DNA of 64,000 nt, from assembly GCA_018266875.1 (NCBI GenBank), contig JAFDZR010000018.1, forward strand, positions 17,916 through 81,915, read 5' to 3'. This document shows positions 1 through 64,000 of this stretch, in pieces. The notes under the pieces are model-generated. The model ran no database searches. It had not been told where the DNA came from and saw only the letters and a list, made by a program, of their open reading frames with translations. The stretch comes from Bacteroidota bacterium. GTDB lineage: Bacteria > Bacteroidota > Ignavibacteria > Tepidaquicellales > Tepidaquicellaceae. The stretch's first letter is position 1; the number at the start of each line of letters is the position of its first letter. The position numbers and the translations under genes are program-made.

Positions 1-987
1 CTTTGCAGGATTTATTACCCAGCCGATCAGGATTCCGGCATAGCTTTTTGTAACCGGAAAAATGCTGAACAGCACGGGCAGACTAAGATAAAGAGCCAGA
101 AGTATTACAAAGAACCTTAAAAATTTTAAAGCAATCTGAACTACCTTCATTGACTGTTCCTGATTCAGCAGTTTAAAATCCTTGATAGAAATGCCGGTCA
201 GATATTTGTCCTTTCTTGCAATAATATACTCCGTTATTCTATTGAAAAGAACAAAAATACCTTTTACGAGAACGTAAAGACCAATAAGAGTCAACAGCGC
301 AAGACCGAATCTTTTTAATCTGTTAACAAAACTGTTGTCTTCCCTCACTTTTACAACCGCATCTTTTATCTTATTCACATATTCTTTTGAAAGCTCATCC
401 CTTGTTTTATTCAGCCATAAAGCATCCATATCCGTTACGCTCATCAGAATTATGCCTGAATAAAAAATATCATCCGTGGTCTCGCTTTTATCAATTCTCA
501 GAGAATCAGGATAAAAAAAGTCATTATCGTACAATTGCTTTAACCTGTTGTTGATTGTAGCTGCCCTGTCGTGAGGTTCAAATGATCCGAGCTTTGTATA
601 AATTTCCATGAGCGTGTCTCTCATCAGCACTACGGGAAATCCACGTGCTTTCTCCTTTAGCTTTTGTATCTTTAAAAGCTGTGCGGCTTTTTTTATCGAA
701 TCAGCTGATTCTATTTCACGGAGTTTTTGTTCCAGCTCAGCCTTCTTTTGTGAATCTTCTGAATATTCAGCCATCTTCTCCTGAATACCAGCCTTGATTA
801 TTGAATCCTGTTTGTTCTGTTCCTGCTGCTTAAGAATTTCCTGTTCGGTTTCCTTCAGAGAATCAACTCTTGAATCCCTGTTCTTCAGTGAATCCGATAT
901 ACGTTTGCTTGTATCTTTTCCCTGTGATAATACGCTCCCGCAGATGATCAACAGTATCAGTACAAATCCTATCTTGACTTTTCCCAT
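1..987 (-). CDS. Membrane protein, N-terminal 329 codons (gene runs past the window start); possibly an MscS-family mechanosensitive channel
   Basis: Not in the ORF track because its stop lies outside the window. I checked every triplet from position 1 to 987 on the plus strand and found no TTA/CTA/TCA, so the minus-strand frame has no stop. ATG is at 985-987 with an in-frame stop just upstream (988-990). Translation starts MGKVKIGFVLILLIICGSVLSQ (signal-like), then a charged coiled-coil segment, then TM helices (FGLALLTLIGLYVLVKGIFVLF; VVQIALKFLRFFVILLALYLSLPVLFSIF). This architecture resembles the N-terminal part of large MscS-like channels, but the diagnostic C-terminal domain is off-window. 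Confidence 0.6.
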   Translation of the reverse strand, partial: MGKVKIGFVLILLIICGSVLSQGKDTSKRISDSLKNRDSRVDSLKETEQEILKQQEQNKQDSIIKAGIQEKMAEYSEDSQKKAELEQKLREIESADSIKKAAQLLKIQKLKEKARGFPVVLMRDTLMEIYTKLGSFEPHDRAATINNRLKQLYDNDFFYPDSLRIDKSETTDDIFYSGIILMSVTDMDALWLNKTRDELSKEYVNKIKDAVVKVREDNSFVNRLKRFGLALLTLIGLYVLVKGIFVLFNRITEYIIARKDKYLTGISIKDFKLLNQEQSMKVVQIALKFLRFFVILLALYLSLPVLFSIFPVTKSYAGILIGWVINPAK

Positions 988-1054
988 CTATTATTTAATA
1001 ACTGGTTTTGGTTTAAAGTATATTTTTCCGAAAATCTTTTTGCTTTTAAAATTA

Positions 1055-1270
1055 TTAAGAACAGCATTTTCCGCTTCTCTGTACAGGCGGACATTTTACG
1101 TCACCGTAGCTGCAGAATACACAGCAGTCTCCGGGTTTTGGCTGAAGCAATTTCCCGCATCCGGCGCAATCGTAGAACCAGGCGCATGAATTTTCATTCA
1201 TTACCTCTTCTTTTTCAAAACCGCATTCAGGACATTTTATTGTTGAATTTAATATTATATCTGAAATCAT
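1055..1270 (-). CDS. Small Cys-rich metal-binding protein with a GDCCVxC motif
   Basis: 71-aa ORF with zinc-ribbon-like CPECG...CAGCG followed by PGDCCVFCSYGDVKCPP. This matches my memory of the GDCCVxC domain (seleno)protein family, here in the all-Cys form. It lies 20 bp downstream of uvrC on the same strand. Confidence 0.6.
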   Translation of the reverse strand: MISDIILNSTIKCPECGFEKEEVMNENSCAWFYDCAGCGKLLQPKPGDCCVFCSYGDVKCPPVQRSGKCCS

Positions 1271-1290
1271 ATAATGTATTTATTTAACCC

Positions 1291-3255
1291 TCAGGATTCT
1301 GAGAAATGTTTTCTGAGTTTTTCAGACAGTTTCTTTCCGGCTTCCTTTTCAAACTGTTCAAAATTTTCCGAAATCATATTTTTAATATTCTCAACCGATC
1401 CGAATTTTGTGAGAAGTTTAGTGACTGTCTTTTCCCCTATCCCGTCTATCTCAGACAGTTCGGAGCTCAGTGTCCGTCTGTCCCTCAGACTCTTGTGATA
1501 TGTAACCGCAAATCTGTGGGCTTCATCCCTTATCCTCTGTAAAAGTCTGAGCCCGCTAGAGGTTTTCGGAATGTTGTAAGGCATTGACTCGCCGGGCAGA
1601 TATACTTCCTCAAGACGTTTTGCAAGTCCGATTATATTCTGTTCCTTTATTCCGAGATCATTAAGAACCTTAACCGCTGAAGATAACTGACCTTTCCCGC
1701 CGTCTATTATTATGAGATCGGGAACAGCATTGAAACTGAGATCTTCTTTTTTATTCGCGGACACGGAAGAATTTTCTCCCGGTTCAGATGATCTGACTTC
1801 CGGATTACCGTGTAACTGAATATCTGTAATTCGTTTAAACCTTCTGTATATTACCTCACGCATGGAAAGAAAATCATCCGGATTGCCCGCCTCGTCAGTA
1901 ACATAATTCAGCTTGAACTTTCTGTAATCTGATTTTTTCGGACGGCCTTCTGAAAATACCACCATGGAAGCCACTGTATCCGTTCCCTGTATATGTGAAA
2001 TATCATAACACTCAATTCTTCTGGGCAGCTTTGAAAGTTTAAGATCTCTCTGAAGCGAGTCCAGTGAAGGCGGAATAAATTCTCTTTTCAGTTTTGAAAG
2101 TATTAGTTCATCAAGCATCAGCCTTGCATTCTTCCTGACCATGAATATAAGTTTGTATTTATCGCCTATCTTCGGGATCACGAATTCAACTTTTCCGGAT
2201 TTCTTTTTTTCCAGCCAGTCCTTTATTGTGCTTTCATTTTCAATCTCATTCATCAGATAAACCTCGTCAGGGATGAACTCTGATTTAGTATAGTAATTTA
2301 TTATCAGCTGCTCCAGTATTTCCGATGCTGATTTATCCTCAACATTCGTCAGGAAATAATGGGATCTTCCCGCGACTTTCCCGTCACGGATCTTCATTAT
2401 CATTCCGCAGCTGTCATTACCCGTTCTCTCAAATACAAATATATCCCTGTCTATTATTTCATCATCCACTATCTTTTGCCTGGATGAGTATATTTCAATA
2501 GCAGAAATTTTATCCCTTAAGACTTTTGCTTTTTCAAACTCCATCCCTGCGGAATGTTCATTCATCTGCGCAGTCAGTTCCTTCACAAGTGTTTTCGTTT
2601 TCCCGTTTAACAGTTTTGAAACCTGGTCAATTGTCTCATTATACTGCTGTCTGCTAATGTAACCGACGCAGGGACCTTCGCATTTGTGAATGTGATAGTC
2701 CAGACACAGACTGAATTTATTGTTAGCGATTGATTCCTCAGTGAGATTGAGACTGCATGATCTTATCATGAATATATTGCGAACTGTTTTGAGCGCGAAT
2801 CTCATGTTCTTAACATCTGTATAAGGACCGAAATATTTCGAACCGTCTGATCTTTTTTTTCTGGTGGGAAAAACCCTCGGAAACGGTTCGTTGGTTATTA
2901 CAATGTAAGGATAAGATTTATCATCCTTGAAATTAATATTGTATCTCGGCTTATAGGTTCTTATCAGATTCTGTTCGAGTATCAGCGCTTCCACTTCGTT
3001 ATCAGTAGTGATCAGCTCAATGTCACTTATCTTTTTTATCATCGCGCTTACCATCGGAGATACGGGCTTTGACTGAAAATACTGCCTCACCCTGTTCCTG
3101 AGTACCGCCGCTTTTCCGATATAAAGAAGTCTTCCGTTTGAATCCCTGAACTGGTATATCCCCGGAGAAACCGGAAGGTTTTTTAATTTTTCCTTAAGCG
3201 TGGGAGCAATTTCCCTTTCACGGGAAAATTCTATTTTGTCTCTGTTATCATCCAT
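1291..3255 (-). CDS. uvrC: Excinuclease ABC subunit C (UvrC)
   Basis: 654 aa. N-terminal GIY-YIG motif (GIYQFRDSNGRLLYIGKA...NRVRQY), UvrC central region, C-terminal helix-hairpin-helix (IDGIGEKTVTKLL). Confidence 0.95.
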   Translation of the reverse strand: MDDNRDKIEFSREREIAPTLKEKLKNLPVSPGIYQFRDSNGRLLYIGKAAVLRNRVRQYFQSKPVSPMVSAMIKKISDIELITTDNEVEALILEQNLIRTYKPRYNINFKDDKSYPYIVITNEPFPRVFPTRKKRSDGSKYFGPYTDVKNMRFALKTVRNIFMIRSCSLNLTEESIANNKFSLCLDYHIHKCEGPCVGYISRQQYNETIDQVSKLLNGKTKTLVKELTAQMNEHSAGMEFEKAKVLRDKISAIEIYSSRQKIVDDEIIDRDIFVFERTGNDSCGMIMKIRDGKVAGRSHYFLTNVEDKSASEILEQLIINYYTKSEFIPDEVYLMNEIENESTIKDWLEKKKSGKVEFVIPKIGDKYKLIFMVRKNARLMLDELILSKLKREFIPPSLDSLQRDLKLSKLPRRIECYDISHIQGTDTVASMVVFSEGRPKKSDYRKFKLNYVTDEAGNPDDFLSMREVIYRRFKRITDIQLHGNPEVRSSEPGENSSVSANKKEDLSFNAVPDLIIIDGGKGQLSSAVKVLNDLGIKEQNIIGLAKRLEEVYLPGESMPYNIPKTSSGLRLLQRIRDEAHRFAVTYHKSLRDRRTLSSELSEIDGIGEKTVTKLLTKFGSVENIKNMISENFEQFEKEAGKKLSEKLRKHFSES

Positions 3256-3281
3256 GACTGCTGAAATTTTAAAGCGACCGG

Positions 3282-3680
3282 TTATTTCTTCTTCTGTGTA
3301 AATTCTATCAGAATGCTGTTTGTTGATTTCGGATGAAGGAAAGCAATAAGCATGTCATCGGCTCCGGTTCTCGGAGTTTCGTTTATAAGTTTAATTCCTT
3401 CCTCTTTCAGTTCGATGAGAGAACCGGCAATATCGCTGACTTCAAATGAAACATGATGTATGCCTTCTCCTTTTTTCTCAATGTATTTTGAAATGGGGGA
3501 TTCAGGATCAGTGCCTTCGAGCAGTTCAAGATCACAGTTTTCAAGATGCAGTTTCCTTACATTCACTTTCTGTTCATCTACATATTCTTTTTCTGTGGCT
3601 TTTACTTTAAAGATCTTTTCAAATATTTTTACGGAATCGTCAAGGGATTTTACAGCGATTCCAAGATGCGCTAGTTTCAT
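3282..3680 (-). CDS. mce: Methylmalonyl-CoA epimerase (VOC/glyoxalase fold)
   Basis: 132 aa. MKLAHLGIAVKSLD start, GIHHVSFEV and LIEF metal-ligand segments typical of the epimerase subgroup of VOC proteins. Confidence 0.8.
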   Translation of the reverse strand: MKLAHLGIAVKSLDDSVKIFEKIFKVKATEKEYVDEQKVNVRKLHLENCDLELLEGTDPESPISKYIEKKGEGIHHVSFEVSDIAGSLIELKEEGIKLINETPRTGADDMLIAFLHPKSTNSILIEFTQKKK

Positions 3681-3702
3681 TTTCTTTTTTTAAATTGGGT
3701 TT

Positions 3703-4809
3703 TTAGAGATACTGGTCCATTCCTTTTCTCCTCAGATAATCAACAATTTCCTTTACTCTCTGAGCCTCGCCTCTTTTGCATATAAGAAGTCCGTTTTCAG
3801 TGTTTATAATAAGAAGATCCTCTACGCCGACTGTGGCAACAATTTTCTGATCATTCAGAATCAGACAGTTCTTTGTGTCCTGCGTAACAGTCATTCCCTT
3901 TCTTACGTTTCCGTCCTGATCCTTTTCCTTTATATTATATACTTCGTCCCATGCGCCTACATCGTTCCAGCCGAAATGACTTCTGATTATAAATACGTTT
4001 GAGGATTTTTCCATTACTCCGTAGTCAATTGAAATGCTTTTTAATTTTGTAAATTCATCTTCGAGGATTTTTGGGAAATTCGTTGCTAAAATATTGTCCG
4101 ATAGCCTGTTAAGAGATTCAAAAAGATCAGGCATGTAGTTTCTGATCTCCTCCATCATTGTGTCCGTCCTGAAAATGAACATGCCGCTGTTCCAGAGAAA
4201 ATCACCGCTGTCCAGAAACGCTTTGGCCACTTCAAGATTTGGTTTCTCGGCAAAGGTTTTTACTTTGTAAATTCTTTCTGTGGATACAGCGCTTTTCTCT
4301 TCCGTTTCTATATCCGCAAAAAAATCAGAGTCATACTGAATGTATCCGTAACCTGTCTCCGGCTTTGTTGGGTGAATGCCAAGTGTGACAATTCCTCCGT
4401 TGTCATTTACAAACTGAAGTCCGCTTTTTATAACTCTGTGAAATTCATCGTTGTCTCCGATGAGATGGTCGGCTGCAACTACAAGTACGTTTGCCCTGGA
4501 CTGAAACCTGTTTATAAAAACGCAAGAAAGACCTATGCAGGGAGCCGTATTCCTGCCGACCGGTTCGCAAATTATATTCTCGTCGGGAATTTTCGGAAGC
4601 TGACGCTTCACTTCCTGCTTGTAGATTATGTTTGTTACCACAAAAATGTTTGTGTTCCTGAATACTCCGTCAAGTCTTTTGTATGCAAGCTGAAGAAGCG
4701 TATCATCGTCATCGGTTATTTTAAGGAATTGTTTCGGAAATTTGTAATTACCCTTTGGCCAGAATCTTGTCCCGACTCCTCCCGCCATTATCACCGCATA
4801 ATTTATCAT
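3703..4809 (-). CDS. Mannose-1-phosphate guanylyltransferase (nucleotidyltransferase family)
   Basis: 368 aa. N-terminal AVIMAGGVGTRFWP sugar-nucleotidyltransferase motif, with the length and C-terminal region typical of ManC-type enzymes lacking the isomerase domain. Confidence 0.85.
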   Translation of the reverse strand: MINYAVIMAGGVGTRFWPKGNYKFPKQFLKITDDDDTLLQLAYKRLDGVFRNTNIFVVTNIIYKQEVKRQLPKIPDENIICEPVGRNTAPCIGLSCVFINRFQSRANVLVVAADHLIGDNDEFHRVIKSGLQFVNDNGGIVTLGIHPTKPETGYGYIQYDSDFFADIETEEKSAVSTERIYKVKTFAEKPNLEVAKAFLDSGDFLWNSGMFIFRTDTMMEEIRNYMPDLFESLNRLSDNILATNFPKILEDEFTKLKSISIDYGVMEKSSNVFIIRSHFGWNDVGAWDEVYNIKEKDQDGNVRKGMTVTQDTKNCLILNDQKIVATVGVEDLLIINTENGLLICKRGEAQRVKEIVDYLRRKGMDQYL

Positions 4810-4814
4810 AAGGT

Positions 4815-6899
4815 TTAACTTTTATTTTTTTTGAATTGGTTAAATATTTTTACCGGATCGTTCAGATAAGAAATGAATACGTCCTGATCCTCTACTTCTT
4901 TGTCTATTATTATCGCTTTCATGTTGTAAATGAAAAAACTGAATATCTCCCTTATGTCATCCGTGACAGGATTTATCCTGTAGCTCTGCAGGAACTTGAG
5001 GAAAATATAACCTGCTTCCGCAAGCTGTACCATTTTCTTTAAGCCGAGCTCCTTTGCCAGGAGAACCGCTTCCTTCAGATTTGTAAGGTTTGAAGAAAGA
5101 CTCCTCAGCGCTTCATATATCTGGAATTCTCCTTCTATGTTATAAAGATCTTTAAAATTCTGATCCGTATCCCTTATCAGCTTTTTAAGTCTGCTGACTT
5201 TTTCTTTCTGCATCTCTTCGGGGAATTTCTCATCCAGTCTCGTTGCGATCTGCTTCTTTTCTTCCTTTTGCTTTCTGTATTCTTCTCTTTTCTTATTCTC
5301 TTCTATCAGCCCTGTTCTTATGTTCTCAATTGATTTCAGGATATTCTTGTAACCGAAGTAATCATCTCCCTTTATAAGATTTGAAACAAGTGTGAGCCCG
5401 TGCTTGAACAGATTCAGCGTGCTTTCGGTTATGTCGTATTTGCCTCTTGAAATTTTCTCAAATGAAAGTCTTATCGCCTGATAAATATTTGAAATTATCT
5501 CAAGTGACATTTCCTTCGATTCCGATTCGAGATTTTCGCTTATCTCCCTGATGTTGTTGATGATGCTGCCTCTCTCTTCTTCGTTGTCTATTTTTGCCGA
5601 GACAATGTATATAAGACTGTCAAATTCAGAATTCAGCTTGCCGTTAAGTGACTTTATCTGATTTTCAAAATTCAGGAACTCTTCATTTGCAGTAAGATCT
5701 TCACCCGGAACTTCTTCCTGATCAGAAACTTTTTTTTCTGTTTTCTTAAACTCTATGCTGCTGAAGAGAAGCTTTTCCTTGAGTTCCTTTTCGTAATTGT
5801 TGAGCTCTTCCTGAATTTCACTGTCAAGCCTGGCTTTTTCATCACTGATAACATCCTCTTTTCCATGAATATCAGTTTGAGCGCTTTCAGGATTTTCTTC
5901 ATGCATTTCTTCCTCCGGAGAAATGTTCTGCCGCGTCAGTCTTTCCTCGCCGGCAATTTCTGACTGAGATTTCCCGGATCCGTTTTCCTCTGTGTTCTCT
6001 TCCTTTTCTGATTCTGAAGAATCGTCAATCCCGGCTGTGCCTGTAGGAATGATCTTCTTTATTACAAAATATTCTTCAGTCTCATCATAATTAAGTTCCG
6101 GACCTTTATTTCCTTTTACGGTATCTGTTCCTGTATCCTGAGCTTCTGTTGTTTTTTCTTCCTGCTCCCTGATATCTTCCGTATCCGTTTTATCTTCATA
6201 AGGGATTTCTGTCTGAATATTTCCGGATATCCCGACTCCTGAATTTAATTCAGTATCCGGCAGATCATTTTCAGGGTCTTCATATTTCTCTCCGGAAGTA
6301 ACTTCGGATGTATCCACGCTGTTCAATTCACCCGTCACATAGGAAATATCCTCAATGCCCGGAAGCTCAAACGCCGCATTTTCAGATTCCTCTTCAGACT
6401 TGATCAGCTCCATGTAATTTTTTTTGAAGATCATCATCTCTTCATCTTCGTCGTCTGCTCCCGATAATTCCGGTCTGTCTTTTTCCGAAAGTTCGCTTTC
6501 TATATCGAGAATTTCATCTTCGTGAATTGAGTCATCATCCAGATTTTCCAGATCGAATTTTATTTCAGGTGATTTTTCTTCAGACACGGAAAAAATTTTC
6601 AGGATCTCGCTTTTCAGAAATCCTGTGTCCTGTTTTGCATTCTGCGTTAGATTGTCAAATCTGATGATGTTGTCTTCAAGCTTTTTGAGTACGTAAATGA
6701 GATACTTCCCCGTATTGCCGAATTCCTTGATGTGATGTAATATATAGAGATCCCTGAGAAGGTTATCCGACTTCAGAAGTTTGCTGAAAATATCATTGAG
6801 CATCCTGAGCTGATCTTCGCTGAGATTGTATTTGGCAAGATCGCTGACAGTGCTCCTGAAAATGTAATTTAAATAATCTGTCTTTCTTCTTTCCGGCAT
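4815..6899 (-). CDS. Hypothetical protein with a long acidic low-complexity core
   Basis: 694-aa ORF packed tightly between the alr and manC-like genes (5-bp gaps on both sides). It has structured N- and C-terminal helical parts and a roughly 300-aa D/E/S/T-rich middle. No family recognised. Confidence 0.7.
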   Translation of the reverse strand: MPERRKTDYLNYIFRSTVSDLAKYNLSEDQLRMLNDIFSKLLKSDNLLRDLYILHHIKEFGNTGKYLIYVLKKLEDNIIRFDNLTQNAKQDTGFLKSEILKIFSVSEEKSPEIKFDLENLDDDSIHEDEILDIESELSEKDRPELSGADDEDEEMMIFKKNYMELIKSEEESENAAFELPGIEDISYVTGELNSVDTSEVTSGEKYEDPENDLPDTELNSGVGISGNIQTEIPYEDKTDTEDIREQEEKTTEAQDTGTDTVKGNKGPELNYDETEEYFVIKKIIPTGTAGIDDSSESEKEENTEENGSGKSQSEIAGEERLTRQNISPEEEMHEENPESAQTDIHGKEDVISDEKARLDSEIQEELNNYEKELKEKLLFSSIEFKKTEKKVSDQEEVPGEDLTANEEFLNFENQIKSLNGKLNSEFDSLIYIVSAKIDNEEERGSIINNIREISENLESESKEMSLEIISNIYQAIRLSFEKISRGKYDITESTLNLFKHGLTLVSNLIKGDDYFGYKNILKSIENIRTGLIEENKKREEYRKQKEEKKQIATRLDEKFPEEMQKEKVSRLKKLIRDTDQNFKDLYNIEGEFQIYEALRSLSSNLTNLKEAVLLAKELGLKKMVQLAEAGYIFLKFLQSYRINPVTDDIREIFSFFIYNMKAIIIDKEVEDQDVFISYLNDPVKIFNQFKKNKS

Positions 6900-6904
6900 A
6901 TTTT

Positions 6905-8062
6905 TTAAATATAGAACCGTTTAACTCTTGATGAAATATTACAGGTTATTTCGTATGAAATTGTGTCCGTTAATTCCGCAAGTTTGTATGCGGGATAATT
7001 TCTTCCGAACAGCTCTACGCTGTCATTTACTTTAATATTATCCTTAAGTCCGATATCCGCCATTATCCAGTCCATGCATACTGTTCCGGCTGTAGGATAA
7101 AGCTTTCCGTTTACATAGATCTTTGACCTGTTGCTCAGCGCTCTTGAATATCCGTCTCCGTAACCAACCGGAATTGAGGCTATTCGGGTTCTCTTTTCCG
7201 TATAATATGTCCTGCCGTATGAAATGCTTTGGCCTTTATCAAGTAACTTTATGAACTTTATCTTCGACCTTAACGTCATCACCGGTTCTATTCCTATCCT
7301 CTGCCTTACCCGCTTCTCGTCGGGATAAAATCCGTAAAGAGATATCCCCGGTCTTGCCATATTAAAATATCCGTCATTGAAATTCAGAATTCCGCCAGTA
7401 TTGCTGATGTGCCTCAGCTCAAACTTTATCAGATTATTCTCGATATTTTTTGTCACATCCTTAAAATCCTTCAGCTGTTTTTTTGAATATGCATTGCCGG
7501 GAATTTCACTCATTGCAAAATGAGAATAAATTCCTTTTATTTTCAAACCCTTCATTGAAGAAATTTTTCTGACGCCTTCATATACATCGCTGAGATGAAA
7601 ACCTGTTCTGTTTATTCCGGAGTCCGCCTGAATATGTACTGTTAATTTTTTATTGAGCTTTTCCGCTGTCCTGTTTAAAAGTTCGGCGGAGTTTATGCCG
7701 GCAATGGAAAATTCCACATTCTTTCCGGCTAATTTTTCCAGCAGTTTTGTTTTCTCTGTTACAAGTCCGAGACACAGTACGGGAATATTGTTGAGTTTTC
7801 TGGAATCAAGATAATTTCTAAGCTCTGCGGTCTCTGTGTAATCGGCTGTTCCGAGATAATCCGTTCCGCATCGTGCCAGCTCTTCCGCCACTATATTCAT
7901 TCCGTGCCCGTAAGCGTTTGCCTTTACAATCGAACAAATCCTGATTTTCTTATTTGAGATACGGGCATGTTTTCTGACTTTTAAAAAATTTTTCCTTAAA
8001 ATTTTAAGATCAATTTCCGCAAATGTATCGCTGAAATTTTTTTCAACGGTCTTTAAATTCAT
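6905..8062 (-). CDS. alr: Alanine racemase
   Basis: 385 aa. PLP-lysine motif VKANAYGHG, C-terminal beta-domain, conserved YGDGY-like segment (VGYGDGYSR). Confidence 0.93.
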   Translation of the reverse strand: MNLKTVEKNFSDTFAEIDLKILRKNFLKVRKHARISNKKIRICSIVKANAYGHGMNIVAEELARCGTDYLGTADYTETAELRNYLDSRKLNNIPVLCLGLVTEKTKLLEKLAGKNVEFSIAGINSAELLNRTAEKLNKKLTVHIQADSGINRTGFHLSDVYEGVRKISSMKGLKIKGIYSHFAMSEIPGNAYSKKQLKDFKDVTKNIENNLIKFELRHISNTGGILNFNDGYFNMARPGISLYGFYPDEKRVRQRIGIEPVMTLRSKIKFIKLLDKGQSISYGRTYYTEKRTRIASIPVGYGDGYSRALSNRSKIYVNGKLYPTAGTVCMDWIMADIGLKDNIKVNDSVELFGRNYPAYKLAELTDTISYEITCNISSRVKRFYI

Positions 8063-8482
8063 CTATTAATGTAAAAAATCTATTCGCCAAAAAGAATTTA
8101 TTTATTTGTCTATTAAACCCTCAGACAAATATTTTATAAATTTTTATAAAATATTTTCAAATCAAACTTGAAAATAATATTGAGTTTGTTTAATATTAAT
8201 AAAGGAATACAGAACTAAAATCTCTGTTAATACATTGTTAACAACTTTTTTAAAGAGTTTTTGAGGAGTTTGCTGGCAGGCAGCTTTAACCACTTACTAA
8301 CACCAAATGTTAATAAGTTTCCTCCGAACAGTTAACCATTATATAAATAAAGGCTTTAATTACAGCCGTCTTTATTAAAAACAGTGTTGATATTCTGTTT
8401 TTTCCCGCTCCTAAATATTGTTCTACATAAAGTAAAATATTAATTAACTTTGATTTGTTAATAATTTTTAATAATCTTAAGC
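8063..8482. other. Candidate oriC (AT-rich spacer upstream of dnaA with degenerate DnaA-box-like 9-mers)
   Basis: 420-bp non-coding spacer between divergent alr (-) and dnaA (+). It has a very AT-rich stretch at about 8090-8220. TGTTAATAA occurs at 8308-8316 and 8456-8464, TGTTGATAT at 8385-8393, TGTTAATAC at 8225-8233 and TGTTAACAA at 8236-8244. TGTTAATAA and TGTTGATAT match the TGTGGATAA consensus at 7/9; TGTTAATAC and TGTTAACAA at 6/9. All genes to the left are on the minus strand. Confidence 0.5.
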
Positions 8483-10015
8483 GTGATTAAATTCTCAGGC
8501 GCCGAATCAAAAAATGAACACGATGCAGACAGCGGCACAGGCAATAAGCAGCTGAACAGTAACGACGACACTTCCGGTACTGAAATTTTATGGAAAAAAT
8601 TTCTGGAACTTCTCTCCGATAATCTGAAAGCAGTTGAGATAAACACCTGGTTCTCTGTTATTATACCGAAAAGTTACAAAGATAATATTCTCACCATTTC
8701 CGTTCCGAGTGAAGATTATTACAGTCTGATAGAAAGCAGATACAATAAAATAATTTCTTCCATTACCGAAACCCTTCTTGGTCCGGAAGGAAAATTAAAA
8801 TATGAGATTTCTCAGTACGGATTATTCGGCGACAGCATCGAAGGCGATGCCGAAAATGAAAATGCCGTTATTCATGAAGACAAAGAAAAAAGATCAGCTT
8901 TCCGGGATATAAATTTAAACAAGTCTGAATCAGGCACCGATCCCTACAATAATTTTTCCTGCAACCTTAACCAGAAACATTTATTTGAAAACTTCATCAA
9001 AGGTGAAAGCAACGAACTTGCCGTAGCCGCGGCATATGCAATTTCAAATAATCCGGGCAAGACATACAATCCTTTTTTCGTTTACGGAGGCGTTGGTCTC
9101 GGAAAGACTCATCTGATTCAGGCAATAGGAAATGAGATCATTAAAAAAAATCCGGACATGAAAGTTTATTATACCACCGCGCCGGATTTTACAACTCAGT
9201 TTACAAACAATATTGCTCAGAACAGGATTGACTTTTCTTCCAACAGAAACGGCACAAAGAAACTCGATTCCTTTTATAAATCCCTTGACGTGCTTATACT
9301 TGACGACATTCAATATCTCAGCGGAAAAGAAAAAACTCAGGATTTTATGTACCAGATCTTCAATACCCTGTATAACGAAAAGAAGCATATTATATTTTCC
9401 AGCGATAAACCCATCAGCCAGATAAAAGGCGTTGAGGAAAGGCTGACTTCAAGATTTCAGTGGGGCATCACTGCAGACATTCAGGCGCCCAACTGGGAAA
9501 TGCGAGTTGCAATTATTCAGAAGAAGTTATTCGAGGCAGGTATAGAAGCTCCCGAAGACGTTGTTCATTTCATCGCCTCAAATGTCAAAGACAGTATAAG
9601 GACAATTGAGGGCTGTATTGTCGGGATTATTGCCGACAGCGTGCTGAGATACAAAGGCGAGATAAATATGGAAATTGCCGAAAACGTTATTGGAAGAGTT
9701 GTGGGAAATATTAAAAGAGCAAAAAATATTTCAATTGAAAATATCATTTATACCGTTGCAGGCTATTATAAAATTTCAGAAAACCAGATCCTCTCACGCA
9801 AACGCACAAAAGAAATTGCTTTCGCAAGACAGGTTGCAATGCATCTTGCAAAGGAACTCACACCGCTTACTCTCGAATCCATAGGACTGAACTTCGGCGG
9901 CAAAGACCATGCAACTGTTCTCTATGCAAATAATATTGTCTCAAATCTCATCAAGAAAGACAAGGACATACTGAATCAGATACTGGAAATAAAAGACCTG
10001 CTGAAAAATCTGTAA
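8483..10015 (+). CDS. dnaA: Chromosomal replication initiator protein DnaA
   Basis: 510 aa with a GTG start in the ORF track. AAA+ Walker A GGVGLGKTHL, Walker B VLILDDIQ, sensor/box VII region, C-terminal DnaA-box-binding HTH (KRTKEIAFARQVAMHLAKELT...GGKDHATV). The exact start is uncertain because the N-terminal extension is unusual. Confidence 0.95.
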   Translation: MIKFSGAESKNEHDADSGTGNKQLNSNDDTSGTEILWKKFLELLSDNLKAVEINTWFSVIIPKSYKDNILTISVPSEDYYSLIESRYNKIISSITETLLGPEGKLKYEISQYGLFGDSIEGDAENENAVIHEDKEKRSAFRDINLNKSESGTDPYNNFSCNLNQKHLFENFIKGESNELAVAAAYAISNNPGKTYNPFFVYGGVGLGKTHLIQAIGNEIIKKNPDMKVYYTTAPDFTTQFTNNIAQNRIDFSSNRNGTKKLDSFYKSLDVLILDDIQYLSGKEKTQDFMYQIFNTLYNEKKHIIFSSDKPISQIKGVEERLTSRFQWGITADIQAPNWEMRVAIIQKKLFEAGIEAPEDVVHFIASNVKDSIRTIEGCIVGIIADSVLRYKGEINMEIAENVIGRVVGNIKRAKNISIENIIYTVAGYYKISENQILSRKRTKEIAFARQVAMHLAKELTPLTLESIGLNFGGKDHATVLYANNIVSNLIKKDKDILNQILEIKDLLKNL

Positions 10016-10329
10016 CCGGCCGGACCTGTATTTTTACATTCCTTTGATTTAATCACCTGATAATTCAACGATCTCATTCTGTTTAAAATTCTGTTGCCTG
10101 TTTTACATTGTCAGTATCTTATTCATATCTTATTAAGAAACTGTAACTGCTGACAATTTAAATTTTTATTTCCCGTTACTCTGTCTGTAATTGTTAGTTT
10201 TTTTTATTTAAGCTATTTTTATTAACAAGTTGTCAGACGGTTTATTGCCTGATATGCTGAATAAATTTGATTACTGACAATACTAACACCTCTGCTACTG
10301 CTACTAATTTTTTATATATATAATTAATA
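10016..10329. promoter_or_regulatory. dnaA-recN spacer with four copies of a TTGTCAG motif (possible second origin module or operator set)
   Basis: ATTGTCAGTA at 10107-10116 (+). GCTGACAATT at 10149-10158 (reverse-complement orientation). AGTTGTCAGAC at 10228-10238 (+). TACTGACAAT at 10272-10281 (reverse-complement orientation). An AT-rich tail precedes the recN start. Confidence 0.4.
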
Positions 10330-12045
10330 ATGATAGAGAAGCTTTATATTAAGAACTATCTGATTATAAAAGAAGCTGAAATTGATTTTATAAAAGGGCT
10401 TAATATTCTTACCGGAGAGACAGGAGCCGGAAAATCTATAATCCTTGACGCGCTTTCACTTTTGCTGGGAGAAAGAGCTGATCACTCCAAGATTAAAAAA
10501 GGAGATGATAAGCTGATAGTGGAAGGTCATTTTAATTTTGATAAAAATAAAAACGCAGCAGAGCTTATAAGTGAAATGTTCCCTGATGAAGAATTTTCAG
10601 GGCAGCTGATAGTAAGAAGGGAAATAAATAACAAAGGCATAAACAGAAGCTTCATAAACGATACTCCGGTGTCCATAGCGGACATGAAAAGACTCGGGGA
10701 CGCCGTCATAGACATTCACTCTCAGAATGAGCACCAGTCGCTTCTTAATAAGGAAACCCATATTAAGATACTTGATAATTATGTTTCCGAGGAAAGTATT
10801 TTCAGGGAATATGAAAACAGTTTTAATGGTCTGAAAGGGCTTATAAATGAATTTGATGAATTTGTTATGAAGAAAGAAGATCTGATGAGCAGAAAGAAAT
10901 TTCTTGATCATGAACTTAAAGAGATAAATAATGTGAACATACAGCCGGGAGAGGATGAGGAAATAGAAACCGAACTTGATAAGATGGAAAATGCTGAGGA
11001 AATATCCGCAGCGTTGAGCAGTTCGGTTGACGGACTTTATGAAAATGAAAACAGTGCACTTATTATAATAAACGCTGCAATAAAGGAGCTGAGGAAAATT
11101 TCAGGTTATGATAAAAACATTGAAAAGCTGATTGAGGATCTGGAAAGTTCTTATGTCCTGGTAAAGGAAACATCATCTTCTCTTTCCGGGATGAAGGATG
11201 ATATTAATTTTGATCCGATGAGAATTGAACAGTTAAGAACGAGACTTCTTGCAATTAATCAGTTGAAAAGAAAATACGGTTTGGATACCGAAGGACTTAT
11301 ACTGAAAGCGGAAGAAATTACCAGGGATCTGACATTCGCTGAAAATTTTGATTACGAGATAGAAAAGCTGGATAAGAAGATATCAGAGAATAAAGCGGAC
11401 CTGTTCAGACTTGCGGAAAAAATTTCATCATTAAGGATAATAAAGGCTAAGGATCTTGAAAAAAATATTAACAAACTCTTAAAAGAAGTGGGACTGGAAT
11501 CTGCGGAATTCAAAGCGGACATCAGTCAGGTATCTGCCGGTCAGGAAAATTCATTTTCCGTTAAAAAAGGAAAGGATTACATTCAGCTTACTGCTGACGG
11601 AATTGATGAAATTGAATTTCTTATAAAGACAAACAAGGGAATGGATTTTGCGCCTCTGAGGAAATCAGCATCCGGCGGCGAGATCTCAAGAATAATGCTT
11701 GCAATAAAAACAGTTCTTTCCGAAAATGACAATATAGGAATCCTGGTCTTTGACGAAATTGACGCAGGGATAAGTGGCAGAATAGCGCAGAAAGTCGGCG
11801 TAACTCTGAAAAAACTCGCTTCATCTCATCAGATAATCTGCATTACGCACCTTCCTCAGATAGCCGCGCTCAGCGACAGACATTTCAATGTCAGTAAAAG
11901 TGATGTAAACAATGAAACTTCAGCTTTGATAAGCATTCTTGACGAAAAAGACAAGATAAATGAAGTGGCAAAACTCATGAGCGGCGAAAATATCACAGAA
12001 TCCTCTAAAAAAAGCGCAAAAGAGCTCATTACCGGTTTAAAATAA
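10330..12045 (+). CDS. recN: DNA repair protein RecN
   Basis: 571 aa. SMC-like N-terminal Walker A (LTGETGAGKSI), long coiled coil, C-terminal signature SGGEISR and Walker B ILVFDEIDAG. Confidence 0.93.
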   Translation: MIEKLYIKNYLIIKEAEIDFIKGLNILTGETGAGKSIILDALSLLLGERADHSKIKKGDDKLIVEGHFNFDKNKNAAELISEMFPDEEFSGQLIVRREINNKGINRSFINDTPVSIADMKRLGDAVIDIHSQNEHQSLLNKETHIKILDNYVSEESIFREYENSFNGLKGLINEFDEFVMKKEDLMSRKKFLDHELKEINNVNIQPGEDEEIETELDKMENAEEISAALSSSVDGLYENENSALIIINAAIKELRKISGYDKNIEKLIEDLESSYVLVKETSSSLSGMKDDINFDPMRIEQLRTRLLAINQLKRKYGLDTEGLILKAEEITRDLTFAENFDYEIEKLDKKISENKADLFRLAEKISSLRIIKAKDLEKNINKLLKEVGLESAEFKADISQVSAGQENSFSVKKGKDYIQLTADGIDEIEFLIKTNKGMDFAPLRKSASGGEISRIMLAIKTVLSENDNIGILVFDEIDAGISGRIAQKVGVTLKKLASSHQIICITHLPQIAALSDRHFNVSKSDVNNETSALISILDEKDKINEVAKLMSGENITESSKKSAKELITGLK

Positions 12046-12049
12046 AAAA

Positions 12050-12078
12050 CCTTCACATAAAAAAATCTTATGTGAAGG
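12050..12078. terminator. Stem-loop between convergent recN and lplA
   Basis: 11-bp perfect stem CCTTCACATAA (12050-12060) / TTATGTGAAGG (12068-12078) with a 7-nt loop. The U-tract is on the minus-strand side (A-run 12044-12049 on the plus strand), so it is best oriented for lplA, but it sits 5 bp after the recN stop. Confidence 0.65.
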
Positions 12079-12197
12079 TCAATTAAAGGAAGAACAAATA
12101 TGAAAGAACGTAGCTTGCTGGCGCAAGCAATATCGTATAACACAATCCTTTATTAAAAGTTTCAGCCGGTTTAAAAAAAATAAAAATATTTTTCTGC

Positions 12198-13193
12198 TCA
12201 GACTTCCGTCAGAAATCCCGCAAATTCATCCTGACTTATTCTGCCGAGATAATGATCCAGATCCATCCCTTCAAGAGATTCTTTAATGCTTGTAATTTCA
12301 TATTTAGAGCCGATGATTTTCAGTTCAATATCTGACAGCTCTCCGTGTCCGAGAAAGTCACCGAATATTTTGAAGTCTGAAATTATTCCGTCTTTGACAT
12401 GGATTCTCGCATCTATCTGACCGAAATCAAATCTCTTCTTTTTCTGAATATTGAATTCCGGAGATCTTCCGTAATTCCATTCCCATGACCTGTATTTGTT
12501 TCCGGAAAGTTTTTCAACTCCTTCAAGGTCTTTTTCGGTAAGTTTATAATATTCTGCTTTATCAGAGCTTCCGAAAATTGATTCAATTATTATATCCTTA
12601 AATCCGTAAACATTCATTTTACCTTTCAGAAATTCGGAGATGTTGGCAACTCTGCTTCTTACTGATTTTATACCTTTGCTTTCTATCTTATCGGTCTGAA
12701 CGTTCAGAGCTTTCACAACATTTTCAAGATTAGAATCAAACAGGAGGGTTCCGTGACTGAACATTGATCTGGTGTCGGTAAACTGGGCGTTTCCCGAAAT
12801 TTTTCTTTCATTAACCGTAATATCATTTCTGCCGTTCAGCTCCGCGTTTATTCCCAGTTCCTGAAGGACTTTTATAACGGGGTCTGTGAAGAGTTTAAAA
12901 TTATGAATACTCTGATTAGAATGTTTTGTCATGAAGCTGAAGTTAAGATTGCCTTCGTCGTGATAAACTGCTCCGCCGCCGGATATTCTTCTCACTACAT
13001 GCACGCCGTTACTTTTAACATAATCAGAGTTGATCTCTTCAATTGTATTCTGATGTTTTCCGATTATTACCGAAGGTTTGTTTATGTAGAAAAGAAGATA
13101 ATCATTTTCCATGTCAAGATTTCTCACGCAGTATTCTTCCAGCGCGAGATTTACAGTCGGATCGGTAATGTTTCTATTGTCAATTAAAAGCAT
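12198..13193 (-). CDS. lplA: Lipoate--protein ligase A
   Basis: Motifs RRISGGGAVYHDEGNLNFSF and GNAQ. I prefer the ATG at 13193 (MLLIDNRNITDPTVNLALEEY, the canonical LplA N-terminus) over the ORF-track start at 13259, which would overlap the neighbouring gene. Confidence 0.9.
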   Translation of the reverse strand: MLLIDNRNITDPTVNLALEEYCVRNLDMENDYLLFYINKPSVIIGKHQNTIEEINSDYVKSNGVHVVRRISGGGAVYHDEGNLNFSFMTKHSNQSIHNFKLFTDPVIKVLQELGINAELNGRNDITVNERKISGNAQFTDTRSMFSHGTLLFDSNLENVVKALNVQTDKIESKGIKSVRSRVANISEFLKGKMNVYGFKDIIIESIFGSSDKAEYYKLTEKDLEGVEKLSGNKYRSWEWNYGRSPEFNIQKKKRFDFGQIDARIHVKDGIISDFKIFGDFLGHGELSDIELKIIGSKYEITSIKESLEGMDLDHYLGRISQDEFAGFLTEV

Positions 13194-13209
13194 TTTAAAT
13201 TGATGTTTT

Positions 13210-13656
13210 TTATTTGGAAATATTATTCGGATTGAGCATCTTTTCCCTGCATTCTGCATCCCATGCCTGAATTTCCTGATTGGTAACCCTGTTCATTTCC
13301 TTTTCGCTGTATTTGGTCTTTATTTTTTCAAGCATACATTTACAGAATGTCTTCATGTTTTCCTGCTTTGACATATCGTCTTTTACCTGAGGTTTGTATT
13401 TCCCGTAACAGTTCTTAACGAATACGGAATCCATCTCTGCGGACCATTCGTGAAAATGCGGGTCTTCAGCATTTTTATCGTTGAAGTACACAAATATAAT
13501 AACAGCGGCTATTATCCCGGCGATTAAATAAATCCAGAGCCGTTCTTTTTTGGGAGTATTTTTTTCTTTCAAGTTTAATGTTTGTTTTTTCAATATTATA
13601 ATAATGAAATGATTTTTAAATACATATTCTTTACTCTTTAAACACTTTTTAAACAC
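13210..13656 (-). CDS. Small single-pass membrane protein, hypothetical
   Basis: ORF with one TM helix (LWIYLIAGIIAAVIIFVYF) and a Cys-containing C-terminal domain. The GTG start at 13656 lies inside an 11-bp tandem repeat, so the real start is probably downstream (TTG at 13593 or 13572). Confidence 0.55.
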   Translation of the reverse strand: MFKKCLKSKEYVFKNHFIIIILKKQTLNLKEKNTPKKERLWIYLIAGIIAAVIIFVYFNDKNAEDPHFHEWSAEMDSVFVKNCYGKYKPQVKDDMSKQENMKTFCKCMLEKIKTKYSEKEMNRVTNQEIQAWDAECREKMLNPNNISK

Positions 13657-13679
13657 TTTTTAAACACTCTTTAAACCGA
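13636..13679. repeat. 11-bp tandem repeat x4 (TTTAAACACTN)
   Basis: TAAACACT recurs at 13639, 13650 and 13661, and degenerate TAAACC at 13672, an exact 11-bp period. It lies in the divergent promoter region between the 13210 (-) and 13814 (+) genes. Confidence 0.85.
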
Positions 13680-13813
13680 TACGGAAAACAATTTTAATTA
13701 TAAAAAATAAATTACCGAAGTCATCTGCAGCATTTATATAAAATCACAATGATTTAAATTCTTCCTTTTTACTTTAGTTGAATTTTTGTTATTTGTTAAA
13801 ATTAAAAAATTAT

Positions 13814-14275
13814 ATGATATCAGAATTCAGAAACCTTAACAGGGAGGAAATAGAGCTTATGCTGGATGCACCGGCTCTTGTAACTCTGCTTATAGCGGGA
13901 GCTGACGGCAATATAGAACAGAAGCAGATCGACTGGGGATCCAAGATAACGCACTTCAGGGCAAAAGACGAAGATTCAATTATGCAGTCTTATTACGCTG
14001 AAGTAGAAAAAACCTTTGACGACACGCTTGCGCAGTATATCTCCGCATTCCCGACCGACATAGAAGAACGAGCAGGCATTATAAACAAAGAACTTTCAAA
14101 GATAAACGATATACTTCCAAAGCTCAGCAGGGAATTTGCAAAAGAATTCTATGAAGATATGAGAACACTTTCAAAGCAGATAGCAAAAGCTACCGGAGGG
14201 ATCTGGGGATACGGATCGATCAGCGCGGCTGAGCAGAAATATCTTGATCTTGAGATCATTAATCCTGTAGAATAA
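13814..14275 (+). CDS. Hypothetical protein (153 aa)
   Basis: I prefer the ATG at 13814 (MISEFRNLNREEIELMLDAPALV...) over the TTG at 13778. It looks helical and soluble. LLIAGADGNIEQKQID is faintly TerB-like, but I do not consider the family established. Confidence 0.6.
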   Translation: MISEFRNLNREEIELMLDAPALVTLLIAGADGNIEQKQIDWGSKITHFRAKDEDSIMQSYYAEVEKTFDDTLAQYISAFPTDIEERAGIINKELSKINDILPKLSREFAKEFYEDMRTLSKQIAKATGGIWGYGSISAAEQKYLDLEIINPVE

Positions 14276-14450
14276 AACCGGGACATGTCTTCTGAAACTG
14301 TCTGCTTCTTTCCTTACTTACCGTTCGTTTTCCTTAACGACGCAGAATATTTAAAATTATAAATCCGGTTGCCCGGTCCCGGGGATGTGTGTCAGATTAT
14401 ATTCTCCGGACTGTGCAGTCCAATACGGTTTCCGGTATTTTTTCCCCATT

Positions 14451-14495
14451 TAAACTAATTAAACTAATTAAACTAATTAAACTAATTAAACTAAA
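14451..14495. repeat. 9-bp tandem repeat x5 (TAAACTAAT)
   Basis: Perfect copies start at 14451, 14460, 14469 and 14478, with a degenerate fifth at 14487. It lies about 95 bp upstream of the multiheme cytochrome gene. Confidence 0.9.
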
Positions 14496-14589
14496 AACCG
14501 CCGGCACATTAATTTGTTATTTGTAACTCCTGAAAAAAATAAAGATATTATTATACTTAACTCAATAAACATTACAGCATCGGAATTCT

Positions 14590-16713
14590 TTGAAAGTAAA
14601 ATTAAAATATATTTACATACTGCTGTCGGCGGTTTTATTAGCTGCGCTTTCTTACTTCGTCTTCATCAGAAAAAGCGATCCGGATTCCGAAAGAGACAAA
14701 ATCCTTTCATCTCTTCATGAAAAGTATTATTACCTGAATCTATACGGAGACGTAAAATATACAGGAACTGCAAAATGCGTTTCCTGTCATTCCGACATAA
14801 GCGAATCTTATCACCATACTGGAATGGGGAGCTCGCTGTACAAGCCTGACTCCGGAAATGAAATAGAGGATTATTCAAAAGACTTTACGGTTTATGATCC
14901 AAAAAACGACATGTACTATGAAGCCTACAGAAAAAACGGGATTTATTTTCAGAAGGAATACAGAAAAGACAAGGCTGGGAACATCATTCACAGTCTTGAA
15001 AAGAAAACGGATTACATCATAGGTTCGGGTAATAATACTCGCAGTTATCTTTATCAGGAAAACGGTTTCATGTATGAAATGCCTTTGTCATGGTTTACAG
15101 AAAAAGCAAAGTGGGACCTGAGTCCCGGATATCAGAGACTCAATCTGCGTTTCAAGCGGGAGATAAATCAGGAGTGCATGAACTGTCACAATTCATATTC
15201 CGGATTTTTTGAATATTCCGAAAATAAATTTCAGATGCCGCTTCCCGAAGGCATCAGCTGCGAAAGATGTCACGGTCCGGGAGAACTTCATGTAAGAAGA
15301 TTTACAGATAAGGGGAATTTCTTTGAAGCGATCGAAAGCGATACAATTGACAGGACAATAGTAAATCCGGTAAACCTTCCGCTTGAAGAAAAACTTTCTG
15401 TCTGCTTTCAGTGTCATCTGCAGGGAGACGTTAGGGTTTTTGCTGACGGGAAAAAACAGTCGGATTTCAGACCCGGGATGAAGCTTAGCGAAGTTAAGTC
15501 TGTGTTCGTGCAGGACAATTATGAAAAAGGCGATTTCAAGATAGCATCTCATGCGGCGCGGATGTTTCTCAGCGATTGTTTTGTAAAATCAAACGGCGGC
15601 ATGACCTGTCTTACTTGTCACGATCCGCATGTCACCGTAAAAAATTCCACAAAGGAATTCTTCAACGGCAAATGTCTGGGATGTCATGACCGCAATTCGC
15701 TTTCACCGTCAAAGGCAGGCGTTGATCACGGAAGCGGAGGTAACTGCATTAACTGTCATATGCACCAGGGAAATACTTCCGACATTCTTCATGTCAATTT
15801 CACTGATCACTGGATAAGAAAACGCACCGGAGATACTGGATCAGGAAATTCAGGCGACGCAAATGATTCAGAACAGAAGGACAAGAATTCAACTCCGGTC
15901 ACATTAAAATATTTTGATTTCACGAATGACGGAAATTCCGGTCTGAATCTCGGCATTGCATATGTAATGTATTATGAGACCAAGCATCCGCATCCCGAAT
16001 ATTTAAAAAGAGCTTTTCCTCTTCTGGAGGAAGGAATGAAGAAATTTCCCGGAAATAAGACAGCTCAGTATTATCTTGGAACTGCTTATTATCTGGACGG
16101 CAGAATTCCCGAAGCCGTTAAAGTTCTGGAAAAACTTGTCAGCTCCGATACCGGTAACGCCGAAGCTTTCACCAGGCTCGGAAGCGCTTATGAAAAATCC
16201 GGAGATCTTCAGAAAGCTGCCGATTCCTATGAAAAGTCCCTGAAGATATTTCCGGAGAATGTAAAAGTCCTGAATCTGCTTGGAAATATTTATTACAGAA
16301 CAGGAAAAATAAACGAAGCTGCGGAAACATATAAAAAAGGAATTAGGATAATTCAGGACAATACTGCGATTCTGACAAATCTTGGCGACATAAGTCTGTA
16401 CCAGCTCAAAACACCCGACGCTGCATTCAATTATCTGAACAAAGCGCTTGAATACGATCCCGATAAAAAGGAAACAATCAACTCACTCGGGAATGCATAT
16501 CTGATAACGGGCAATAAAGCTCAGGCGGAAAAATTATTTAACCGTGTTCTCAGTATGGATCCCGGAAACATTCCCGCAATGGGAAACCTTGCCGTTATTT
16601 ATGAAGACAACGGTAATGAGAATGAATCCCGGAAAATGCTTTTGAGAATTCTGGAGAATGTTCCGAATGACAGGAGGGCGAAAGAAATGCTCGCCAGACT
16701 GAATTCAAAGTAA
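14590..16713 (+). CDS. Heptaheme c-type cytochrome fused to a C-terminal TPR-repeat domain
   Basis: 707 aa with a TTG start and an N-terminal signal anchor (YIYILLSAVLLAALSYFVF). Seven CxxCH motifs: CVSCH, CMNCH, CERCH, CFQCH, CLTCH, CLGCH, CINCH. The C-terminal ~270 aa has clear TPR repeats (AEAFTRLGSAYEKSGDLQKAADSYEKSLKIFPEN...). Confidence 0.88.
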   Translation: MKVKLKYIYILLSAVLLAALSYFVFIRKSDPDSERDKILSSLHEKYYYLNLYGDVKYTGTAKCVSCHSDISESYHHTGMGSSLYKPDSGNEIEDYSKDFTVYDPKNDMYYEAYRKNGIYFQKEYRKDKAGNIIHSLEKKTDYIIGSGNNTRSYLYQENGFMYEMPLSWFTEKAKWDLSPGYQRLNLRFKREINQECMNCHNSYSGFFEYSENKFQMPLPEGISCERCHGPGELHVRRFTDKGNFFEAIESDTIDRTIVNPVNLPLEEKLSVCFQCHLQGDVRVFADGKKQSDFRPGMKLSEVKSVFVQDNYEKGDFKIASHAARMFLSDCFVKSNGGMTCLTCHDPHVTVKNSTKEFFNGKCLGCHDRNSLSPSKAGVDHGSGGNCINCHMHQGNTSDILHVNFTDHWIRKRTGDTGSGNSGDANDSEQKDKNSTPVTLKYFDFTNDGNSGLNLGIAYVMYYETKHPHPEYLKRAFPLLEEGMKKFPGNKTAQYYLGTAYYLDGRIPEAVKVLEKLVSSDTGNAEAFTRLGSAYEKSGDLQKAADSYEKSLKIFPENVKVLNLLGNIYYRTGKINEAAETYKKGIRIIQDNTAILTNLGDISLYQLKTPDAAFNYLNKALEYDPDKKETINSLGNAYLITGNKAQAEKLFNRVLSMDPGNIPAMGNLAVIYEDNGNENESRKMLLRILENVPNDRRAKEMLARLNSK

Positions 16714-16899
16714 GTTTTTTTATTCCCGCAAAGTCCTGTTCTTTTTTAATTTCCCCAAAACCTCAATATAAATCTTTATCCGTTCCTGCAGAGCCCGGTA
16801 TTTTTCTGACTCTGCTGAATGCTTCAAAATTAACTTCTTGGGTTGTAATAGTTTTTCAGTCGGTTAAATAGAATTTGTTAAAGATCCCGGTGTAAAAAA

Positions 16900-16926
16900 A
16901 GCCGGATCGATCTTGTCAATCCGGCT
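16900..16926 (-). terminator. Rho-independent terminator of the 16955-18319 gene
   Basis: Stem AGCCGGAT (16900-16907) / ATCCGGCT (16919-16926). On the minus strand it is followed by a TTTTTTT run (plus-strand A-run 16893-16899). Confidence 0.7.
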
Positions 16927-16954
16927 CTGAATAATTTTATCAGAAAATTATTTC

Positions 16955-18319
16955 TTACTTCGTCAAAACCATTTTTTTAGTTGAAACAAATTTTCCGGCG
17001 CTGATCGTGTAAAAGTAAACTCCGGAAGAAAGTCCGTCGGCTTTGAATTCTGCTGAGTAGCTTCCTTTCTGCTGAACTTCATTCACAAGTGTTGCAATCT
17101 GTCTGCCGAGTTCATCCGTAACAGTGATCTTAACAAATTCCTGACGCGGTAAATGGTAAGTAATGCTCGTAAGCGGATTGAAAGGATTCGGGTAATTCTG
17201 GGACAATGTGTAATTGTCAGCGGATTCAGTACTGCCGCTGCTGATTGAAGTTTTCGTGCCGACTTTCAGGACATAAAGTCCGGTCACAATATCACTGGCT
17301 ACAATATTTCCGGAAGGAAGAAAAGGATAAACATTCCAGCATCCCTGATAAGCCGTACTGTTGGGACCAGGATATGTATCGTAATGTCCGACCTCAACCG
17401 GCTGCGAAGGATTCTGAATGTTGTAAACTATCACTCCCGCGCGGTAATGTGCAAGATAAAGCGAATCACCTTTTATGTAAGCGTTGTGAACCATTGATGC
17501 GCCGTCATAGGGAATAATTTCTGCAAGCTGTACCTGGTTTGAGAAATCCGAGATATCCCAGAGTTTCGCGTGATTCGTTCCTCCTTCGTCAGTGGTGACA
17601 AGAACAGTTCTGTCGCCGTTAGTCCACGCATTGTGAGTTACTGCAGAAGGATATGTGAATTCGCGGATCAGCGTAATATTGTCCTTGTTCGTAGCGTCGA
17701 GAAAAACCATGAATCCCGAACTGATGGCAGCGCCGTAGATAGTATCATTCCTGACGAAGCAGTCGTGAATGTATCTCGTTCCCCACTGACCTCTCTTTAC
17801 GGGATTTTCCGGATCAAGAAGATCAAGAATAAACACACCGCCGTTGTTGTAATTTCCTCCGTTGCTGTAAAGATATCTCCCCTCCTGGGAAATAGTATGG
17901 GATTTTGTGTATCCGGCGAATGTATAATTCTGAATCAGGTGAAGAGAATCAGGAAGATACTGAAGATCAACGATCTGAACACCAGAGCCGCCTTCCGAGA
18001 CAATATAGAGATAATGAGAGTATGTTTTCATTTCCCTGTAATTGTAAAACGAACCCGGACCGGCGACTGTGCCTGAATTTACTATGTTACCCGGATTTGT
18101 AATATCGTAAACCGTTGTTCCTGCATAATGTCCGATAATGGCGTATTCCCTGCCGCCCGCCGCATAACCCCAGCAAGCTGAATAATGCCAGCCTGTCGGC
18201 GTTCCGCCGGCGGTAAATTCGTTTACATTGCCAAGCATCTGCATGTTGCTTACTGACTGTGAATAGGAAGTTCCTTTTATTAATAAAATGAATATGACGA
18301 TAAGAAAGGTTTTTCTCAT
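16955..18319 (-). CDS. Secreted LVIVD / choice-of-anchor-B-like beta-propeller protein with T9SS C-terminal sorting domain
   Basis: 454 aa. Signal peptide (MRKTFLIVIFILLIKGTSYS), repeated propeller-like segments (YLYIVSEGGSGVQIVDL, YLAHYRAGVIVYNI), C-terminal NYPNPFNPLTSITY...GVYFYTISAGKFVSTKKMVLTK. Confidence 0.8.
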   Translation of the reverse strand: MRKTFLIVIFILLIKGTSYSQSVSNMQMLGNVNEFTAGGTPTGWHYSACWGYAAGGREYAIIGHYAGTTVYDITNPGNIVNSGTVAGPGSFYNYREMKTYSHYLYIVSEGGSGVQIVDLQYLPDSLHLIQNYTFAGYTKSHTISQEGRYLYSNGGNYNNGGVFILDLLDPENPVKRGQWGTRYIHDCFVRNDTIYGAAISSGFMVFLDATNKDNITLIREFTYPSAVTHNAWTNGDRTVLVTTDEGGTNHAKLWDISDFSNQVQLAEIIPYDGASMVHNAYIKGDSLYLAHYRAGVIVYNIQNPSQPVEVGHYDTYPGPNSTAYQGCWNVYPFLPSGNIVASDIVTGLYVLKVGTKTSISSGSTESADNYTLSQNYPNPFNPLTSITYHLPRQEFVKITVTDELGRQIATLVNEVQQKGSYSAEFKADGLSSGVYFYTISAGKFVSTKKMVLTK

Positions 18320-18454
18320 AGGATAAATTTTTTGTAAATTATTTTTTTACAATATAATTGTAATGGTTATAAATTAAAACAATATTTATTTTTTATTTAA
18401 CCTGAAAGTTTATTGCCTTAAAGTCTCAAAGACTCTTAGTTTGATCTTAAGTTT

Positions 18455-18606
18455 TCCAAAGCCGGGCAGTCTGTCCAAAAAATTTTAATGCCTCCAAGAC
18501 TCTGAGACTTGAATTTAAAAAACATTTAAGTAATCACATTTGAGTCTTAGATTCTTTGAATCGAAAAACAGGAAATTGTTTTTTGGACAGTCCGGTGGAT
18601 TTGGAA
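18455..18606. repeat. MITE-like nested-hairpin element (about 150 bp), copy 1
   Basis: Terminal inverted repeats TCCAAAGCCGGGCAGTCTGTCCAAAAAATT (18455-18484) and AATTGTTTTTTGGACAGTCCGGTGGATTTGGA (18575-18606) share a 12-nt perfect core, CTGTCCAAAAAA. Inner inverted pair: CCAAGACTCTGAGACTT / TTTGAGTCTTAGATTCTTTG. It is related to the element at 35818-35945. Confidence 0.7.
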
Positions 18607-18851
18607 TGTGAAATTAAGAATTTTTAAATGCGTTGAATACTTTCTGCGGCATTACAGTAAAGTTTAAATAAATATTTTTGTATCTTATAGTCTTTGGGTA
18701 AAAGACCTGTGAACTGAATCGGAAACTTAATTCTGAATCAGTCAAAATACGGTTACTTTTTAGAATTATATTTTGTATTTTTCACGAAACTGATAAAAGG
18801 CAAAATATTAAGGCGAATAAATAAAATGAAAGAAAAATTAATCAATAACTT

Positions 18852-19487
18852 ATGAATACTTCAAGCACTACGGTGCAGAATATTGTTTTATCACTGCGCA
18901 AAGAGATCACAAACGGATCTTTGAAAGCCGGCATGCATTTAACAGAAGCATCTGTTTCAAAAAAGTTCAGTGTGAGCCGCGTTCCCGTGAGAGAAGCATT
19001 CCGCATACTTCAAAGCGAAGGATATCTGGACGTAATCCTTAACAGGGGAAATTTTGTCAAGAAAATATCCAGGGATAATATTGAAGAGAACGGCGATATT
19101 TATAAATTCCTCGCCCCGTATGTTTTAAAAAGAGCAATCCCGAGATACACAAAGTCGACATATAAAAAAGCTCACGCCATTCTTGACAGGATCGAAACCT
19201 GTACCGAATACTGCGAATCAAGCTATCTGGTCTGGGAATTTGCTCAGGTCATATACGCTCCTGCAAAACTCGACCGCTCCATGAAGATCATAAACGAAAT
19301 ATACAGTCAGAGTATCAGGATATTAAATGAATTTTTTGAGAGTGAAAAGAATACCAGATATAAGATTGATTCTCACAGGCAGTTCCTGAACCTTTGTCAG
19401 GAAAACAGGTCTGAAGAAGCGATAGAGCTGTGGCTGGGTTTTGTTGAAAAAATGAAACAGATTCTTCTGGAAGGCAAGCCGGACTGA
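18852..19487 (+). CDS. GntR-family transcriptional regulator (FadR-like C-terminal domain)
   Basis: 211 aa. Winged-HTH segment EASVSKKFSVSRVPVREAFRILQSEGYL followed by an all-helical effector domain. Confidence 0.85.
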   Translation: MNTSSTTVQNIVLSLRKEITNGSLKAGMHLTEASVSKKFSVSRVPVREAFRILQSEGYLDVILNRGNFVKKISRDNIEENGDIYKFLAPYVLKRAIPRYTKSTYKKAHAILDRIETCTEYCESSYLVWEFAQVIYAPAKLDRSMKIINEIYSQSIRILNEFFESEKNTRYKIDSHRQFLNLCQENRSEEAIELWLGFVEKMKQILLEGKPD

Positions 19488-19514
19488 TCTGTATTTCCGG
19501 CAATACAGTCTGCT

Positions 19515-20882
19515 TCAGAATAATTTATCAATGGCGTCATTGATCTTTTCGACTCCGATAATTTCAGCTTTAAATTTCTTTGCATTTATATTCTTCAGAT
19601 TTCCTTTAGGAATAATAATTTTTTTGAATCCCAGCTTTGCCGCTTCGGTTATCCTTCTTTCAGCATACGATATTGTCCTTACCTCTCCGGATAATCCTAT
19701 TTCCCCGAGCAGTACCGTTTCCGAGTCCACGGGAATATCTCTGAATGAAGAATAAATGCTCATTGCGACCGCAAGGTCAGTGGCCGGTTCTTCTATCTTC
19801 ACACCGCCTGCGATGTTAAGAAATATATCAGATTTATTCAGAAAAATGCCGAGCTTTTTCTCAAGTACGGCTACTATGATGTTAAGCTTTTTATAATCAA
19901 AACCCATGGAAGTTCTCTGCGGTATTCCGTAATTGGAGGAAGTGACAAGCGCCTGCACTTCAATTAGTATGGGTCTCGTTCCCTCGACAGACGAAGATAT
20001 TACACAGCCCGAGGCACCGTAATTTCTCTGTGAAAGAAATACTTCGCTGGGATTTATGACTTCTTTCAGCCCGAGGTCCGTCATTTCAAAAATCCCTATC
20101 TCGTTTGTCGAGCCGAATCTGTTTTTTATTCCTCTGAGTATTCTGAAAGAATGAGTCCTTTCACCTTCGAACTGCATTACGACGTCAACCATATGTTCAA
20201 GAACTTTCGGTCCGGCTATCATCCCGTCCTTTGTAATGTGTCCGACTATAAAAACAGAGAAATCATTTTTCTTTGCAAGGTACATAAGCAGAGCAGTGGA
20301 TTCCCTGAGCTGTGAGACCGTTCCGGGAGCGCTTTCTATCTCAGGTCTGAATATTGTCTGAACGGAATCAACAATGACAATGTCCGGCACTTCTCTTTCA
20401 ATTACCGCCTGAATATTGTCCAGATTTGTTTCTGAGAGTATGTAAAAATTTCCAAGGTCATAATTAAGTCTGTCTGAACGGAGTTTGATCTGAGCTGCGG
20501 ATTCCTCGCCGCTGACATAAAGTATTTTTTTTCCTTCAATCTTTTCAGCGAGCTGAAGCATCAGAGTTGATTTTCCTATGCCAGGATCGCCGCCTATCAG
20601 TATCACCGAACTGTCAACAATTCCCCCTCCGAGAACCCTGTCAAGTTCTGAAATATGAGTTAGAGTTCTGGATTCATTTACAGAATCAATTTCCGAGATA
20701 AGCTTGTAGGATCCGTTGCTTATTTTAACATTCTGAAGTGAAGATTTCCTTTTATCTCCGCCGGTATTCTGAATTTCCTCAACAAGGGTATTCCAGTTAT
20801 CGCAGTCGGGACATTTCCCGCTCCATCTTACGGATGAATATCCGCAGTTCTGACATACATATTTAGTCTTTACTTTTGACAT
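19515..20882 (-). CDS. radA: DNA repair protein RadA/Sms
   Basis: 455 aa. N-terminal zinc ribbon (CQNCGY...CPDC), Walker A GGDPGIGKST, KNRFG motif, Lon-protease-like C-terminal domain. Confidence 0.95.
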   Translation of the reverse strand: MSKVKTKYVCQNCGYSSVRWSGKCPDCDNWNTLVEEIQNTGGDKRKSSLQNVKISNGSYKLISEIDSVNESRTLTHISELDRVLGGGIVDSSVILIGGDPGIGKSTLMLQLAEKIEGKKILYVSGEESAAQIKLRSDRLNYDLGNFYILSETNLDNIQAVIEREVPDIVIVDSVQTIFRPEIESAPGTVSQLRESTALLMYLAKKNDFSVFIVGHITKDGMIAGPKVLEHMVDVVMQFEGERTHSFRILRGIKNRFGSTNEIGIFEMTDLGLKEVINPSEVFLSQRNYGASGCVISSSVEGTRPILIEVQALVTSSNYGIPQRTSMGFDYKKLNIIVAVLEKKLGIFLNKSDIFLNIAGGVKIEEPATDLAVAMSIYSSFRDIPVDSETVLLGEIGLSGEVRTISYAERRITEAAKLGFKKIIIPKGNLKNINAKKFKAEIIGVEKINDAIDKLF

Positions 20883-21201
20883 GCCGTTCGTTTGTTGGTT
20901 AAAATTTTTTAGGTTTTCAGTATAAAACAGATGAAAACTTTATTAAGATATGTAAAATCATTTTCTGAAAAAATATTAAACTTTGACATAAACATGTTTT
21001 TTTTTATCCAGAAGCTCAAAGACTATAGTATTAATTTTCACGGACCGGGGTCAGGTATTGCAATATTAAAGTTGCCATCACCAGGTATCGAAGAACAAAA
21101 GCCGGATAAAACTGTATTTTTATTATTGTCTCATTCTGTCACAGCAGGCAAAATATATTGTCTAAGGATATATAAAAGAATATTCAATTAAATCAAAAAA
21201 A

Positions 21202-22599
21202 ATGAAATCATTAATTTTTATCAGCTTGTTTGCGCTTGCTTCGCTTTCAAGTGCAAACATAATCAATGTGCCGGCGCAGTATTCCACAATTCAATCGGCA
21301 ATAAACGCTTCTGTAAACGGCGATACAATTCTCGTACAGCCCGGAACATATACTGAGAATATTAATTTCCGCGGAAAAAATATAGTAGTAACGGGAACAT
21401 ACTACCTGAGCGGAAACCTTTCCCTCATTCAGACAACAATTATCAACGGCGGATCTCCGGTAAATCCTGACACGGCAAGCTGTGTGATAATAAGCAGCCA
21501 TGAAGATTCAACTGCCGTTCTCCAGGGATTCACCCTGACAGGCGGGATGGGAACAAAGTGGACTGACGAACACGGAGCCGGTCTTTTCAGGGAAGGCGGC
21601 GGAATACTTATTCAGTATTCCAAGCCGGTAATTCAGTATAATATCATTACAGGAAATTCAGCTGTTGCAGGCGGTGTTATCAGCACAGGCGGAGGCGGAG
21701 TAAGGATCGGCGATTCCTATCCGAGATTCCACAATAATATTGTTACCAACAATACCGGATTTTACGGAGCCGGAGTGGTGCTTAACTACACGGGAGGTGA
21801 ATATTATAATAATCTGATTTTTAAAAATTACGGTTCAAATGTTTTCGGTTCAGGTTCCGGAATATGGCTGAACGGATCTTTCACACGTCCGGTTACAATT
21901 ACAAACAATACTATCGTCAGCAATACATCTATCAACGGGACTCCCGGAGTTTACGGATTTGGAAGTGTCGTTGCCACAATGAGAAATAATATTATCTGGG
22001 GTAACACTTCTCCCAATAACGCCCAGATAACAGGAGGAAATTTTACAGTGAGATACTGCAATGTGCAGAACGGATATAACGGAGCGGGAAATATAAATGC
22101 GAATCCTGATTTTGATACGACGAATTATTACCTGAGGTCAACATCTCCCTGTGTGGACAAAGGTGATTCAAGCGTAATTTATAATGATCCGGCTGATCCG
22201 GGTAATCCTTCAAACGCCAAATGGCCGGCAAGAGGAACGCTTAGAAATGACTTAGGCGCATACGGCGGACCGGGAAGCGCTACCATTGCAAACTCAATCG
22301 TCGGTATCGGAAGTCAGAATCTTATGACCCTGCCGGACAATTTTATCTTGAATCAGAATTATCCAAATCCTTTTAACCCAACTACAAAGATCAGCTATGA
22401 ACTTAATAAAAGCTCGGAGGTCTCATTAAAGGTTTTTGATATTCTGGGAAATGAAGTATCTGTACTTTTTAACGGAACGCAGACTGCGGGAAGTTATTCA
22501 GTCAACTGGAATGCAGCTGACTTTCCGAGCGGCGTTTATTTTTATAAGCTCGAAACGCAGACCGGTTCTGAAATAAAAAGCATGATGCTGGTGAAATAA
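21202..22599 (+). CDS. Secreted right-handed parallel beta-helix repeat protein with T9SS C-terminal sorting domain
   Basis: 465 aa. Signal peptide, then repeated NN(I/T)(I/V)xxN beta-helix rungs (HNNIVTNN, YNNLIFKN, TNNTIVSN, RNNIIWGN). C-terminal NYPNPFNPTTKISYEL...GVYFYKLETQTGSEIKSMMLVK. Confidence 0.85.
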   Translation: MKSLIFISLFALASLSSANIINVPAQYSTIQSAINASVNGDTILVQPGTYTENINFRGKNIVVTGTYYLSGNLSLIQTTIINGGSPVNPDTASCVIISSHEDSTAVLQGFTLTGGMGTKWTDEHGAGLFREGGGILIQYSKPVIQYNIITGNSAVAGGVISTGGGGVRIGDSYPRFHNNIVTNNTGFYGAGVVLNYTGGEYYNNLIFKNYGSNVFGSGSGIWLNGSFTRPVTITNNTIVSNTSINGTPGVYGFGSVVATMRNNIIWGNTSPNNAQITGGNFTVRYCNVQNGYNGAGNINANPDFDTTNYYLRSTSPCVDKGDSSVIYNDPADPGNPSNAKWPARGTLRNDLGAYGGPGSATIANSIVGIGSQNLMTLPDNFILNQNYPNPFNPTTKISYELNKSSEVSLKVFDILGNEVSVLFNGTQTAGSYSVNWNAADFPSGVYFYKLETQTGSEIKSMMLVK

Positions 22600-22638
22600 T
22601 TTTTAAGCTGATTCAGCAATTGTTACAAATATATTAAG

Positions 22639-22686
22639 AAAACTTCCGGAGTCTGAAACAGAATGACTCCGGAAGTTTTTATTTTA
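22639..22686. terminator. Strong stem-loop terminator between convergent genes
   Basis: 15-bp stem AAAACTTCCGGAGTC (22639-22653) / GACTCCGGAAGTTTT (22665-22679), followed by TTTTTATTTT. Confidence 0.85.
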
Positions 22687-22705
22687 AGCTTTTAAAGTTA
22701 ATATA

Positions 22706-24541
22706 TTATTCGCTGCCGGAATTTTCTTCGCCTTTATTGTCACCTTTATCTTCAGGGATTGTAAGCGGTTTTGATCCTGTACTGTCGGGCTTGTTGATGT
22801 TTTTTCTTAAGTTGATCGATCTTACAACTGCTTCGATCTCCTTTTTATACTGATCGAAATACTGTTTTCTCACCGAAGCTCTCAGGGATAATTTCTCGGT
22901 GCCGATCTTATTGAAGACATAAAATCTGTATTCCGTAAACCCGGCCAGTGTCTTCGGCTCTTTTACAAAACCGCTCAGAGTGGTATCGTTCATCGGAAAT
23001 TCAGTTTTAAAATCTTCGGAATTAAAATCCTTCAGATCCTTGTCAAGAAAGATGAACATTGTCATCGTTCCGGGCTGCTCTGCCGTCGTATCTGTCAGCA
23101 CAACTCCCTTGAAATCCTTTTCATTCTTGTTAATGTCCCTCTGGTCTGTCAGCTTCCAGCTCTTTGGAAAATACATTGCAAGACCAATATCCTGTTCGTT
23201 GAAATTGCTGCGGAGGGAATCCGGAATTTCATAATTTATTTTTAATGAATCAGGTATTTTTTCCGTTGAATCATTGCCGAGATTATCAGCGAGTCTTCTG
23301 AGTGAATCAAGCTCTCTGTTCAGTCTTGCCTCAAGCGTAGAATCGTTTTCATTTAATTTGTTTTCAGGTCTTTTAACTTTAGGCGGCTGAACTATCTTTC
23401 TTGGGGTTATTTCTCTTCCCGGTACTTTTACATTCTTTTCCTCATCCAGAGGAAGCTCTTCCGCTTTAGGCTTATTCGGATCTTCAACATCCTGAAGTTT
23501 TATCTTGGGATCGGGAAGGTCCTGAATCACTATTAATCTCTGAGGTTCTTCCTGCAGCTGGTCTTTTGAATTTCTGCCGATCGTATAAAATGCTACAGCC
23601 GCCGCCGCAAGATGAAGAATTGTTGCAACTATGATCCCTATCGTAAGATTTTTCTTTATCAGATGCCTTAAAGAATCGAACGGGTTTTTAAATCCCTGAT
23701 CCGGAGATATGATACCCGGATCCACAGGATATTCCGAATAATCCGGTGGCTGAATAAGATCGACCACTTCAGGATTCGGGATCAGTTTTATTTTACCGTC
23801 CGCGGAACTTCCCTTTAATTCCTCTGTGATATCTTTGACTTCGGCATCAATTTCTATGGTGATCTCTATAAGATGAATTTTATTTTCATGATCCGGCAGA
23901 AGCAGTACTCTGTTGCTCTGGGTCTGAAGAGATGTCTTTTTGTCTTTTGCTACGGAGTCTATCCTGACGGATTTATCCGTTTCAATTGTAACCTTAAGAA
24001 GATTTTCGTTTACCGGACTGACTTTGAATTTGCTCTCTTTTGAAGCTGCGCTCTCATCGGTTTCTTCAAGTATGTTGTCGTTTAACTTTGCTTTTTCCTT
24101 CGGTTCAATATCGGAAGTGTCTTTTTGTTCGCTGTCACGGTTTTCGTCAATTGTAATGTGAATTTCCGCTTCCTGCTGAGCAAGGTCAATTCTCGGATTC
24201 AGATATATTTCATTATTCTGAAATTCTGCGTTTTTTCTGTTCTCACGTAAAGTGGAATTTATCTTGATTCCCTTTTTTGTGGACACGGAGATTTTCAGAT
24301 AATTCTCATCAATGAGACTGATCTGATAATTGCTTGTCTTTGGTCTGGCAGGCGGAACGGGTTTACTTATATCCTGAGAACCCGGTACCGGACCAGCGGG
24401 AGGCACAGAAGCTGGCTTATCGGCTTTAGTTTCTTCCCTGTCCATTGATTCTTCTTTTTTCAGATCTTTTTCACTGCCTTTTTCTGAAGATTCGCCGTCC
24501 TGTGGAGTATTTGAATCCGGATTATTTATGTTATCTGACAT
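22706..24541 (-). CDS. Hypothetical bitopic membrane protein with an internally duplicated N-terminal module and a Pro/Lys-rich linker
   Basis: I prefer the ATG at 24541 (MSDNINNPDS...) over 24595. Two ~60-aa repeats: ISLIDENYLKISVSTKKGIKINS...EIHITIDE and VSPVNENLLKVTIETDKSVRIDS...IEITIEID. One TM helix (LTIGIIVATILHLAAAAVAFYTI), a TonB-like P/K/E-rich stretch, then a C-terminal ~200-aa domain. Confidence 0.75.
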   Translation of the reverse strand: MSDNINNPDSNTPQDGESSEKGSEKDLKKEESMDREETKADKPASVPPAGPVPGSQDISKPVPPARPKTSNYQISLIDENYLKISVSTKKGIKINSTLRENRKNAEFQNNEIYLNPRIDLAQQEAEIHITIDENRDSEQKDTSDIEPKEKAKLNDNILEETDESAASKESKFKVSPVNENLLKVTIETDKSVRIDSVAKDKKTSLQTQSNRVLLLPDHENKIHLIEITIEIDAEVKDITEELKGSSADGKIKLIPNPEVVDLIQPPDYSEYPVDPGIISPDQGFKNPFDSLRHLIKKNLTIGIIVATILHLAAAAVAFYTIGRNSKDQLQEEPQRLIVIQDLPDPKIKLQDVEDPNKPKAEELPLDEEKNVKVPGREITPRKIVQPPKVKRPENKLNENDSTLEARLNRELDSLRRLADNLGNDSTEKIPDSLKINYEIPDSLRSNFNEQDIGLAMYFPKSWKLTDQRDINKNEKDFKGVVLTDTTAEQPGTMTMFIFLDKDLKDFNSEDFKTEFPMNDTTLSGFVKEPKTLAGFTEYRFYVFNKIGTEKLSLRASVRKQYFDQYKKEIEAVVRSINLRKNINKPDSTGSKPLTIPEDKGDNKGEENSGSE

Positions 24542-24859
24542 TAATTTAAAAAATCGGTTGTAATTTAGAAAACTTAACCTTAACAATAAATTCAATTAGC
24601 TATAAAACAAAGTATTTTATTTTTATATTTATGGAAGGGTTTGATCACTATCTCTTTTATTCATTTAACAATATTAAGTTCCGCTGTAAAATACTTGAAA
24701 ATTTATTAACGGAATCAGTAAGATTTAAACTGTTTTTCATTGAACTTATATAATTCTTATAAAGTTGTTTCAAATACAATTCAAAATTACACTTTTTCAA
24801 TTTGCAGATTCCCGTTTCCGGTCATTTATAAAAATATAAACATATAATAAAAATATATA

Positions 24860-25192
24860 ATGGATAATTATTATCAGTCTAAAGATCTAAAAAAATTCGG
24901 TGAAGTGGAAGAGTTCAATAAAGATCTTGCCAAAAAATTCTTTGATTATTACGGTGCAGTCTTTGCAGAAGGTGCGCTCACGGAAAGGGAAAAATCGCTG
25001 ATCGCTCTTGCCGTGGCTCATGCAGTTCAGTGTCCGTATTGTATTGATGCTTATTCGCATGACGCTCTTGAAAAGGGTTGCAGCGAAGAGCAGATGATGG
25101 AAGCTGTTCATGTTGCTTCTGCCATCAGAGGCGGTGCATCGCTCGTTCACGGAGTGCAGATGATGAACCACGTGAAAAAAGTCTCAATGTAA
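24860..25192 (+). CDS. AhpD/carboxymuconolactone-decarboxylase-fold peroxidase-like protein (the type that accompanies ArsS)
   Basis: 110 aa. CxxC motif in AHAVQCPYCIDAY, typical of the AhpD-like CMD family. It sits immediately upstream of the ArsS-like radical SAM gene, which matches my memory of the 'arsenosugar biosynthesis-associated peroxidase-like protein' family. Confidence 0.8.
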   Translation: MDNYYQSKDLKKFGEVEEFNKDLAKKFFDYYGAVFAEGALTEREKSLIALAVAHAVQCPYCIDAYSHDALEKGCSEEQMMEAVHVASAIRGGASLVHGVQMMNHVKKVSM

Positions 25193-25219
25193 ATTTTCTA
25201 AAAAAATTCTGTTTTATTA

Positions 25220-26260
25220 ATGCTTGTAAAAAGTCTTAAATTCAGGGATTCCCTTCTTTCTGTTGCCGAAGAGCAGGTCAGTATTCTCAGTAATTACTCC
25301 GATAGAGATTTTTCATCATATCTTAAAAACTCCGGAATTGAAAAGCTTACTTCCAGAAAAGTCGAGATATTTCAGGTCAATCTGGGCAAAATGTGCAATC
25401 AAACCTGCCGGCACTGTCACGTGGACGCAGGTCCTGACAGAAAGGAAATCATGACAAGGCAGACGATGGAAACTATTTTGGAAAAACTTTCCGGGACGGG
25501 AATCAGGACAGCTGACCTTACTGGCGGAGCCCCGGAGATGAATCCGGATTTTAAATGGTTTGTGAAGGAGCTCAGACTTCTCGGGATTCATGTTATGGTC
25601 AGATGCAATCTCACTATTATTTTAGCCAATCCGAAATACAACGATCTACCTGATTTCTTTAAGGAAAACAATGTAGAAGTTGTCTCATCGCTGCCTTATT
25701 ATCAGAAAAGCAATACCGACAGGCAAAGAGGAGAAGGTGTTTTTGAAAGTTCCGTCAAAGCTCTGCAGATGCTTAATCAAAAGGGATATGGCAGGGATGG
25801 AACAGGTCTTCTGCTTAATCTTGTTTATAATCCTTCCGGAGCGTTTCTCCCCGGATCGCAGGCATCGCTGGAAAGGGATTTTAAAAAGGAACTCTCTGAA
25901 AAATACGGGATTGTTTTCAACAGTCTTTTTACAATCACAAATATGCCGATCAGCAGATTCCTTGAATATCTTATAGATTCCGGGAATTATGAATATTACA
26001 TGGATAAGCTTATTGATTCATTCAATGCGTCTGCGGCGAAGAATGTAATGTGCACCAATACGATTTCAGTCGGATGGGACGGTTATATTTATGACTGCGA
26101 TTTCAATCAGATGCTTGAGATGAAAGTAATGGACGAAAGCAGGGAACACATCAGGGATTTTGATCTTGAATATCTAGACAGCAGGGAAATTGCCGTCGGA
26201 CAGCACTGTTTCGGATGTACAGCCGGTTCGGGCTCAAGCTGCGGAGGCGCTGTGGCCTGA
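25220..26260 (+). CDS. arsS: Radical SAM / Cys-rich-domain protein of the ArsS family
   Basis: 346 aa. Radical-SAM cluster motif CNQTCRHCHVDAGPDR, LTGGAPEMNP, CNLTI, SLPYY...NTDRQRGEGVF. Cys-rich C-terminus CTNTISVGWDGYIYDCDFN...HCFGCTAGSGSSCGGAVA. Confidence 0.85.
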   Translation: MLVKSLKFRDSLLSVAEEQVSILSNYSDRDFSSYLKNSGIEKLTSRKVEIFQVNLGKMCNQTCRHCHVDAGPDRKEIMTRQTMETILEKLSGTGIRTADLTGGAPEMNPDFKWFVKELRLLGIHVMVRCNLTIILANPKYNDLPDFFKENNVEVVSSLPYYQKSNTDRQRGEGVFESSVKALQMLNQKGYGRDGTGLLLNLVYNPSGAFLPGSQASLERDFKKELSEKYGIVFNSLFTITNMPISRFLEYLIDSGNYEYYMDKLIDSFNASAAKNVMCTNTISVGWDGYIYDCDFNQMLEMKVMDESREHIRDFDLEYLDSREIAVGQHCFGCTAGSGSSCGGAVA

Positions 26261-26291
26261 TCTTACTTTTTTCAGAATAAAATTTACTGTT

Positions 26292-26912
26292 ATGATAAGA
26301 AAAAATTTAACCGGGATTGTCGTTGCTGCAATAATTCTGACACTTTTAATACTGCTCCTCACTGGAAAAATTGTTTATCCCGTGAAATCAGACACGCTTG
26401 ATGTTCATAACTCCGGTGAAATTAAAAAACCACTTATTGAACTTACAGGCGCCGGTGATGATAAAACTCCCGATATTAAAAATAACGGCAGATGGATAAA
26501 TTCCGAAAAGGAACTTACTCTTGATGACCTCAGAGGAAAAGTCGTACTGATAGAATTCTGGACTTTCGGTTGTTACAACTGTACAAATACTCTTCCTTAT
26601 CTTAAGCAGTGGTATGAAAAATACAAATCTCAAGATTTTAAAATGATAGGGATCCACTGTCCGGAGTTTGACAACGAAAGAAATTTTGATAATGTAAGCA
26701 AAAGCGTGGAAGAGCTTGGAATAAAATATCCCGTACTTACCGACAATGATTTTTCAGTATGGAGAAAGTTTGACGTTCACGCCTGGCCGACAATATTTCT
26801 TATAGATAAATCAGGTGAAATAAGATACAAAAAGGTAGGCGAGGGAAAATATGAAACCACGGAAAACAAGATTATAGAACTTCTTTCCGAAAAACATTCC
26901 TCATCAAAATAA
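26292..26912 (+). CDS. Membrane-anchored thioredoxin-like (TlpA/DipZ-C-type redoxin) protein
   Basis: I prefer the ATG at 26292 (MIRKNLTGIVVAAIILTLLILLL, a signal anchor), because the ORF-track start at 26190 overlaps arsS. Redox motif WTFGCYNC, then GIHCPEF...YPVLTD...WPTIFLID, typical of redoxins. Confidence 0.85.
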   Translation: MIRKNLTGIVVAAIILTLLILLLTGKIVYPVKSDTLDVHNSGEIKKPLIELTGAGDDKTPDIKNNGRWINSEKELTLDDLRGKVVLIEFWTFGCYNCTNTLPYLKQWYEKYKSQDFKMIGIHCPEFDNERNFDNVSKSVEELGIKYPVLTDNDFSVWRKFDVHAWPTIFLIDKSGEIRYKKVGEGKYETTENKIIELLSEKHSSSK

Positions 26913-26931
26913 TTCTATTTAATTTTCCAGT

Positions 26932-28278
26932 ATGGCTGAAAATATTGTAATAATCGGAAACGGAATAACGGGAATTACGGCGGCAAGACATATCAGAAAA
27001 AGAAGCGGCAGTAATATTTTTGTGATCTCTTCAGAGTCAAAGTACTTCTATTCCAGAACAGCACTTATGTATGTTTACATGGGGCATGAAAAATTCGAGA
27101 ATATAAAACCCTATGAAGATCATTTCTGGGAAAAGAACAGGATTGAACTTCTGTTCGAACACGTAACCGGGATTAATACGGAAAAAAAGCAGGTTAACCT
27201 TGCAAGCGGTAATACCCTGAACTACGATAAGCTCATTATCGCCACCGGTTCGAGATCAAATAAATTCGGCTGGAAAGGACAGGACTTACACGGTGTGCAG
27301 GGTCTGTATTCGCTCCAGGACCTTGACCTGCTGGAAAAGAACACGAGAAATATCGGAAGAGCTGTAATTGTCGGAGGCGGTCTGATAGGAATTGAACTTG
27401 CCGAGATGCTCAGATCACGGAATATTGAAGTTACCATGCTTGTAAGGGAAAAAAGTTACTGGGATAATATCCTTCCCGCAGAGGAATCTGAAATGATAAA
27501 CAGACATATAAGAGATCATCACATTGATCTCAGATTGTCATCCGAACTTGATGAAATCAGAGGTGACAGCAGCAGCCGTGTCAGAAGCATTATCATGAAA
27601 ACAGGAGAGGAAATAGAATGTCAGCTTGTCGGTCTTACTGTAGGTGTGCGTCCAAATATTGAAGTTGCACTGAATTCCGGAATTGAGACCAACCGCGGTA
27701 TTCTCGTTAATGAATTTCTTGAATCAAGCGTAAAAGATGTTTATGCTGCAGGTGACTGCGCAGAATTCAGAACGGCTTTCCCCAACAGAAAAAATATTGA
27801 ACAGGTCTGGTACACAGGCAGAAAACATGCTGAAGCAATAGCTCAGACTGTCTGCGGAAACAGAACTGCATACGAACCAGGGATCTGGTTCAACTCCGCC
27901 AAATTCCTTGACATAGAATATCAGGTTTACGGTTTGATCAACATGAACATTCAGGAGGAGAAAAATCTTTACTGGGAAAATAAAGAAGGAAATAAAGCGG
28001 TAAGAATTGTCTACACCGATGAATGCGTTCAGGGTTTCAATCTGATGGGAATAAGATACCGTCATGAAGTCTGCGAAAAATGGATTAGGGAAAAATATTC
28101 AATTGAAAAGGTTATTGAAAATCTGGGCGAGGCTAATTTTGATCCGGAATTTTTTACTCAGTACGAAAAGGAGTTAACGGAAAAATACAATCTTGAAAAT
28201 CCGGGAAAGAATATCAGACTTAAAAGATCACGTAAACTATTCCGTTCACTGTTTAATAATTCAAAGGAGACCGCATGA
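26932..28278 (+). CDS. NAD(P)/FAD-dependent pyridine-nucleotide-disulfide-type oxidoreductase
   Basis: 448 aa. Two Rossmann motifs (IIGNGITGITAA; VVGGGLIGIELAEML) and the AAGDCA FAD motif. Confidence 0.85.
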   Translation: MAENIVIIGNGITGITAARHIRKRSGSNIFVISSESKYFYSRTALMYVYMGHEKFENIKPYEDHFWEKNRIELLFEHVTGINTEKKQVNLASGNTLNYDKLIIATGSRSNKFGWKGQDLHGVQGLYSLQDLDLLEKNTRNIGRAVIVGGGLIGIELAEMLRSRNIEVTMLVREKSYWDNILPAEESEMINRHIRDHHIDLRLSSELDEIRGDSSSRVRSIIMKTGEEIECQLVGLTVGVRPNIEVALNSGIETNRGILVNEFLESSVKDVYAAGDCAEFRTAFPNRKNIEQVWYTGRKHAEAIAQTVCGNRTAYEPGIWFNSAKFLDIEYQVYGLINMNIQEEKNLYWENKEGNKAVRIVYTDECVQGFNLMGIRYRHEVCEKWIREKYSIEKVIENLGEANFDPEFFTQYEKELTEKYNLENPGKNIRLKRSRKLFRSLFNNSKETA

Positions 28279-29588
28279 ATCAGGAAATATTAATTCCCGG
28301 TGATCAGCCTGTCAGCGAAAATACTGTAATGAAGAAATCAGGTCTTGCATTATTTTCTCTGGGCATGCTTTTTTTCCTCATTAGTTTTACAAGCGTTACA
28401 AAATTCAGTCCGGTCTTGTTTTTTATATTAAGTATCATTCTTCCCTGCGCCGGCGCTCTGATGTTTTTCACTGCGCAGCTTAAAGGTTCTCTGCCCGGTG
28501 TTAAGAAAAACAATATTCAGTTTCTGTCGGCAACTAACAGAGGACTTATCGGATGGACTGTTGCGGTTTTCCTGACGGGGATGTACATACTCATATACTG
28601 GTTTCCGGAACTGCTTGAAAATCTTATAAGGATCTTTGATCCGCTGAGTTATACATTCAACGGACATCCCGCAAATCAGTGGTTTCTCTACGGCACGCTT
28701 TATACGATAGCTGTTCTCGTTATGGGTGTCAGAATGATAGTTCACAACAGACATAATAAATATCAGATCATCAGGACATTTTCAGTGATGTTCTTTCAGC
28801 TGGTCCTCGCTTATCTGATTCCAATGTTCATACAGAACGGATTTTTCTTTACATATTTCTGGCCGCTCAAGCAGGATTATCTTTTCCCTTCAAGTTATGA
28901 ATATCTTGTAAAGTCCGGCGGACTCGGAATGTTCATGTTCTTCTGGGCGGCTGTGATGACTTTTATTGCCACTCCGGTACTTACTTATTTTTACGGGAAA
29001 AGATGGTACTGCTCGTGGGTATGCGGATGCGGGGCAATGGCTGAAACTCTAGGAGATCCTTACAGACAGAATTCCGATAAATCACTTACAAGCTGGAAGA
29101 TAGAAAGATGGATGGTGAATTCAGTTCTTCTGATCATTACCGTGATAACAGCTTTGATCTGGATCGACAGCGCTAATAAGAATTTCATGCTGGGAGAATT
29201 TGCTCATACTGCCAATAAATGGTATGCATTCTTTATAAGCGCAATGTTTGCAGGCGTGATCGGAGTGGGATTCTATCCGCTGATGGGAGCAAGGGTCTGG
29301 TGCAGATTCGGATGTCCCATGGCAGCGGTTCTCGGAATTTTTCAGAAATTTTTCTCAAGATTCAGGATAACGGTAAACGGCGGTCAGTGTATCTCATGCG
29401 GGAACTGTTCTACTTTCTGCGAAATGGGAATTGACGTGAAATCATATGCCCAGCGCGGTCAGAATGTTATAAGAGCTTCATGCGTCGGATGCGGCGTATG
29501 TTCGGAAGTATGTCCCAGAGGCGTTCTGCGGCTGGAAAACGGTCCTGTCGAAGGAAGATATGAACTGAATAATGAATATCTCAGATAA
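28275..29588 (+). CDS. Polytopic membrane 4Fe-4S-binding protein (NapH/MauN-like architecture)
   Basis: 437 aa. Several TM helices, CSWVCGCG and CRFGCP motifs, C-terminal two-cluster ferredoxin motifs CISCGNCSTFCEMG and CVGCGVCSEVCPRG. The start overlaps the upstream stop (ATGA at 28275-28278). Confidence 0.8.
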   Translation: MNQEILIPGDQPVSENTVMKKSGLALFSLGMLFFLISFTSVTKFSPVLFFILSIILPCAGALMFFTAQLKGSLPGVKKNNIQFLSATNRGLIGWTVAVFLTGMYILIYWFPELLENLIRIFDPLSYTFNGHPANQWFLYGTLYTIAVLVMGVRMIVHNRHNKYQIIRTFSVMFFQLVLAYLIPMFIQNGFFFTYFWPLKQDYLFPSSYEYLVKSGGLGMFMFFWAAVMTFIATPVLTYFYGKRWYCSWVCGCGAMAETLGDPYRQNSDKSLTSWKIERWMVNSVLLIITVITALIWIDSANKNFMLGEFAHTANKWYAFFISAMFAGVIGVGFYPLMGARVWCRFGCPMAAVLGIFQKFFSRFRITVNGGQCISCGNCSTFCEMGIDVKSYAQRGQNVIRASCVGCGVCSEVCPRGVLRLENGPVEGRYELNNEYLR

Positions 29589-29594
29589 ATTTTT

Positions 29595-30392
29595 ATGAAA
29601 AAATTTACTTCGCTTTTTTTTATTTTTCTTTCGCTGAATTTCATTTCATGTTCTGAACAGGAACAGAAAAAACCCGGAAATTCCGAAAGCATTAATTTTG
29701 ATTTCGGTCCAGTGGATGCTTTTATGAAAAAATATGTGAAGGACGGAAAGGTAAAATACGAAGAGGTATTAAATGACAAAGCTCTGGATCAGTATACTGC
29801 TCAGGTAAAAAATACAGAACCATACAATATTGAAAACGCAAATGAAAGGCTGGCTTTCTGGATCAACGCTTACAATGCGTTTACCATAAAACTTATCACG
29901 GATTACTATCCCGTGAATTCAATACTTGATATCGAACAGAAGACGGGAGCAAATCCCTGGAAAATGAAATTCATTGAAATGGCGGGCGGCAGAAAATTCA
30001 GTCTCGATGAGATTGAAAAGGAAATCATCATTCCCGATTACAAAGATCCGAGAATTCATTACGCACTGGTATGCGCGGCTGAAAGCTGTCCGGTTCTCAT
30101 CTCGGAAGCATACACTCAGGAAAAACTCAATGCGCAGCTTGACAGACAGGCGGAAGTTTTTCTTAATGACAGAAGTAAGAACTATATTGATAAAACAGAA
30201 AACGAACTATATCTCTCTACGATCTTTAAATGGTATGCGCGGGATTTTGTAAAAAAAGATTCTTCCGTTATAAAACACGTTCTGAAATATATTAACCCTG
30301 AGGACAAAGATTTTATTATCAGCAATAAAACCGAAGACATTAACTATTTAGACTATTCCTGGAAACTCAATGATGTTAAAGAAACTAACTGA
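29595..30392 (+). CDS. DUF547-domain lipoprotein
   Basis: 265 aa. Lipoprotein-like signal (FIFLSLNFISCSEQ). RLAFWINAYNAFTIKLI and IHYALVCAAESCP are the segments I associate with DUF547. Confidence 0.75.
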   Translation: MKKFTSLFFIFLSLNFISCSEQEQKKPGNSESINFDFGPVDAFMKKYVKDGKVKYEEVLNDKALDQYTAQVKNTEPYNIENANERLAFWINAYNAFTIKLITDYYPVNSILDIEQKTGANPWKMKFIEMAGGRKFSLDEIEKEIIIPDYKDPRIHYALVCAAESCPVLISEAYTQEKLNAQLDRQAEVFLNDRSKNYIDKTENELYLSTIFKWYARDFVKKDSSVIKHVLKYINPEDKDFIISNKTEDINYLDYSWKLNDVKETN

Positions 30393-31908
30393 ACCGGGGG
30401 TTTTAAAAATTCTGCTCGGAATAATAATCGCTCTGAAATTCATGATCTCATTCAACACGGGTCTGTTTGAAGATGAAGCGATATACTGGAACTGGTCTCA
30501 GAATCCCGATCCCTCATACTCTTTTACAACTCTGTCCGCTCTCAATCTGTTTACTGCTTTCCCCGGATATGTAAATGAATTTACTGTGAGACTTCCCGCG
30601 CTTCTGACGAATTTTGTAATACTGTTCTTTTTATTAAGAACCGGTAAATTTCTCGGATTTTCTGAAAGAAAAATTCTTCTGACAGCAGTTCTTATATTCA
30701 GTATTCCCTTTGTCACCATATATTCTTCATTCATATCTCCTGACTCCATGATACTGATGTTTACATTGTCATCAGTTTTTTTCAGCATAAAGGTAATTAA
30801 AAAAGGAAATACGGAAGACTGGATCCTGTGCGGCGTCTCATTCGGACTGCTCATACTGAGCAAATACACAGGTGTTGTCTTTGCTGCTGCTTTCGCTGTG
30901 TTTGTGATTTATTTTAGAAAAGATCTGAAGGGATTCAGTGTGTTTAAACTTTCCGCTTTTCTTATATCGGTTTTCATATTGGTCTCTCCGCTGCTTTACT
31001 GGAATCTAATCAACGAACCCGTATGGCTGAATTATTATTTTAAAACAGGAGCTGATAAAATTGATTCCGGATATGCAGAAAGTATTTACAGATTTATTCT
31101 GTCTCAGACTGCAATACTCCTTCCTGTTACTTTTATTCTGATAATTTATATAACGTTTAACCGCTTAAGAAAAAAAGAAAAAACACCGGAAGAAAAATTT
31201 CTTCTCTTCAGCGGAATATTTATTTTGTTCTGCTTTGCTCTGCTATCTCTTTCAGGGAAACTGAAGGGAAACTGGCCTTTCATGGCTTACATTCCACTGG
31301 CGTTTCTTTATATTTACACAAAAAAAACCGTAACTGTCAGAATCCTTTTTGCGATTACTTTTGCAGTGAATATTTTTCTTCTTTCACTTCTTAATATGAG
31401 CTCGGACAGCATCAGCAGCATTGCCGACAATAAATTCGGAAATTATATTAACAGCACTTATCACGATTACTGGCCGGGATATGCAGGCAATTCCGCCAAT
31501 GATAAAAACTGGGAAGAAAGGATCCTGAAAATGAAAAACTGGCAGAGCAGTATTCTTAAATTAAATGATGAGATAATCACCTCGGATCTCAGATATGATT
31601 TTCTTGCAAGTGATAATTTTATTCTCAGCCCTCTTCTTAAATTTTACATGAAAAAGGATAACGTATATCTGCTGGGCGACCTGCGTTTCAGATATATAAA
31701 TTCAGCAGAAGTTAACAGTGAGCTGACAGGAAAAGATGCCATACTTATTTCTTATAATGATTCTGATACCGGACCCGTTGAAAACAGATTTGAAGAGATT
31801 AAGGAAGTAAAAAAAATCCGGTTCAGAATTTCAGAAGATCTGTATCAGGAATTTACAATTAACCAGTGCAGAAATTTCAAACCCGGGATCGTATCCGCTG
31901 ATGAGTGA
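30370..31908 (+). CDS. GT-C fold membrane glycosyltransferase (family 39 / ArnT-PMT-like)
   Basis: 512 aa. About 10 TM helices in the N-terminal 330 aa with an early acidic loop (FEDEAIYWNW), then a soluble C-terminal domain. It overlaps the DUF547 gene by 23 bp and the GT2 gene by 8 bp. Confidence 0.7.
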   Translation: MMLKKLTEPGVLKILLGIIIALKFMISFNTGLFEDEAIYWNWSQNPDPSYSFTTLSALNLFTAFPGYVNEFTVRLPALLTNFVILFFLLRTGKFLGFSERKILLTAVLIFSIPFVTIYSSFISPDSMILMFTLSSVFFSIKVIKKGNTEDWILCGVSFGLLILSKYTGVVFAAAFAVFVIYFRKDLKGFSVFKLSAFLISVFILVSPLLYWNLINEPVWLNYYFKTGADKIDSGYAESIYRFILSQTAILLPVTFILIIYITFNRLRKKEKTPEEKFLLFSGIFILFCFALLSLSGKLKGNWPFMAYIPLAFLYIYTKKTVTVRILFAITFAVNIFLLSLLNMSSDSISSIADNKFGNYINSTYHDYWPGYAGNSANDKNWEERILKMKNWQSSILKLNDEIITSDLRYDFLASDNFILSPLLKFYMKKDNVYLLGDLRFRYINSAEVNSELTGKDAILISYNDSDTGPVENRFEEIKEVKKIRFRISEDLYQEFTINQCRNFKPGIVSADE

Positions 31909-32599
31909 CATATATGTTCTGATTCCCGCCGTTAACGAGGAAAACTCAATTGCCAGAGTAATTGAAGACATTCCCGCTGATCTTGTAAAAGAAGTAGTGG
32001 TTGTTGACAACGGTTCCGAGGATAATACAATTAATGCCGCTGAAAAAGCGGGAGCTGCGGTTCTGTCGGAATCAGTCCGCGGATACGGCGCTGCATGCCT
32101 GAAGGGTCTTTCATACATTTTCGGAAAATGCAGTGATGATGACGTAATAGTTTTTCTTGACGGGGATTATTCGGATCATCCTGAAGAGATGGGAAAAATC
32201 GCCGCTCCTGTTATCGGTGAGAATTATGATATGGTCATCGGCTCAAGGATACTCGGCAAGAAACTGGGAATGACGGAAGAAGATTCTCTTTTACCGCAGG
32301 CGGAATTCGGTAACTGGCTTTCAACTGCATTGATTAAATTATTCTGGGGTTATGAATTCACTGACCTCGGTCCGTTCAGAGCAGTGAAAGTAAGTTCGCT
32401 GAAAAAAATGAAAATGAAAGATATGAATTACGGCTGGACTGTCGAGATGCAGATCAAAGCAGCGAAATTTAAAATGAACTGCACAGAAGTTCCGGTCAGC
32501 TACCGCAAACGTATTGGCGTTTCAAAAGTAACCGGGACTGTCAGCGGCAGCGTAAAGGCAGGTGTCAAAATTCTTTATACTATTTTTAAATCACTATGA
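31901..32599 (+). CDS. Family-2 glycosyltransferase (polyprenyl-phosphate sugar synthase-like)
   Basis: 232 aa. LIPAVNEENSI, VVVVDNGSEDNT and FLDGDYSD (DxD) motifs. The size and motifs fit small soluble GT2 enzymes, including the rSAM/selenodomain-associated 'transferase 2' type. Confidence 0.8.
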   Translation: MSDIYVLIPAVNEENSIARVIEDIPADLVKEVVVVDNGSEDNTINAAEKAGAAVLSESVRGYGAACLKGLSYIFGKCSDDDVIVFLDGDYSDHPEEMGKIAAPVIGENYDMVIGSRILGKKLGMTEEDSLLPQAEFGNWLSTALIKLFWGYEFTDLGPFRAVKVSSLKKMKMKDMNYGWTVEMQIKAAKFKMNCTEVPVSYRKRIGVSKVTGTVSGSVKAGVKILYTIFKSL

Positions 32600-32716
32600 A
32601 AGCATTACTATGAAAATTTATTTTCACCTCAATGTCTCTACGACTCGAAGAAATTTTTAACAGAATTTTTTTTCTGATCAAAGATCTTTTTGTTTAATAT
32701 TAATTACAAAATATTA

Positions 32717-32779
32717 AATTCGTAATTCATAATTCATAATTCGTAATTCATAATTCGTAATTCGTAATTCGTAATTGTA
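32717..32779. repeat. Heptamer microsatellite (AATTCRT) x9
   Basis: aattcgt aattcat aattcat aattcgt aattcat aattcgt aattcgt aattcgt aattgta, read directly from 32717. Confidence 0.9.
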
Positions 32780-32783
32780 ATAT

Positions 32784-32839
32784 GTCATTCCCGCGTGTTC
32801 TCTATTTTGTCATTCCCGCGTGCTCCCGGCGGGAATCTA
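32784..32839. repeat. GGGAAT-hairpin (REP-like) element
   Basis: GTCATTCCCGCGTG occurs twice (32784-32797 and 32809-32822). The second copy pairs with CCGGCGGGAATCTA (32826-32839), giving stem ATTCCCGC/GCGGGAAT. The same arms recur, inverted, at 35801-35815 and 35950-35964. Confidence 0.8.
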
Positions 32840-33175
32840 ATCAGACTCTGTCTTTCAATTTCAAATGCTAAATCTTACAATTCCCGCTGTTGTTGGTTTT
32901 TTCAAAAAGTTTGCCTGAGGTTCAGTTGAATATTTTATCACATCTTGTGCAACCTTTTTGTTCACCAACAACGGAAGATATTGTAGAATTATTTATTGAC
33001 GATTGAAGCAGCAGACATAACAGTCAGTGATACAGGTGACCAATAAGTTTACCTGTGTAAAGCAGAAATAATGAGGTTCTACAGTGTAAACTTTTCGGAA
33101 TACCGACACCGGCTAAAAATAACATTTTCAGGATCGGGATATATGAAACAGGTGCCGGTGGATCTTTTCTTGAAT

Positions 33176-33429
33176 CCCGGGAATAACTTACGGAAATCCG
33201 TAACAAACTCAAGGAATTCTTTGACTTTCCTGCGGAAATCCCTGACAAACTTACGGAAACCCGGGAATAACTTACTGAGACCCGGGACAAATTCTCGGAA
33301 TCCCGGGAATAACTTACGGAATCCCGGGACAGATTTACGGAAACCCGGGAGTAACTCACTGATCTGCGTAACTTACTTAAGGATTTCCCTTACAAACCTA
33401 CGGATTTCCTTGAATGATCTACAGAAATC
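33176..33429. repeat. Tandem array of about 12 degenerate 20-22-bp units (consensus CCCGGGAATAACTTACGGAAW)
   Basis: The units read contiguously from 33176: cccgggaataacttacggaaat, ccgtaacaaactcaaggaattc, tttgactttcctgcggaaat, ccctgacaaacttacggaaa, cccgggaataacttactgaga, cccgggacaaattctcggaat, cccgggaataacttacggaat, cccgggacagatttacggaaa, cccgggagtaactcactgatc, tgcgtaacttacttaaggattt, cccttacaaacctacggattt, ccttgaatgatctacagaaatc. There are no unique spacers between units. Confidence 0.9.
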
Positions 33430-33724
33430 ATTTTTAATAAATATATTACTCTGTAGTTAAAATATCAGAGAATTTAAACATTTTTCTAAAAATGCTTTGG
33501 AATTTTTTTACCGACGAATGAAGCAACAGTCAACACTATTTGAGATGTCGGTGACCAAAAGTTTGTGAGAAATAAATTTGTTAATTTAAGATTTTACAGA
33601 ACAAACTATTGGAACACCAACATCAGCGCAAATTATTGCTGTCAACAAACTTAAATCTCTGTTCCGTGTCTTGACTGTTAAATACATAGTTCATACCTTT
33701 TAGAAAATTAATAAAGGAGAAATT

Positions 33725-35740
33725 ATGAAACAGCTAATCTTTACAACTTATATATTACTGATTGGAATAATAACATTTAATACCGGTCTGTCTTCACCTA
33801 TCAATCCATACATAAACTCCGTTTCACCGCCGATGAATTCAAACATTGTATTAAAATCTTCTGACATTGTTATCACATTCATGCAGGATATGAACGGATC
33901 GCTGATGACGGATGAAAACATAAAACTTTTCGGATATCAGACCGGACTTATGACTGCTTCGCTTGATTATAATTCAGTGACAAAAACTCTGACAATAAAT
34001 CCAGTTAATAATTTTAAGAACGGCGAGAAGATCAGTCTCACACTTACTTCGGGACTAAAGACAATTGCGAATGAAAGTATCACTCCATTTGTTTATTCAT
34101 TCAGGACAAAGGCTCTCGGTGGGACTGGTTTTTTTACAAAGTCTTCCGGCATTATCAACAATAATCAATTTACATATATTTTATCCGGTGATGTTGACAA
34201 TGACGGAGATATCGATCTTCTTTTTAATGACAAAATATTCAAAAATAACGGAAACGCTCTATTTACATATTATTCATCACTAAGTATTTCAGGATATCCG
34301 ATAATGGCAGATTTCGATTCTGATGGGGACCTTGATATACAAGTTGCATTGAATAACAATACATATTTGTTTCAAAACAACGGTGTTGGAGATTTTACTC
34401 AAACCACTTCTTATGCTGGATTAAATGGCTCTATTGGTGATTTTGACGGAAACGGATATTTTGATATGGCTTATTTTTCACAACAAACAGGATTAGATAT
34501 TTTAGTAGTAAAAAATTCACAGGGTATTTCTTCAATTGATACTGTTTATCATGTAAGCACTAATTGTTTCAATCCTCAATACAATTATTATGATAGAATT
34601 ATTATTAATGATATGAATAATGATGGTTCTTTAGATTTTATTGGAATTAATGGAACTGGATTTGGTGATAGTATTGAGGGATATTCATTGTGCAGAAGTT
34701 TTCATAAATTTACAAATGATGGTTCAGGTAAGTTTTTTTCTCAATTTTTTTATTCACAACAACTAAATAATTATTCTCCGCCAATATTATGGATTGGAGA
34801 CACTAAAACTTTTGATTATGATAATGACGGATTTAATGATATTATATCACCAGGGTTGAATCTTAAAAATGACGGCTCAGGATTATTTTTAGATCAGGGA
34901 TATTTTATTCCGTTTCATAATTCTGCAGATTTTGATTTTAACGGAGATGGATTTATTGATCTAATAACAATTTCCAGCTTCTCTTCAACTGTTATCGTTA
35001 ATTCAAATAATGGTAATGGAACATTTAGCCAAAGTTATCTCAGCAATAATTATTCTTTTCGTTCATCCGCATCAGGAGATTTTGATAATGACGGGGATAT
35101 TGATATTGCTATAAAAGAATATTATACTAATGAAGTCGCCATCTTACTCAACGGCGACTCACCATTACCCGTCGAGCTTTCTTCATTTTCTTCAAGTGTA
35201 AATTCAAACTCAGTAAAATTAAACTGGTCCACTTCAAGCGAGCAAAACAACTCCGGCTTTGAGATACAGAGAACGTCTTTAAAAAATGAATCTCCGTATG
35301 CATGGACGAAGATCGGATTCGCTGAAGGTCAGGGAAATTCAAACTCTTCTGCAAATTACAATTTCGAAGATAAAAATTTATTGTCAGGAAAATATAAATA
35401 CCGTCTAAAGCAGATCGACTTCAACGGTAATTTCAAATATTATGATCTTTCGAATGAGGTAGTGATCGGCATTCCGACTTCGACAGAGTTTATGCAAAAT
35501 CATCCAAATCCTTTTAATCCGGTTACAAATATTTCTTACAGACTTTCGGAGAATGGCTTTGTGACTTTAAAAGTGTTTGATAATTCGGGCAGAGAATTGA
35601 AAACGCTTGTGAATGAATTTAAAGAGGCAGGATATTATACAATTGAATTCAACGGCAGTAATCTTGCGAGCGGGATTTATTTTTATAAGCTGACCGCGGG
35701 GGATTTTGTTCAGACAAAAAAGCTGTCGCTGGTTAAGTAA
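33725..35740 (+). CDS. Secreted FG-GAP/VCBS-repeat protein with N-terminal Ig-like domain and T9SS C-terminal sorting domain
   Basis: 671 aa. Signal peptide, repeated calcium-binding DxDxDGDxD loops (DVDNDGDIDL, DFDSDGDLDI, DMNNDGSLDF, DYDNDGFNDI, DFDNDGDIDI). C-terminal NHPNPFNPVTNISYRL...GIYFYKLTAGDFVQTKKLSLVK. Confidence 0.85.
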   Translation: MKQLIFTTYILLIGIITFNTGLSSPINPYINSVSPPMNSNIVLKSSDIVITFMQDMNGSLMTDENIKLFGYQTGLMTASLDYNSVTKTLTINPVNNFKNGEKISLTLTSGLKTIANESITPFVYSFRTKALGGTGFFTKSSGIINNNQFTYILSGDVDNDGDIDLLFNDKIFKNNGNALFTYYSSLSISGYPIMADFDSDGDLDIQVALNNNTYLFQNNGVGDFTQTTSYAGLNGSIGDFDGNGYFDMAYFSQQTGLDILVVKNSQGISSIDTVYHVSTNCFNPQYNYYDRIIINDMNNDGSLDFIGINGTGFGDSIEGYSLCRSFHKFTNDGSGKFFSQFFYSQQLNNYSPPILWIGDTKTFDYDNDGFNDIISPGLNLKNDGSGLFLDQGYFIPFHNSADFDFNGDGFIDLITISSFSSTVIVNSNNGNGTFSQSYLSNNYSFRSSASGDFDNDGDIDIAIKEYYTNEVAILLNGDSPLPVELSSFSSSVNSNSVKLNWSTSSEQNNSGFEIQRTSLKNESPYAWTKIGFAEGQGNSNSSANYNFEDKNLLSGKYKYRLKQIDFNGNFKYYDLSNEVVIGIPTSTEFMQNHPNPFNPVTNISYRLSENGFVTLKVFDNSGRELKTLVNEFKEAGYYTIEFNGSNLASGIYFYKLTAGDFVQTKKLSLVK

Positions 35741-35998
35741 ATTTCAAATTACGAATTTCAAATTTCAAATAAGAAATTTTTGGATGTGTTTCTTACTGAA
35801 TAGATTCCCGCCGGGAACAGACAGTCCGAAAACAATGGGAATGCCTCAAAGTCTCCAAGACTCAAAGAAAAACAATTTAAAACAAACCACTTTGAGCCTT
35901 CGAGTCTTAGAGGCAGGTATTAACATATTGTTTTCGGAAAGTCTGGAACATGCGGGAATGACATTATAAAAGCGGTTAACCTTTGAGCCTTCGAGGCA
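35740..35998. repeat. Composite repeat: 7-bp-periodic A/T tract, split GGGAAT hairpin and nested MITE-like hairpin (copy 2)
   Basis: AATTTCA/AATTACG heptamers at 35740-35780. TAGATTCCCGCCGGG (35801-35815) and CATGCGGGAATGAC (35950-35963) are the two REP arms, separated by an inserted hairpin. That hairpin has termini CAGACAGTCCGAAAACAAT (35818-35836) / ATTGTTTTCGGAAAGTCTG (35927-35945) and inner arms GCCTCAAAGTCTCCAAGACTCAAAG / CTTTGAGCCTTCGAGTCTTAGAGGC. An extra half-copy CTTTGAGCCTTCGAGGC lies at 35981-35997. Confidence 0.75.
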
Positions 35999-36069
35999 AA
36001 CCCGAAAAAATTTAAATATAGAATTTAAATACCTCTAATCCTAACTTTGTAAAACAAATCTTACACTGT

Positions 36070-37389
36070 TTGAATTTTCTGAAAGATAAATACAATGTTC
36101 TCTGTTTGCTTATTTACCTTCTGTCTCTGTTTACCTTTTACATTCCGGATATTTCACCGCAGGATAAAGTTATTTTGTATATTTTTATATTCTCGGTTTG
36201 TTTTTTCCTCTGCTCGGTTTTGTATTTCAGGAACAGGCGCAAAACGGATATAGGTTTCAGGGAAGTCCTGATCATAGCTGCAGCGCTCAGAGCGGCGCTT
36301 TTATTCAGCGCTCCCGTAACATCTGATGACTATTACAGATATTTATGGGACGGGAAAGTTCAGAGCGAAGGAATTGATCCTTTTTTATTTTCCCCGCTTG
36401 AACTAACATCGCTTCACGATAATGTTATCTATCCCGGCGTAACCTTTCCGGAAGTCAAAACAATTTATCCGCCGGTTTCACAGATCATATTTTATCTTGC
36501 TTATCAGATCTCACCCGGAAATACTTTCGGATTGAAACTGCTGTATCTGCTTTTTGATATCGGCACTATGATATTCCTGTCGGCTTCCGTTTTAAAACTA
36601 AAATTAAATCCCGCTGGTATTTTACTGTATGCATTCTCGCCGCTTGTAATTCTTGAATTTTTTCTGAACGCTCACGTTGACGTCATTCTGATTTTCTTCT
36701 TATCCGGAAGTTTATATTTTACACTTAAAAGGAACATTCAGCCTGCATTGCTGTTCCTCGGGTTCTCAGTGCTCAGCAAGACTTATTCCCTGATATTCCT
36801 GCCTGTGATTATTTTGTTTTTTGTCCGCGATAAGTTATCTTTTACAAAAGCGGTAAAGAACATTATCTGTTTTATTCTTCCGTTTACGGTTGTGATTTTT
36901 TACAGGGAAGGGATAATGAATCTTTTTCAGGTGATGGGAAATTATATGAAACACTGGTATAATAACAACCTGATATATAAATCTGTTCTTTATGTAACGG
37001 AAATGTTCGGAGTTAACGATCACGCTTTGACGAGAGAGATTTTAATAATATTATTCGCTGTTTCTTTTTTGATAATTCTTTTTTCCCGGACGGATCTGAT
37101 TAAGACAGTTACATTTATAACGATATTTTATTTTCTGTTCTCTCATACTGTTCATCCCTGGTATCTTACAGTATTGGCAATGCTGCTTCCGCTTTACTTC
37201 AGTCATGCGTCTTTTTACTGGACGGGAATCATCGGATTAACCAATCTGACGGTATTTTTCTATCTGAAATACGGGATCTGGGATGACGCGCTGCCTGTTC
37301 TGATAATTGAATACGCCGGCGTGATAATATTTTTACTTTACGACTTTAGAAAAATTAAATTAAATAAACCGGAAATTATAACACAATGA
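36070..37389 (+). CDS. Polytopic GT-C-like membrane glycosyl/mannosyltransferase (DUF2029 / GT87-like)
   Basis: 439 aa with a TTG start and about 12 TM helices. The first periplasmic loop motif TSDDYYRYLWDGKVQSEGIDPF is what I associate with DUF2029-type mannosyltransferases. Confidence 0.65.
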   Translation: MNFLKDKYNVLCLLIYLLSLFTFYIPDISPQDKVILYIFIFSVCFFLCSVLYFRNRRKTDIGFREVLIIAAALRAALLFSAPVTSDDYYRYLWDGKVQSEGIDPFLFSPLELTSLHDNVIYPGVTFPEVKTIYPPVSQIIFYLAYQISPGNTFGLKLLYLLFDIGTMIFLSASVLKLKLNPAGILLYAFSPLVILEFFLNAHVDVILIFFLSGSLYFTLKRNIQPALLFLGFSVLSKTYSLIFLPVIILFFVRDKLSFTKAVKNIICFILPFTVVIFYREGIMNLFQVMGNYMKHWYNNNLIYKSVLYVTEMFGVNDHALTREILIILFAVSFLIILFSRTDLIKTVTFITIFYFLFSHTVHPWYLTVLAMLLPLYFSHASFYWTGIIGLTNLTVFFYLKYGIWDDALPVLIIEYAGVIIFLLYDFRKIKLNKPEIITQ

Positions 37390-37970
37390 AAGAAGCAATA
37401 ATAGTATTTGCAAAAAATCCTGTAAAAGGAAATGTAAAAACCAGACTGGCTGCTGATATAGGAATTGATAAAGCGCATGATATATATGTAAAGCTGCTTA
37501 AACATACGCATGATATCACAAAAGATCTTGAGTGCGGTAAATTTCTTTATCTTACTGAAAGAAAAGATGAACAACTCTTTGACGGAAATTACAGGCAGGA
37601 ACTGCAAAACGGTCCCGATCTCGGAGAAAGAATGAAAAGAGCATTTGACGAGGTTTTCAAAAAAGGATTCAGAAAAATCCTTATAATCGGTACCGACTGT
37701 CCCGGTCTGAATCCGGAAATCATTAATACTGCTTTTGAAAAACTCAATGAGAATGATTTTGTTCTGGGACCTACTGACGACGGAGGATATTATCTTCTGG
37801 GAATGAAAAAAACTTCCGCATATTTATTTGAGGATATTGTATGGAGTACGGAAGAAGTGCTTTCTGAGACAGTCAAGCGGATAGAAAAAAACAAGAAATC
37901 CCATTTTCTTCTTAATAAGCTTAAAGATATTGATGATCTTGAGGATCTTCAAAAGACAGGTTTCGTATAA
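37386..37970 (+). CDS. DUF2064-family transferase (rSAM/selenodomain-associated 'transferase 1' type)
   Basis: 194 aa. AIIVFAKNPVKGNVKTRLA, LIIGTDCPGL and GPTDDGGYYLLG motifs characteristic of DUF2064 nucleotidyl/glycosyl-transferase-like proteins. The start overlaps the upstream stop (ATGA at 37386-37389). Confidence 0.75.
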   Translation: MKEAIIVFAKNPVKGNVKTRLAADIGIDKAHDIYVKLLKHTHDITKDLECGKFLYLTERKDEQLFDGNYRQELQNGPDLGERMKRAFDEVFKKGFRKILIIGTDCPGLNPEIINTAFEKLNENDFVLGPTDDGGYYLLGMKKTSAYLFEDIVWSTEEVLSETVKRIEKNKKSHFLLNKLKDIDDLEDLQKTGFV

Positions 37971-37987
37971 AATTATTTGGAATTTAT

Positions 37988-40900
37988 TTAAAAGAAAGCC
38001 TTGATCTCGGCGCGGCCTGTATGTATTACTTTTCTGCCGCCTTCGGATCTACCGTCGTAATTTATTGTCGCCTGTAAATTTTTACTGATACTGTAATCAA
38101 ATAACAGTCTCCATAAAATACTGCTGCCGACAGGTCTGCCGCCGGTAAGCTCATAAGGAAAAGCAGCGTCGGGAAAGTTCAGCTTTACATTATCCCTTTC
38201 CACTTCAGCTCTCACCCTGCCCGATAATGCAAAAGAATAAATGATCCTGAAAAGAATCTGATTGATGTCCGCCTGTATCGGAATAAAGGGATAACTGTCA
38301 ACAGCTTTTGAAATGTTCAGCTGAAAACCGCTTTCGATCTCCGGGATCGGTCTGTAGGAAAAATCACCTGACAATCCCTCGGACTTGATGTTTCTGTTCC
38401 GTACTGAATTTGAAGGAGCGTCGTTTCTGTCAACTTTTGTGGAGTATTCAAATAATGTTGTGATATCCGTTGTCAGTCCGAGTTTCAGCTTTACTGACTT
38501 CTGAATACCGAAGAATCTTTCATTTCCACCTATATACTGATTGAACGTTCTCTGCTGAATGTATCTTAGCTTCAGGGAATATGAGGAATTGAATTCAAAG
38601 AAATTAATATCCTGCTGAAAAAGATTTGTACCGAAGAGAGTATTCGAGTCGTTCTGAAAAGTGCTGAACTTAAGAAAGTATATGTCGTCTGTATTCGGAT
38701 TCTTGCTTTTTTCCTCCACACGCACATAACTTTCGGCGGTCGTGTTTCTCAAAATATCCGATAAAAAATCATTTCCTGTTACATTAAAAAATCTCGCCGG
38801 CTTAAGATTGAATCTTGCGGAAGTGTTTAGTCCTGTGACAGGGAATAGTTCGCTGGTCGGCTGATTTATCCGTATATAATTTCCGTCATTGAAATTTGTA
38901 AGCTGAAATTCGTTCTCATCCTTTAATCCGTTTGCATTGAGATCTCCGAGATAAATATAATTTCCCTCGCCGACCCTTACTTCAACAAAAATCCTTTCCA
39001 CTTTTGCCTGACGTTCGCTTGTCGTATTGTAATAAAGATCAGTAAGCAGCGAACCGTTCAGCGGGTCAAGTCTCGTCTGCCAGTTAACAAGAAGCGAGTT
39101 ATTGTTTATGTTTGTCTCTGTGGTAAATTCATCCGCAAAAACTTTTTTCCGGAGTGTAAGTTCGAGAAAAGTGGAAACCCACTGAACGCCGTTATATCTG
39201 AGACCGTAAGTCTGAGTAAAAGTTTCCGATTCCTTTTTCAATACTCCTTCCAGCGGTAGGTTATCTTTTCTGAAACCTATCTCTGAATAGAAGTTGAGAT
39301 CATACAGATTGTTTATCAGGAATTTCGGCTTGACTTCGTAAAATGAAAAACTTCCCGACTGCAGACTGTCTCCGGTCAGTCCGGGCACTTTATTCCGCCT
39401 GTTCTCCTGCGCAAAATCAAGTTTGAATTCAAGACTCGGATTGTCAAAGGAAAATCCGCCGAGATATTTTTTATAACCCGCGCTTGCCAGCTGTCTCAGC
39501 CAAATGCTGTTTACATTAATGTATGTATTGTCGGATTTAATGTATTCAATATTGTAAAGCAGTTCGGGAATGTTCTTCGTATCATCTTTCATAACAAACT
39601 CTGCAGCCGTTCTTAACGAATTGAATCCGTCTCCTCTGAGAAGCTGTCCGAATGATGCGTTGAATTTAATAAAATCTTTTGGAATAATATTAAGAGAAGC
39701 TTCCCTGAGATCCTCTGTCAGCTTGTTGGAATCCTGTATGTCGTAATCCCTGTAAAATTCAACCGGGTTGTATCTTTCCAGCGGTACAAAGATCTTGTTT
39801 ACAACCTTGCTCTTTAGTTTCAGTTCGACAGAGTTGAGCTTTGTTCCGAGAAAATTGAAATCCCTTTTGTTTAATCCGATTGTTCCGAATAATGCCACGC
39901 CTGTATTATTGTTGTCACCTATGGCGGATAATTTATTTGCGTCGAGAACTGAAAATGCAGATTCAAGTTCCAGTGTAAATTCTTTCAGAGGAGAAGATTC
40001 ATATTTAAGATTAATGTCACCGATCTGATATGAATTAGGCAGCGGAATGAAAATTATCGTGTCGTAATTTCCCTGACTAAGTCCGTTGAAATCATATTCA
40101 AGCGAACTTTTCTGCAGATAATTTCCCTTTCCCTGACCGACAAAAGAAAATGTCACCTGATAAAGAGCGTTTGCATCATTTGGGAGATATTTATAATATG
40201 TAATCTTCTGAGAATTTATAAGCGTATCTGATTTTATGTACAATCCTTTTCCCAGTCCGGTGGCGGTGTCAACCCCGACAAATTCAACTCCTGACTTTAT
40301 GGCTTTGAACCTGTCGTCTCCCGCCTGCGAAAGTATCTGTCTGTCCTGATCGGTAAGAGTAAAATCTATGCTTTTGTTTTCGTTATCATTTTCACTTACG
40401 TAGGAAAATCCTATGTTCAGTTTGTTTTTAAATAAACTCAGATTGTTCGCTCCAGTCAGTAAAGTCCGTGAATATTTTCTGTCGGTATATTCAAAGTCCA
40501 CTATAATTCTCGAAGCAACAGAAATGATCCTTTTGTTTGTAAATGTAATTGTCCCGATCCCGTAATCAATAACATAATCCGCCTGTTCGCCGCGAACCAT
40601 TTCTATTCCGTCAAGAAAGACTTTTTCAGATCCGGAAAGAACCAGAATATTAATCTCATTGTCTTTCCCTATCAGATAATAAGGACCCTGAATTCCGTCC
40701 CTGCCGTTGAATGAATTTGAATTGAACTTACCTCTCTGAACTGCGCCGCTGAGAAGAATATTTCCAATGCCGTTCCCGTATACCGCGTATCCCTTTGCGC
40801 CCTGAATTTTCCTTTTGAAGTTTGTGAACTGAGTATTCTGAAAATCAATATTTATATCTCCTATCGTTCCGGTAAAATCCTGACCTTTGAGTTCGATGAA

Positions 40901-41536
40901 AACATTGTCAAGCTCCTGAAGCTTCTGCGTATTGCCTTCGGGTTGTATCGGAGTTGTCTCGTCAGTAAGAGCAGCATTTATCTCAATGTCGCTTGTGAGC
41001 TTACCGTTCAGCTGAAGCCTGAATCCGGAATTCAGCGAGAGATCACGGTTTGAACCGACAGTAACTCCCCTGAAAAGACTTCCTGATTTCTGAAGGTCGG
41101 TTCCTTCAAACAGACTTCCGATAAAATCCTTGTTCTGTGTCGCTATCTGAATTGAATCTCCTGTTAAAGTGTCTCTTTCCGTTATAATATCGAAATTAGA
41201 ATATTCTTCCTTGATGTCATACGGAAAGACATCATAGTCCGTGCGGAGACTGTAGATCTGAAAAGTATCAAGTTCATATTTAGAAAAAAGGTCTTTGCTT
41301 AATGTAATAACTCCCTGTCTGTTATCAATTTTGTAATCGCTGAAAGGCGTAAGGATTTTATTCTGTAAAGTCAGGATCTCCGAAAACGGTATTATGAATT
41401 TTTCAGGAAGCGTAATGAGTGTGTCTCTGTGACCGATCTGGGAAACGAGGGTTCTGTAATTCGGATTCTGCTGTGAATAAAGCGAAGCGGCTGACAGCAG
41501 CAGAATAAAAAGAATAATGAATTTTTTGATTACCAT
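37988..41536 (-). CDS. Very large secreted protein, probable outer-membrane beta-barrel (1182 aa), hypothetical
   Basis: Signal peptide (MVIKKFIILFILLLSAASLYSQQ). Composition is rich in alternating beta-strand patterns, Y/F/N/G/S/T. The C-terminal residue is Phe (...GRAEIKAFF), as in OMP beta-signals. The segment GSEKVFLDGIEMVRGEQADYVIDYGIGTITFTNKRII...IIVDFEY reminds me of SprA N-terminal repeats, but this is unverified. Confidence 0.75.
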   Translation of the reverse strand: MVIKKFIILFILLLSAASLYSQQNPNYRTLVSQIGHRDTLITLPEKFIIPFSEILTLQNKILTPFSDYKIDNRQGVITLSKDLFSKYELDTFQIYSLRTDYDVFPYDIKEEYSNFDIITERDTLTGDSIQIATQNKDFIGSLFEGTDLQKSGSLFRGVTVGSNRDLSLNSGFRLQLNGKLTSDIEINAALTDETTPIQPEGNTQKLQELDNVFIELKGQDFTGTIGDINIDFQNTQFTNFKRKIQGAKGYAVYGNGIGNILLSGAVQRGKFNSNSFNGRDGIQGPYYLIGKDNEINILVLSGSEKVFLDGIEMVRGEQADYVIDYGIGTITFTNKRIISVASRIIVDFEYTDRKYSRTLLTGANNLSLFKNKLNIGFSYVSENDNENKSIDFTLTDQDRQILSQAGDDRFKAIKSGVEFVGVDTATGLGKGLYIKSDTLINSQKITYYKYLPNDANALYQVTFSFVGQGKGNYLQKSSLEYDFNGLSQGNYDTIIFIPLPNSYQIGDINLKYESSPLKEFTLELESAFSVLDANKLSAIGDNNNTGVALFGTIGLNKRDFNFLGTKLNSVELKLKSKVVNKIFVPLERYNPVEFYRDYDIQDSNKLTEDLREASLNIIPKDFIKFNASFGQLLRGDGFNSLRTAAEFVMKDDTKNIPELLYNIEYIKSDNTYINVNSIWLRQLASAGYKKYLGGFSFDNPSLEFKLDFAQENRRNKVPGLTGDSLQSGSFSFYEVKPKFLINNLYDLNFYSEIGFRKDNLPLEGVLKKESETFTQTYGLRYNGVQWVSTFLELTLRKKVFADEFTTETNINNNSLLVNWQTRLDPLNGSLLTDLYYNTTSERQAKVERIFVEVRVGEGNYIYLGDLNANGLKDENEFQLTNFNDGNYIRINQPTSELFPVTGLNTSARFNLKPARFFNVTGNDFLSDILRNTTAESYVRVEEKSKNPNTDDIYFLKFSTFQNDSNTLFGTNLFQQDINFFEFNSSYSLKLRYIQQRTFNQYIGGNERFFGIQKSVKLKLGLTTDITTLFEYSTKVDRNDAPSNSVRNRNIKSEGLSGDFSYRPIPEIESGFQLNISKAVDSYPFIPIQADINQILFRIIYSFALSGRVRAEVERDNVKLNFPDAAFPYELTGGRPVGSSILWRLLFDYSISKNLQATINYDGRSEGGRKVIHTGRAEIKAFF

Positions 41537-41716
41537 TTCCCTGTTTTAATGATCAGCGTATAATACTTTTCCACGGCATTTGCCGGGAGGAAAAGATCCC
41601 CGTCCGGAAATAATAAATTAACAACGGAAATCAGATCAAAATTATTTGCTGCAATAAATTAATATATGTATAATCAAAAAATTATTTTAAAGTTAATTTA
41701 TTAACACCGCGTAACG

Positions 41717-43354
41717 TCAGTATATTCCTGTTTCATCAGTATCGCCGAGGTTTGCCGCAGGTCCTTTATCCGAGCCGGTGATCATGATCGTGACGGAATT
41801 AACCCTGAAGCCTTCATCCTCATACTGTATCTCGACAGGAATATTTTCCACCAAACTGGTTTTCGCTCCCGGAGTAGCCGTGTTTTTTGAATATTCAAAA
41901 CTGAGTCCGCCGGAAATGGATTTTTTTATTTTTCCAAGATCCCCTGACATTCCCGTGGAAACGGAATATGACGAAAGTCCGCCGAGACATACATCCTGAA
42001 CCGGACCGTTGTCAATGGAAAGTCCGAAACATTTTTTCTTTAAAAGCAGATACAGGAGAAAGAGTATGGCAAGAACAACAAGGGCGATAAGACCGATGAG
42101 TACGAAAAGTCTCCATGGACCGTATTTCATTCTGAGCTCAAGCGGAATCTTGGTTATGATCTTCTTGTCTTTTAGGACGGGCTGGAAGATCTCGGGAACG
42201 GACTGAAGCGCGAACAGTTCCCTGAATCTGTTGACGTAATTCTCGTCCAGCAGAATATCCACCTGAGAGACTTCGAGTATCAGATCGCCGCCGATTGAAA
42301 AATCCTCTTTGAAAATTGTTTTGAAAGAAAAATTCGGAGTGATCTCCGGAAGATTGAATATTATCGAAAAGCCGGTAACTTCTCCTTCGGGGGAAACATT
42401 ACTGACAGTTGACGGAGATATAGTCTGTGTACCGAGCGACTTGACTGAATAATCAGATGAAGTGAAATTATCAAGCCCGACGCTGAGTTTTGCGCTTTTG
42501 ATAATGTAAGGATAAAGATTAGATTTCAGCGTAAGGTCGTTGAAGGTCTCCTGAACCTTTTCTCCTTCTTCAAATCCCTTTCCCCGCAGTGATGATCCGT
42601 CAAAGTAGATCTTACCGTCAGTAATTTTACTCTGTGTGACTTTTGGTTTAAGTACTATGGTTCCTATGTCAAGAGGTTTCAGCGTTATTGCTTTTTCCCT
42701 TATTCCGCCCGCTCTCAATATTGAATCGTAGTCTTCCAGTTCCGCCTGGGACAGTCTGGTTTTAGAATAAACGATTCCGTAAGCCACATATCCTTTAGTG
42801 CTGTCAGTTCCGTCATAGGATCTTTCAGGAATCGGATAGAGAAGTATCTTCTGAATATTTGCGTCCGATCTCAGTCTTTTGTAGAACTCGAGAGTATTTG
42901 CATATGAGGAATCCCCGCTCCCGCTGTTGTCATTTATATTATCGGTGATAAGCCATATCACCGCCGAATTTCCTTCCACGGCTGCAATTCCCTTATCCAG
43001 AGCTTCAATAAGGTCGGTTGTTCCCGTCAGATTATCGTTTCCTCTCATGGGAATGAATTTTAAAAATATCTTATCCAGAAGCATTTCATCTGCGGCGGCA
43101 TTGTAAAGCATTTTCGGTGAATTTATTGCGCGCTTCGGATCAGTTTTTGTAAACAGGTATATACCGGTTTTGTCGTTTCCCTTAACTGAATTTTTAATGA
43201 GCGCTTTACAGAAAATTTTGAAGTTGCTGCCCGGATTTGTGTAGTACGGGAGCATGCTTCCTGAATTGTCAAACAAAAATATGAACTGATTTCCCGTCTG
43301 TGAATAAGACACGGAAGTTACAGCTATGAATATTATAATAAATATTTTTCTCAT
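41717..43354 (-). CDS. von Willebrand factor A domain protein with a C-proximal TM helix
   Basis: 545 aa. Signal peptide, MIDAS-like motif in FIFLFDNSGSM, later TD...ITDN segments. TM helix LFVLIGLIALVVLAILFLLYLLL is followed by a ~110-aa tail. Confidence 0.75.
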   Translation of the reverse strand: MRKIFIIIFIAVTSVSYSQTGNQFIFLFDNSGSMLPYYTNPGSNFKIFCKALIKNSVKGNDKTGIYLFTKTDPKRAINSPKMLYNAAADEMLLDKIFLKFIPMRGNDNLTGTTDLIEALDKGIAAVEGNSAVIWLITDNINDNSGSGDSSYANTLEFYKRLRSDANIQKILLYPIPERSYDGTDSTKGYVAYGIVYSKTRLSQAELEDYDSILRAGGIREKAITLKPLDIGTIVLKPKVTQSKITDGKIYFDGSSLRGKGFEEGEKVQETFNDLTLKSNLYPYIIKSAKLSVGLDNFTSSDYSVKSLGTQTISPSTVSNVSPEGEVTGFSIIFNLPEITPNFSFKTIFKEDFSIGGDLILEVSQVDILLDENYVNRFRELFALQSVPEIFQPVLKDKKIITKIPLELRMKYGPWRLFVLIGLIALVVLAILFLLYLLLKKKCFGLSIDNGPVQDVCLGGLSSYSVSTGMSGDLGKIKKSISGGLSFEYSKNTATPGAKTSLVENIPVEIQYEDEGFRVNSVTIMITGSDKGPAANLGDTDETGIY

Positions 43355-43359
43355 ATAAC

Positions 43360-44619
43360 TCAGATGTGTATGTTTAATTTGTCGTTAGTAAATGATTCCA
43401 GTATGCCTTTTCGCGTTAATATGAAGATCTCGTTTTCAGAGATCACAGCTGAAATTATAAATTCGGATTCATTCAGCTTATCCGATGAGATCACATATCC
43501 TTCCGCTTCCTGAAACCTGTTAAGATTGCTGAATACTATTTTGTTGCTTTTGGAAATCACTATTACATTCCTGCTGATGCTCTCTATCCTGTTCTCATAC
43601 TCGTCTTCGTATTCATATATCTTCAGACCGGTGGATTTAAAAAGATTCCATCCTTCCATAGTCCCGGTAAAAAGATTGTCTCCGAAACTTCCTGCTGAAT
43701 TTATATAATTATTTTTTATTCCCGTATTTTTAAAATTTGTGTTTCTGTAAGGAAGATCAAGATAATATAATTCATAGTTTACAGTTGTAATATATAATCT
43801 GTTTGACGAATAAAAAAGAAAAGAATTTTCATCCGCAGAAACATTGATCTCCTTAATTTCACCGGTCAGATTTTCGGTATCAAACACCAGCAGTGATGAA
43901 TCGATAAGAACAAAAGCAAATCTGCCGGCAATACAGATCCTGTCAGCCAGTGCTTTTTTTACTTTTAACTCAAACCGGAAAACTTCATCAGGATTAGTAA
44001 TGTCCATGAGAACAAGATTTGCTGTACCCCCAAGCGTATCCTGTTCGGTAAAAAGTATTTTGTTTCCCTGTCTGTTAAGACTGCTCCAAATAAGAAATCC
44101 CTCGGGAGCTGTATATAATTCTTCCGGCTCAAAAGACTTTTCCCCTGTTTTACCGTACCGGAAAATTTTTTTAAGCGAACTAAGATAAACCGTATTGGAA
44201 ATTACCAGACCAGTCTTTTCAAATATCTGATCCTTTATCTGAATTTTGTGCTCTACATAACCAGTGAACCTGTCGATAAAATAAACATATCCCGAACAGG
44301 AGCTTAGTATCACATACCTGTTGTTAAAAAGGACCGAATTGAAAAAATCATCCCTGAGACTGATCCTGAATGACTGGCGGAATCCCTTTTCAATGCCTTC
44401 GGGAAAATTAAGACTGCTTTCGAAAAAATTATTCAGCCCGCTGTTTCCCCTGAAAGAGCAGTCAATATTTTTCTTGAGGATCTTTTCTTCGTATGTATCT
44501 TCAATATTGTCAATCTCTATTTTGTTTATCTCTTCGCTCAGATCTATAACTATAGTCTCTTTTTCCTTTTTAGGTTTTTCCTCTTCATCGTCAAAGTCTA
44601 TTACTATTCTTTCGGACAT
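43360..44619 (-). CDS. Hypothetical protein with acidic N-terminus and beta-propeller-like repeats
   Basis: I prefer the ATG at 44619 (MSERIVIDFDDEEE...), which abuts the tsaC stop (44621), over 44661, which would overlap tsaC by 41 bp. The repetitive strand-rich pattern (YVYFIDRFTGYV..., VYLSSLKKIFRY..., LYITTVNYELYYLD) suggests a PQQ/BamB-like propeller. No motif is firm. Confidence 0.65.
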   Translation of the reverse strand: MSERIVIDFDDEEEKPKKEKETIVIDLSEEINKIEIDNIEDTYEEKILKKNIDCSFRGNSGLNNFFESSLNFPEGIEKGFRQSFRISLRDDFFNSVLFNNRYVILSSCSGYVYFIDRFTGYVEHKIQIKDQIFEKTGLVISNTVYLSSLKKIFRYGKTGEKSFEPEELYTAPEGFLIWSSLNRQGNKILFTEQDTLGGTANLVLMDITNPDEVFRFELKVKKALADRICIAGRFAFVLIDSSLLVFDTENLTGEIKEINVSADENSFLFYSSNRLYITTVNYELYYLDLPYRNTNFKNTGIKNNYINSAGSFGDNLFTGTMEGWNLFKSTGLKIYEYEDEYENRIESISRNVIVISKSNKIVFSNLNRFQEAEGYVISSDKLNESEFIISAVISENEIFILTRKGILESFTNDKLNIHI

Positions 44620-44620
44620 T

Positions 44621-45568
44621 TTATCCGTAAATAATTTTGAATGAATTTCCTGTAAAAACAATTTCTCCGGATCCGGCTCGTTTCAGTCTGTCATTGATCG
44701 CAACTCCAATCCCGGAATTTTCAGCTTCTGAATAAAGCAGCATTTCAAATCCGGATTCATCAAGTTTTCTTAGATCTGAAAATAAATGAAACGCGGCTTC
44801 CCTCAGATCTGAATACTTACCGGGATCCAGTATTCCTGTCTTAAGTCCTGTTCTTTCCGCTGCTTTTGCGGGATCAGCGCATTTATACAAGGGCGTTGAA
44901 GGCGCGTAATGAATTTTAAGCATCCCCGGGGAAAGCGGAACGCTGTCTTCACTGTCTGAAATTTTTCCCGTGATCTTTTCTATTTCTTCCTTTGTAATAA
45001 TACCGTGCCTGAGAATTTTTATTTCATTATTCAGAAAGCTTATCACTGTGGATTCAATGCCTACGGCGCATTTGCCCCCGTCCAGAATAAAATCAATTCT
45101 GCCGTCCAGTTCGCTGAGTACCTCTCCGGCTGTGGTCGGTGAAATTTTTCCGGACCTGTTTGCAGACGGAGCAGCCAGAGGAAGTCCTGAACTCCTGAGC
45201 ACTTCACGGAATAAATTATGCGAAGGTATTCTCAGTCCTACGCTGTCATTTCCGGCTGTAACAATATCGGGAATGATATTTTTTTTCTTCAGAACAAAAG
45301 TCAGAGGACCCGGGCAGAAAATTTCCGCAAGATCATAGACTTTTTCCGGAATATCGCTGCTGTATTTTTTAAGTTCATCAACTTCATATACATGCACAAT
45401 AAGCGGATTGAAAGCCGGTCTTTCTTTTGTTTCAAAGATCTTTAAAACAGCATCTTCATTCAATGCATTTGCTCCGAGACCATATACCGTTTCAGTCGGG
45501 AGAGCGGCAATATTTCCCTTCAGTAATTCCGAAACAATTATATCCGTATCTCCGGTGATCTTTGTCAT
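44621..45568 (-). CDS. tsaC: L-threonylcarbamoyladenylate synthase (Sua5/TsaC, long form)
   Basis: 315 aa. YrdC-domain motifs PTETVYGLGANAL, KERPAFNPLIVHV and SANRSGKISPT, plus a Sua5 C-terminal domain. Confidence 0.9.
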   Translation of the reverse strand: MTKITGDTDIIVSELLKGNIAALPTETVYGLGANALNEDAVLKIFETKERPAFNPLIVHVYEVDELKKYSSDIPEKVYDLAEIFCPGPLTFVLKKKNIIPDIVTAGNDSVGLRIPSHNLFREVLRSSGLPLAAPSANRSGKISPTTAGEVLSELDGRIDFILDGGKCAVGIESTVISFLNNEIKILRHGIITKEEIEKITGKISDSEDSVPLSPGMLKIHYAPSTPLYKCADPAKAAERTGLKTGILDPGKYSDLREAAFHLFSDLRKLDESGFEMLLYSEAENSGIGVAINDRLKRAGSGEIVFTGNSFKIIYG

Positions 45569-46029
45569 ACAAATTTTCCCGTATTCAGCGCTTCCTCAAG
45601 TCTGACTACTCTTCTTCTGAGATCCAGACTTCTGTAGATAAGATGAAATATCACCGCAAAGCATAATACCATTAATGATATTACGCCGAAAAATATCCGG
45701 TAAACCAGAATGAACATATTAACCAGCGGAGTATAAACTGCATTCTCAAGCATTTTGCTCTCTTCTCTTGAATACCTGCTCTCATCGATCTTGTCTGAAG
45801 AAAAGAATTTTTTGATCTTTTCTATCTGAAGTTCGATCTGCTTGGATTTATAAATAAGATCGTCGATCTTATTGTCAACCGACTGTACGTAGGATTTCTG
45901 AAAGCCCGTTTTTTCAATGGTCTTCTCGGATAATGATTCGAATAAAGATCTTGAAACGCCTCCTCCTGTAAGAGAAACAAGTAGAATGACAAGACTTACA
46001 ATATAAAGCCCGGTGTAAATTAATTTCAT
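45565..46029 (-). CDS. Hypothetical two-TM membrane protein
   Basis: 154 aa with an N-terminal TM (LYIVSLVILLVSL) and a C-proximal TM (IFFGVISLMVLCFAVIFHLI). It overlaps the tsaC start by 4 bp, so it is probably the first gene of the operon. Confidence 0.6.
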   Translation of the reverse strand: MKLIYTGLYIVSLVILLVSLTGGGVSRSLFESLSEKTIEKTGFQKSYVQSVDNKIDDLIYKSKQIELQIEKIKKFFSSDKIDESRYSREESKMLENAVYTPLVNMFILVYRIFFGVISLMVLCFAVIFHLIYRSLDLRRRVVRLEEALNTGKFV

Positions 46030-46226
46030 TTATCAAAATAACCTTTATTGTAAAAAAATAATATGCTTTTGTGAGGTTTGAAGATTATTGCAGGATTGAA
46101 CTGTCTAAAACCGATATATTCCTTTAATAACATATTATTTTATGAACAGAGGTTAACTGTTTCATAATTTTTTTAAAACTACCTGATTGTGAATTATTGC
46201 CGTTAAAAAATACGGGATAAACTGCA

Positions 46227-46253
46227 TCAAAAAAAATTTCCCGTCCGGGAAAT
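46227..46253 (-). terminator. Rho-independent terminator about 185 nt downstream of the ECF sigma gene
   Basis: ATTTCCCGTCCGGGAAAT palindrome at 46236-46253. On the minus strand it is followed by a TTTTTTTT run (plus-strand A-run 46228-46235). Confidence 0.6.
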
Positions 46254-46437
46254 CTGCAAAGCAAATCCCGAGCTGGAAATTTTACTGCGATTTATCTTGA
46301 AATCAGGCAATTATTCATCCACGGTACCCGGGGCGAATAATCGCTGTTACTTTTATTGGCCGCATAAAAGAAAGCAAACAGAAACCAATGAAACTTGAAT
46401 TTTAAAGTATAACGTTTTGGTTGGATGAGATTGCAGG

Positions 46438-47334
46438 TCAGTTGAAATTAAATATTCTTCTGAAGTCCCTGCTCTCAAGGATACGGTTCAGTGATTCAAC
46501 GAAGTCGGGTGAATCCTGAAACGGATGTTCCCTGAAAAGATCAGCGGCTTTATTTTCAAAAAGATCATTGATCTCATCTTTTCTTTTGTCCGAAACACTT
46601 TCAATGCTTTGTATCCTGCTTCTTGTGAACAAAAGCTTTTCAGGATTCACGTGTCCTGCATCAATAAGAAGTTTTGTTTTCTTTGAGCAGTGACACGGAT
46701 TGTTCCTGTCAATGAGTCCGCATTTGTTGCTCATAAAGCTTCCGAGGTCTCTGCGCGCGCGGGCAAGCTTTTGTCTGAAATTATCGCGGCTTATTTCAAG
46801 TATCTCCGCTCCTACAGTGTCGTTAACACCGAAGAGACTTCCGAGAATGAACACCAGCCGCTGTTCGCGGTCAAGACACAGAAGCATTGCATTCATGCAG
46901 CCGATCTTCGTTTCCTCTATCAGAAGATTGACATCAACTGGAACGCTGTCCTGATCCGGCAGTTCAGTATCCGGAGAGTTTACTATCTGGTTTCCGTATA
47001 TTTTAAAAGAAGTATATTCAAATTCCTTCTTCCTTTTTTTCATATTGATAACATGATTTGCGACTATCCTGTATGCCCAGGTTCTGAATGAACTTTCACC
47101 TCTGAACGTGGACAGTTTTGTAACTATCTTAATTAACGCTTCCTGTGTAACATCCTCGGCATCTGCCGGATCCCAGACCATTTTCAATGCAATATTGAAA
47201 ATCCAGGCCTGATGCCGTTTTACTAGCACCTCGAGGGATTTTTTGTCACCTGTTAAGGCTCTGCTGACGAGCACCTGATCTTCAATTTCCGATGTCTGAA
47301 GAGTTTCTTTATTTTCTGTGAAAGGATTATACAT
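46438..47334 (-). CDS. ECF-type sigma-70 family factor with a ~100-aa C-terminal extension
   Basis: 298 aa. Region 2 (DAEDVTQEALIKIV...FRTWAYRIVANHVIN) and region 4 (LDREQRLVFILGSLFGVNDTVGAEILEISRDNFRQKLARARRDL). These are followed by KCGLIDRNNPCHCSKKTKLLIDAG... and a helical tail. Confidence 0.85.
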   Translation of the reverse strand: MYNPFTENKETLQTSEIEDQVLVSRALTGDKKSLEVLVKRHQAWIFNIALKMVWDPADAEDVTQEALIKIVTKLSTFRGESSFRTWAYRIVANHVINMKKRKKEFEYTSFKIYGNQIVNSPDTELPDQDSVPVDVNLLIEETKIGCMNAMLLCLDREQRLVFILGSLFGVNDTVGAEILEISRDNFRQKLARARRDLGSFMSNKCGLIDRNNPCHCSKKTKLLIDAGHVNPEKLLFTRSRIQSIESVSDKRKDEINDLFENKAADLFREHPFQDSPDFVESLNRILESRDFRRIFNFN

Positions 47335-47540
47335 AATATGATTAAATTTAAGTAATTTCTTTTTAATATTTAGACAAAAATTACAGGCGGGTGTGACAGA
47401 CTTGTCACGAATTTGCAGTTATTTTTTCAGGGATTGGATTAAAAACGGTAAAAATTTTTAAAATTAATAAGCAATTAAAATTAAATTGAATAAAAGGAAA
47501 TATTTTTAAACATTAACATTAAACTTAACAAAACCAAATT

Positions 47541-47807
47541 ATGAACAAAGAGCAGCAGGAAAAAGAGGATCACGAAAGACTTGTAACCGTATATGAGACC
47601 GGTAACGAAGCTGTGATTGCAGTAATTAAGTCTATTCTCGATGAAGCGGAAATCAGATATCTGGCAAAAGGTGAAGGCGTGCAGGATCTTTTCGGAGTAG
47701 GAATTCTAGGAACAGGATTCAACCCTATCACTGGTCCGGTCGAATTCAGAGTAATGCCTGAAGATGCGGAATATGCAAGAGAACTTTTGAAGGACGTTGA
47801 AGGCTGA
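47541..47807 (+). CDS. DUF2007-like small protein (putative signal-transducing fold)
   Basis: 88 aa. LVTVYETGNEAVIAVIKSILDEAEIRY...PVEFRVMPEDAEYARELL matches the two-repeat ferredoxin-like pattern I associate with DUF2007. Confidence 0.65.
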   Translation: MNKEQQEKEDHERLVTVYETGNEAVIAVIKSILDEAEIRYLAKGEGVQDLFGVGILGTGFNPITGPVEFRVMPEDAEYARELLKDVEG

Positions 47808-47872
47808 TACCGGCAGGATATTGAAAACGCTTCGTTTAAAGAAATATTTACTAATTATTCCCGATAAGAATA

Positions 47873-48385
47873 ATGCCTGAATTCAAATTCGGATTGTTTA
47901 CTTCTTTTATTTTATTTGTATGGATGATACTTGTCTATACTATGATCGTGCCGAATTTTCATGAAGCCGGAAATTTTATTATGTTTGTTTCAGTAATCAT
48001 TCCGGTTATAGGAATTTTTTTCGGAATCAGAGAGAGAAGAGATAAATCAAATTTCGGGCAAATCACTTTCAAAGAAGCTTTCAAGACAGGCATAGTGATA
48101 ACGTTTATTGTGGCGGTGATGATCGTGATCTTTACTTATGTGTATTATGAATTCATAAATCCCGATTACGTAAATTTTCTTTCTGCAAAGTCTGAGCAGT
48201 CAATGATAGAAAAAAACATTCCGCGGGAACAGATCAATGCAGCGCTTACAGTGCTGAAATATCAGTTCAGTCTGAATGTACAGATTATTCAGCAGCTGCT
48301 TTTTGTTCTGATAGGCGGAACTCTGATCTCCTTCATTCTGGCTTTCCTTCTCAAAAAAGAAAAGCGGGTAAAATCTACTGTGTAA
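47873..48385 (+). CDS. Four-TM membrane protein (DUF4199-like)
   Basis: 170 aa with four predicted TM helices. The size and topology resemble Bacteroidota DUF4199 proteins; the family call is tentative. Confidence 0.6.
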   Translation: MPEFKFGLFTSFILFVWMILVYTMIVPNFHEAGNFIMFVSVIIPVIGIFFGIRERRDKSNFGQITFKEAFKTGIVITFIVAVMIVIFTYVYYEFINPDYVNFLSAKSEQSMIEKNIPREQINAALTVLKYQFSLNVQIIQQLLFVLIGGTLISFILAFLLKKEKRVKSTV

Positions 48386-48391
48386 AATATC

Positions 48392-48973
48392 ATGAAAAGT
48401 GTATGTGTTTTTTGCGGATCAAATTCAGGCAAAGGCGTTGAATATCTTGTTGCCGCGCAGAAGCTCGGCAAGCTCCTTGCTGAGCGGGGAACAGATCTTG
48501 TTTACGGCGGCGGCAATGTCGGTATCATGGGTGAACTCGCAAACACCGTGCTGCAGTACAACGGCAGAGTCACCGGAGTTATACCGGAAGACCTAGTTGC
48601 TCGGGAGGTTGCTTTTATGGACGCAACGGAAATGAAAATCGTAAAGACAATGCATGAGAGAAAAGCGCTGATGTCAGAGCTCTCGGATGGATTCATTATG
48701 ATGCCGGGCGGGATAGGCACGCTTGAGGAATTTTTTGAAGCCTGGACCTGGGCGCAGCTTGGCATTCATTCAAAACCTATCGGAATTTTTAATGTTGATA
48801 ATTATTTCGGACTTCTTATTGATTTCATAAATAAAGCTGTCAGTGATAAATTTGTACATGAACTGAATCTTGAAATGATAATCATTGAAAAAGATGCGGA
48901 TACTTTGCTTGATAAAATGAAATCATTCAAACCCGTCGGCGTCAGAAAATGGATCGGCAAAGAGGATATTTAA
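48392..48973 (+). CDS. LOG-family cytokinin riboside 5'-monophosphate phosphoribohydrolase-like protein
   Basis: 193 aa. VCVFCGS, LVYGGGNVGIMG and the PGGIGTLEEFFE signature. Confidence 0.9.
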   Translation: MKSVCVFCGSNSGKGVEYLVAAQKLGKLLAERGTDLVYGGGNVGIMGELANTVLQYNGRVTGVIPEDLVAREVAFMDATEMKIVKTMHERKALMSELSDGFIMMPGGIGTLEEFFEAWTWAQLGIHSKPIGIFNVDNYFGLLIDFINKAVSDKFVHELNLEMIIIEKDADTLLDKMKSFKPVGVRKWIGKEDI

Positions 48974-48982
48974 AACTGAATT

Positions 48983-49336
48983 TTGGACCTTGAAAATTTC
49001 AGAAAATACTGCTTAAACAAAAAAGGAGTAACAGAGGAATTCCCGTTCGGCGAGCAGACGCTTGTCTATAAAGTAATGGGAAAGATCTTTGCAATAACTT
49101 CATTTGACATTCCTTTCAGGGTTAATCTCAAATGTGATCCGGAAACTGCGGTTGAGCTCCGCGAAAGATATGAAGAAGTTCTTCCCGGCTATCATATGAA
49201 TAAAAAGCACTGGAATACCGTCATATTCGACGGCATGATTCCTGAAAAATTACTGAAGGAAATGACGGATGATTCCTATGATCTGATCGTAAAAAGTCTG
49301 ACATCAAAACTAAGGGATGAACTCTCTAAGCTCTGA
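48983..49336 (+). CDS. MmcQ/YjbR-family protein
   Basis: 117 aa with a TTG start. EEFPFGEQTLVYKVMGKIFA...LKCDPE...PGYHMNKKHWNTV is typical of YjbR. Confidence 0.8.
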   Translation: MDLENFRKYCLNKKGVTEEFPFGEQTLVYKVMGKIFAITSFDIPFRVNLKCDPETAVELRERYEEVLPGYHMNKKHWNTVIFDGMIPEKLLKEMTDDSYDLIVKSLTSKLRDELSKL

Positions 49337-49401
49337 TCTTTTTCAGTATACGCAATCAGTTTTCAGCCGCTTAAAATTATTTTCACATAAATAGTGAACA
49401 C

Positions 49402-50958
49402 ATGAAAAAAAAAGTAGAAGTATCCTTATCTCCCGAGGACAGTTCCGACCAATCAAAACTCAGCGGTATTTTCAGAAGGATCTGCAATATCAAAAGCGGG
49501 ACTGATTTCACTGTAAAACTCATAAAGAGATCTGTAGACGCCAGGAGCAGAAATCCGGTTATAAATATTTCAGCGGAGGTTTATATAGATGAAATTCCCG
49601 ACCCAGAACCTGTCTTCAGTGAAAGCTATAAAAATGTCTCAGGAGGTAAAAAAGTAATAATTGCAGGCGCTGGACCTGCGGGATATTTTGCGGCTCTTGA
49701 GCTGATTGAGCACGGAATAAAACCTGTGATATTTGACCGTGGAAAAGATGTCCGCAGCAGAAGAAGGGATCTCCGCGCGATTCAGCAGGAAGGCATTGTA
49801 AATCCTGATTCCAATTACTGCTTCGGCGAAGGCGGAGCCGGGACTTATTCAGACGGAAAATTATATACGCGTTCACATAAAAGAGGTGATATTTACAAAG
49901 CTCTTAAAATCCTTACCGAACACGGCGCAAATCCCGACATACTTATTGATTCACATCCGCATATCGGCTCAAATAAACTCCCGGTCCTTGTACAGAATCT
50001 TCGTCAGACTATTCTTAATTACGGCGGTGAAATTAATTTTAATTCTGCCGTAACAGATATTTTAATAAAGGAAAACAGAGTAGAGGGTGTTTTGATAAAT
50101 GATTCCTGTGAATATTTATCAGATCATCTTATTCTTGCAACAGGGCATTCGGCCAGGGACATTTTTTATTTATTAAAAAGAAAAAACATTCTAACCGAAG
50201 CGAAACCGTTTGCTCTCGGCGTTCGGATCGAGCATCCTCAGCAGCTCATAGACGAAATACAGTACAGACAGAAACAAAGAAGCAGATTTCTTCCCGCCTC
50301 TTCATACAAGCTTGCCGCACAGTGCGGAGGAAGAGGAGTGTTTTCATTCTGCATGTGTCCAGGAGGCCTGATCGTACCGGCGACTACTTCTCCGGGCGAA
50401 CTGGTTGTGAACGGGATGTCAATGTCGAGAAGGGATTCTAAGTTTGCAAACTCAGGAATTGTTGTGGCTGTGGAAACTGAAGATACTGCTGCATATAAAA
50501 TTCACGGTTCCTTTACCGGACTTGAATATCAGAAGGAAATTGAAAAGAGATTTTTTGAAAGCGGTGACGGCAGTCAGAAAGCGCCGGCTCAGAGAATGAC
50601 TGATTTCGTAAATAAAAAAATATCCGGTACACTGCCGGACAATTCTTATATTCCGGGATTGTATTCAGCTGACATTAACAGCCTTCTGCCGGAAAGCATA
50701 TCACTGAAACTGAATGCCGCTTTTTTACAGTTTGGTAAAAAGATGAAAGGATATTTTACCGAAGAAGCGGTGATAACAGGACCCGAATCCAGAACGAGTT
50801 CGCCTGTAAGGATTCCAAGAGAAAGACATTCATATGAGCATGTTGAAATCAAAGGATTGTATCCGTGCGGGGAAGGTGCAGGATATGCAGGAGGTATTAT
50901 TTCAGCCGCGCTTGACGGTCAGAATACTGCATCGGCAGTTGCAGCTGTAATGGAGTAA
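49402..50958 (+). CDS. FAD-dependent oxidoreductase (COG2509-type uncharacterised dehydrogenase)
   Basis: 518 aa. Rossmann motif VIIAGAGPAGYFAA, FGEGGAGTYSDGKL, C-terminal CGEGAGYAGGI. Confidence 0.8.
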   Translation: MKKKVEVSLSPEDSSDQSKLSGIFRRICNIKSGTDFTVKLIKRSVDARSRNPVINISAEVYIDEIPDPEPVFSESYKNVSGGKKVIIAGAGPAGYFAALELIEHGIKPVIFDRGKDVRSRRRDLRAIQQEGIVNPDSNYCFGEGGAGTYSDGKLYTRSHKRGDIYKALKILTEHGANPDILIDSHPHIGSNKLPVLVQNLRQTILNYGGEINFNSAVTDILIKENRVEGVLINDSCEYLSDHLILATGHSARDIFYLLKRKNILTEAKPFALGVRIEHPQQLIDEIQYRQKQRSRFLPASSYKLAAQCGGRGVFSFCMCPGGLIVPATTSPGELVVNGMSMSRRDSKFANSGIVVAVETEDTAAYKIHGSFTGLEYQKEIEKRFFESGDGSQKAPAQRMTDFVNKKISGTLPDNSYIPGLYSADINSLLPESISLKLNAAFLQFGKKMKGYFTEEAVITGPESRTSSPVRIPRERHSYEHVEIKGLYPCGEGAGYAGGIISAALDGQNTASAVAAVME

Positions 50959-51016
50959 TTGATTTCAAAGAGTAATATCAGAATAAAGAATATTTGTATA
51001 TCAAAAATTTAATAAA

Positions 51017-51460
51017 TTGAAAATTATAAAAGCAGACTCCGACAATTTATATCAGCTCGCGGAATTATTCGATCTTTACAGACAGTTTTATGATCAGACT
51101 TCCGATCAGGAATCCGCGTTGAAATTTCTTTCGGAGAGAATTTCAAAAAAAGAATCGGAAATATTCATTTCTCTCGACGGGGAAGGAAATGCATCAGGAT
51201 TCACGCAGCTTTATCCATATTTTACTTCAGTCGGAATGAAAAGAGCGTGGATACTGAATGATCTGTTCGTAAAGAAGGAATACCGGAAAAAAGGCGTTGC
51301 CGAAGCGCTGATAAATGCTGTCAGAGAATTTGCCGAAAAGTCAGATTCAGCTTTTGTAATGCTTGAAACCCAGAAAACGAATACGGATGCGGCCAGACTT
51401 TATGAAAGAACGGGGTTTAAAAAAGATGAGGAGCATTTTTATTTTTATCTAAATGTATGA
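51017..51460 (+). CDS. GNAT-family N-acetyltransferase
   Basis: 147 aa with a TTG start. Acetyl-CoA motif A VKKEYRKKGVAEALI and C-terminal YERTGF. Confidence 0.85.
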   Translation: MKIIKADSDNLYQLAELFDLYRQFYDQTSDQESALKFLSERISKKESEIFISLDGEGNASGFTQLYPYFTSVGMKRAWILNDLFVKKEYRKKGVAEALINAVREFAEKSDSAFVMLETQKTNTDAARLYERTGFKKDEEHFYFYLNV

Positions 51461-51514
51461 GTTAATTATTGTGACGGTTTATCATGTAGTAATATTTGCT
51501 GTAATTTAACAATA

Positions 51515-51550
51515 AAAAAAACCGGTATTTTCACACCGGTTTTATTTTAT
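51515..51550. terminator. Bidirectional stem-loop terminator between convergent genes
   Basis: Stem AACCGGT (51520-51526) / ACCGGTT (51535-51541). It is preceded by an A8 run and followed by TTTATTTT. Confidence 0.75.
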
Positions 51551-51637
51551 AAATATAAACAGAAAGCATCGTTTCACTGCATATTCATTTCACTCTCAGC
51601 ATTTAATAATATGAAAAAAACACTTTGAAATTTTTTG

Positions 51638-53422
51638 CTATTTTATAAGGATCATACTTTTGGTCTCGCCTGTATTGTTAACAGTTATTTTGAAGTAATA
51701 AATTCCTGAAGCAAGACCGTTTGCCGAAAATTCTTTTTCATATTCTCCTTCGGGCTGAATTTCATTAACAAGCGTTTCAATTTTATTTCCCAGCGAATCA
51801 AATATCTGAAGGAGAACTGCCGACTTCCGGCTGATCTGATACTTTATACGGGTGACAGGATTAAAAGGATTCGGATAATTCTGAAATAATTTAAAATCCT
51901 TTACGGTTTCCGTACCCGTTTCATTTACAGAGATCAGAGTTCCGTTTTCTGTAATAGTTATATTCCGGTTTACAGGCACATTTGTAAAATACTGATCAAT
52001 TCCCGACGGCCATTCTACTTTAAGAGAATCTATTACCTGCGCATTTCCGAGTCCGAAATGAAGTATGAGATTCTGAGTACAGTACCCTGCCTGTCCGCTT
52101 ATTTCCTGCATCTGATAGACGGGGTTTCCGTTTATGTTTGCTTTTATGCGGACCTTTGCGCCAATGGCTGAACTGTTGGAGACCGTGCCTTTGCATTTTA
52201 TATTGATCCATTTATTACCGTTGCTGAGCTCGTTTCTGTAAAGAGCGTTCTTCTGGTTTTCCCCGAAAGTGTTTGCCGCTGCCAGATCAAGATCGCCGTC
52301 ATTGTCATAATCTCCCCATGCGAATCCGTAAGTATATCCGGAATCATTTACTAAAATCCCCGAAGTGATCTTTTCAAATGATGCAGTTCCTGTTTCCATT
52401 AGATTATTCCTGTATAATTTATTAACAAGCTTTTCGTTAAAGGAAGGACCTTTGTATGCCTGCGATACAAACATGTCAAGATCACCGTCATTATCATAAT
52501 CACCCCAGCCGCCGACAGCATTGTATCCGGGTTCCGTTACAAGCGGATCATTTGTTATTTTTGTGAAATTAAAATCCCCTTCATTTCTGAAAAGTGAATT
52601 TGTCTGATTTTCAGAATTTGTAATGAACAGATCAAGATCGCCGTCATTGTCATAATCTCCCCAGCTTCCGCTCCATGTTATACCGCCGTTTGTAACGGGA
52701 GGAGAATTTGTAATTCTCGTAAAATATCCGCCGCCGTTATTTTTGAACATGAATTCATTCTGGCTCTCTTCCCTGCAGACAAAGATATCCGGCAGTCTGT
52801 CTCCGTTTATGTCCGTCCAGTTAATTCCGCGTGAGTAAGCAGTTTCTCCGAACACTGCGCCGGTATCAATCCTTATGAAATTTCCGCTGCCGGTATTCCT
52901 GTATAAAAAATTTCTGTGACCTGTTCCCGCGCTGTTAGTTATAAAAAGATCGATCAGTCCGTCATTGTCATAATCCCCCCAGCTGCAGGCTTCGGAGTAA
53001 CTGAGCTGCGTGCAGACAGGACTTGAAGACAGAAAAGTGAATGTGCCGTTGCCGTTGTTTTTGTAAAGCAGGTTGATCCTGTTCCACCAGTTTACCACAC
53101 AGAGATCGGCGAAACCGTCATTATCAAAATCCGTCCAGCTGCTTCCGTCAGAAGGAAGGAAATCACTAACGATCGGATCGTTCTCAATCTTTACAAACAC
53201 TCCGTTGTCATTCCGGTATAGAAAATTATTCTGACCGTTCTGTAGACCGTTGGAAATGAACAGATCAAGATCGTTGTCGTTGTCATAATCGATCCAGTTA
53301 ACGCTGCGGGAAGCTCCGCTGTCAAGACTTACAATGCTTTGTTCCATTTTTATAAAATCCTGCGCGTTGATCACAGGGTTTATCATAAAAAAAATCAGAA
53401 AAATTTTTATTGTTGTTTTCAT
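51638..53422 (-). CDS. Secreted FG-GAP/VCBS-repeat protein with ASPIC/UnbV domain (CRTAC1-like) and T9SS C-terminal sorting domain
   Basis: 594 aa. Signal peptide, repeated WxDYDNDGDLDL loops, UnbV-like segment (WINIKCKGTVSNSSAIGAKVRIKA...QNLILHFGLG...VEWPSG). C-terminal NYPNPFNPVTRIKYQI...GIYYFKITVNNTGETKSMILIK. Confidence 0.88.
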   Translation of the reverse strand: MKTTIKIFLIFFMINPVINAQDFIKMEQSIVSLDSGASRSVNWIDYDNDNDLDLFISNGLQNGQNNFLYRNDNGVFVKIENDPIVSDFLPSDGSSWTDFDNDGFADLCVVNWWNRINLLYKNNGNGTFTFLSSSPVCTQLSYSEACSWGDYDNDGLIDLFITNSAGTGHRNFLYRNTGSGNFIRIDTGAVFGETAYSRGINWTDINGDRLPDIFVCREESQNEFMFKNNGGGYFTRITNSPPVTNGGITWSGSWGDYDNDGDLDLFITNSENQTNSLFRNEGDFNFTKITNDPLVTEPGYNAVGGWGDYDNDGDLDMFVSQAYKGPSFNEKLVNKLYRNNLMETGTASFEKITSGILVNDSGYTYGFAWGDYDNDGDLDLAAANTFGENQKNALYRNELSNGNKWINIKCKGTVSNSSAIGAKVRIKANINGNPVYQMQEISGQAGYCTQNLILHFGLGNAQVIDSLKVEWPSGIDQYFTNVPVNRNITITENGTLISVNETGTETVKDFKLFQNYPNPFNPVTRIKYQISRKSAVLLQIFDSLGNKIETLVNEIQPEGEYEKEFSANGLASGIYYFKITVNNTGETKSMILIK

Positions 53423-53623
53423 ATTAAATAAGTTTATTTTTTATAAAACTATGAAAAATATACGACTCTTGTGAGTGAGAGGTACGCTTTTGTCAGGGAA
53501 AAATCCGGCAGAAAATTTGATTCCTGAAGTAGCATAAAATTTATAAATAATCTTCCTATATTATTAAAAAAGTTGTGTAACTAACCGAAACACAGGAAAT
53601 AATATTATATATATTTTATTTCA

Positions 53624-55105
53624 ATGAAGTCTTCAAGCGAACTTTTCGATCTGATAAAATCACTTTCGTCCAGTGAAAAAAGATACTTCCGGCTCAGCGC
53701 ATCAGTCCAGAAGGGAAATAAAAAATATCTGAAACTCTTTGATCTGCTCGACTCACAGAAGATCTTTGATGAGAGAAAGCTGAGGTCCGCAAAGGGCAGT
53801 GAAAGTATTTTCAGGAATTATAATTTTACAAAGAATTATCTCGGCAAGCTCATTTTCAAAAGTCTGCTTAATTATAAAAATGAAAAATCCACAGACGCTA
53901 AATTATTCAACATTCTTCAGAGATGCAGAATACTTTTTGACAAAGCCCTTTTCGGTCAGTATTTCAAAACGGTAAAAGCCGGCAGACTGCTTGCGGAGAA
54001 AAACGAGAGATTCAGTTTCCTGCTGGATTTTATCGAAATTGAAAGACAGCTGTCCAAAAAGGAAATTCTCTCAGGTATGGACATAAACAAAAATTTTGAT
54101 GATGAACTCCGAGTCCTTGAAAAAATAAGCGTTATAAATTCTTACAAAAGAGTTATTGCTCTTCTTTTCCGTTTCTACAGGTATAAGGGAATAGTCAGAT
54201 CAGCAGCTGACGAAGAGGAACTTAACGGAATACTGTCATTGCCGCAATCTGTAAGCGGCGGTAAAAACCTGACGGTAACTTCATCGGAACGTAAATTATT
54301 TCTGCAGAGTCTTGCCTCTGAAATAAAGGGAGATTTCGGATCCTCATTCAGTTTCAATAAACAAAGATACAGACTGATCCTGAAAAACAGAAACATTTTC
54401 GGCGAAACGCTTTTTGATAATTTCAAGGATTCAATGCTGTCTGCTTCCCTTTCAGCCGCAGACTGCGGTAACTTCAGGGATGCTTACAAAATTATCAGCG
54501 AACTGAAATCAATGTCAGTCACTTCTCAGGTGAATGATATCAATATTAATCTGACAGATCTCAGCATAAAGATCCTGTCGGCACTGAAGGGAAAAACAAA
54601 AATCGGAATAGATACTTTGATGGCAGATGCAGAAAAATATCTTGATGATTACAGAAACAAGATCACAATTAACACATTCAATCTCACGGTATTCAGACTT
54701 TCGTCAATTTATTTTTTTGAAGAGAAATATTCTGAAGCTCTCAGAATAATGGAAAAATTTAACCTTGAAAAGAATTCGCGCATGTCGCCTTTTATTGAAC
54801 CGTATTCCAGGATGCTTCTTATACTTATCAACTTTGAATTAAAGAAATACAAACTGCTCAGTTATATGATACCGACTGCCCGCAAGTATCTGAAAAGCAG
54901 AAACGCTCTTCACAAAACCGAATACACGGTTCTTAATTACACAGCGAAATTAATTAAGGAAAAAAAGAGTGCCGATGATAACTTTCTTCTTTATGATCTG
55001 AAAAATGAGCTTGAGGTGTTAAAAAAAGAAAGATTTGAAAAGAACGCTTTTCTGTATTTTGATTACCTCAGATGGATTAAAAATAAATTAATAATTAAAA
55101 AATAA
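53624..55105 (+). CDS. Hypothetical all-helical protein (493 aa)
   Basis: Long ORF with coding-like composition and a clean intergenic spacer upstream. The repetitive helical pattern is possibly TPR-like. No family recognised. Confidence 0.65.
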   Translation: MKSSSELFDLIKSLSSSEKRYFRLSASVQKGNKKYLKLFDLLDSQKIFDERKLRSAKGSESIFRNYNFTKNYLGKLIFKSLLNYKNEKSTDAKLFNILQRCRILFDKALFGQYFKTVKAGRLLAEKNERFSFLLDFIEIERQLSKKEILSGMDINKNFDDELRVLEKISVINSYKRVIALLFRFYRYKGIVRSAADEEELNGILSLPQSVSGGKNLTVTSSERKLFLQSLASEIKGDFGSSFSFNKQRYRLILKNRNIFGETLFDNFKDSMLSASLSAADCGNFRDAYKIISELKSMSVTSQVNDININLTDLSIKILSALKGKTKIGIDTLMADAEKYLDDYRNKITINTFNLTVFRLSSIYFFEEKYSEALRIMEKFNLEKNSRMSPFIEPYSRMLLILINFELKKYKLLSYMIPTARKYLKSRNALHKTEYTVLNYTAKLIKEKKSADDNFLLYDLKNELEVLKKERFEKNAFLYFDYLRWIKNKLIIKK

Positions 55106-55114
55106 ATAAAACTT

Positions 55115-55882
55115 ATGAATGAAAGATGGAATTTAAAAAACAGGAAAGCTCTCATAACAGGAGCTACAAGAGGAATTGGAAAAGCCATTACGGAAGAATT
55201 CCTTTCTCTGGGAGCAGAGGTTTTTATAATTTCACGTAATGAGGAAGATATAAAAACCGATCTTGAAAAATACAGATCAAAGGGATTTGCTGCGGACGGA
55301 ATGAAGTGTGATGTAACTATAGCTGAGGACAGGGAAAAGCTTCTAGATTATGTTTCCAAGAACACTGGAGGTCTGGATATTCTTGTCAATAACGCAGGTT
55401 CAAATACAAGAAAAAAAACACTGGAAAATACATCCGAAGATCTTGATTTTATCCTAACGCTTAACATGAAATCCGTAATGGAGCTGTGCAGATTGTTTCA
55501 TCCGCTGCTCAGCAGATCAGGTCACGGTTCGATAGTTAATATTGTTTCGGTTGCCGGAATGACTTCAGTCGCAACAGGCTCTCCCTATGCTGTCTCGAAA
55601 GCCGGCATTATTCATTTTACAAGATATATATCGGTGGAATGGGCAAAGGATAATATCAGAGCAAACTCGGTTGCGCCATGGTACATCAGGACTTCGCTGA
55701 CTGAACCTGTGTTAAGCAGAAAAGAATATCTTGATTCGGTATTGTCAAGAACTCCAATGAAAAGAGTCGGAGAACCTGAAGAAGTTGCCGCCGCAGCTGC
55801 ATTCCTTGCAATGCCCGCATCCTCCTACATTACGGGCGAATGCATTTCCGTGGACGGAGGTTTTTTAAAATACGGGTTCTGA
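55115..55882 (+). CDS. Short-chain dehydrogenase/reductase (tropinone-reductase-like SDR)
   Basis: 255 aa. [11 protein letters not shown] cofactor motif, NNAG, catalytic YAVSKAG. Confidence 0.9.
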
Positions 55883-55883
55883 T

Positions 55884-56780
55884 CTATTTTTCATTCAGTA
55901 GAATCTCCTTTGCCGAAAGCAGTTCGGATTTTGCCTTGTCGTCAAGAACAGGATATTTAAGATCCAGTCCGCTGAGAAATTTATGGATCACAGCGGCAAT
56001 GATAATTCTGGAATACCATTTATTGTCTGCAGGTATTATATACCACGGCGCGTGATCCTTAGAAGTATTGGAAAGCGCTTCTTCATACATTTTCTGATAC
56101 TTGTCCCAGTGATCCCTTTCACTGACATCATTAAGTGAAAATTTCCAGTTCTTTTCAGGAGTATCGATCCTTTCAAGGAATCTTTTTTTCTGTTCTTCTT
56201 TTGATAAATGAAGAAAAAATTTTATTACAAGTGTTCCGTTCTGAATAATATTCTTTTCAAATCTGTTAATCTGTTTATATCTGTTTTCCCAGAACTTATC
56301 ATCAATGTCTTTCAGTGAATTTATTCCGGGTATCCTTTCATTAAGTATATATTCGGGGTGAACTCTGGTTATAAGGACATTTTCATAATGCGACCTGTTG
56401 AAGATCGTTACATTTCCCCTCCTCGGAAGATCTACGTAATGCCTCCATATATAATCATGATCCAGCTCAAGCGTACTCGGGGCTTTGTAACTGTGAACCA
56501 CTACACCCTGAGGATTGAATCCTGACATGATATGTTTGATGGAACTGTCCTTTCCGGCGGCATCCATCGCCTGAAATACTATAAGCACGCTGTATCTGTT
56601 GTCGGCATAGAGAACATCCTGGATCTTTTCCAGCTTTTTTTTCCCCGATTCCAGAAGATCCTTCGCGGTATCCTTATCTATTTCTTCCCCGCTGTATCCT
56701 GTTTCATATTTTTTGAGATCAATCTTTGTATCGGGTTTTACAAGATAATCTTTAATATCTATGTCATGATTTTTCAGCAT
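55884..56780 (-). CDS. ppk2: Polyphosphate kinase 2 family protein (polyphosphate:nucleotide phosphotransferase)
   Basis: 298 aa. Walker-A-like FQAMDAAGKDS, HDYIWRHYVDLPRRGNVTIFNRSHYE, lid region. Confidence 0.88.
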   Translation of the reverse strand: MLKNHDIDIKDYLVKPDTKIDLKKYETGYSGEEIDKDTAKDLLESGKKKLEKIQDVLYADNRYSVLIVFQAMDAAGKDSSIKHIMSGFNPQGVVVHSYKAPSTLELDHDYIWRHYVDLPRRGNVTIFNRSHYENVLITRVHPEYILNERIPGINSLKDIDDKFWENRYKQINRFEKNIIQNGTLVIKFFLHLSKEEQKKRFLERIDTPEKNWKFSLNDVSERDHWDKYQKMYEEALSNTSKDHAPWYIIPADNKWYSRIIIAAVIHKFLSGLDLKYPVLDDKAKSELLSAKEILLNEK

Positions 56781-56882
56781 TTCGGTTTTTGTTAAATGTT
56801 AAATAAATTCTATTTGCATTTAGATTCAAAGTAAAAGAAACTAAATTTAAACAAAACATCATAATAAGTAACTTTATTAAAT

Positions 56883-57728
56883 ATGAAGAAAACAATACTT
56901 ATCTTTTTAATTTCCTTAATACCCTTTGCAAATTTATTTTCACAGTCAACATCCCAGGCGGTTTATCAGAAAGCGCTTGAATATTATTTCGCATCGAATT
57001 TTAACGATGCAATAAAATATTTTACGGATTACATTAACACTAATACGCAGAGTTTTGATGCGATCAATTACAGGGGATTGAGTTATCTCGGATTAAAGAA
57101 TTATCCCAAAGCGAAGGAAGATTTTACAACTGCCATTAACATAAACAAATCCTTCAGTCAGGGATATGTTAACAGGGCAAATGTTTATGCGCTTGAAGGA
57201 AATTATACGGCTGCAGAAAGGGATTACAATGATGCAATAAGATATGACAGAAATAATTATGAAATTTATTACGGTCTGAGTCTGCTGTATATAAATAACA
57301 GGGAATACAATAAATCTCTGGCTCAGCTCAACACATTAACTTCCCTAGATCCTAAAAACCCGCGGGCGTTTATGAACAAAGCAATTGTTTATATGCTCCT
57401 TAATGACACCTCAAAGATCTTCGAAAATGTCAGCGAATCACTTTACTGGGATTCAAGCTATTTGTATAAGAACCTCAACAAATCGCTTGTGTTCACAATT
57501 GCAGACAGATTCAAGTATGCTCTGCAGGTTCTGAACGGATCGGTTTCCGAAAATCCAAAGAGCTATCTTGCTTATTTCAACAGAGGAGTGATCTATTACA
57601 TGATGGCAAATTACAAAAATGCGATAGATGATTTTAAAAAATCCGGGAAACTATATAAAGGCAGCGATGAAAAAGTAACCGACTTAATAAACAAACTAAT
57701 TAGAATATCAAAGTTCAACAGTCTTTGA
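56883..57728 (+). CDS. Secreted TPR-repeat protein
   Basis: 281 aa. Signal peptide followed by several 34-aa TPR units (AINYRGLSYLGLKNYPKAKEDFTTAININ..., YVNRANVYALEGNYTAAERDYNDAIRYD...). Confidence 0.8.
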   Translation: MKKTILIFLISLIPFANLFSQSTSQAVYQKALEYYFASNFNDAIKYFTDYINTNTQSFDAINYRGLSYLGLKNYPKAKEDFTTAININKSFSQGYVNRANVYALEGNYTAAERDYNDAIRYDRNNYEIYYGLSLLYINNREYNKSLAQLNTLTSLDPKNPRAFMNKAIVYMLLNDTSKIFENVSESLYWDSSYLYKNLNKSLVFTIADRFKYALQVLNGSVSENPKSYLAYFNRGVIYYMMANYKNAIDDFKKSGKLYKGSDEKVTDLINKLIRISKFNSL

Positions 57729-57909
57729 CCTTAGGTGACTGAATATAATTTTTAATTGAATATCGGAAAAGATCACATCTGCCGCGGCAAATGGATATTT
57801 TTCCTGTTTAAACGTGTAAATATTCCTGGCAGACCACTTTGTTTATTATACTGAAAATTAAAATCCTCATAGTTATTTTATTGAATTACAAACCTAAACT
57901 AATCGAACA

Positions 57910-59082
57910 TTGAAGAAACCCGGACAAATTGTTGCATTAGGCGGCGGTATGTTTTCTATGGAGCCGGATAATGGAATGCTAGATAAATACATACTCAATC
58001 TGGTTCCAAAGAAAAGACCAAAGATCTGTTTTTTCGGTACGGCTAGCAATGACGGAAAAGAATACAGGGAAATGTTTTATGAATTTTTCAATAATATGAA
58101 ATGCGAACCTTCGCATCTTTCCTTTCATGAACCTCCTGATGACATAGAGAAATTTATTCTTGATAAAGACATAATACATGTCGGCGGCGGAAACACGAGG
58201 TTTATTATAGAAACATGGAAGAAATACGGAGTCGATAAGATCATGAAAAAAGCCTGGAATTCAGGGGTGATACTAACAGGAATGAGCGCAGGCGCAATCT
58301 GCTGGTTTGATGACGGTATCACTAATCCTTCTCCGGGTGTGCTGACAAGACTCCCGTGTCTCGGATTGCTTAAGGGAAGTTTCTGTCCTCATTATGATGA
58401 TAAGGTCGAGCTCAGGGAATCTTTTCATAAACTTATTCTCGACGGAGTGATTGAAAACGGGATCGGAGCGGAAGATGGGGCAGCTGTTCATTACATTGGA
58501 AATGAAATTCTCAGAGTTGTGACTTCCCGTCCCGGCGTTACTGCGTATGAAGTAAAAAAAATCAGGAATAAAATTGTGGAAACACCGCTTGAGTCCGTTT
58601 TTCTCGGGAAGGAATCTGAACTTGCCGGCGCAAATTCAAATTCGCCGAGAGATGTTTTAAATACAGTGATTTCATATGTTGAAAAAATCAACGAACATGA
58701 CATTGAAGGACTTACGGAAATTATGTCTGATGACCATGTCTTTGTTGATTCACTCGGTATGGTGGTCAAGGGAAAAAAGGAAATGGTAAATGCATGGAAG
58801 ATGTTTCTGAATTGGTTTCCCGATTACCGGATTAATATCAGAAATACTGTTTTAACTGATGATACGGTTGGAATATTCGGAACGGCAACCGGAACATTCG
58901 ATACTGAAGACGCCGGAAATCATGATAAATTCAAAATACCGGCTGCATGGCGAGCCAAAGTGAAAGATAAACTGGTTACGGAGTGGCAGGCAATTGCTGA
59001 TAATGAGATAGTCAGAGATATTATCAAAGGCAACGGTGCGAAACTTATGTTCAAATCCAAATTTAAATCCAAATCTAATTAA
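57910..59082 (+). CDS. Peptidase S51 (dipeptidase E-like) domain fused to a SnoaL/NTF2-like domain
   Basis: 390 aa with a TTG start. N-terminal S51 pattern (ICFFGTAS...[10 protein letters not shown]...[12 protein letters not shown]). C-terminal ~130 aa have an NTF2-like pattern ([31 protein letters not shown]...W..F...FPDYRINI). Confidence 0.75.
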
Positions 59083-59105
59083 ACTGTTCTAACTATTTTC
59101 CTAAA

Positions 59106-60284
59106 TTGGTGAAAAAAATATTACTTCTCGGATCAGGTGAACTCGGAAAGGAATTTGTCATTGCGGCAAAAAGACTTGGTCAGACAGTAATAGCGGCTGA
59201 TTCATATGACAACGCTCCGGCGCAGCAGGTTGCAGATGAAAAGGAAGTTATCAACATGCTCGACGGAAATGAACTCGACAGAATAGTGGATAAGCACAAA
59301 CCTGACATCATAGTTCCTGAAATAGAAGCGATCCGGACTGAAAGATTATATGACTATGAAAACAAAGGCATTCAGATAGTGCCGAGCGCGAGAGCTGTAA
59401 ATTATACCATGAACAGGAAAGCCATCCGCGATCTTGCCGCAGAAGAACTCGGACTTAAAACAGCCGCATACGAATATGCAGGTTCGCTGGATGAACTGCG
59501 GTCTTCGGTCAGCAGAATAGGGATTCCGTGTGTGATAAAACCTCTTATGTCCTCATCCGGCAAAGGACAGTCATATGTAAGAAATGAAAATGACATAGAG
59601 TCCGCCTGGAACAATGCTTCTTCAAAAGGAAGAGGAGATTTTAATGAAGTCATCGTTGAAGAATTTATAGATTTTCAGTCAGAGATAACTTTACTCACAG
59701 TCACTCAGTTCTCCGGAGAAACGCTTTTCTGTCCGCCTATAGGTCACAGACAGGAACGCGGCGATTATCAGGAAAGCTGGCAGCCTGCGGATATTCCGGG
59801 AGCGCTTCTTTTAAAAGCTCAGGACATTGCTGCAAAAGTCACGTCAGCTCTTACCGGATGCGGCATATGGGGAGTGGAGTTTTTTATAGGCAGAGATGAT
59901 GTATATTTCTCCGAACTCTCACCCAGACCACATGACACGGGAATGGTTACACTGGCGGGGACACAGAATTTCAACGAGTTTGAACTCCATTTAAGAGCTG
60001 TTCTCGGACTGCCGGTAAACGGAATCACTCTTGAAAGATCAGGAGCGAGCTCGGTAATACTTTCGGAAACAGATTCTGCTGCTGCTCCTGAATATGAAGG
60101 ATTATCAAAAGCGCTGGAGATCAAGAACTCTGACATAAGAATTTTCGGAAAACCTTCCATGAGATTACACAGACGGATGGGCGTAGCGCTGACATGGGGA
60201 AAGATTGGAACAGACACCGGCGCATTAAGGAAAGCTGCAACGGATATTTCAGGAAATATTAAAATAACGGAACGGAAAAAATGA
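59106..60284 (+). CDS. purT: Formate-dependent phosphoribosylglycinamide formyltransferase (PurT, GAR transformylase 2)
   Basis: 392 aa. [24 protein letters not shown]-grasp motifs ([20 protein letters not shown]), C-terminal RRMGVAL. The start is TTG 59106 or the adjacent GTG 59109. Confidence 0.92.
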
Positions 60285-61444
60285 TGAACGAGAAGGAAAA
60301 ATTTGTAAATGAATTAAGAAAAAGTCTGGAACAAAATACATTCGTAAAACTGCAGTTCGGAAAATACAGAGGTGATGACAGGGATTTTCAGAAAATTACC
60401 GTTACAAAAATAAATGTAAAGGAAGGCGAAAGACTTTCTTTTAATTTCAAATATACAACAAAAGATATTGTTAAGAATTTTGAAACCCAAAAAGGCGTAA
60501 GTCTTTCAGGGGAAATTCTGGGAAATGATTTTCTGAGCGGAACATTATTCACGACGGAAAACGATTTTACTCTCGATCATTCCAGAAAGAGAATTCCGTC
60601 ATTACATAAAAAGAAACCTACATTCAGGGATAAGGAACCGGCAGTTCATAACAGGGAGAAAGTCAGGATTGCGGATCCGTCTGCGGAGTATTTCAGACTG
60701 CTGGGAATTTCAACTGCAGAAGGAACTGTACGCTCCGGCATGTATGATAAATTCAGACAGGTTGACAAGTTCATTGAAACAATGGATTCCCTTTTCAGAT
60801 CATCCGGACTTAATGAAAAAGATGAGATCAGGATAACTGATATGGGTTCAGGAAAAAGTTATCTTACCTTCGCGCTTTATGACCACTTTCTGAATAAACT
60901 AAATAAAAAAGTGACAGTCACAGGAATTGAAAAGAATTCAGAACTTGCCGGACTTTCAAATAAAATTTCCTGGGAATGCGGATACGAAGGACTGGTTTTC
61001 AAATCAGGCAGTATTGAAGAAGCAGAGCTGGGCGGTACTGACATTGCAGTCGCGCTTCACGCATGCGATACTGCAACCGATGATGCCATAAACAAAGCTG
61101 TCAGAGCGGAAGCATCCATTATAATTCTCGCTCCATGCTGTCAGAAGTATGTAAGAAAAAAAATGAGAGTGCCGGAAAATCTGAGGGGAATATTCGGTCA
61201 CGGAATACATGAGGAGCGTCTTGCAGTAATGCTGACAGATGGTCTGCGGGCTCTTTCTCTTGAAAGCAAGGGATACAGCGTAAAGATTTTTGAGTTTATA
61301 TCTTCTGAGCATACTGCGAGAAATACAATGATAACCGCAGTAAAAGGAAACCAAAATAATAATGAAGCGGAAAATGAGATCACTCAGATAAGAAAAGAAT
61401 TCTCAATTGATGATTTTTATCTTGATAAAATTTTAAATAAGTGA
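60281..61444 (+). CDS. Class I SAM-dependent methyltransferase (uncharacterised subfamily)
   Basis: 387 aa. Motif [18 protein letters not shown], post-[16 protein letters not shown]. The start overlaps the purT stop (ATGA) and its stop overlaps the next start (GTGA). Confidence 0.75.
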
Positions 61445-63246
61445 AAAAAAATAAAGTATTGAAAAAGAAAGTAACCAAAGATCTTATTTTAAAGGCAAAG
61501 AAGAACGGATTTTCTGATAAACAGCTCGGCGTAATACTCGGCACGACTGAAGAAAAGATCAGAAAGTTCAGATTTGAAAACGGAATTGTTCCGGTTTACA
61601 AGGCGGTGGACACTTGCGCCGCCGAATTTGAAGCCGGCACCCCTTACCATTATTCGACCTATGAGAAATATAACGAAAACGTTTCATCAGACAGGGAAAA
61701 GATAATCATACTCGGAGGCGGACCCAACAGGATCGGGCAGGGAATTGAATTTGATTACTGCTGTGTGAGATGTGTAAACTCGCTTCGCGAGGAAGGTTTT
61801 GAGACGATAATGATCAACTGCAATCCCGAAACTGTTTCAACAGATTACGACATAACCGACAAACTTTTCTTTGAGCCGCTGACAACCGAAGATGTCCTTA
61901 ACATTGTCCGTTATGAAAAAAATATCAGGGGAATAGTAGTAAGCTTCGGAGGGCAGACGCCGTTAAAGATCTCGAAAGAGCTTGAGAAGAACGGATTGAA
62001 AATTCTCGGCACTTCTTCTGAAAATATTGATATTGCCGAAGACAGAAAAAAATTCGGAAATCTTCTAGACAGACTTAATATTCCTAAACCCGAATACGGC
62101 ACATGCACTGATCCGGTAAGTGCAAAGAAAACAGCAAATAAGATCGGCTATCCAGTGCTACTGAGACCTTCTTATGTGCTGGGAGGAAGGGCTATGCAGA
62201 TAGTTTATGATGATGAGCAGGTGGAAAAATTCTTCAGAGATGAAGCGGAAATTTCAAAGGACCATCCGGTACTGATTGATAAATTCCTTGAGGAAGCGCG
62301 GGAGATAGATGTGGATGCAATATGTGACGGTACGGATGTTTTTATTGCCGGTATAATGCAGCATATTGAAGAAGCGGGAATACATTCCGGTGACAGTACA
62401 TCAATACTTCCGCCGATCTCAATCAACAAAAAAAGTCTGGATGACATTAAAAAATATACAAGGAATATTGCGCTGGCTCTGGATGTTTCAGGACTGATAA
62501 ACATACAGTTTGCAGTAAAGGATAATGTGGTATATGTACTCGAGGCAAATCCAAGAGCTTCACGTACTGTTCCTTTTGTGAGCAAGACAACAGGAATTCC
62601 GGTCGTAAAGATAGCGGCAAAAATAATTGCAGGAAGAAAGCTTAAGGAATTCAGTCTGAAAAATTTTGAAGATATCGGATACATTGGAGTGAAAGAATCC
62701 ATATTCCCGTTTCAGAAATTCCCCAGAGTAAAAATGTTCCTCGGTCCGGAAATGAGGTCAACAGGGGAAGTGATGGGGATCGGTAAAACATTCGGGGAAG
62801 CGCTTGCAAAAGCCCAGGAATCAACGGGAGCGCCGATACCTGTAAAGGGAAACGTTTTTGTCAGCGTAAATGAGAATGATAAAAAGCCGAAGACCATTGA
62901 GATAATCAAAGAATACAAAAAGCTCGGATTCGGGATAATTGCAACAGCAGGCACGTCAGTATTCCTTAATAAAAACGGAATAGAATCCGAATCTGTCTTT
63001 AAAGTAAATGAAGGCAGACCAAACATAGTGGACCGAATGAAGAACGGAGATATTCAGGTCGTCATTAACACTCCACTTGGATCTGAATCGAGATTTGACG
63101 AATATGCAATCGGCTGGACCGCTGTTCAGAATAAAATCCCCTTCATTACCACATTGTCAGCAGCTCAGTCTTTTGCCGAAGGCATATCGGGGATCAAAAA
63201 GGGAAAAACCGGTGTGATGAGTCTGCAGAATTATTACAGGAAGTAA
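61441..63246 (+). CDS. carB: Carbamoyl-phosphate synthase large subunit, C-terminal half only (second ATP-grasp plus MGS-like allosteric domain)
   Basis: 601 aa with a GTG start. It begins inside the oligomerisation-domain region (AKKNGFSDKQLG...VPVYKAVDTCAAEFEAGTPYHYSTYE), then REKIIILGGGPNRIGQGIEFDYCCV and the second ATP-grasp. It continues to a C-terminal MGS-like domain (GNVFVSVNENDK...IIATAGT...VINTP). The first ~480 residues of a canonical CarB are absent from this ORF and from the upstream DNA. Confidence 0.9.
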   Translation: MKKNKVLKKKVTKDLILKAKKNGFSDKQLGVILGTTEEKIRKFRFENGIVPVYKAVDTCAAEFEAGTPYHYSTYEKYNENVSSDREKIIILGGGPNRIGQGIEFDYCCVRCVNSLREEGFETIMINCNPETVSTDYDITDKLFFEPLTTEDVLNIVRYEKNIRGIVVSFGGQTPLKISKELEKNGLKILGTSSENIDIAEDRKKFGNLLDRLNIPKPEYGTCTDPVSAKKTANKIGYPVLLRPSYVLGGRAMQIVYDDEQVEKFFRDEAEISKDHPVLIDKFLEEAREIDVDAICDGTDVFIAGIMQHIEEAGIHSGDSTSILPPISINKKSLDDIKKYTRNIALALDVSGLINIQFAVKDNVVYVLEANPRASRTVPFVSKTTGIPVVKIAAKIIAGRKLKEFSLKNFEDIGYIGVKESIFPFQKFPRVKMFLGPEMRSTGEVMGIGKTFGEALAKAQESTGAPIPVKGNVFVSVNENDKKPKTIEIIKEYKKLGFGIIATAGTSVFLNKNGIESESVFKVNEGRPNIVDRMKNGDIQVVINTPLGSESRFDEYAIGWTAVQNKIPFITTLSAAQSFAEGISGIKKGKTGVMSLQNYYRK

Positions 63247-63304
63247 AATTTATTGAATGGTATTAAACAAAGGTAAACATTATTTTCCTTTCAGTTAATA
63301 TAAA

Positions 63305-63490
63305 ATGGATTTAGAAAAAATAAAGAATACCTATAAATGGGATCCTGCGTCCGGAGATTATTCCAAAAGTTTTGTCTCTTACGAAAAAAGGATCAAACAG
63401 AAACAGCATAACAAGAGATTTATTCTTACGGTTGTTTACATAATAATACTTCTCATCAGTATTATTATAATATATAACAACGTTAAGTAA
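63305..63490 (+). CDS. Possible small single-TM protein (61 aa)
   Basis: ATG-initiated ORF 58 bp after carB with one TM helix (FILTVVYIIILLISIIIIY). There is no other support, and the opposite strand has an equal-length ORF. Confidence 0.3.
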   Translation: MDLEKIKNTYKWDPASGDYSKSFVSYEKRIKQKQHNKRFILTVVYIIILLISIIIIYNNVK

Positions 63491-63541
63491 CTGCAAAGCA
63501 GTATATAACTGATAATTTTATTAAGCCGGTAAATACTCTTT

Positions 63542-64000
63542 TCAGGAAAGACCTAATACAAGGAAAAACAGGAACTGAGCTGCAAGATAATGAATGAAAA
63601 ATTCTTTCCTTACATTGACATTCAGATAGCAGTAAATTAATGTGATGAGAAAAGTAATTACAAACCATGCCGCGTAATTCTGCATAGGGATTTCACCGCC
63701 CGTCCATTTCCAGTAGTTAAGACTTACGGCAACCGGCTCAAGTATAATATCAAAAATAACAGCAAAGACACCTGCTGCAGCAGCGGTGATAAATTTATTA
63801 CCGGATATTTTTTTCCCGATACCAATACATCCGAGAATGACAAATATCCAGTTAAAGCCGATTATCAGTGGAACGCCCGCAATGCCCGCTCCCAGAGTTT
63901 CTCCGTAAACATAACTCCCGAAAACCAGACCTGTCTTTACTCCCGCTATTTCCAGCGTCAGCGTAATAAAATACGAAATCAAAAACCATCTTATAAAGTT
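63542..64000 (-). CDS. Polytopic membrane protein, C-terminal part (DUF422 / carotenoid-biosynthesis-protein-like); gene starts beyond the window end
   Basis: The ORF-track start at 63982 is a TTG. I checked the six codons up to 64000 and found no stop, so the frame stays open to the window edge. Multiple TM helices and the segment NYWKWTGGEIPMQNYAAWFVITF resemble DUF422 proteins. Confidence 0.6.
   Translation of the reverse strand, partial: NFIRWFLISYFITLTLEIAGVKTGLVFGSYVYGETLGAGIAGVPLIIGFNWIFVILGCIGIGKKISGNKFITAAAAGVFAVIFDIILEPVAVSLNYWKWTGGEIPMQNYAAWFVITFLITLIYCYLNVNVRKEFFIHYLAAQFLFFLVLGLS

Follow-up and report, generated by a model that had tools for sequence, protein, structure and literature searches.

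A lineage-specific, repeat-rich segment carrying a T9SS cargo gene in an uncultured Ignavibacteria genome, best read as recombination at an intergenic hot spot

Several described systems bear comparison with the segment treated here. In Neisseria, NIMEs are built from dRS3 repeats, with the pattern ATTCCC(N8)GGGAAT, and from RS units, gathered into arrays of 200-2700 bp; roughly 700 dRS3 are present, and pilC1 is an example of a variable surface gene flanked by such arrays (PMC3898611). According to the account in PMC3898611, minimal mobile elements (Saunders and Snyder 2002) are a concept for strains that exchange DNA by natural transformation, and homologous recombination of the flanking genes is taken to be the route of exchange and incorporation. 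REP and REPIN elements are short imperfect intergenic palindromes, sometimes arranged as inverted pairs, with RAYT transposases as their enzymes (PMC3116915, PMC3337134). For the segment itself, the best reading is that it arose by recombination at an intergenic hot spot; NIME arrays and minimal mobile elements offer a comparison, in which the likeness to NIMEs serves as a working analogy and does not imply membership.

The segment spans positions 32600-36069 of the window, by which we mean the whole 64,000-nt stretch that was analyzed, and comes from an uncultured Ignavibacteria genome. It comprises one T9SS cargo gene with repeat-rich DNA on either side, 1.1 kb on the left and 0.33 kb on the right (Table 1). 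A preliminary description had reported a lone cargo gene flanked by non-coding repeat DNA, and this picture was borne out, with every feature it listed recovered within a few bases. The cargo gene, encoding 671 aa, is the sole long open reading frame (ORF) of the segment. Two further ORFs lie over a 21-bp tandem array (33071-33460 on the + strand and 33024-33359 on the - strand) and gave no Pfam match; ORFs over this array, in which at least three frames are open, are no evidence of a gene. ORF and Pfam searches of the segment also agree with the earlier statement that it holds no transposase or integrase. Both flanks do have repeat families in common, namely 7-bp tracts, GTCATTCCCGC/GCGGGAAT hairpins and CTTNGAGN arms. 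The description of the segment as compositionally distinct holds only weakly: its G+C content of 0.338 is low, at the 6th percentile of 3.47-kb windows, but mildly so, and the flanks stand at 0.346, above the mean of intergenic DNA (0.289). The cargo gene itself, at 0.333, lies at the 8th percentile among genes and is typical of its paralogs (0.31-0.33).

Table 1 Features of the segment and of its two neighbors, in positions of the window
Feature	Position	Strand	Basis
GT2 glycosyltransferase gene, conserved left neighbor	31901..32599	+	Pfam Glycos_transf_2, E 4e-19
Lone, degenerate arm of the NCTCNAAG x3 (CTTNGAGN) family, sequence CCTCAATGTCTCTACGACTCGAAG	32627..32650	+	20/24 identical to 35844-35867
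Heptamer tract (AATTCRT) x9.4, in probable ancestral spacer	32717..32781		TRF score 102 (unit AATTCGT)
Half hairpin (GTCATTCCCGCGTGTTC), then full hairpin GTCATTCCCGC-GTGCTCCCG-GCGGGAATC; REP-like; in probable ancestral spacer	32784..32837		
Copy A of the ~95-nt two-helix palindrome; end of probable ancestral spacer	32873..32980		nhmmer 96.5 bits
Copy B of the 95-nt palindrome (degenerate)	33030..33115		DNA fold z -3.2
12-unit 21-bp tandem array (consensus CGGAAACCCGGGAATAACTTA), center of modular repeat 33118-33634	33172..33423		
Copy C of the 95-nt palindrome	33548..33632		nhmmer 17.3 bits; DNA fold z -4.4
Conserved promoter, ribosome-binding site and start block, assigned to a deleted partner gene	33659..33724	+	82% to own C36:22374-22438; 84% to G005:C61:1919-1985
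T9SS cargo gene: Big_5 Ig-like domain, FG-GAP repeats, Por_Secre_tail	33725..35740	+	Pfam (Big_5, FG-GAP_3, Por_Secre_tail)
252-bp block in common with an unrelated T9SS cargo locus	35665..35916	+	91.7% identity to C1:55488-55739
Heptamer tract (AAATTTC), begins at cargo stop codon	35739..35779		TRF, 35739-35770 (x4.6)
Three-tier nested palindrome	35796..35971		DNA fold -35.4 kcal/mol, z -6.8
Lone CTTTGAGCCTTCGAGGCA arm	35981..35998		
Probable ancestral spacer directly 5' of membrane gene; right edge of insertion	36018..36069	+	By-eye likeness
Polytopic membrane glycosyltransferase-like gene (MptA_B family), conserved right neighbor	36070..37389	+	PF26314, as annotated for this gene in public assemblies

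Inspection of the same junction in relatives indicates that the segment is a derived, variable, lineage-specific insertion that separates two genes within a conserved operon for sugar transfer. Gene order is conserved on either side, the GT2 protein has 84% amino acid identity with its ortholog in G005, and the MptA-like membrane gene has orthologs in eight relatives. The gap between the two genes is geneless in four congeners, measuring 71, 71, 253 (G005) and 631 bp (G004), the latter two repeat-rich, and shrinks to about 10-22 bp in three other genera. That is to say, all seven readable relatives (G001, G002, G004, G005, G006, G019 and L038) lack a gene here, and another lineage, L037, carries DUF2283, DUF4258 and HTH genes instead, in keeping with a hot spot. 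On the right, a stretch containing CTAACTTTGTAAAACAAAT directly 5' of the membrane gene recurs in G005, with a related one in G004, as judged by eye. The comparison across relatives that the preliminary description had proposed thus reveals a variable locus, with the segment absent in four congeners and three other genera. The two outcomes under which that description had said its reading would fall were ubiquitous repeats and conservation in place; the repeats occupy a minority of spacers (heptamer tracts, 69 of 2376), and the segment is unconserved in relatives.

From the available sequences we judge the arrangement to be real rather than an assembly error. It is identical in two more public assemblies (ENA, JGI), one of which may be the source of this genome, so that the pair is not certainly independent of it, and contigs from at least nine samples agree base for base with the left flank over their reach. 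The same-species contigs that were found are all of one allele, with no empty site among them. Conserved proteins are 79-86% identical to those of the closest available relatives, which are different species.

The left part of the segment, comprising tract, hairpin and palindrome (about 32717-32975), is collinear with the geneless spacers of G004 and G005 and is therefore probably older than the cargo gene. An ATTCGTA tract lies at this junction in both congeners, the half and full hairpins of 32784-32837 (DNA fold -8 kcal/mol) are collinear with both spacers, and G004 has a 95-nt palindrome at the place of copy A. These observations bear on the earlier proposal of a cassette moved as a unit by its repeats, which found no support: the left repeats stand at the same junction in two congeners without the gene, and the same families lie beside unrelated genes. 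The target-site duplication that the proposal called for was looked for and is lacking, since the longest direct word between 32590-32730 and 35960-36075 is 8 nt, equalled in 52% of shuffles. The refined junctions have only the 7-mer TAGAATT in common, for which chance in AT-rich DNA is estimated at about 1 in 4. The searches turned up no second copy of the unit made of the gene with its flanking repeats. The tests of the whole segment as a MITE- or transposon-like cassette were negative; its inverted hairpins are members of a dispersed family, of which the left one appears to predate the gene.

A non-autonomous version, in which the inverted GGGAAT-type hairpins serve as terminal repeats for a RAYT-like Y1 or IS110-family enzyme that is encoded at another place in the genome and mobilizes the gene along with them, is improbable for the same reasons of junction, duplication, copy and differing paralog flanks. 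It draws on two inverted matches of 24-26 nt between the flanks that resemble terminal inverted repeats (32775-32800 with 35946-35971, 85%; 32821-32844 with 35796-35819, 92%) and on the three intact Y1_Tnp proteins and one IS110-family protein encoded in the genome. In Neisseria, recombination between dRS3 repeats, whose ATTCCC...GGGAAT ends are the same, has tentatively been ascribed to a phage integrase (PMC3898611). However, the hairpins next to the intact Y1 genes are different ones, particular to each gene (GTCCCNTAGGGAC / CAATCCCNNNGGGATTG, GCAGGCTTCAGCCTGC and GGAATTNAATTCC-type, not GTCATTCCCGC), and the hairpin family of the segment has only 9-17 copies in the genome. No cognate RAYT or transposase for the segment's hairpins was found among the genome's Y1 and IS110 genes, which have other flanking hairpins, and no link of its repeats to a filamentous phage or Piv-like integrase was found.

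A census of the dispersed repeats, run on a crude longest-ORF gene map, vindicated the earlier term REP/MITE-type repeats to the extent that they are genuine multi-copy palindromes in the genome; as in REP elements, they are short, imperfect, over-represented and intergenic. GTCATTCCCGC occurs 16 times against 0.5 expected, and spacers hold 13 of the 14 hairpin loci. The hairpin is present in 26 of 41 genomes of the taxonomic family, in which a reversed control pattern scored 0. Within the segment, GTCATTCCCGC starts at 32784 and 32809 and GCGGGAATC lies at 32829-32837, and the right flank holds the reverse orientation, with GATTCCCGCC at 35803 and GCGGGAATGAC at 35953-35963. These copies take the form ATTCCCGC-N9-GCGGGAAT; the N8 form is found in relatives. 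The genome resembles REP/REPIN systems in its dispersed intergenic palindromes, some of them in inverted pairs, and its hairpin-flanked, RAYT-like Y1 genes, and differs from them in low copy numbers and in that the segment's hairpin families are not those flanking the Y1 genes.

The CTTNGAGN arms form a second family, with its word GAGCCTTCGAG present in 13 genome copies against 0.5 expected. The preliminary description had placed a CCTCAAAG-type motif in both flanks. The right-hand instance (35844-35867, CCTCAAAGTCTCCAAGACTCAAAG) is indeed the arm of a hairpin, with its partner arm at 35890-35915, whereas the left-hand one is lone and degenerate and has no partner arm nearby. On the right, the arms form part of the nested palindrome, in which GGGAAT-type arms (35803-35815 / 35950-35963) enclose an element of ~130 nt that has outer arms at 35818-35836 / 35927-35945 and inner CTTNGAGN arms at 35843-35867 / 35890-35915. 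Relatives of the inner element are found at C1, C20, C25 and C32. All of these families adjoin many unrelated genes and are dispersed across the genome and the taxonomic family.

Heptamer tracts are features of gene 3' ends. The genome has 107 heptamer arrays, at a median of 24 nt from a stop codon, and the tracts follow 6.9% of genes bearing a C-terminal sorting domain (CTD) as against 1.5% of other genes, making them about fivefold commoner there.

Two more repeat families of the left flank had escaped the preliminary description, the ~95-nt palindrome (three copies) and the 12-unit 21-bp array. The palindrome was counted at about 39 loci genome-wide, all of them outside confidently called genes, and its 26 pairs are 83% paired, 16 of them with compensatory changes, a value that 0 of 500 shuffles reached. 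As a structured RNA it was rejected: no Rfam family matched, the palindromic DNA giving only sub-threshold matches to microRNA models, and mismatches of G:U type (38) do not exceed those of A:C type (47), and hence nothing points to a strand-specific RNA. Copy B together with 32989-33043 is a direct repeat of 33504-33632. The array module has siblings at C14:10850-11512 (about 65%) and G005:C89:1245-1605 (66%), where the C14 sibling has about 20 units of a sequence unlike that of the 12-unit array. In BOX elements of Streptococcus pneumoniae, boxA-(boxB)n-boxC, a 45-bp central unit is repeated in tandem in variable number. The module is similar in setting a tandem central unit of variable number (12 here, ~20 at C14) between conserved end modules, and dissimilar in its 2-3 copies per genome, its 21-bp unit and its end modules, which include the 95-nt palindrome.

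Such features could also be regulatory DNA for the cargo gene, kept to control or insulate a gene within an operon, where the array, through its phased CCCGGG sites, would be the binding target of a regulator, the palindromes would serve as operators or as leader structures that are transcribed, and the nested hairpin would be a terminator or mRNA stabilizer. The 21-bp period, equal to two helical turns, the compensatory changes that keep the 95-nt palindrome paired, the high stability of the nested hairpin (z -6.8) and the closeness of heptamer tracts to stop codons are all in keeping with this view. Yet the C14 sibling array is followed by a convergent gene and no promoter, the palindrome lacks the G:U excess and Rfam match noted above, folding of the 70 nt 3' of heptamer tracts is not stronger than in controls (p 0.47), and a consensus terminator scan of the flanks gave no match. 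We regard a regulatory role of the flanks as unlikely, to about the same degree as the enzyme-moved cassette.

The cargo protein itself is nothing unusual. Like other type A T9SS cargo, it joins passenger domains to a C-terminal sorting domain, here Por_Secre_tail (PF18962) at residues 594-667, scoring 34.4 bits against a cut-off of 27, and its N-terminus, MKQLIFTTYILLIGIITFNTGLSSP, resembles a signal peptide by eye. The gene is probably expressed, yielding a beta-propeller binding protein that is either secreted or sits at the cell surface. The genome has about 188 type A cargo genes, and the C-terminal module conserved among paralogs covers ~190 aa, as compared with the 75-aa Pfam domain.

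Comparison with paralogs at C66 (76% aa) and C36 (61%) reveals a mosaic. DNA similarity to C66 is confined to 33795-35769, its right limit falling inside the 3' heptamer tract, and the in-genome paralogs have neither flank in common beyond 29 nt past the stop codon. Upstream, the blocks matching the promoter region at C36 and G005:C61 each sit directly 5' of a partner gene of 500-544 aa. Read from these alignments, the cargo copy derives from a two-gene unit of partner and cargo in which the coding body of the partner is gone, such that the partner's promoter and ribosome-binding site would now drive the cargo gene; the partner's first codons are probably kept in it as well. Downstream, the 252-bp block consists of the last 76 nt of the coding sequence and 176 nt 3' of it, and its C1 match is the downstream end of an 806-aa peptidase-like cargo gene. 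This block is a probable gene-conversion tract. It is the only such pair among 184 CTD genes, which speaks against a general process in the genome.

The paralogs also bear on whether the gene was inserted or lost. Were the cargo gene ancestral at the junction and lost independently in relatives, the repeats would be deletion scars, and the repeat-rich spacers of G004 and G005 could be remnants; the membrane protein is about equally distant (61-64%) from all four congeners, which makes a single loss in their common ancestor conceivable. We consider this course of events very improbable, somewhat more so than either the cassette or the regulatory reading. The short gaps in three other genera mark adjacency as the older state, no trace of cargo or partner coding sequence caught the eye when the congener spacers were read through, and congeners have no ortholog of the inserted copy closer than 76%, whereas C66 has a 94% ortholog in G005, a species whose conserved proteins stand at 79-86%.

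We therefore favor, with reasonable confidence, a recombination-built insertion at an intergenic hot spot and no transposable cassette, a mechanism suggested by the mosaicism of the sequence. The ancestral operon ran Fer4, DUF547, PMT_2, GT2, MptA-like, DUF2064, with GT2 and the membrane gene adjacent. At the level of the genus, the short spacer between the two gained dispersed repeats ordinary for the lineage, namely a heptamer tract, a GGGAAT-type hairpin and the 95-nt palindrome. In the lineage of this genome, a further ~3 kb (about 32976-36017) was added, made up of three pieces: the modular repeat with the 21-bp array between two 95-nt palindrome copies, one member of the multi-copy T9SS cargo family, and the 3' heptamer tract and nested palindrome of that gene. 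Arrival and remodeling of the cargo gene would have proceeded by homologous or microhomology-driven recombination and gene conversion, with dispersed repeats and conserved cargo-gene ends as substrates and with DNA drawn either from another part of this genome or from that of a relative; no locus came to light whose junctions would match those of a donor. The limit of C66 similarity within the heptamer tract and the stop-spanning block in common with C1 both suggest that repeats and gene ends may act as such substrates. If the gene arrived by recombination, the repeats would be passive portable homology and normal gene-end furniture, and not terminal repeats.

Set against minimal mobile elements, this junction resembles them in having differing whole-gene inserts between two conserved genes, without mobility genes: the cargo gene here, the DUF2283, DUF4258 and HTH genes in L037, and nothing in seven others. 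Here, in contrast, the comparison runs across species and genera, and no within-species polymorphism was seen. With NIMEs the locus has in common intergenic arrays of 0.2-2.7 kb made of several short repeat families, a small palindrome with ATTCCC...GGGAAT ends, and a position flanking lineage-variable surface-protein genes, with recombination proposed to be promoted in both. The family-wide short-loop form, CATTCCCGCGAAGGCGGGAAT, fits dRS3, as do related hairpin copies elsewhere with an 8-nt loop; the segment's own copies depart from N8 with a 9-nt loop and 8-nt stems. The phylum here is Ignavibacteria, with tens of copies per genome and not hundreds as for dRS3, and RS units are unrelated, their place being taken by heptamer tracts, the 95-nt palindrome and CTTNGAGN arms.

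One could go further and posit a NIME-like system of Ignavibacteria, in which heptamer tracts, ATTCCC...GGGAAT hairpins and nested palindromes, together with the conserved 3' end encoding the T9SS sorting domain, would form portable homology that shuffles, converts and relocates genes of secreted surface proteins. We hold this extension to be speculative and doubtful, if a little less so than the alternatives weighed above. If true, it would be a means for uncultured bacteria to vary their surface repertoire. It fits the block in common with C1, the close cross-species ortholog of the C66 paralog and the enrichment of heptamer tracts after cargo genes.

The window corresponds to C9:17916-81915 in a genome of 3.5 Mb (76 contigs, 37% G+C), and its segment at 32600-36069 interrupts a conserved glycosylation operon between a GT2 gene and an MptA_B-family membrane gene. 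As the preliminary description had it, the segment carries a single T9SS cargo gene. This is its sole long ORF, and the Big_5 Ig-like domain, FG-GAP repeats and Por_Secre_tail sorting domain of the 671-aa product identify a T9SS cargo protein. The compositional distinctness claimed for the segment is weak; its G+C falls in the 6th percentile among equal-sized windows, and that of the cargo gene matches its paralogs. Adjoining the operon in all congeners is a gene for a 1182-aa protein without a Pfam match (37988-41536, minus strand), which is 79% identical in the congener G005.

Genes and repeat features of the segment and its surroundings (window positions)
Feature	Position	Strand or orientation	Remarks
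Fer4, DUF547, PMT_2 and GT2 genes	5' of segment	same strand as cargo gene	
Cargo gene, sole long ORF of 32600-36069	33725-35740	+	671 aa
MptA_B-family membrane gene (polytopic) and DUF2064 gene	3' of segment	same strand as cargo gene	
NCTCNAAG / CTTNGAGN arm	32627-32650		lone and degenerate
NCTCNAAG / CTTNGAGN arms	35844-35867 with 35890-35915		forming a hairpin
Heptamer tracts	32717-32781 and 35739-35770		
GTCATTCCCGC / GCGGGAAT hairpin arms	both flanks	mutually opposite	
~95-nt palindrome	32873-32980, about 33030-33115, 33548-33632		three copies, left flank
21-bp tandem array	33172-33423		12 mixed units

Comparison with related genomes reveals a derived insertion at a recurrent junction. Four congeneric species keep the gene order with gaps of 71, 71, 253 and 631 bp between the GT2 and membrane genes and no ORF within them. 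In three other genera the two genes stand 10-22 bp apart, which indicates that their adjacency is the older state and that the cargo gene is derived here. A cargo gene that was ancestral at the junction and lost repeatedly is highly improbable. The nearest genomes compared belong to other species, and genome and metagenome scans gave nothing closer to the membrane protein than 64%. Within the species, exact-protein look-ups yielded only the same allele, and none with an empty site was seen. Nor is the arrangement an assembly artefact. The identical locus occurs in one ENA and one JGI assembly, although either may be the source of the present genome and their independence is uncertain. In at least eight further runs, Logan contigs agree with the left flank at every base up to their ends, which fall within the heptamer tract, the hairpin or the array; dispersed repeats break short-read assemblies at predictable places. 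At the same junction in a more distant lineage (L037), 1.5 kb is occupied by DUF2283, DUF4258-like and HTH_3 genes. The junction is a recurrent landing place, and as an intergenic hot spot within a conserved glycosylation operon it makes a clean example. The small genes in L037 (4466-6000, JALYRX010000021.1) resemble toxin-antitoxin modules.

Inspection of the flanks confirms that the heptamer tracts, the hairpin arms and the NCTCNAAG / CTTNGAGN arms noted earlier are all real, and the core words of the hairpin and the NCTCNAAG-type arms occur genome-wide at 25-30 times their composition-predicted frequency. Two further families, the ~95-nt palindrome and the 21-bp tandem array, are present in the left flank. 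Palindromes nested in three tiers make up the right flank, with a ~130-nt hairpin element inside the loop of a GGGAAT-type hairpin; the folding energy of the structure in single-stranded DNA is -35.4 kcal/mol (z -6.8). An Rfam scan of 30000-38000 (E<=1) gave only sub-threshold matches of microRNA models to this nested palindrome, which were set aside as noise.

The preliminary description likened the pattern to a cargo cassette moved or stabilised by REP/MITE-type repeats. A gene moved by its repeats and a gene that landed in an already repeat-filled spacer look alike in raw sequence, and here the two can be told apart. The spacers of the congeners G004 (631 bp) and G005 (253 bp) contain the same repeat families, collinear with 32717-32975 and in a common order of ATTCGTA tract, half hairpin and full hairpin, with a 95-nt palindrome in G004. 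To the right, 36018-36069 matches the promoter-proximal spacer of both congeners, in a comparison made by eye only. The added DNA therefore spans about 32976-36017, and the left-hand repeats predate the gene. A target-site duplication, which the preliminary description suggested looking for at the segment ends, was not found there above the level of chance. The cassette interpretation is partly supported, in that the insertion is derived and the palindromes are dispersed, but the repeats do not form cassette ends and those on the left are older than the gene.

The repeats are dispersed and widespread, and some of them predate the insertion. Of 41 genomes of the family, 26 contain the hairpin CATTCCCGC-N(4-12)-GCGGGAAT, in up to 107 copies, against none for a reversed control pattern. 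Heptamer tracts number 107 in the genome, and period 7 forms a sharp peak in the TRF output with 110 rows, where periods 6 and 8 have 11 and 29. These tracts are gene 3'-end features: in a census resting on a crude gene map, their median distance to a stop codon is 24 nt, 53% lie within 30 nt, and only 3 of the 69 spacers bearing them are divergent. Such tracts come after 6.9% of cargo genes but 1.5% of the remaining genes (odds ratio 4.8, p 3e-5). The impression that the same repeats stand on both sides therefore comes about largely because the tandem GT2 and cargo genes each precede the usual gene-end furniture of the lineage. For annotation of Ignavibacteria MAGs, several dispersed repeat families are now documented, including the 95-nt palindrome and the stop-codon-hugging heptamer tracts. 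Tract and hairpin do not form a standard terminator unit, as folding in the 70 nt that follow a tract is no stronger than in controls. A mainly regulatory role for the flanking repeats is unlikely.

The genome has three Y1 (RAYT-like) genes that are intact and a single one for an IS110-family protein. In being palindromic and dispersed, the repeats of the segment are like those of REP/REPIN-RAYT systems (PMC3116915, PMC3337134), but no cognate RAYT, the feature that defines such systems, was found for the segment's hairpins: each Y1 gene is bracketed by its own, different hairpins. That the segment is a true trans-mobilised cassette is unlikely. The Y1_Tnp (RAYT/IS200-like) genes, at C18:19600-20870, C10:90540-91720 and C1:181170-182520, each have tandem hairpins; the one on C18, for example, is preceded by three GTCCCNTAGGGAC units and followed by three CAATCCCTGCGGGATTG units. 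These sets of gene and hairpins look like REPtron-type arrangements.

The 95-nt palindrome is found at ~39 loci in the genome (nhmmer), often clustered and often at contig ends, and at none of these loci does it lie inside a confidently called gene. Since several contigs end in such palindromes, they probably cause assembly breaks. Among 24 copies, a two-helix structure of 26 pairs is 83% paired, with compensatory changes at 16 pairs, a value reached by 0 of 500 shuffles. Although pairing is kept, G:U-type mismatches (38) are not in excess over A:C-type mismatches (47). We therefore read the element as a DNA palindrome and reject a structured, strand-specific RNA. Clusters of several copies per spacer occur at C32:15400-20800, C33:61000-65500 and C7:66000-88000, within long non-coding stretches. 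The sole IS110-family transposase gene (C2:111-1506) stands at a contig start, with half a palindrome (left arm only) 352 nt downstream.

The array belongs to a module (33118-33634) composed of a short leader, the 21-bp array, a tail and the third copy of the 95-nt palindrome. A sibling, ~65% identical, lies at C14:10850-11512 (array at 10880-11310), and another relative is present in G005 (G005:C89:1245-1605, locus L207). Across copies the leader and tail are conserved while the units vary in sequence and number; the C14 sibling has about 20 units that differ in sequence from those of the segment, and near-identical GGAGTTCAGTAACTTTCTCAC units number about 11 there. The whole C14 spacer is built like the segment's left flank, with heptamer tracts, a GGGAAT hairpin, a palindrome remnant, an array and a palindrome. 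BOX elements are similarly modular in build. A 129-aa ORF over the array was rejected as a real gene, given that at least three frames are open here and in G005 and that it has no Pfam match. At the array start, differences between window and C14 in the plus frame fall mostly at synonymous positions, over only 12 codons.

The inserted gene itself is a patchwork, each piece having its closest relative at a different locus. Full-length members of the cargo family number three here and between three and six in each congener, and a partner gene normally comes before the cargo gene. The other local copies, on C66 (76% amino acid identity) and C36 (61%), are each directly preceded, across a gap of 31-47 bp, by a partner gene of 536-544 aa, for which Pfam gives only a weak, sub-threshold fn3_3 match (loci C66:8351-12011 and C36:22452-26032). 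No partner gene stands beside the window's cargo gene, and tblastn found no pseudogene remnant of it in the left flank. Immediately ahead of the start codon, a stretch of 66 nt (33659-33724) shares 82-84% identity with the sequence that directly precedes the partner gene on C36 and on G005:C61. DNA similarity to the C66 cargo gene does not start until 33795, which is 70 nt inside the ORF. Taken together, these two observations indicate a derived copy that lost the body of the partner and in which the partner's promoter, and probably its start, have been taken over by the cargo gene; the N-terminal MKQLI of the cargo resembles the partner's MKNLI. A separate, independent partner loss is seen in the related genome G002 (contig C7; L020 3505-3680), where all that is left of the partner is a stub of ~15 codons closed by a stop.

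On the 3' side, the similarity to C66 ends at 35769, within the heptamer tract. Positions 35665-35916, comprising the last 76 nt of the CDS and 176 nt of downstream repeats, are 92% identical to C1:55488-55739. That stretch covers the end of a peptidase-like T9SS cargo gene of 806 aa, together with the sequence that follows it (locus C1:53143-55739), and the protein is otherwise unrelated. Only one pair among 184 cargo genes shares such a 3' block, which shows one conversion or crossover event and no general process. The C66 paralog (C66:8354-10369) and G005:C165:97-2049 encode 94% identical proteins while conserved neighbours reach 79-86%, a hint from sequence identity that this cargo gene may have been exchanged recently between species.

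We consider it probable that the segment is a recombination-built insertion at a hot spot, with the repeats as substrates. The patchwork would have been made by homologous or microhomology-driven recombination together with gene conversion, acting on dispersed repeats and on the conserved ends of cargo genes. The locus is a clean example of mosaic evolution within a T9SS cargo family, and if recombination of this kind generalises, it would offer these bacteria a route to diversify secreted surface proteins. In Neisseria, surface-protein genes found in some strains only are flanked by NIMEs, arrays in which dRS3 palindromes, ATTCCC(N8)GGGAAT, are combined with other short repeats; at minimal mobile elements, the site between two conserved genes is filled by differing inserts that bring no mobility genes (PMC3898611). 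These are the closest described analogues, in manner of working and not in membership. The segment is a fresh instance, in an uncultured phylum, of REP/NIME-like repeat mosaics and of hot-spot insertion of a surface-protein gene. The short-loop hairpin of related Ignavibacteria fits the dRS3 pattern literally; G023, from another genus of the family, has 107 CATTCCCGC-N4-GCGGGAAT hairpins, mostly CATTCCCGCGMAGGCGGGAAT, which fit it as well, so that in its form this REP family is common to different phyla.

Follow-up and report, generated by a model that had tools for sequence, protein, structure and literature searches.

A strictly phased 21-bp array of palindromic units upstream of a T9SS-cargo gene in Ignavibacteria, a candidate protein-binding platform

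Among the described repeat systems of bacteria, the R6K and RK2 iterons, the R1 and pSK41 parC sites and tubC consist of contiguous 17-22-bp repeats, present in 4-12 or more copies and spaced at whole helical turns, to which dimeric proteins bind co-operatively on one face of the DNA. The 7-bp repeats of Haemophilus hmw and the TAAA tract of Neisseria nadA lie upstream of the promoters of surface or secreted-protein genes, and their copy number differs between close relatives. REP/BIME elements and REPINs are regular intergenic successions of short imperfect palindromes (35-40 bp for REPs) that occur at unrelated loci in numbers varying between relatives; in E. coli gyrase and IHF bind to the REP/BIME clusters, which also stabilise RNA. 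The STRR and LTRR repeats of cyanobacteria and the VNTR minisatellites of bacteria are non-coding intergenic tandem arrays whose units turn over. To our knowledge, gene regulation in Ignavibacteria is essentially unstudied, as is, beyond a few model Bacteroidota, the control of T9SS cargo genes, and a search of the literature for 21-bp repeats of Bacteroidetes or Ignavibacteria, or for repeats upstream of T9SS genes, found nothing relevant. Here we compare with these systems a tandem array found in the window, i.e., the whole 64,000-nucleotide stretch of DNA that was analyzed, which is part of the chromosome of an uncultured member of the Ignavibacteria. We propose, with a probability of roughly 40%, that it is a helically phased multi-site protein-binding array, serving as cis-acting DNA of a T9SS-cargo operon family in Ignavibacteria. 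A docking platform for a putative DNA-binding protein is the most likely reading of the locus, and a harmless repeat is almost as likely.

The array occupies positions 33172-33423 and is composed of 12 tandem units in a strict 21-bp register, each exactly 21 bp long, with zero indels. Twelve tandem units had been claimed in the first-pass annotation and they are real; its span of 33176-33429 describes this array with the register shifted by 4 bp, and its unit length of 20-22 bp has to be corrected to 21 bp throughout. The register is intact in spite of 62 departures from the column majority: the mean unit identity is approximately 0.64, adjacent units share 10-17 of their 21 bases (48-81%), and the longest exact repeat inside the array, as read from the sequence, is about 24 bp. 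Two unit types alternate along the array and give a 42-bp (four-turn) super-unit. Tandem Repeats Finder scored only the core (33233-33362) and preferred a period of 42 (81% matches) over a period of 21 (74%). The 20-mer CCCGGGAATAACTTACGGAA was matched three times at three or fewer mismatches, compared with 0.00 times in shuffled sequences. The units are contiguous, with no unique spacers between the repeats, and a CRISPR array is thus ruled out. The block directly 3' of the array (33424-33499) opens with a truncated unit, GAAATCATTTTT, and a related array at locus L033 has a similar end, GAAACATTTT. One Logan contig stops inside the array, at position 33203, which could hint at heterogeneity in the population.

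Each 21-bp unit is a small palindrome made of two inverted 6-7-bp half-sites with the consensus TTACGGA / TCCGTAA (CCGTGA in a relative). The best dyad site, TTACGGAAATCCGTAA (TTACGGA-AA-TCCGTAA, 33188-33203), spans the junction of units 1 and 2 and has perfect 7-bp inverted arms (7+2+7, 0 mismatches). Weaker versions of it are found at every unit junction, and no isolated copies beyond chance were detected elsewhere in the 64-kb window. The dyad centers are located at unit positions 3.5 and 14 in the window array as well as in the arrays of L033 and L037 (a related T9SS operon), and none of 300 column-permuted controls reached the observed dyad symmetry, either for the window array or for L037. 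Across the units 75.6% of the cells are paired, versus 24-57% when the partners are slid, the arms being only 6-7 bp long. The half-site centers are 10-11 bp apart, and therefore all half-sites fall on one face of the helix. The best palindromes do not lie in the three best-conserved units.

The hexamer CCCGGG is found at 33176, 33260, 33281, 33302, 33323 and 33344, exactly where it had been listed before, and these are six of the 12 sites of the window (4.4 expected window-wide). As a key feature of the array, the role first given to it, the hexamer has to be abandoned in favor of a derived variant specific to the window: in the same columns the units of L037 and L033 read CCGTAA, CCGGGA or CCGTGA. 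Judged from these columns, CCCGGG is evidently a local derivative of TCCGTAA/CCGTGA (CCGTAA/CCGTGA to CCGGGA), spread by unit duplication in the window lineage. Five consecutive units, 5-9 (33256-33360), form a CCCGGG core that is only 58% identical to L037, and unit 1 (33172-33192) carries the hexamer too. A two-unit CCCGGG pattern matched none of 185,579 reference genomes and nothing in the JGI metagenomes, which fits a lineage-specific motif. The amplified CCCGGG units have a weaker TCCGTAA half-site, and the hexamers would be an accident, one variant unit having been amplified in the window lineage.

The array is neighbored by the genes of PMT_2, GT2, FG-GAP/T9SS cargo, MptA_B and DUF2064 proteins. 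The downstream gene (33725-35740, + strand) encodes a T9SS cargo protein with Pfam Big_5 / FG-GAP (VCBS) matches and a Por_Secre_tail sorting domain, and its homologues are all from Ignavibacteria or Bacteroidota. Its sigma-70-like promoter (TTGACT, 17 bp, TACCTT; 33671-33699, + strand) was assigned by motif only, with a putative transcription start, and is followed by AAAGGAG at 33713-33719 and the ATG at 33725. The promoter block GTGTCTTGAC is kept in L004, L037 and L040 (TTGACA-17-TAAACT in L040), and the promoter segment is 83% identical to that of L037. A gap of 248 bp separates the end of the array from the -35 hexamer (33671), placing the whole array about 250-500 bp upstream of it. Upstream element B' (33500-33659, + strand), approximately 66-70% identical to L037 1105-1250, is part of the conserved leader region of the T9SS operon family. 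On the opposite side of the array lies element A (32985-33130, + strand), a diverged (~70%) partial duplicate of B' for which no match was detected in L037. A structured RNA in A and B' was considered and rejected, the consensus fold being weak and the covariation term unfavorable. The array, elements A and B', the T9SS gene and REP-like hairpins all lie within a lineage-specific 3.4-kb segment (32600-36069) that has heptamer arrays (32717-32781 and 35739-35779) as its boundaries. The closest relatives, with a GT2 that is 84% identical and otherwise perfect synteny, have only 254-275 bp between GT2 and MptA_B.

A homologous array of 14 units (L037 738-1031) is found in the equivalent position of the L037 operon, whose adjacent FG-GAP protein is 68-69% identical to that of the window, and the order of array, B' element, TTGACT promoter and SD in L037 and L038 matches that of the window locus. 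The link to the T9SS gene suggested by the first-pass annotation is therefore real. In the four arrays (12 units in the window, 14 in L037, at least 9 in L033 and 10 in L042) the 21-bp register is exact and no indel is present. The promoter-side units 10-12 (33361-33423), which are of the ancestral unit type, are 84% identical (53/63, gapless) to L037 units 12-14, and the next 75 bp, the block opening with the truncated unit, are 73% identical to L037, versus 59% at 177 fourfold-degenerate sites of the adjacent gene, which were taken as the neutral reference; this difference argues for constraint. The impression that the units degrade toward the right end is thus reversed, since the right-hand units are the best conserved ones and the CCCGGG units are derived. 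The interior is 58-64% identical to L037, about the neutral level, and its units turn over freely. Columns G1, A2, C6, C7, A11 and A15 of the unit are invariant or nearly so across arrays of different genomes, as expected of a binding motif.

Free turnover in the interior would also be seen if the array were a neutral or selfish palindromic minisatellite of the REP/BIME kind, in which a hairpin unit was seeded intergenically and expanded in whole units by slippage or unequal exchange; the dyads and the register would then be inherited from the founding unit and the expansion, with no sequence-specific role for the T9SS gene. Such an origin is the main rival to protein binding, though somewhat unlikely. 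The related arrays of L033 and L042 occupy non-homologous, unrelated loci, with no flank homology between the window and L033, and a dispersed repeat family fits these contexts at least as well as a platform does. The array is absent from the other paralogous operons (L003, L039 and L040) and is therefore dispensable, and its dyad arms lack covariation. The genomes of this lineage are rich in 7-, 9- and 11-bp intergenic tandem arrays and REP-like hairpins, a Y1_Tnp gene (Y1 transposase, the REP-associated type) lies 1.4 kb from the L042 array alongside a different REP sequence, and in a Culturomica MAG a comparable 21-bp array is carried by an element that occurs at two or more loci. A neutral minisatellite does not readily account for the 84% identity of the promoter-side units against 59% at neutral sites, for four arrays free of indels despite heavy substitution, or for the same columns being invariant in different genomes. 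The array is also the single one of its kind in the 64-kb window, and an HMM search of the Ignavibacteria loci compared found no further copy.

Kinship with the nearby hairpins, put forward in the first-pass annotation, holds only in part. The array and the neighboring REP-like hairpin GTCATTCCCGCG are identical at 10 of 12 positions on the - strand and do share a core, but the heptamer concerned, CGGGAAT, is found 38 times across the window, genes included, where 9.6 copies are expected, and is not specific to array and hairpins. Of the suggestion of an expanded REP derivative, the palindromic nature of each unit stands, while the link to the hairpins is limited to this window-wide heptamer. 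The array resembles REP/BIME elements and REPINs as an intergenic, regular succession of short imperfect palindromes whose number varies between relatives and which recurs at unrelated loci; it differs in its 21-bp units with 6-7-bp arms, arranged head-to-tail in helical register, and in there being only one array in the 64-kb window. With STRR/LTRR and VNTR repeats it has in common an intergenic, non-coding tandem layout, unit turnover and a genomic background of many heptamer and nonamer arrays, but it departs from them in that part of it is conserved more strongly than neutral sites at a homologous locus, and in the dyad architecture and unbroken register that arrays of different genomes share. 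When a degenerate three-unit periodic pattern was searched, 13 loci were found, all of them 21-bp arrays, of which only L033 (Ignavibacteria) fits the window consensus at all eight unconstrained columns. The other loci (Culturomica, Flavobacterium and GC-rich metagenome contigs) may match by chance, 21-bp arrays being numerous in nature, and are not claimed as members of the family.

The 12 contiguous 21-bp repeats in helical phase and free of indels fall within the ~17-22 bp of plasmid iterons and resemble parC and tubC arrays, which raises the question of replication-origin iterons or a centromere-like partition site. This reading is largely refuted and we give it hardly any weight. The dnaA gene (8483-10015) is located at the minimum of the cumulative GC skew, 25 kb from the array; this chromosomal setting, dnaA being 8.5 kb into the window, is not that of a replicon iteron. 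The chromosomal synteny is common to relatives, the flanks are glycosyltransferase genes and a T9SS cargo gene, and no plasmid, phage or viral match was found. No rep or par gene adjoins the array, and no parA, parM, tubZ or adaptor genes are present in the flanks of the window array, L037, L033 or L042. Iterons and the partition sites of types II and III share with the array contiguous repeats at whole helical turns, but they are simple direct repeats, whereas the array units are palindromic with a 42-bp alternation. What remains of the iteron-like array first suggested is protein binding on one DNA face, still the best interpretation, without its replication sense.

The position of the array upstream of a secreted-protein promoter also recalls the hmw and nadA tracts, and its length, varied in 42-bp steps, might switch or tune the surface/secreted-protein operon in a phase-variable manner. 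L037 and L038 differ by exactly one 42-bp super-unit, with identical flanks and FG-GAP protein, the unit count is 12 in the window and 14 in L037, and in the operon family the start codon of the partner gene is closely followed by (GCTT)4-7 or (TTGTCTTC)5 tracts, a hallmark of contingency loci. We consider such tuning improbable. The L037/L038 difference sits on two identical adjacent 42-mers and could be an assembly collapse, and three assemblies of the window lineage carry the array without any difference, so that the comparison of assemblies first proposed gave an invariant array there and, as the only evidence on copy number, this one 42-bp difference between two assemblies of the relative. 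The divergence of neighboring units (48-81% identity, longest exact repeat ~24 bp) makes easy slippage unlikely. The window array contains no tract of identical units, and it lies outside the T9SS coding region and outside the core promoter, at least about 250 bp away from the -35 hexamer. In contrast to the hmw and nadA tracts, its units are 21/42 bp, diverged and invariant in the window lineage, and the tetranucleotide tract of the related operons is intragenic.

The palindromic units would also fold as RNA. A transcript of one strand could be a string of short hairpins that binds or sequesters a protein, as in a CsrB-like sponge, or a long structured leader; we regard this as quite unlikely. 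Predicted folding is better than that of shuffled sequences (z = -4.2 for the + strand and -5.2 for the - strand; -4.5 and -4.2 in L033), and most unit junctions create a GGA triplet (…ACG|GAA…). The triplets are in predicted stems, not loops, there is no terminator-like site in 32400-33900, where promoter-like matches are at chance level, and no Rfam match was found; a CsrB/RsmZ-type sponge or another Rfam family was rejected on these grounds. The array precedes the conserved promoter motif, the orientation of the array relative to the neighboring gene is reversed in L033, and there is neither strand asymmetry nor compensatory change: no hairpin covariation was detected, 123 of 500 shuffles reaching the observed paired fraction.

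The array is non-coding. A + strand ORF of 129 aa (ORF129, 33071-33460) with NPGNNLR heptads has been annotated as a gene in public assemblies, and a - strand ORF of 111 aa extends over 33024-33359. A repeat protein, or the relic of one, read from ORF129 or from a 7/14-residue repeat on the - strand is very unlikely. In its favor, the + frame is open in the window, L037 and L033, every length change is a multiple of 3, and the - frame of L037 (…ELLEKLKELRESFQ…) reads as an ideal coiled coil and matches generic coiled-coil Pfam families (e.g., Laminin_II, 34.1 bits). However, pN/pS is 0.85-1.06 in all six frames of the array (0.88 for ORF129), and the differences between arrays show no codon-position bias. 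ORF129 has no Pfam match and no homologues were found for it; a search of 1.84 billion representatives with the - frame gave only seven unrelated low-complexity repeat ORFs. The + frame starts differ between arrays (ATG, TTG, or GTG within a repeat), and in neither the window nor L037 does the coiled-coil - frame offer an ATG, GTG or TTG start. ORF129 starts within element A, which supplies its first ~20 codons and has a non-coding homologue in B', and we judge ORF129 to be spurious. Both strands had been described as stop-free: the + strand is indeed open, but the two otherwise open - strand frames are interrupted by one stop each in the window (33390-33392 and 33373-33375). The accompanying explanation, that open frames are by-products of the periodicity, agrees with the pN/pS of about 1 in six frames and the lack of homologues, and the conserved unit columns would by themselves exclude + frame stop codons, so that an open + frame is to be expected. 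The annotation of ORF129 shows that gene callers can mistake arrays of this kind for protein genes.

The protein-binding reading is preferred because of the strict 21-bp register, the inverted half-sites and the conservation above the neutral level. Intrinsic curvature was considered and rejected, since a wedge model with approximate Bolshoy/Trifonov parameters gave 6.6 degrees per turn against 6.4-6.8 for shuffles and 26 for a phased A-tract control. We infer that dimers, or dimers of dimers, of a putative oligomerizing protein may bind co-operatively along the ~250 bp, and that the resulting nucleoprotein filament, ~250-500 bp upstream of the -35 hexamer, would set promoter activity by silencing or anti-silencing. 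Slippage or unequal exchange of whole 42-bp super-units would alter the length of this platform and leave the phase unbroken. No gene of a candidate binding protein was found beside the array in the window, L037, L033 or L042.

In a broader and doubtful extension of the protein-binding proposal, the 21/42-bp dyad arrays would be the cis part of a new regulatory or chromatin-like system of Ignavibacteria, perhaps of the wider FCB group, in which a putative oligomerizing protein coats arrays upstream of phase-variable T9SS-cargo operons and at a few other loci, and array length in 42-bp steps sets expression. If the array is a conserved phased platform, a 42-bp probe and the perfect 16-bp palindrome would provide a handle for finding the factor and for tests of the switching of these operons. 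If it is neutral, the array would still be a clean example of the concerted evolution of a palindromic minisatellite.

The array occupies positions 33172-33423 and consists of 12 head-to-tail units, each exactly 21 bp long, with zero insertions or deletions and a mean identity among units of about 64%. The first-pass annotation had recognized the same array at 33176-33429, which is 4 bp out of register, and its unit length of 20-22 bp has to be replaced by the fixed 21 bp. The six CCCGGG sites lie where it had placed them (33176, 33260, 33281, 33302, 33323 and 33344) and make up half of the CCCGGG sites in the window, for which 4.4 would be expected altogether. The consensus 20-mer has three matches at up to 3 mismatches and none in shuffles. 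AATAAC-like and ACAAAC-like units alternate, and Tandem Repeats Finder, whose score covers the central part of the array only, favoured a 42-bp period (81% matches) over 21 bp (74%).

Three related arrays were found in other genomes. A homologous array in L037 (JGI Ga0100478_11091, positions 738-1031) contains 14 units in strict 21-bp register, and its 42-bp period is very clear (85% matches). A third, from the Ignavibacteria MAG locus L033 (unit GAAACCCGTGACTATTTCACG), was retrieved with a degenerate three-unit pattern and matches the window consensus in 8/8 columns left unconstrained by that pattern; its flanks show no relation to the window's, and the gene nearest to it is on the opposite side and strand. 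The fourth and more distant one, in L042, was found via a translated-repeat match and has 10 units with a 42-bp alternation. The 21-bp register is exact in 4/4 arrays. The window, L037 and L033 arrays share nearly invariant columns (G1, A2, C6, C7, A11 and A15) and two dyad centres (unit positions 3.5 and 14), where complementarity exceeded 300/300 column-permuted controls for the window and L037 and 95% of controls for L033. Each unit carries two inverted half-sites (TTACGGA/TCCGTAA, or TCACGG/CCGTGA) with centres 10-11 bp apart, the best copy being a perfect TTACGGA-AA-TCCGTAA at 33188-33203.

In L042 (2299-2730 and 4136-4345), the 21/42-bp dyad array bears an annotation as a 136-aa protein (P0243), and a transposase gene of the REP-associated Y1 type and AACCCCACGATTTATCGTGGGGA palindromes lie within 1.5 kb of it. 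A Culturomica sp. MAG carries a 21-bp array of GAATTCCCGAATTCATTTTCG, with 10-11 units where complete (L031 186-395, L034 4114-4344, L035 1-84, L036 4569-4778), inside an element of about 400 bp with conserved flanks that occurs at at least two loci, beside prs and beside mnmE; near-identical contigs differ in unit order and in a nearby TTAATG[AG] heptamer tract. This array is possibly analogous to that of the window.

The window is part of a chromosome and contains dnaA (8483-10015; Bac_DnaA, DnaA_N and DnaA_C domains) at the cumulative GC skew minimum, and all homologues of the flanking proteins belong to MAGs of Ignavibacteria or Bacteroidota. Neither similarity to plasmids, phages or viruses nor a rep or par gene was detected, so that an iteron in the replication sense was discarded together with any other replicon element. 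The 420-bp AT-rich region 5' of dnaA has 10-11-bp repeats at 8127-8162, 8247-8271 and 8453-8475, and 8062-10015 is probably the chromosomal origin.

Upstream of the array are PMT_2 and GT2 glycosyltransferase genes, and downstream is the gene for a T9SS cargo, a Big_5/FG-GAP protein of 671 aa that has a Por_Secre_tail domain. The closest relatives (GT2 84% identical, synteny otherwise perfect) have an MptA_B gene only 254-275 bp after GT2, and about 3.4 kb (32600-36069) is therefore specific to the window lineage; this segment carries the array and the T9SS gene together with REP-like hairpins and bounding heptamer arrays. A non-coding element of about 150 bp flanks the array in two direct copies, about 70% identical (A, 32985-33130; B', 33500-33650); no conserved RNA structure was found in them, and L037 lacks copy A. 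REP-like hairpins (GTCATTCCCGCG…CGGGAATC) and a long palindrome of about 75 bp, which gave only sub-threshold microRNA-precursor matches in Rfam, lie on both sides of the T9SS gene in inverted orientation (32784-32840, 35796-35819, 35842-35915, 35946-35964). CGGGAAT/ATTCCCG occurs 38 times in the whole window, within and between genes, versus 9.6 expected, and other perfect intergenic arrays are ACTCTTTAAAC x4 and TTAAACTAA x5 (13633-13676 and 14450-14494).

Many genes of these Ignavibacteria have heptamer or nonamer arrays at or just past their stop codons (AATTCGT x9, AAATTTC x4.6, AATGAAC x20, ACAAACTTA x18), resembling cyanobacterial STRR repeats: in the window at 32717-32781 and 35739-35779, the latter beginning inside the T9SS stop codon, and in relatives at L037 520-550 and 5012-5157, L033 2881-3018 and 7435-7767, and L016/L018 6697-6760, where the two loci differ by three heptamers. 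Could they be a 3'-end or terminator element?

The FG-GAP paralogues closest to that of the window are situated elsewhere in their genomes and usually follow a gene whose product of about 500 aa has Asp-box (BNR-like) motifs. One, in L037 (protein 68-69% identical), has the homologous array at the corresponding position, and homology extends unbroken from the array over a block of about 75 bp, element B' (about 160 bp), a conserved GTGTCTTGACT motif and the Shine-Dalgarno sequence as far as the start codon. The GTGTCTTGACT motif can be read as a sigma-70-type promoter (TTGACT 33671-33676, 17 bp, TACCTT 33694-33699), with TTGACA-17-TAAACT in the same place in L040; from such motifs we infer the transcription start of the T9SS gene, and the -35 hexamer would be about 250-500 bp downstream of the array. 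Immediately before the FG-GAP start codon, 63 bp (33662-33724) are 92% identical to L004 15-77, the leader of an Asp-box partner gene. The window gene appears to have been joined straight to the operon leader, with loss of the partner.

Between the window and L037, identity at the 177 fourfold-degenerate sites of the neighbouring FG-GAP gene is 59%. The three promoter-side units (33361-33423) reach 84% (53/63) and the promoter/Shine-Dalgarno region 83%, so that this end of the array is as conserved as the promoter; the post-array block (33424-33499) has 73%, B' 66%, the array interior 58-64% and the left flank 40%. The right-hand units, formerly described as degraded, are thus of the ancestral type. 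The interior has been remodelled through duplication and loss of units, and the phased CCCGGG units are a derived, local product of this, since L037 has CCGTAA or CCGGGA and L033 CCGTGA at those columns and the core of five adjacent CCCGGG units is the segment least like L037.

Open reading frames of 129 aa (+ strand) and 111 aa (- strand) cross the array. Conserved unit columns alone would exclude stops from the + frame. Compared among units and across arrays, pN/pS is 0.85-1.06 in each of the six frames, with no codon-position bias in the differences; the earlier view of the open + frame as a by-product of periodicity is borne out. The - strand is not stop-free as had been stated, two otherwise open frames having one stop each (33390-33392; 33373-33375). 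The 129-aa frame (heptads NPGNNLR) has no Pfam match or homologue, and its N-terminus partly overlaps element A, the diverged copy of B', which is non-coding. A striking coiled-coil-like translation of the L037 - strand matches generic coiled-coil families; it was rejected, having no start codon in L037 or the window, an interruption in the window, and only 7 low-complexity repeat ORFs retrieved among 1.84 billion representatives. Both strands fold better than shuffles because the unit consensus is palindromic; with no covariation, strand asymmetry, terminator or Rfam match, a known RNA was dismissed. The array is not intrinsically curved by a wedge model with approximate parameters, which gave 6.6 degrees per turn, like the shuffles (phased A-tract control, 26).

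Strain comparison, proposed earlier as a way to look for copy-number variation, showed none in the window lineage: an ENA and a JGI assembly, which may share one source sample, agree perfectly over the same 14 kb, and a Logan contig from another run has an identical array. Among otherwise identical sequences, only L037 and L038 (two assemblies of one relative) differ in array length, by exactly one 42-bp super-unit; this is possibly an assembly collapse, since it drops one of two identical 42-mers. One Logan contig identical to the window (L008, SRR32910807) ends at 33203, 31 bp into the array, and three others at 32837, within a REP hairpin; these ends may be due to branching of the assembly graph, caused by repeats or by population heterogeneity. 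Paralogous T9SS operons have (GCTT)4-7 or (TTGTCTTC)5 tracts just 3' of the start codon, in the signal-peptide region (L004 108-131, L005 4-19, L037 1351-1370, L039 2880-2907, L040 1302-1341), and in most assemblies the frame stops after 33-83 codons. Tracts of this kind with a broken frame are the classical mark of slippage-driven phase variation. Both the tract and the 5' partner gene are missing from the T9SS gene of the window.

We favour, with a probability of about 0.4, a co-operative protein-binding array, the part of the first-pass proposal that we retain, with no candidate protein for it beside any of the four arrays. Five features together suggest it: a two-turn register kept strictly despite heavy substitution, one half-site per helical turn, an invariant-column profile common to different genomes, above-neutral conservation beside the promoter, and the indifference to orientation seen in L033. 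A neutral or selfish REP-like minisatellite, which we consider only somewhat less likely, draws on the weak points of the binding array: besides the missing protein, there are no isolated sites elsewhere in the 64-kb window, the interior turns over freely, the best palindromes lie outside the best-conserved units, several paralogous operons lack the array, and related arrays turn up in settings that have no relation to this one; these genomes are also rich in short tandem arrays of other kinds and in REP-like hairpins. Copy-number tuning, compatible with both, is barely evidenced. The closest working analogies of the array are iteron, parC and operator arrays, and phased repeat arrays or palindromic minisatellites are a known kind of object. 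Nothing comparable was found in searches of the literature or in Rfam, and the array family, its 21/42-bp dyad architecture and its tie to Ignavibacteria T9SS-cargo operons have not been described before. In a binding array, proteins would bind co-operatively along the phased half-sites, and the likely effect would be regulation of the downstream T9SS operon.
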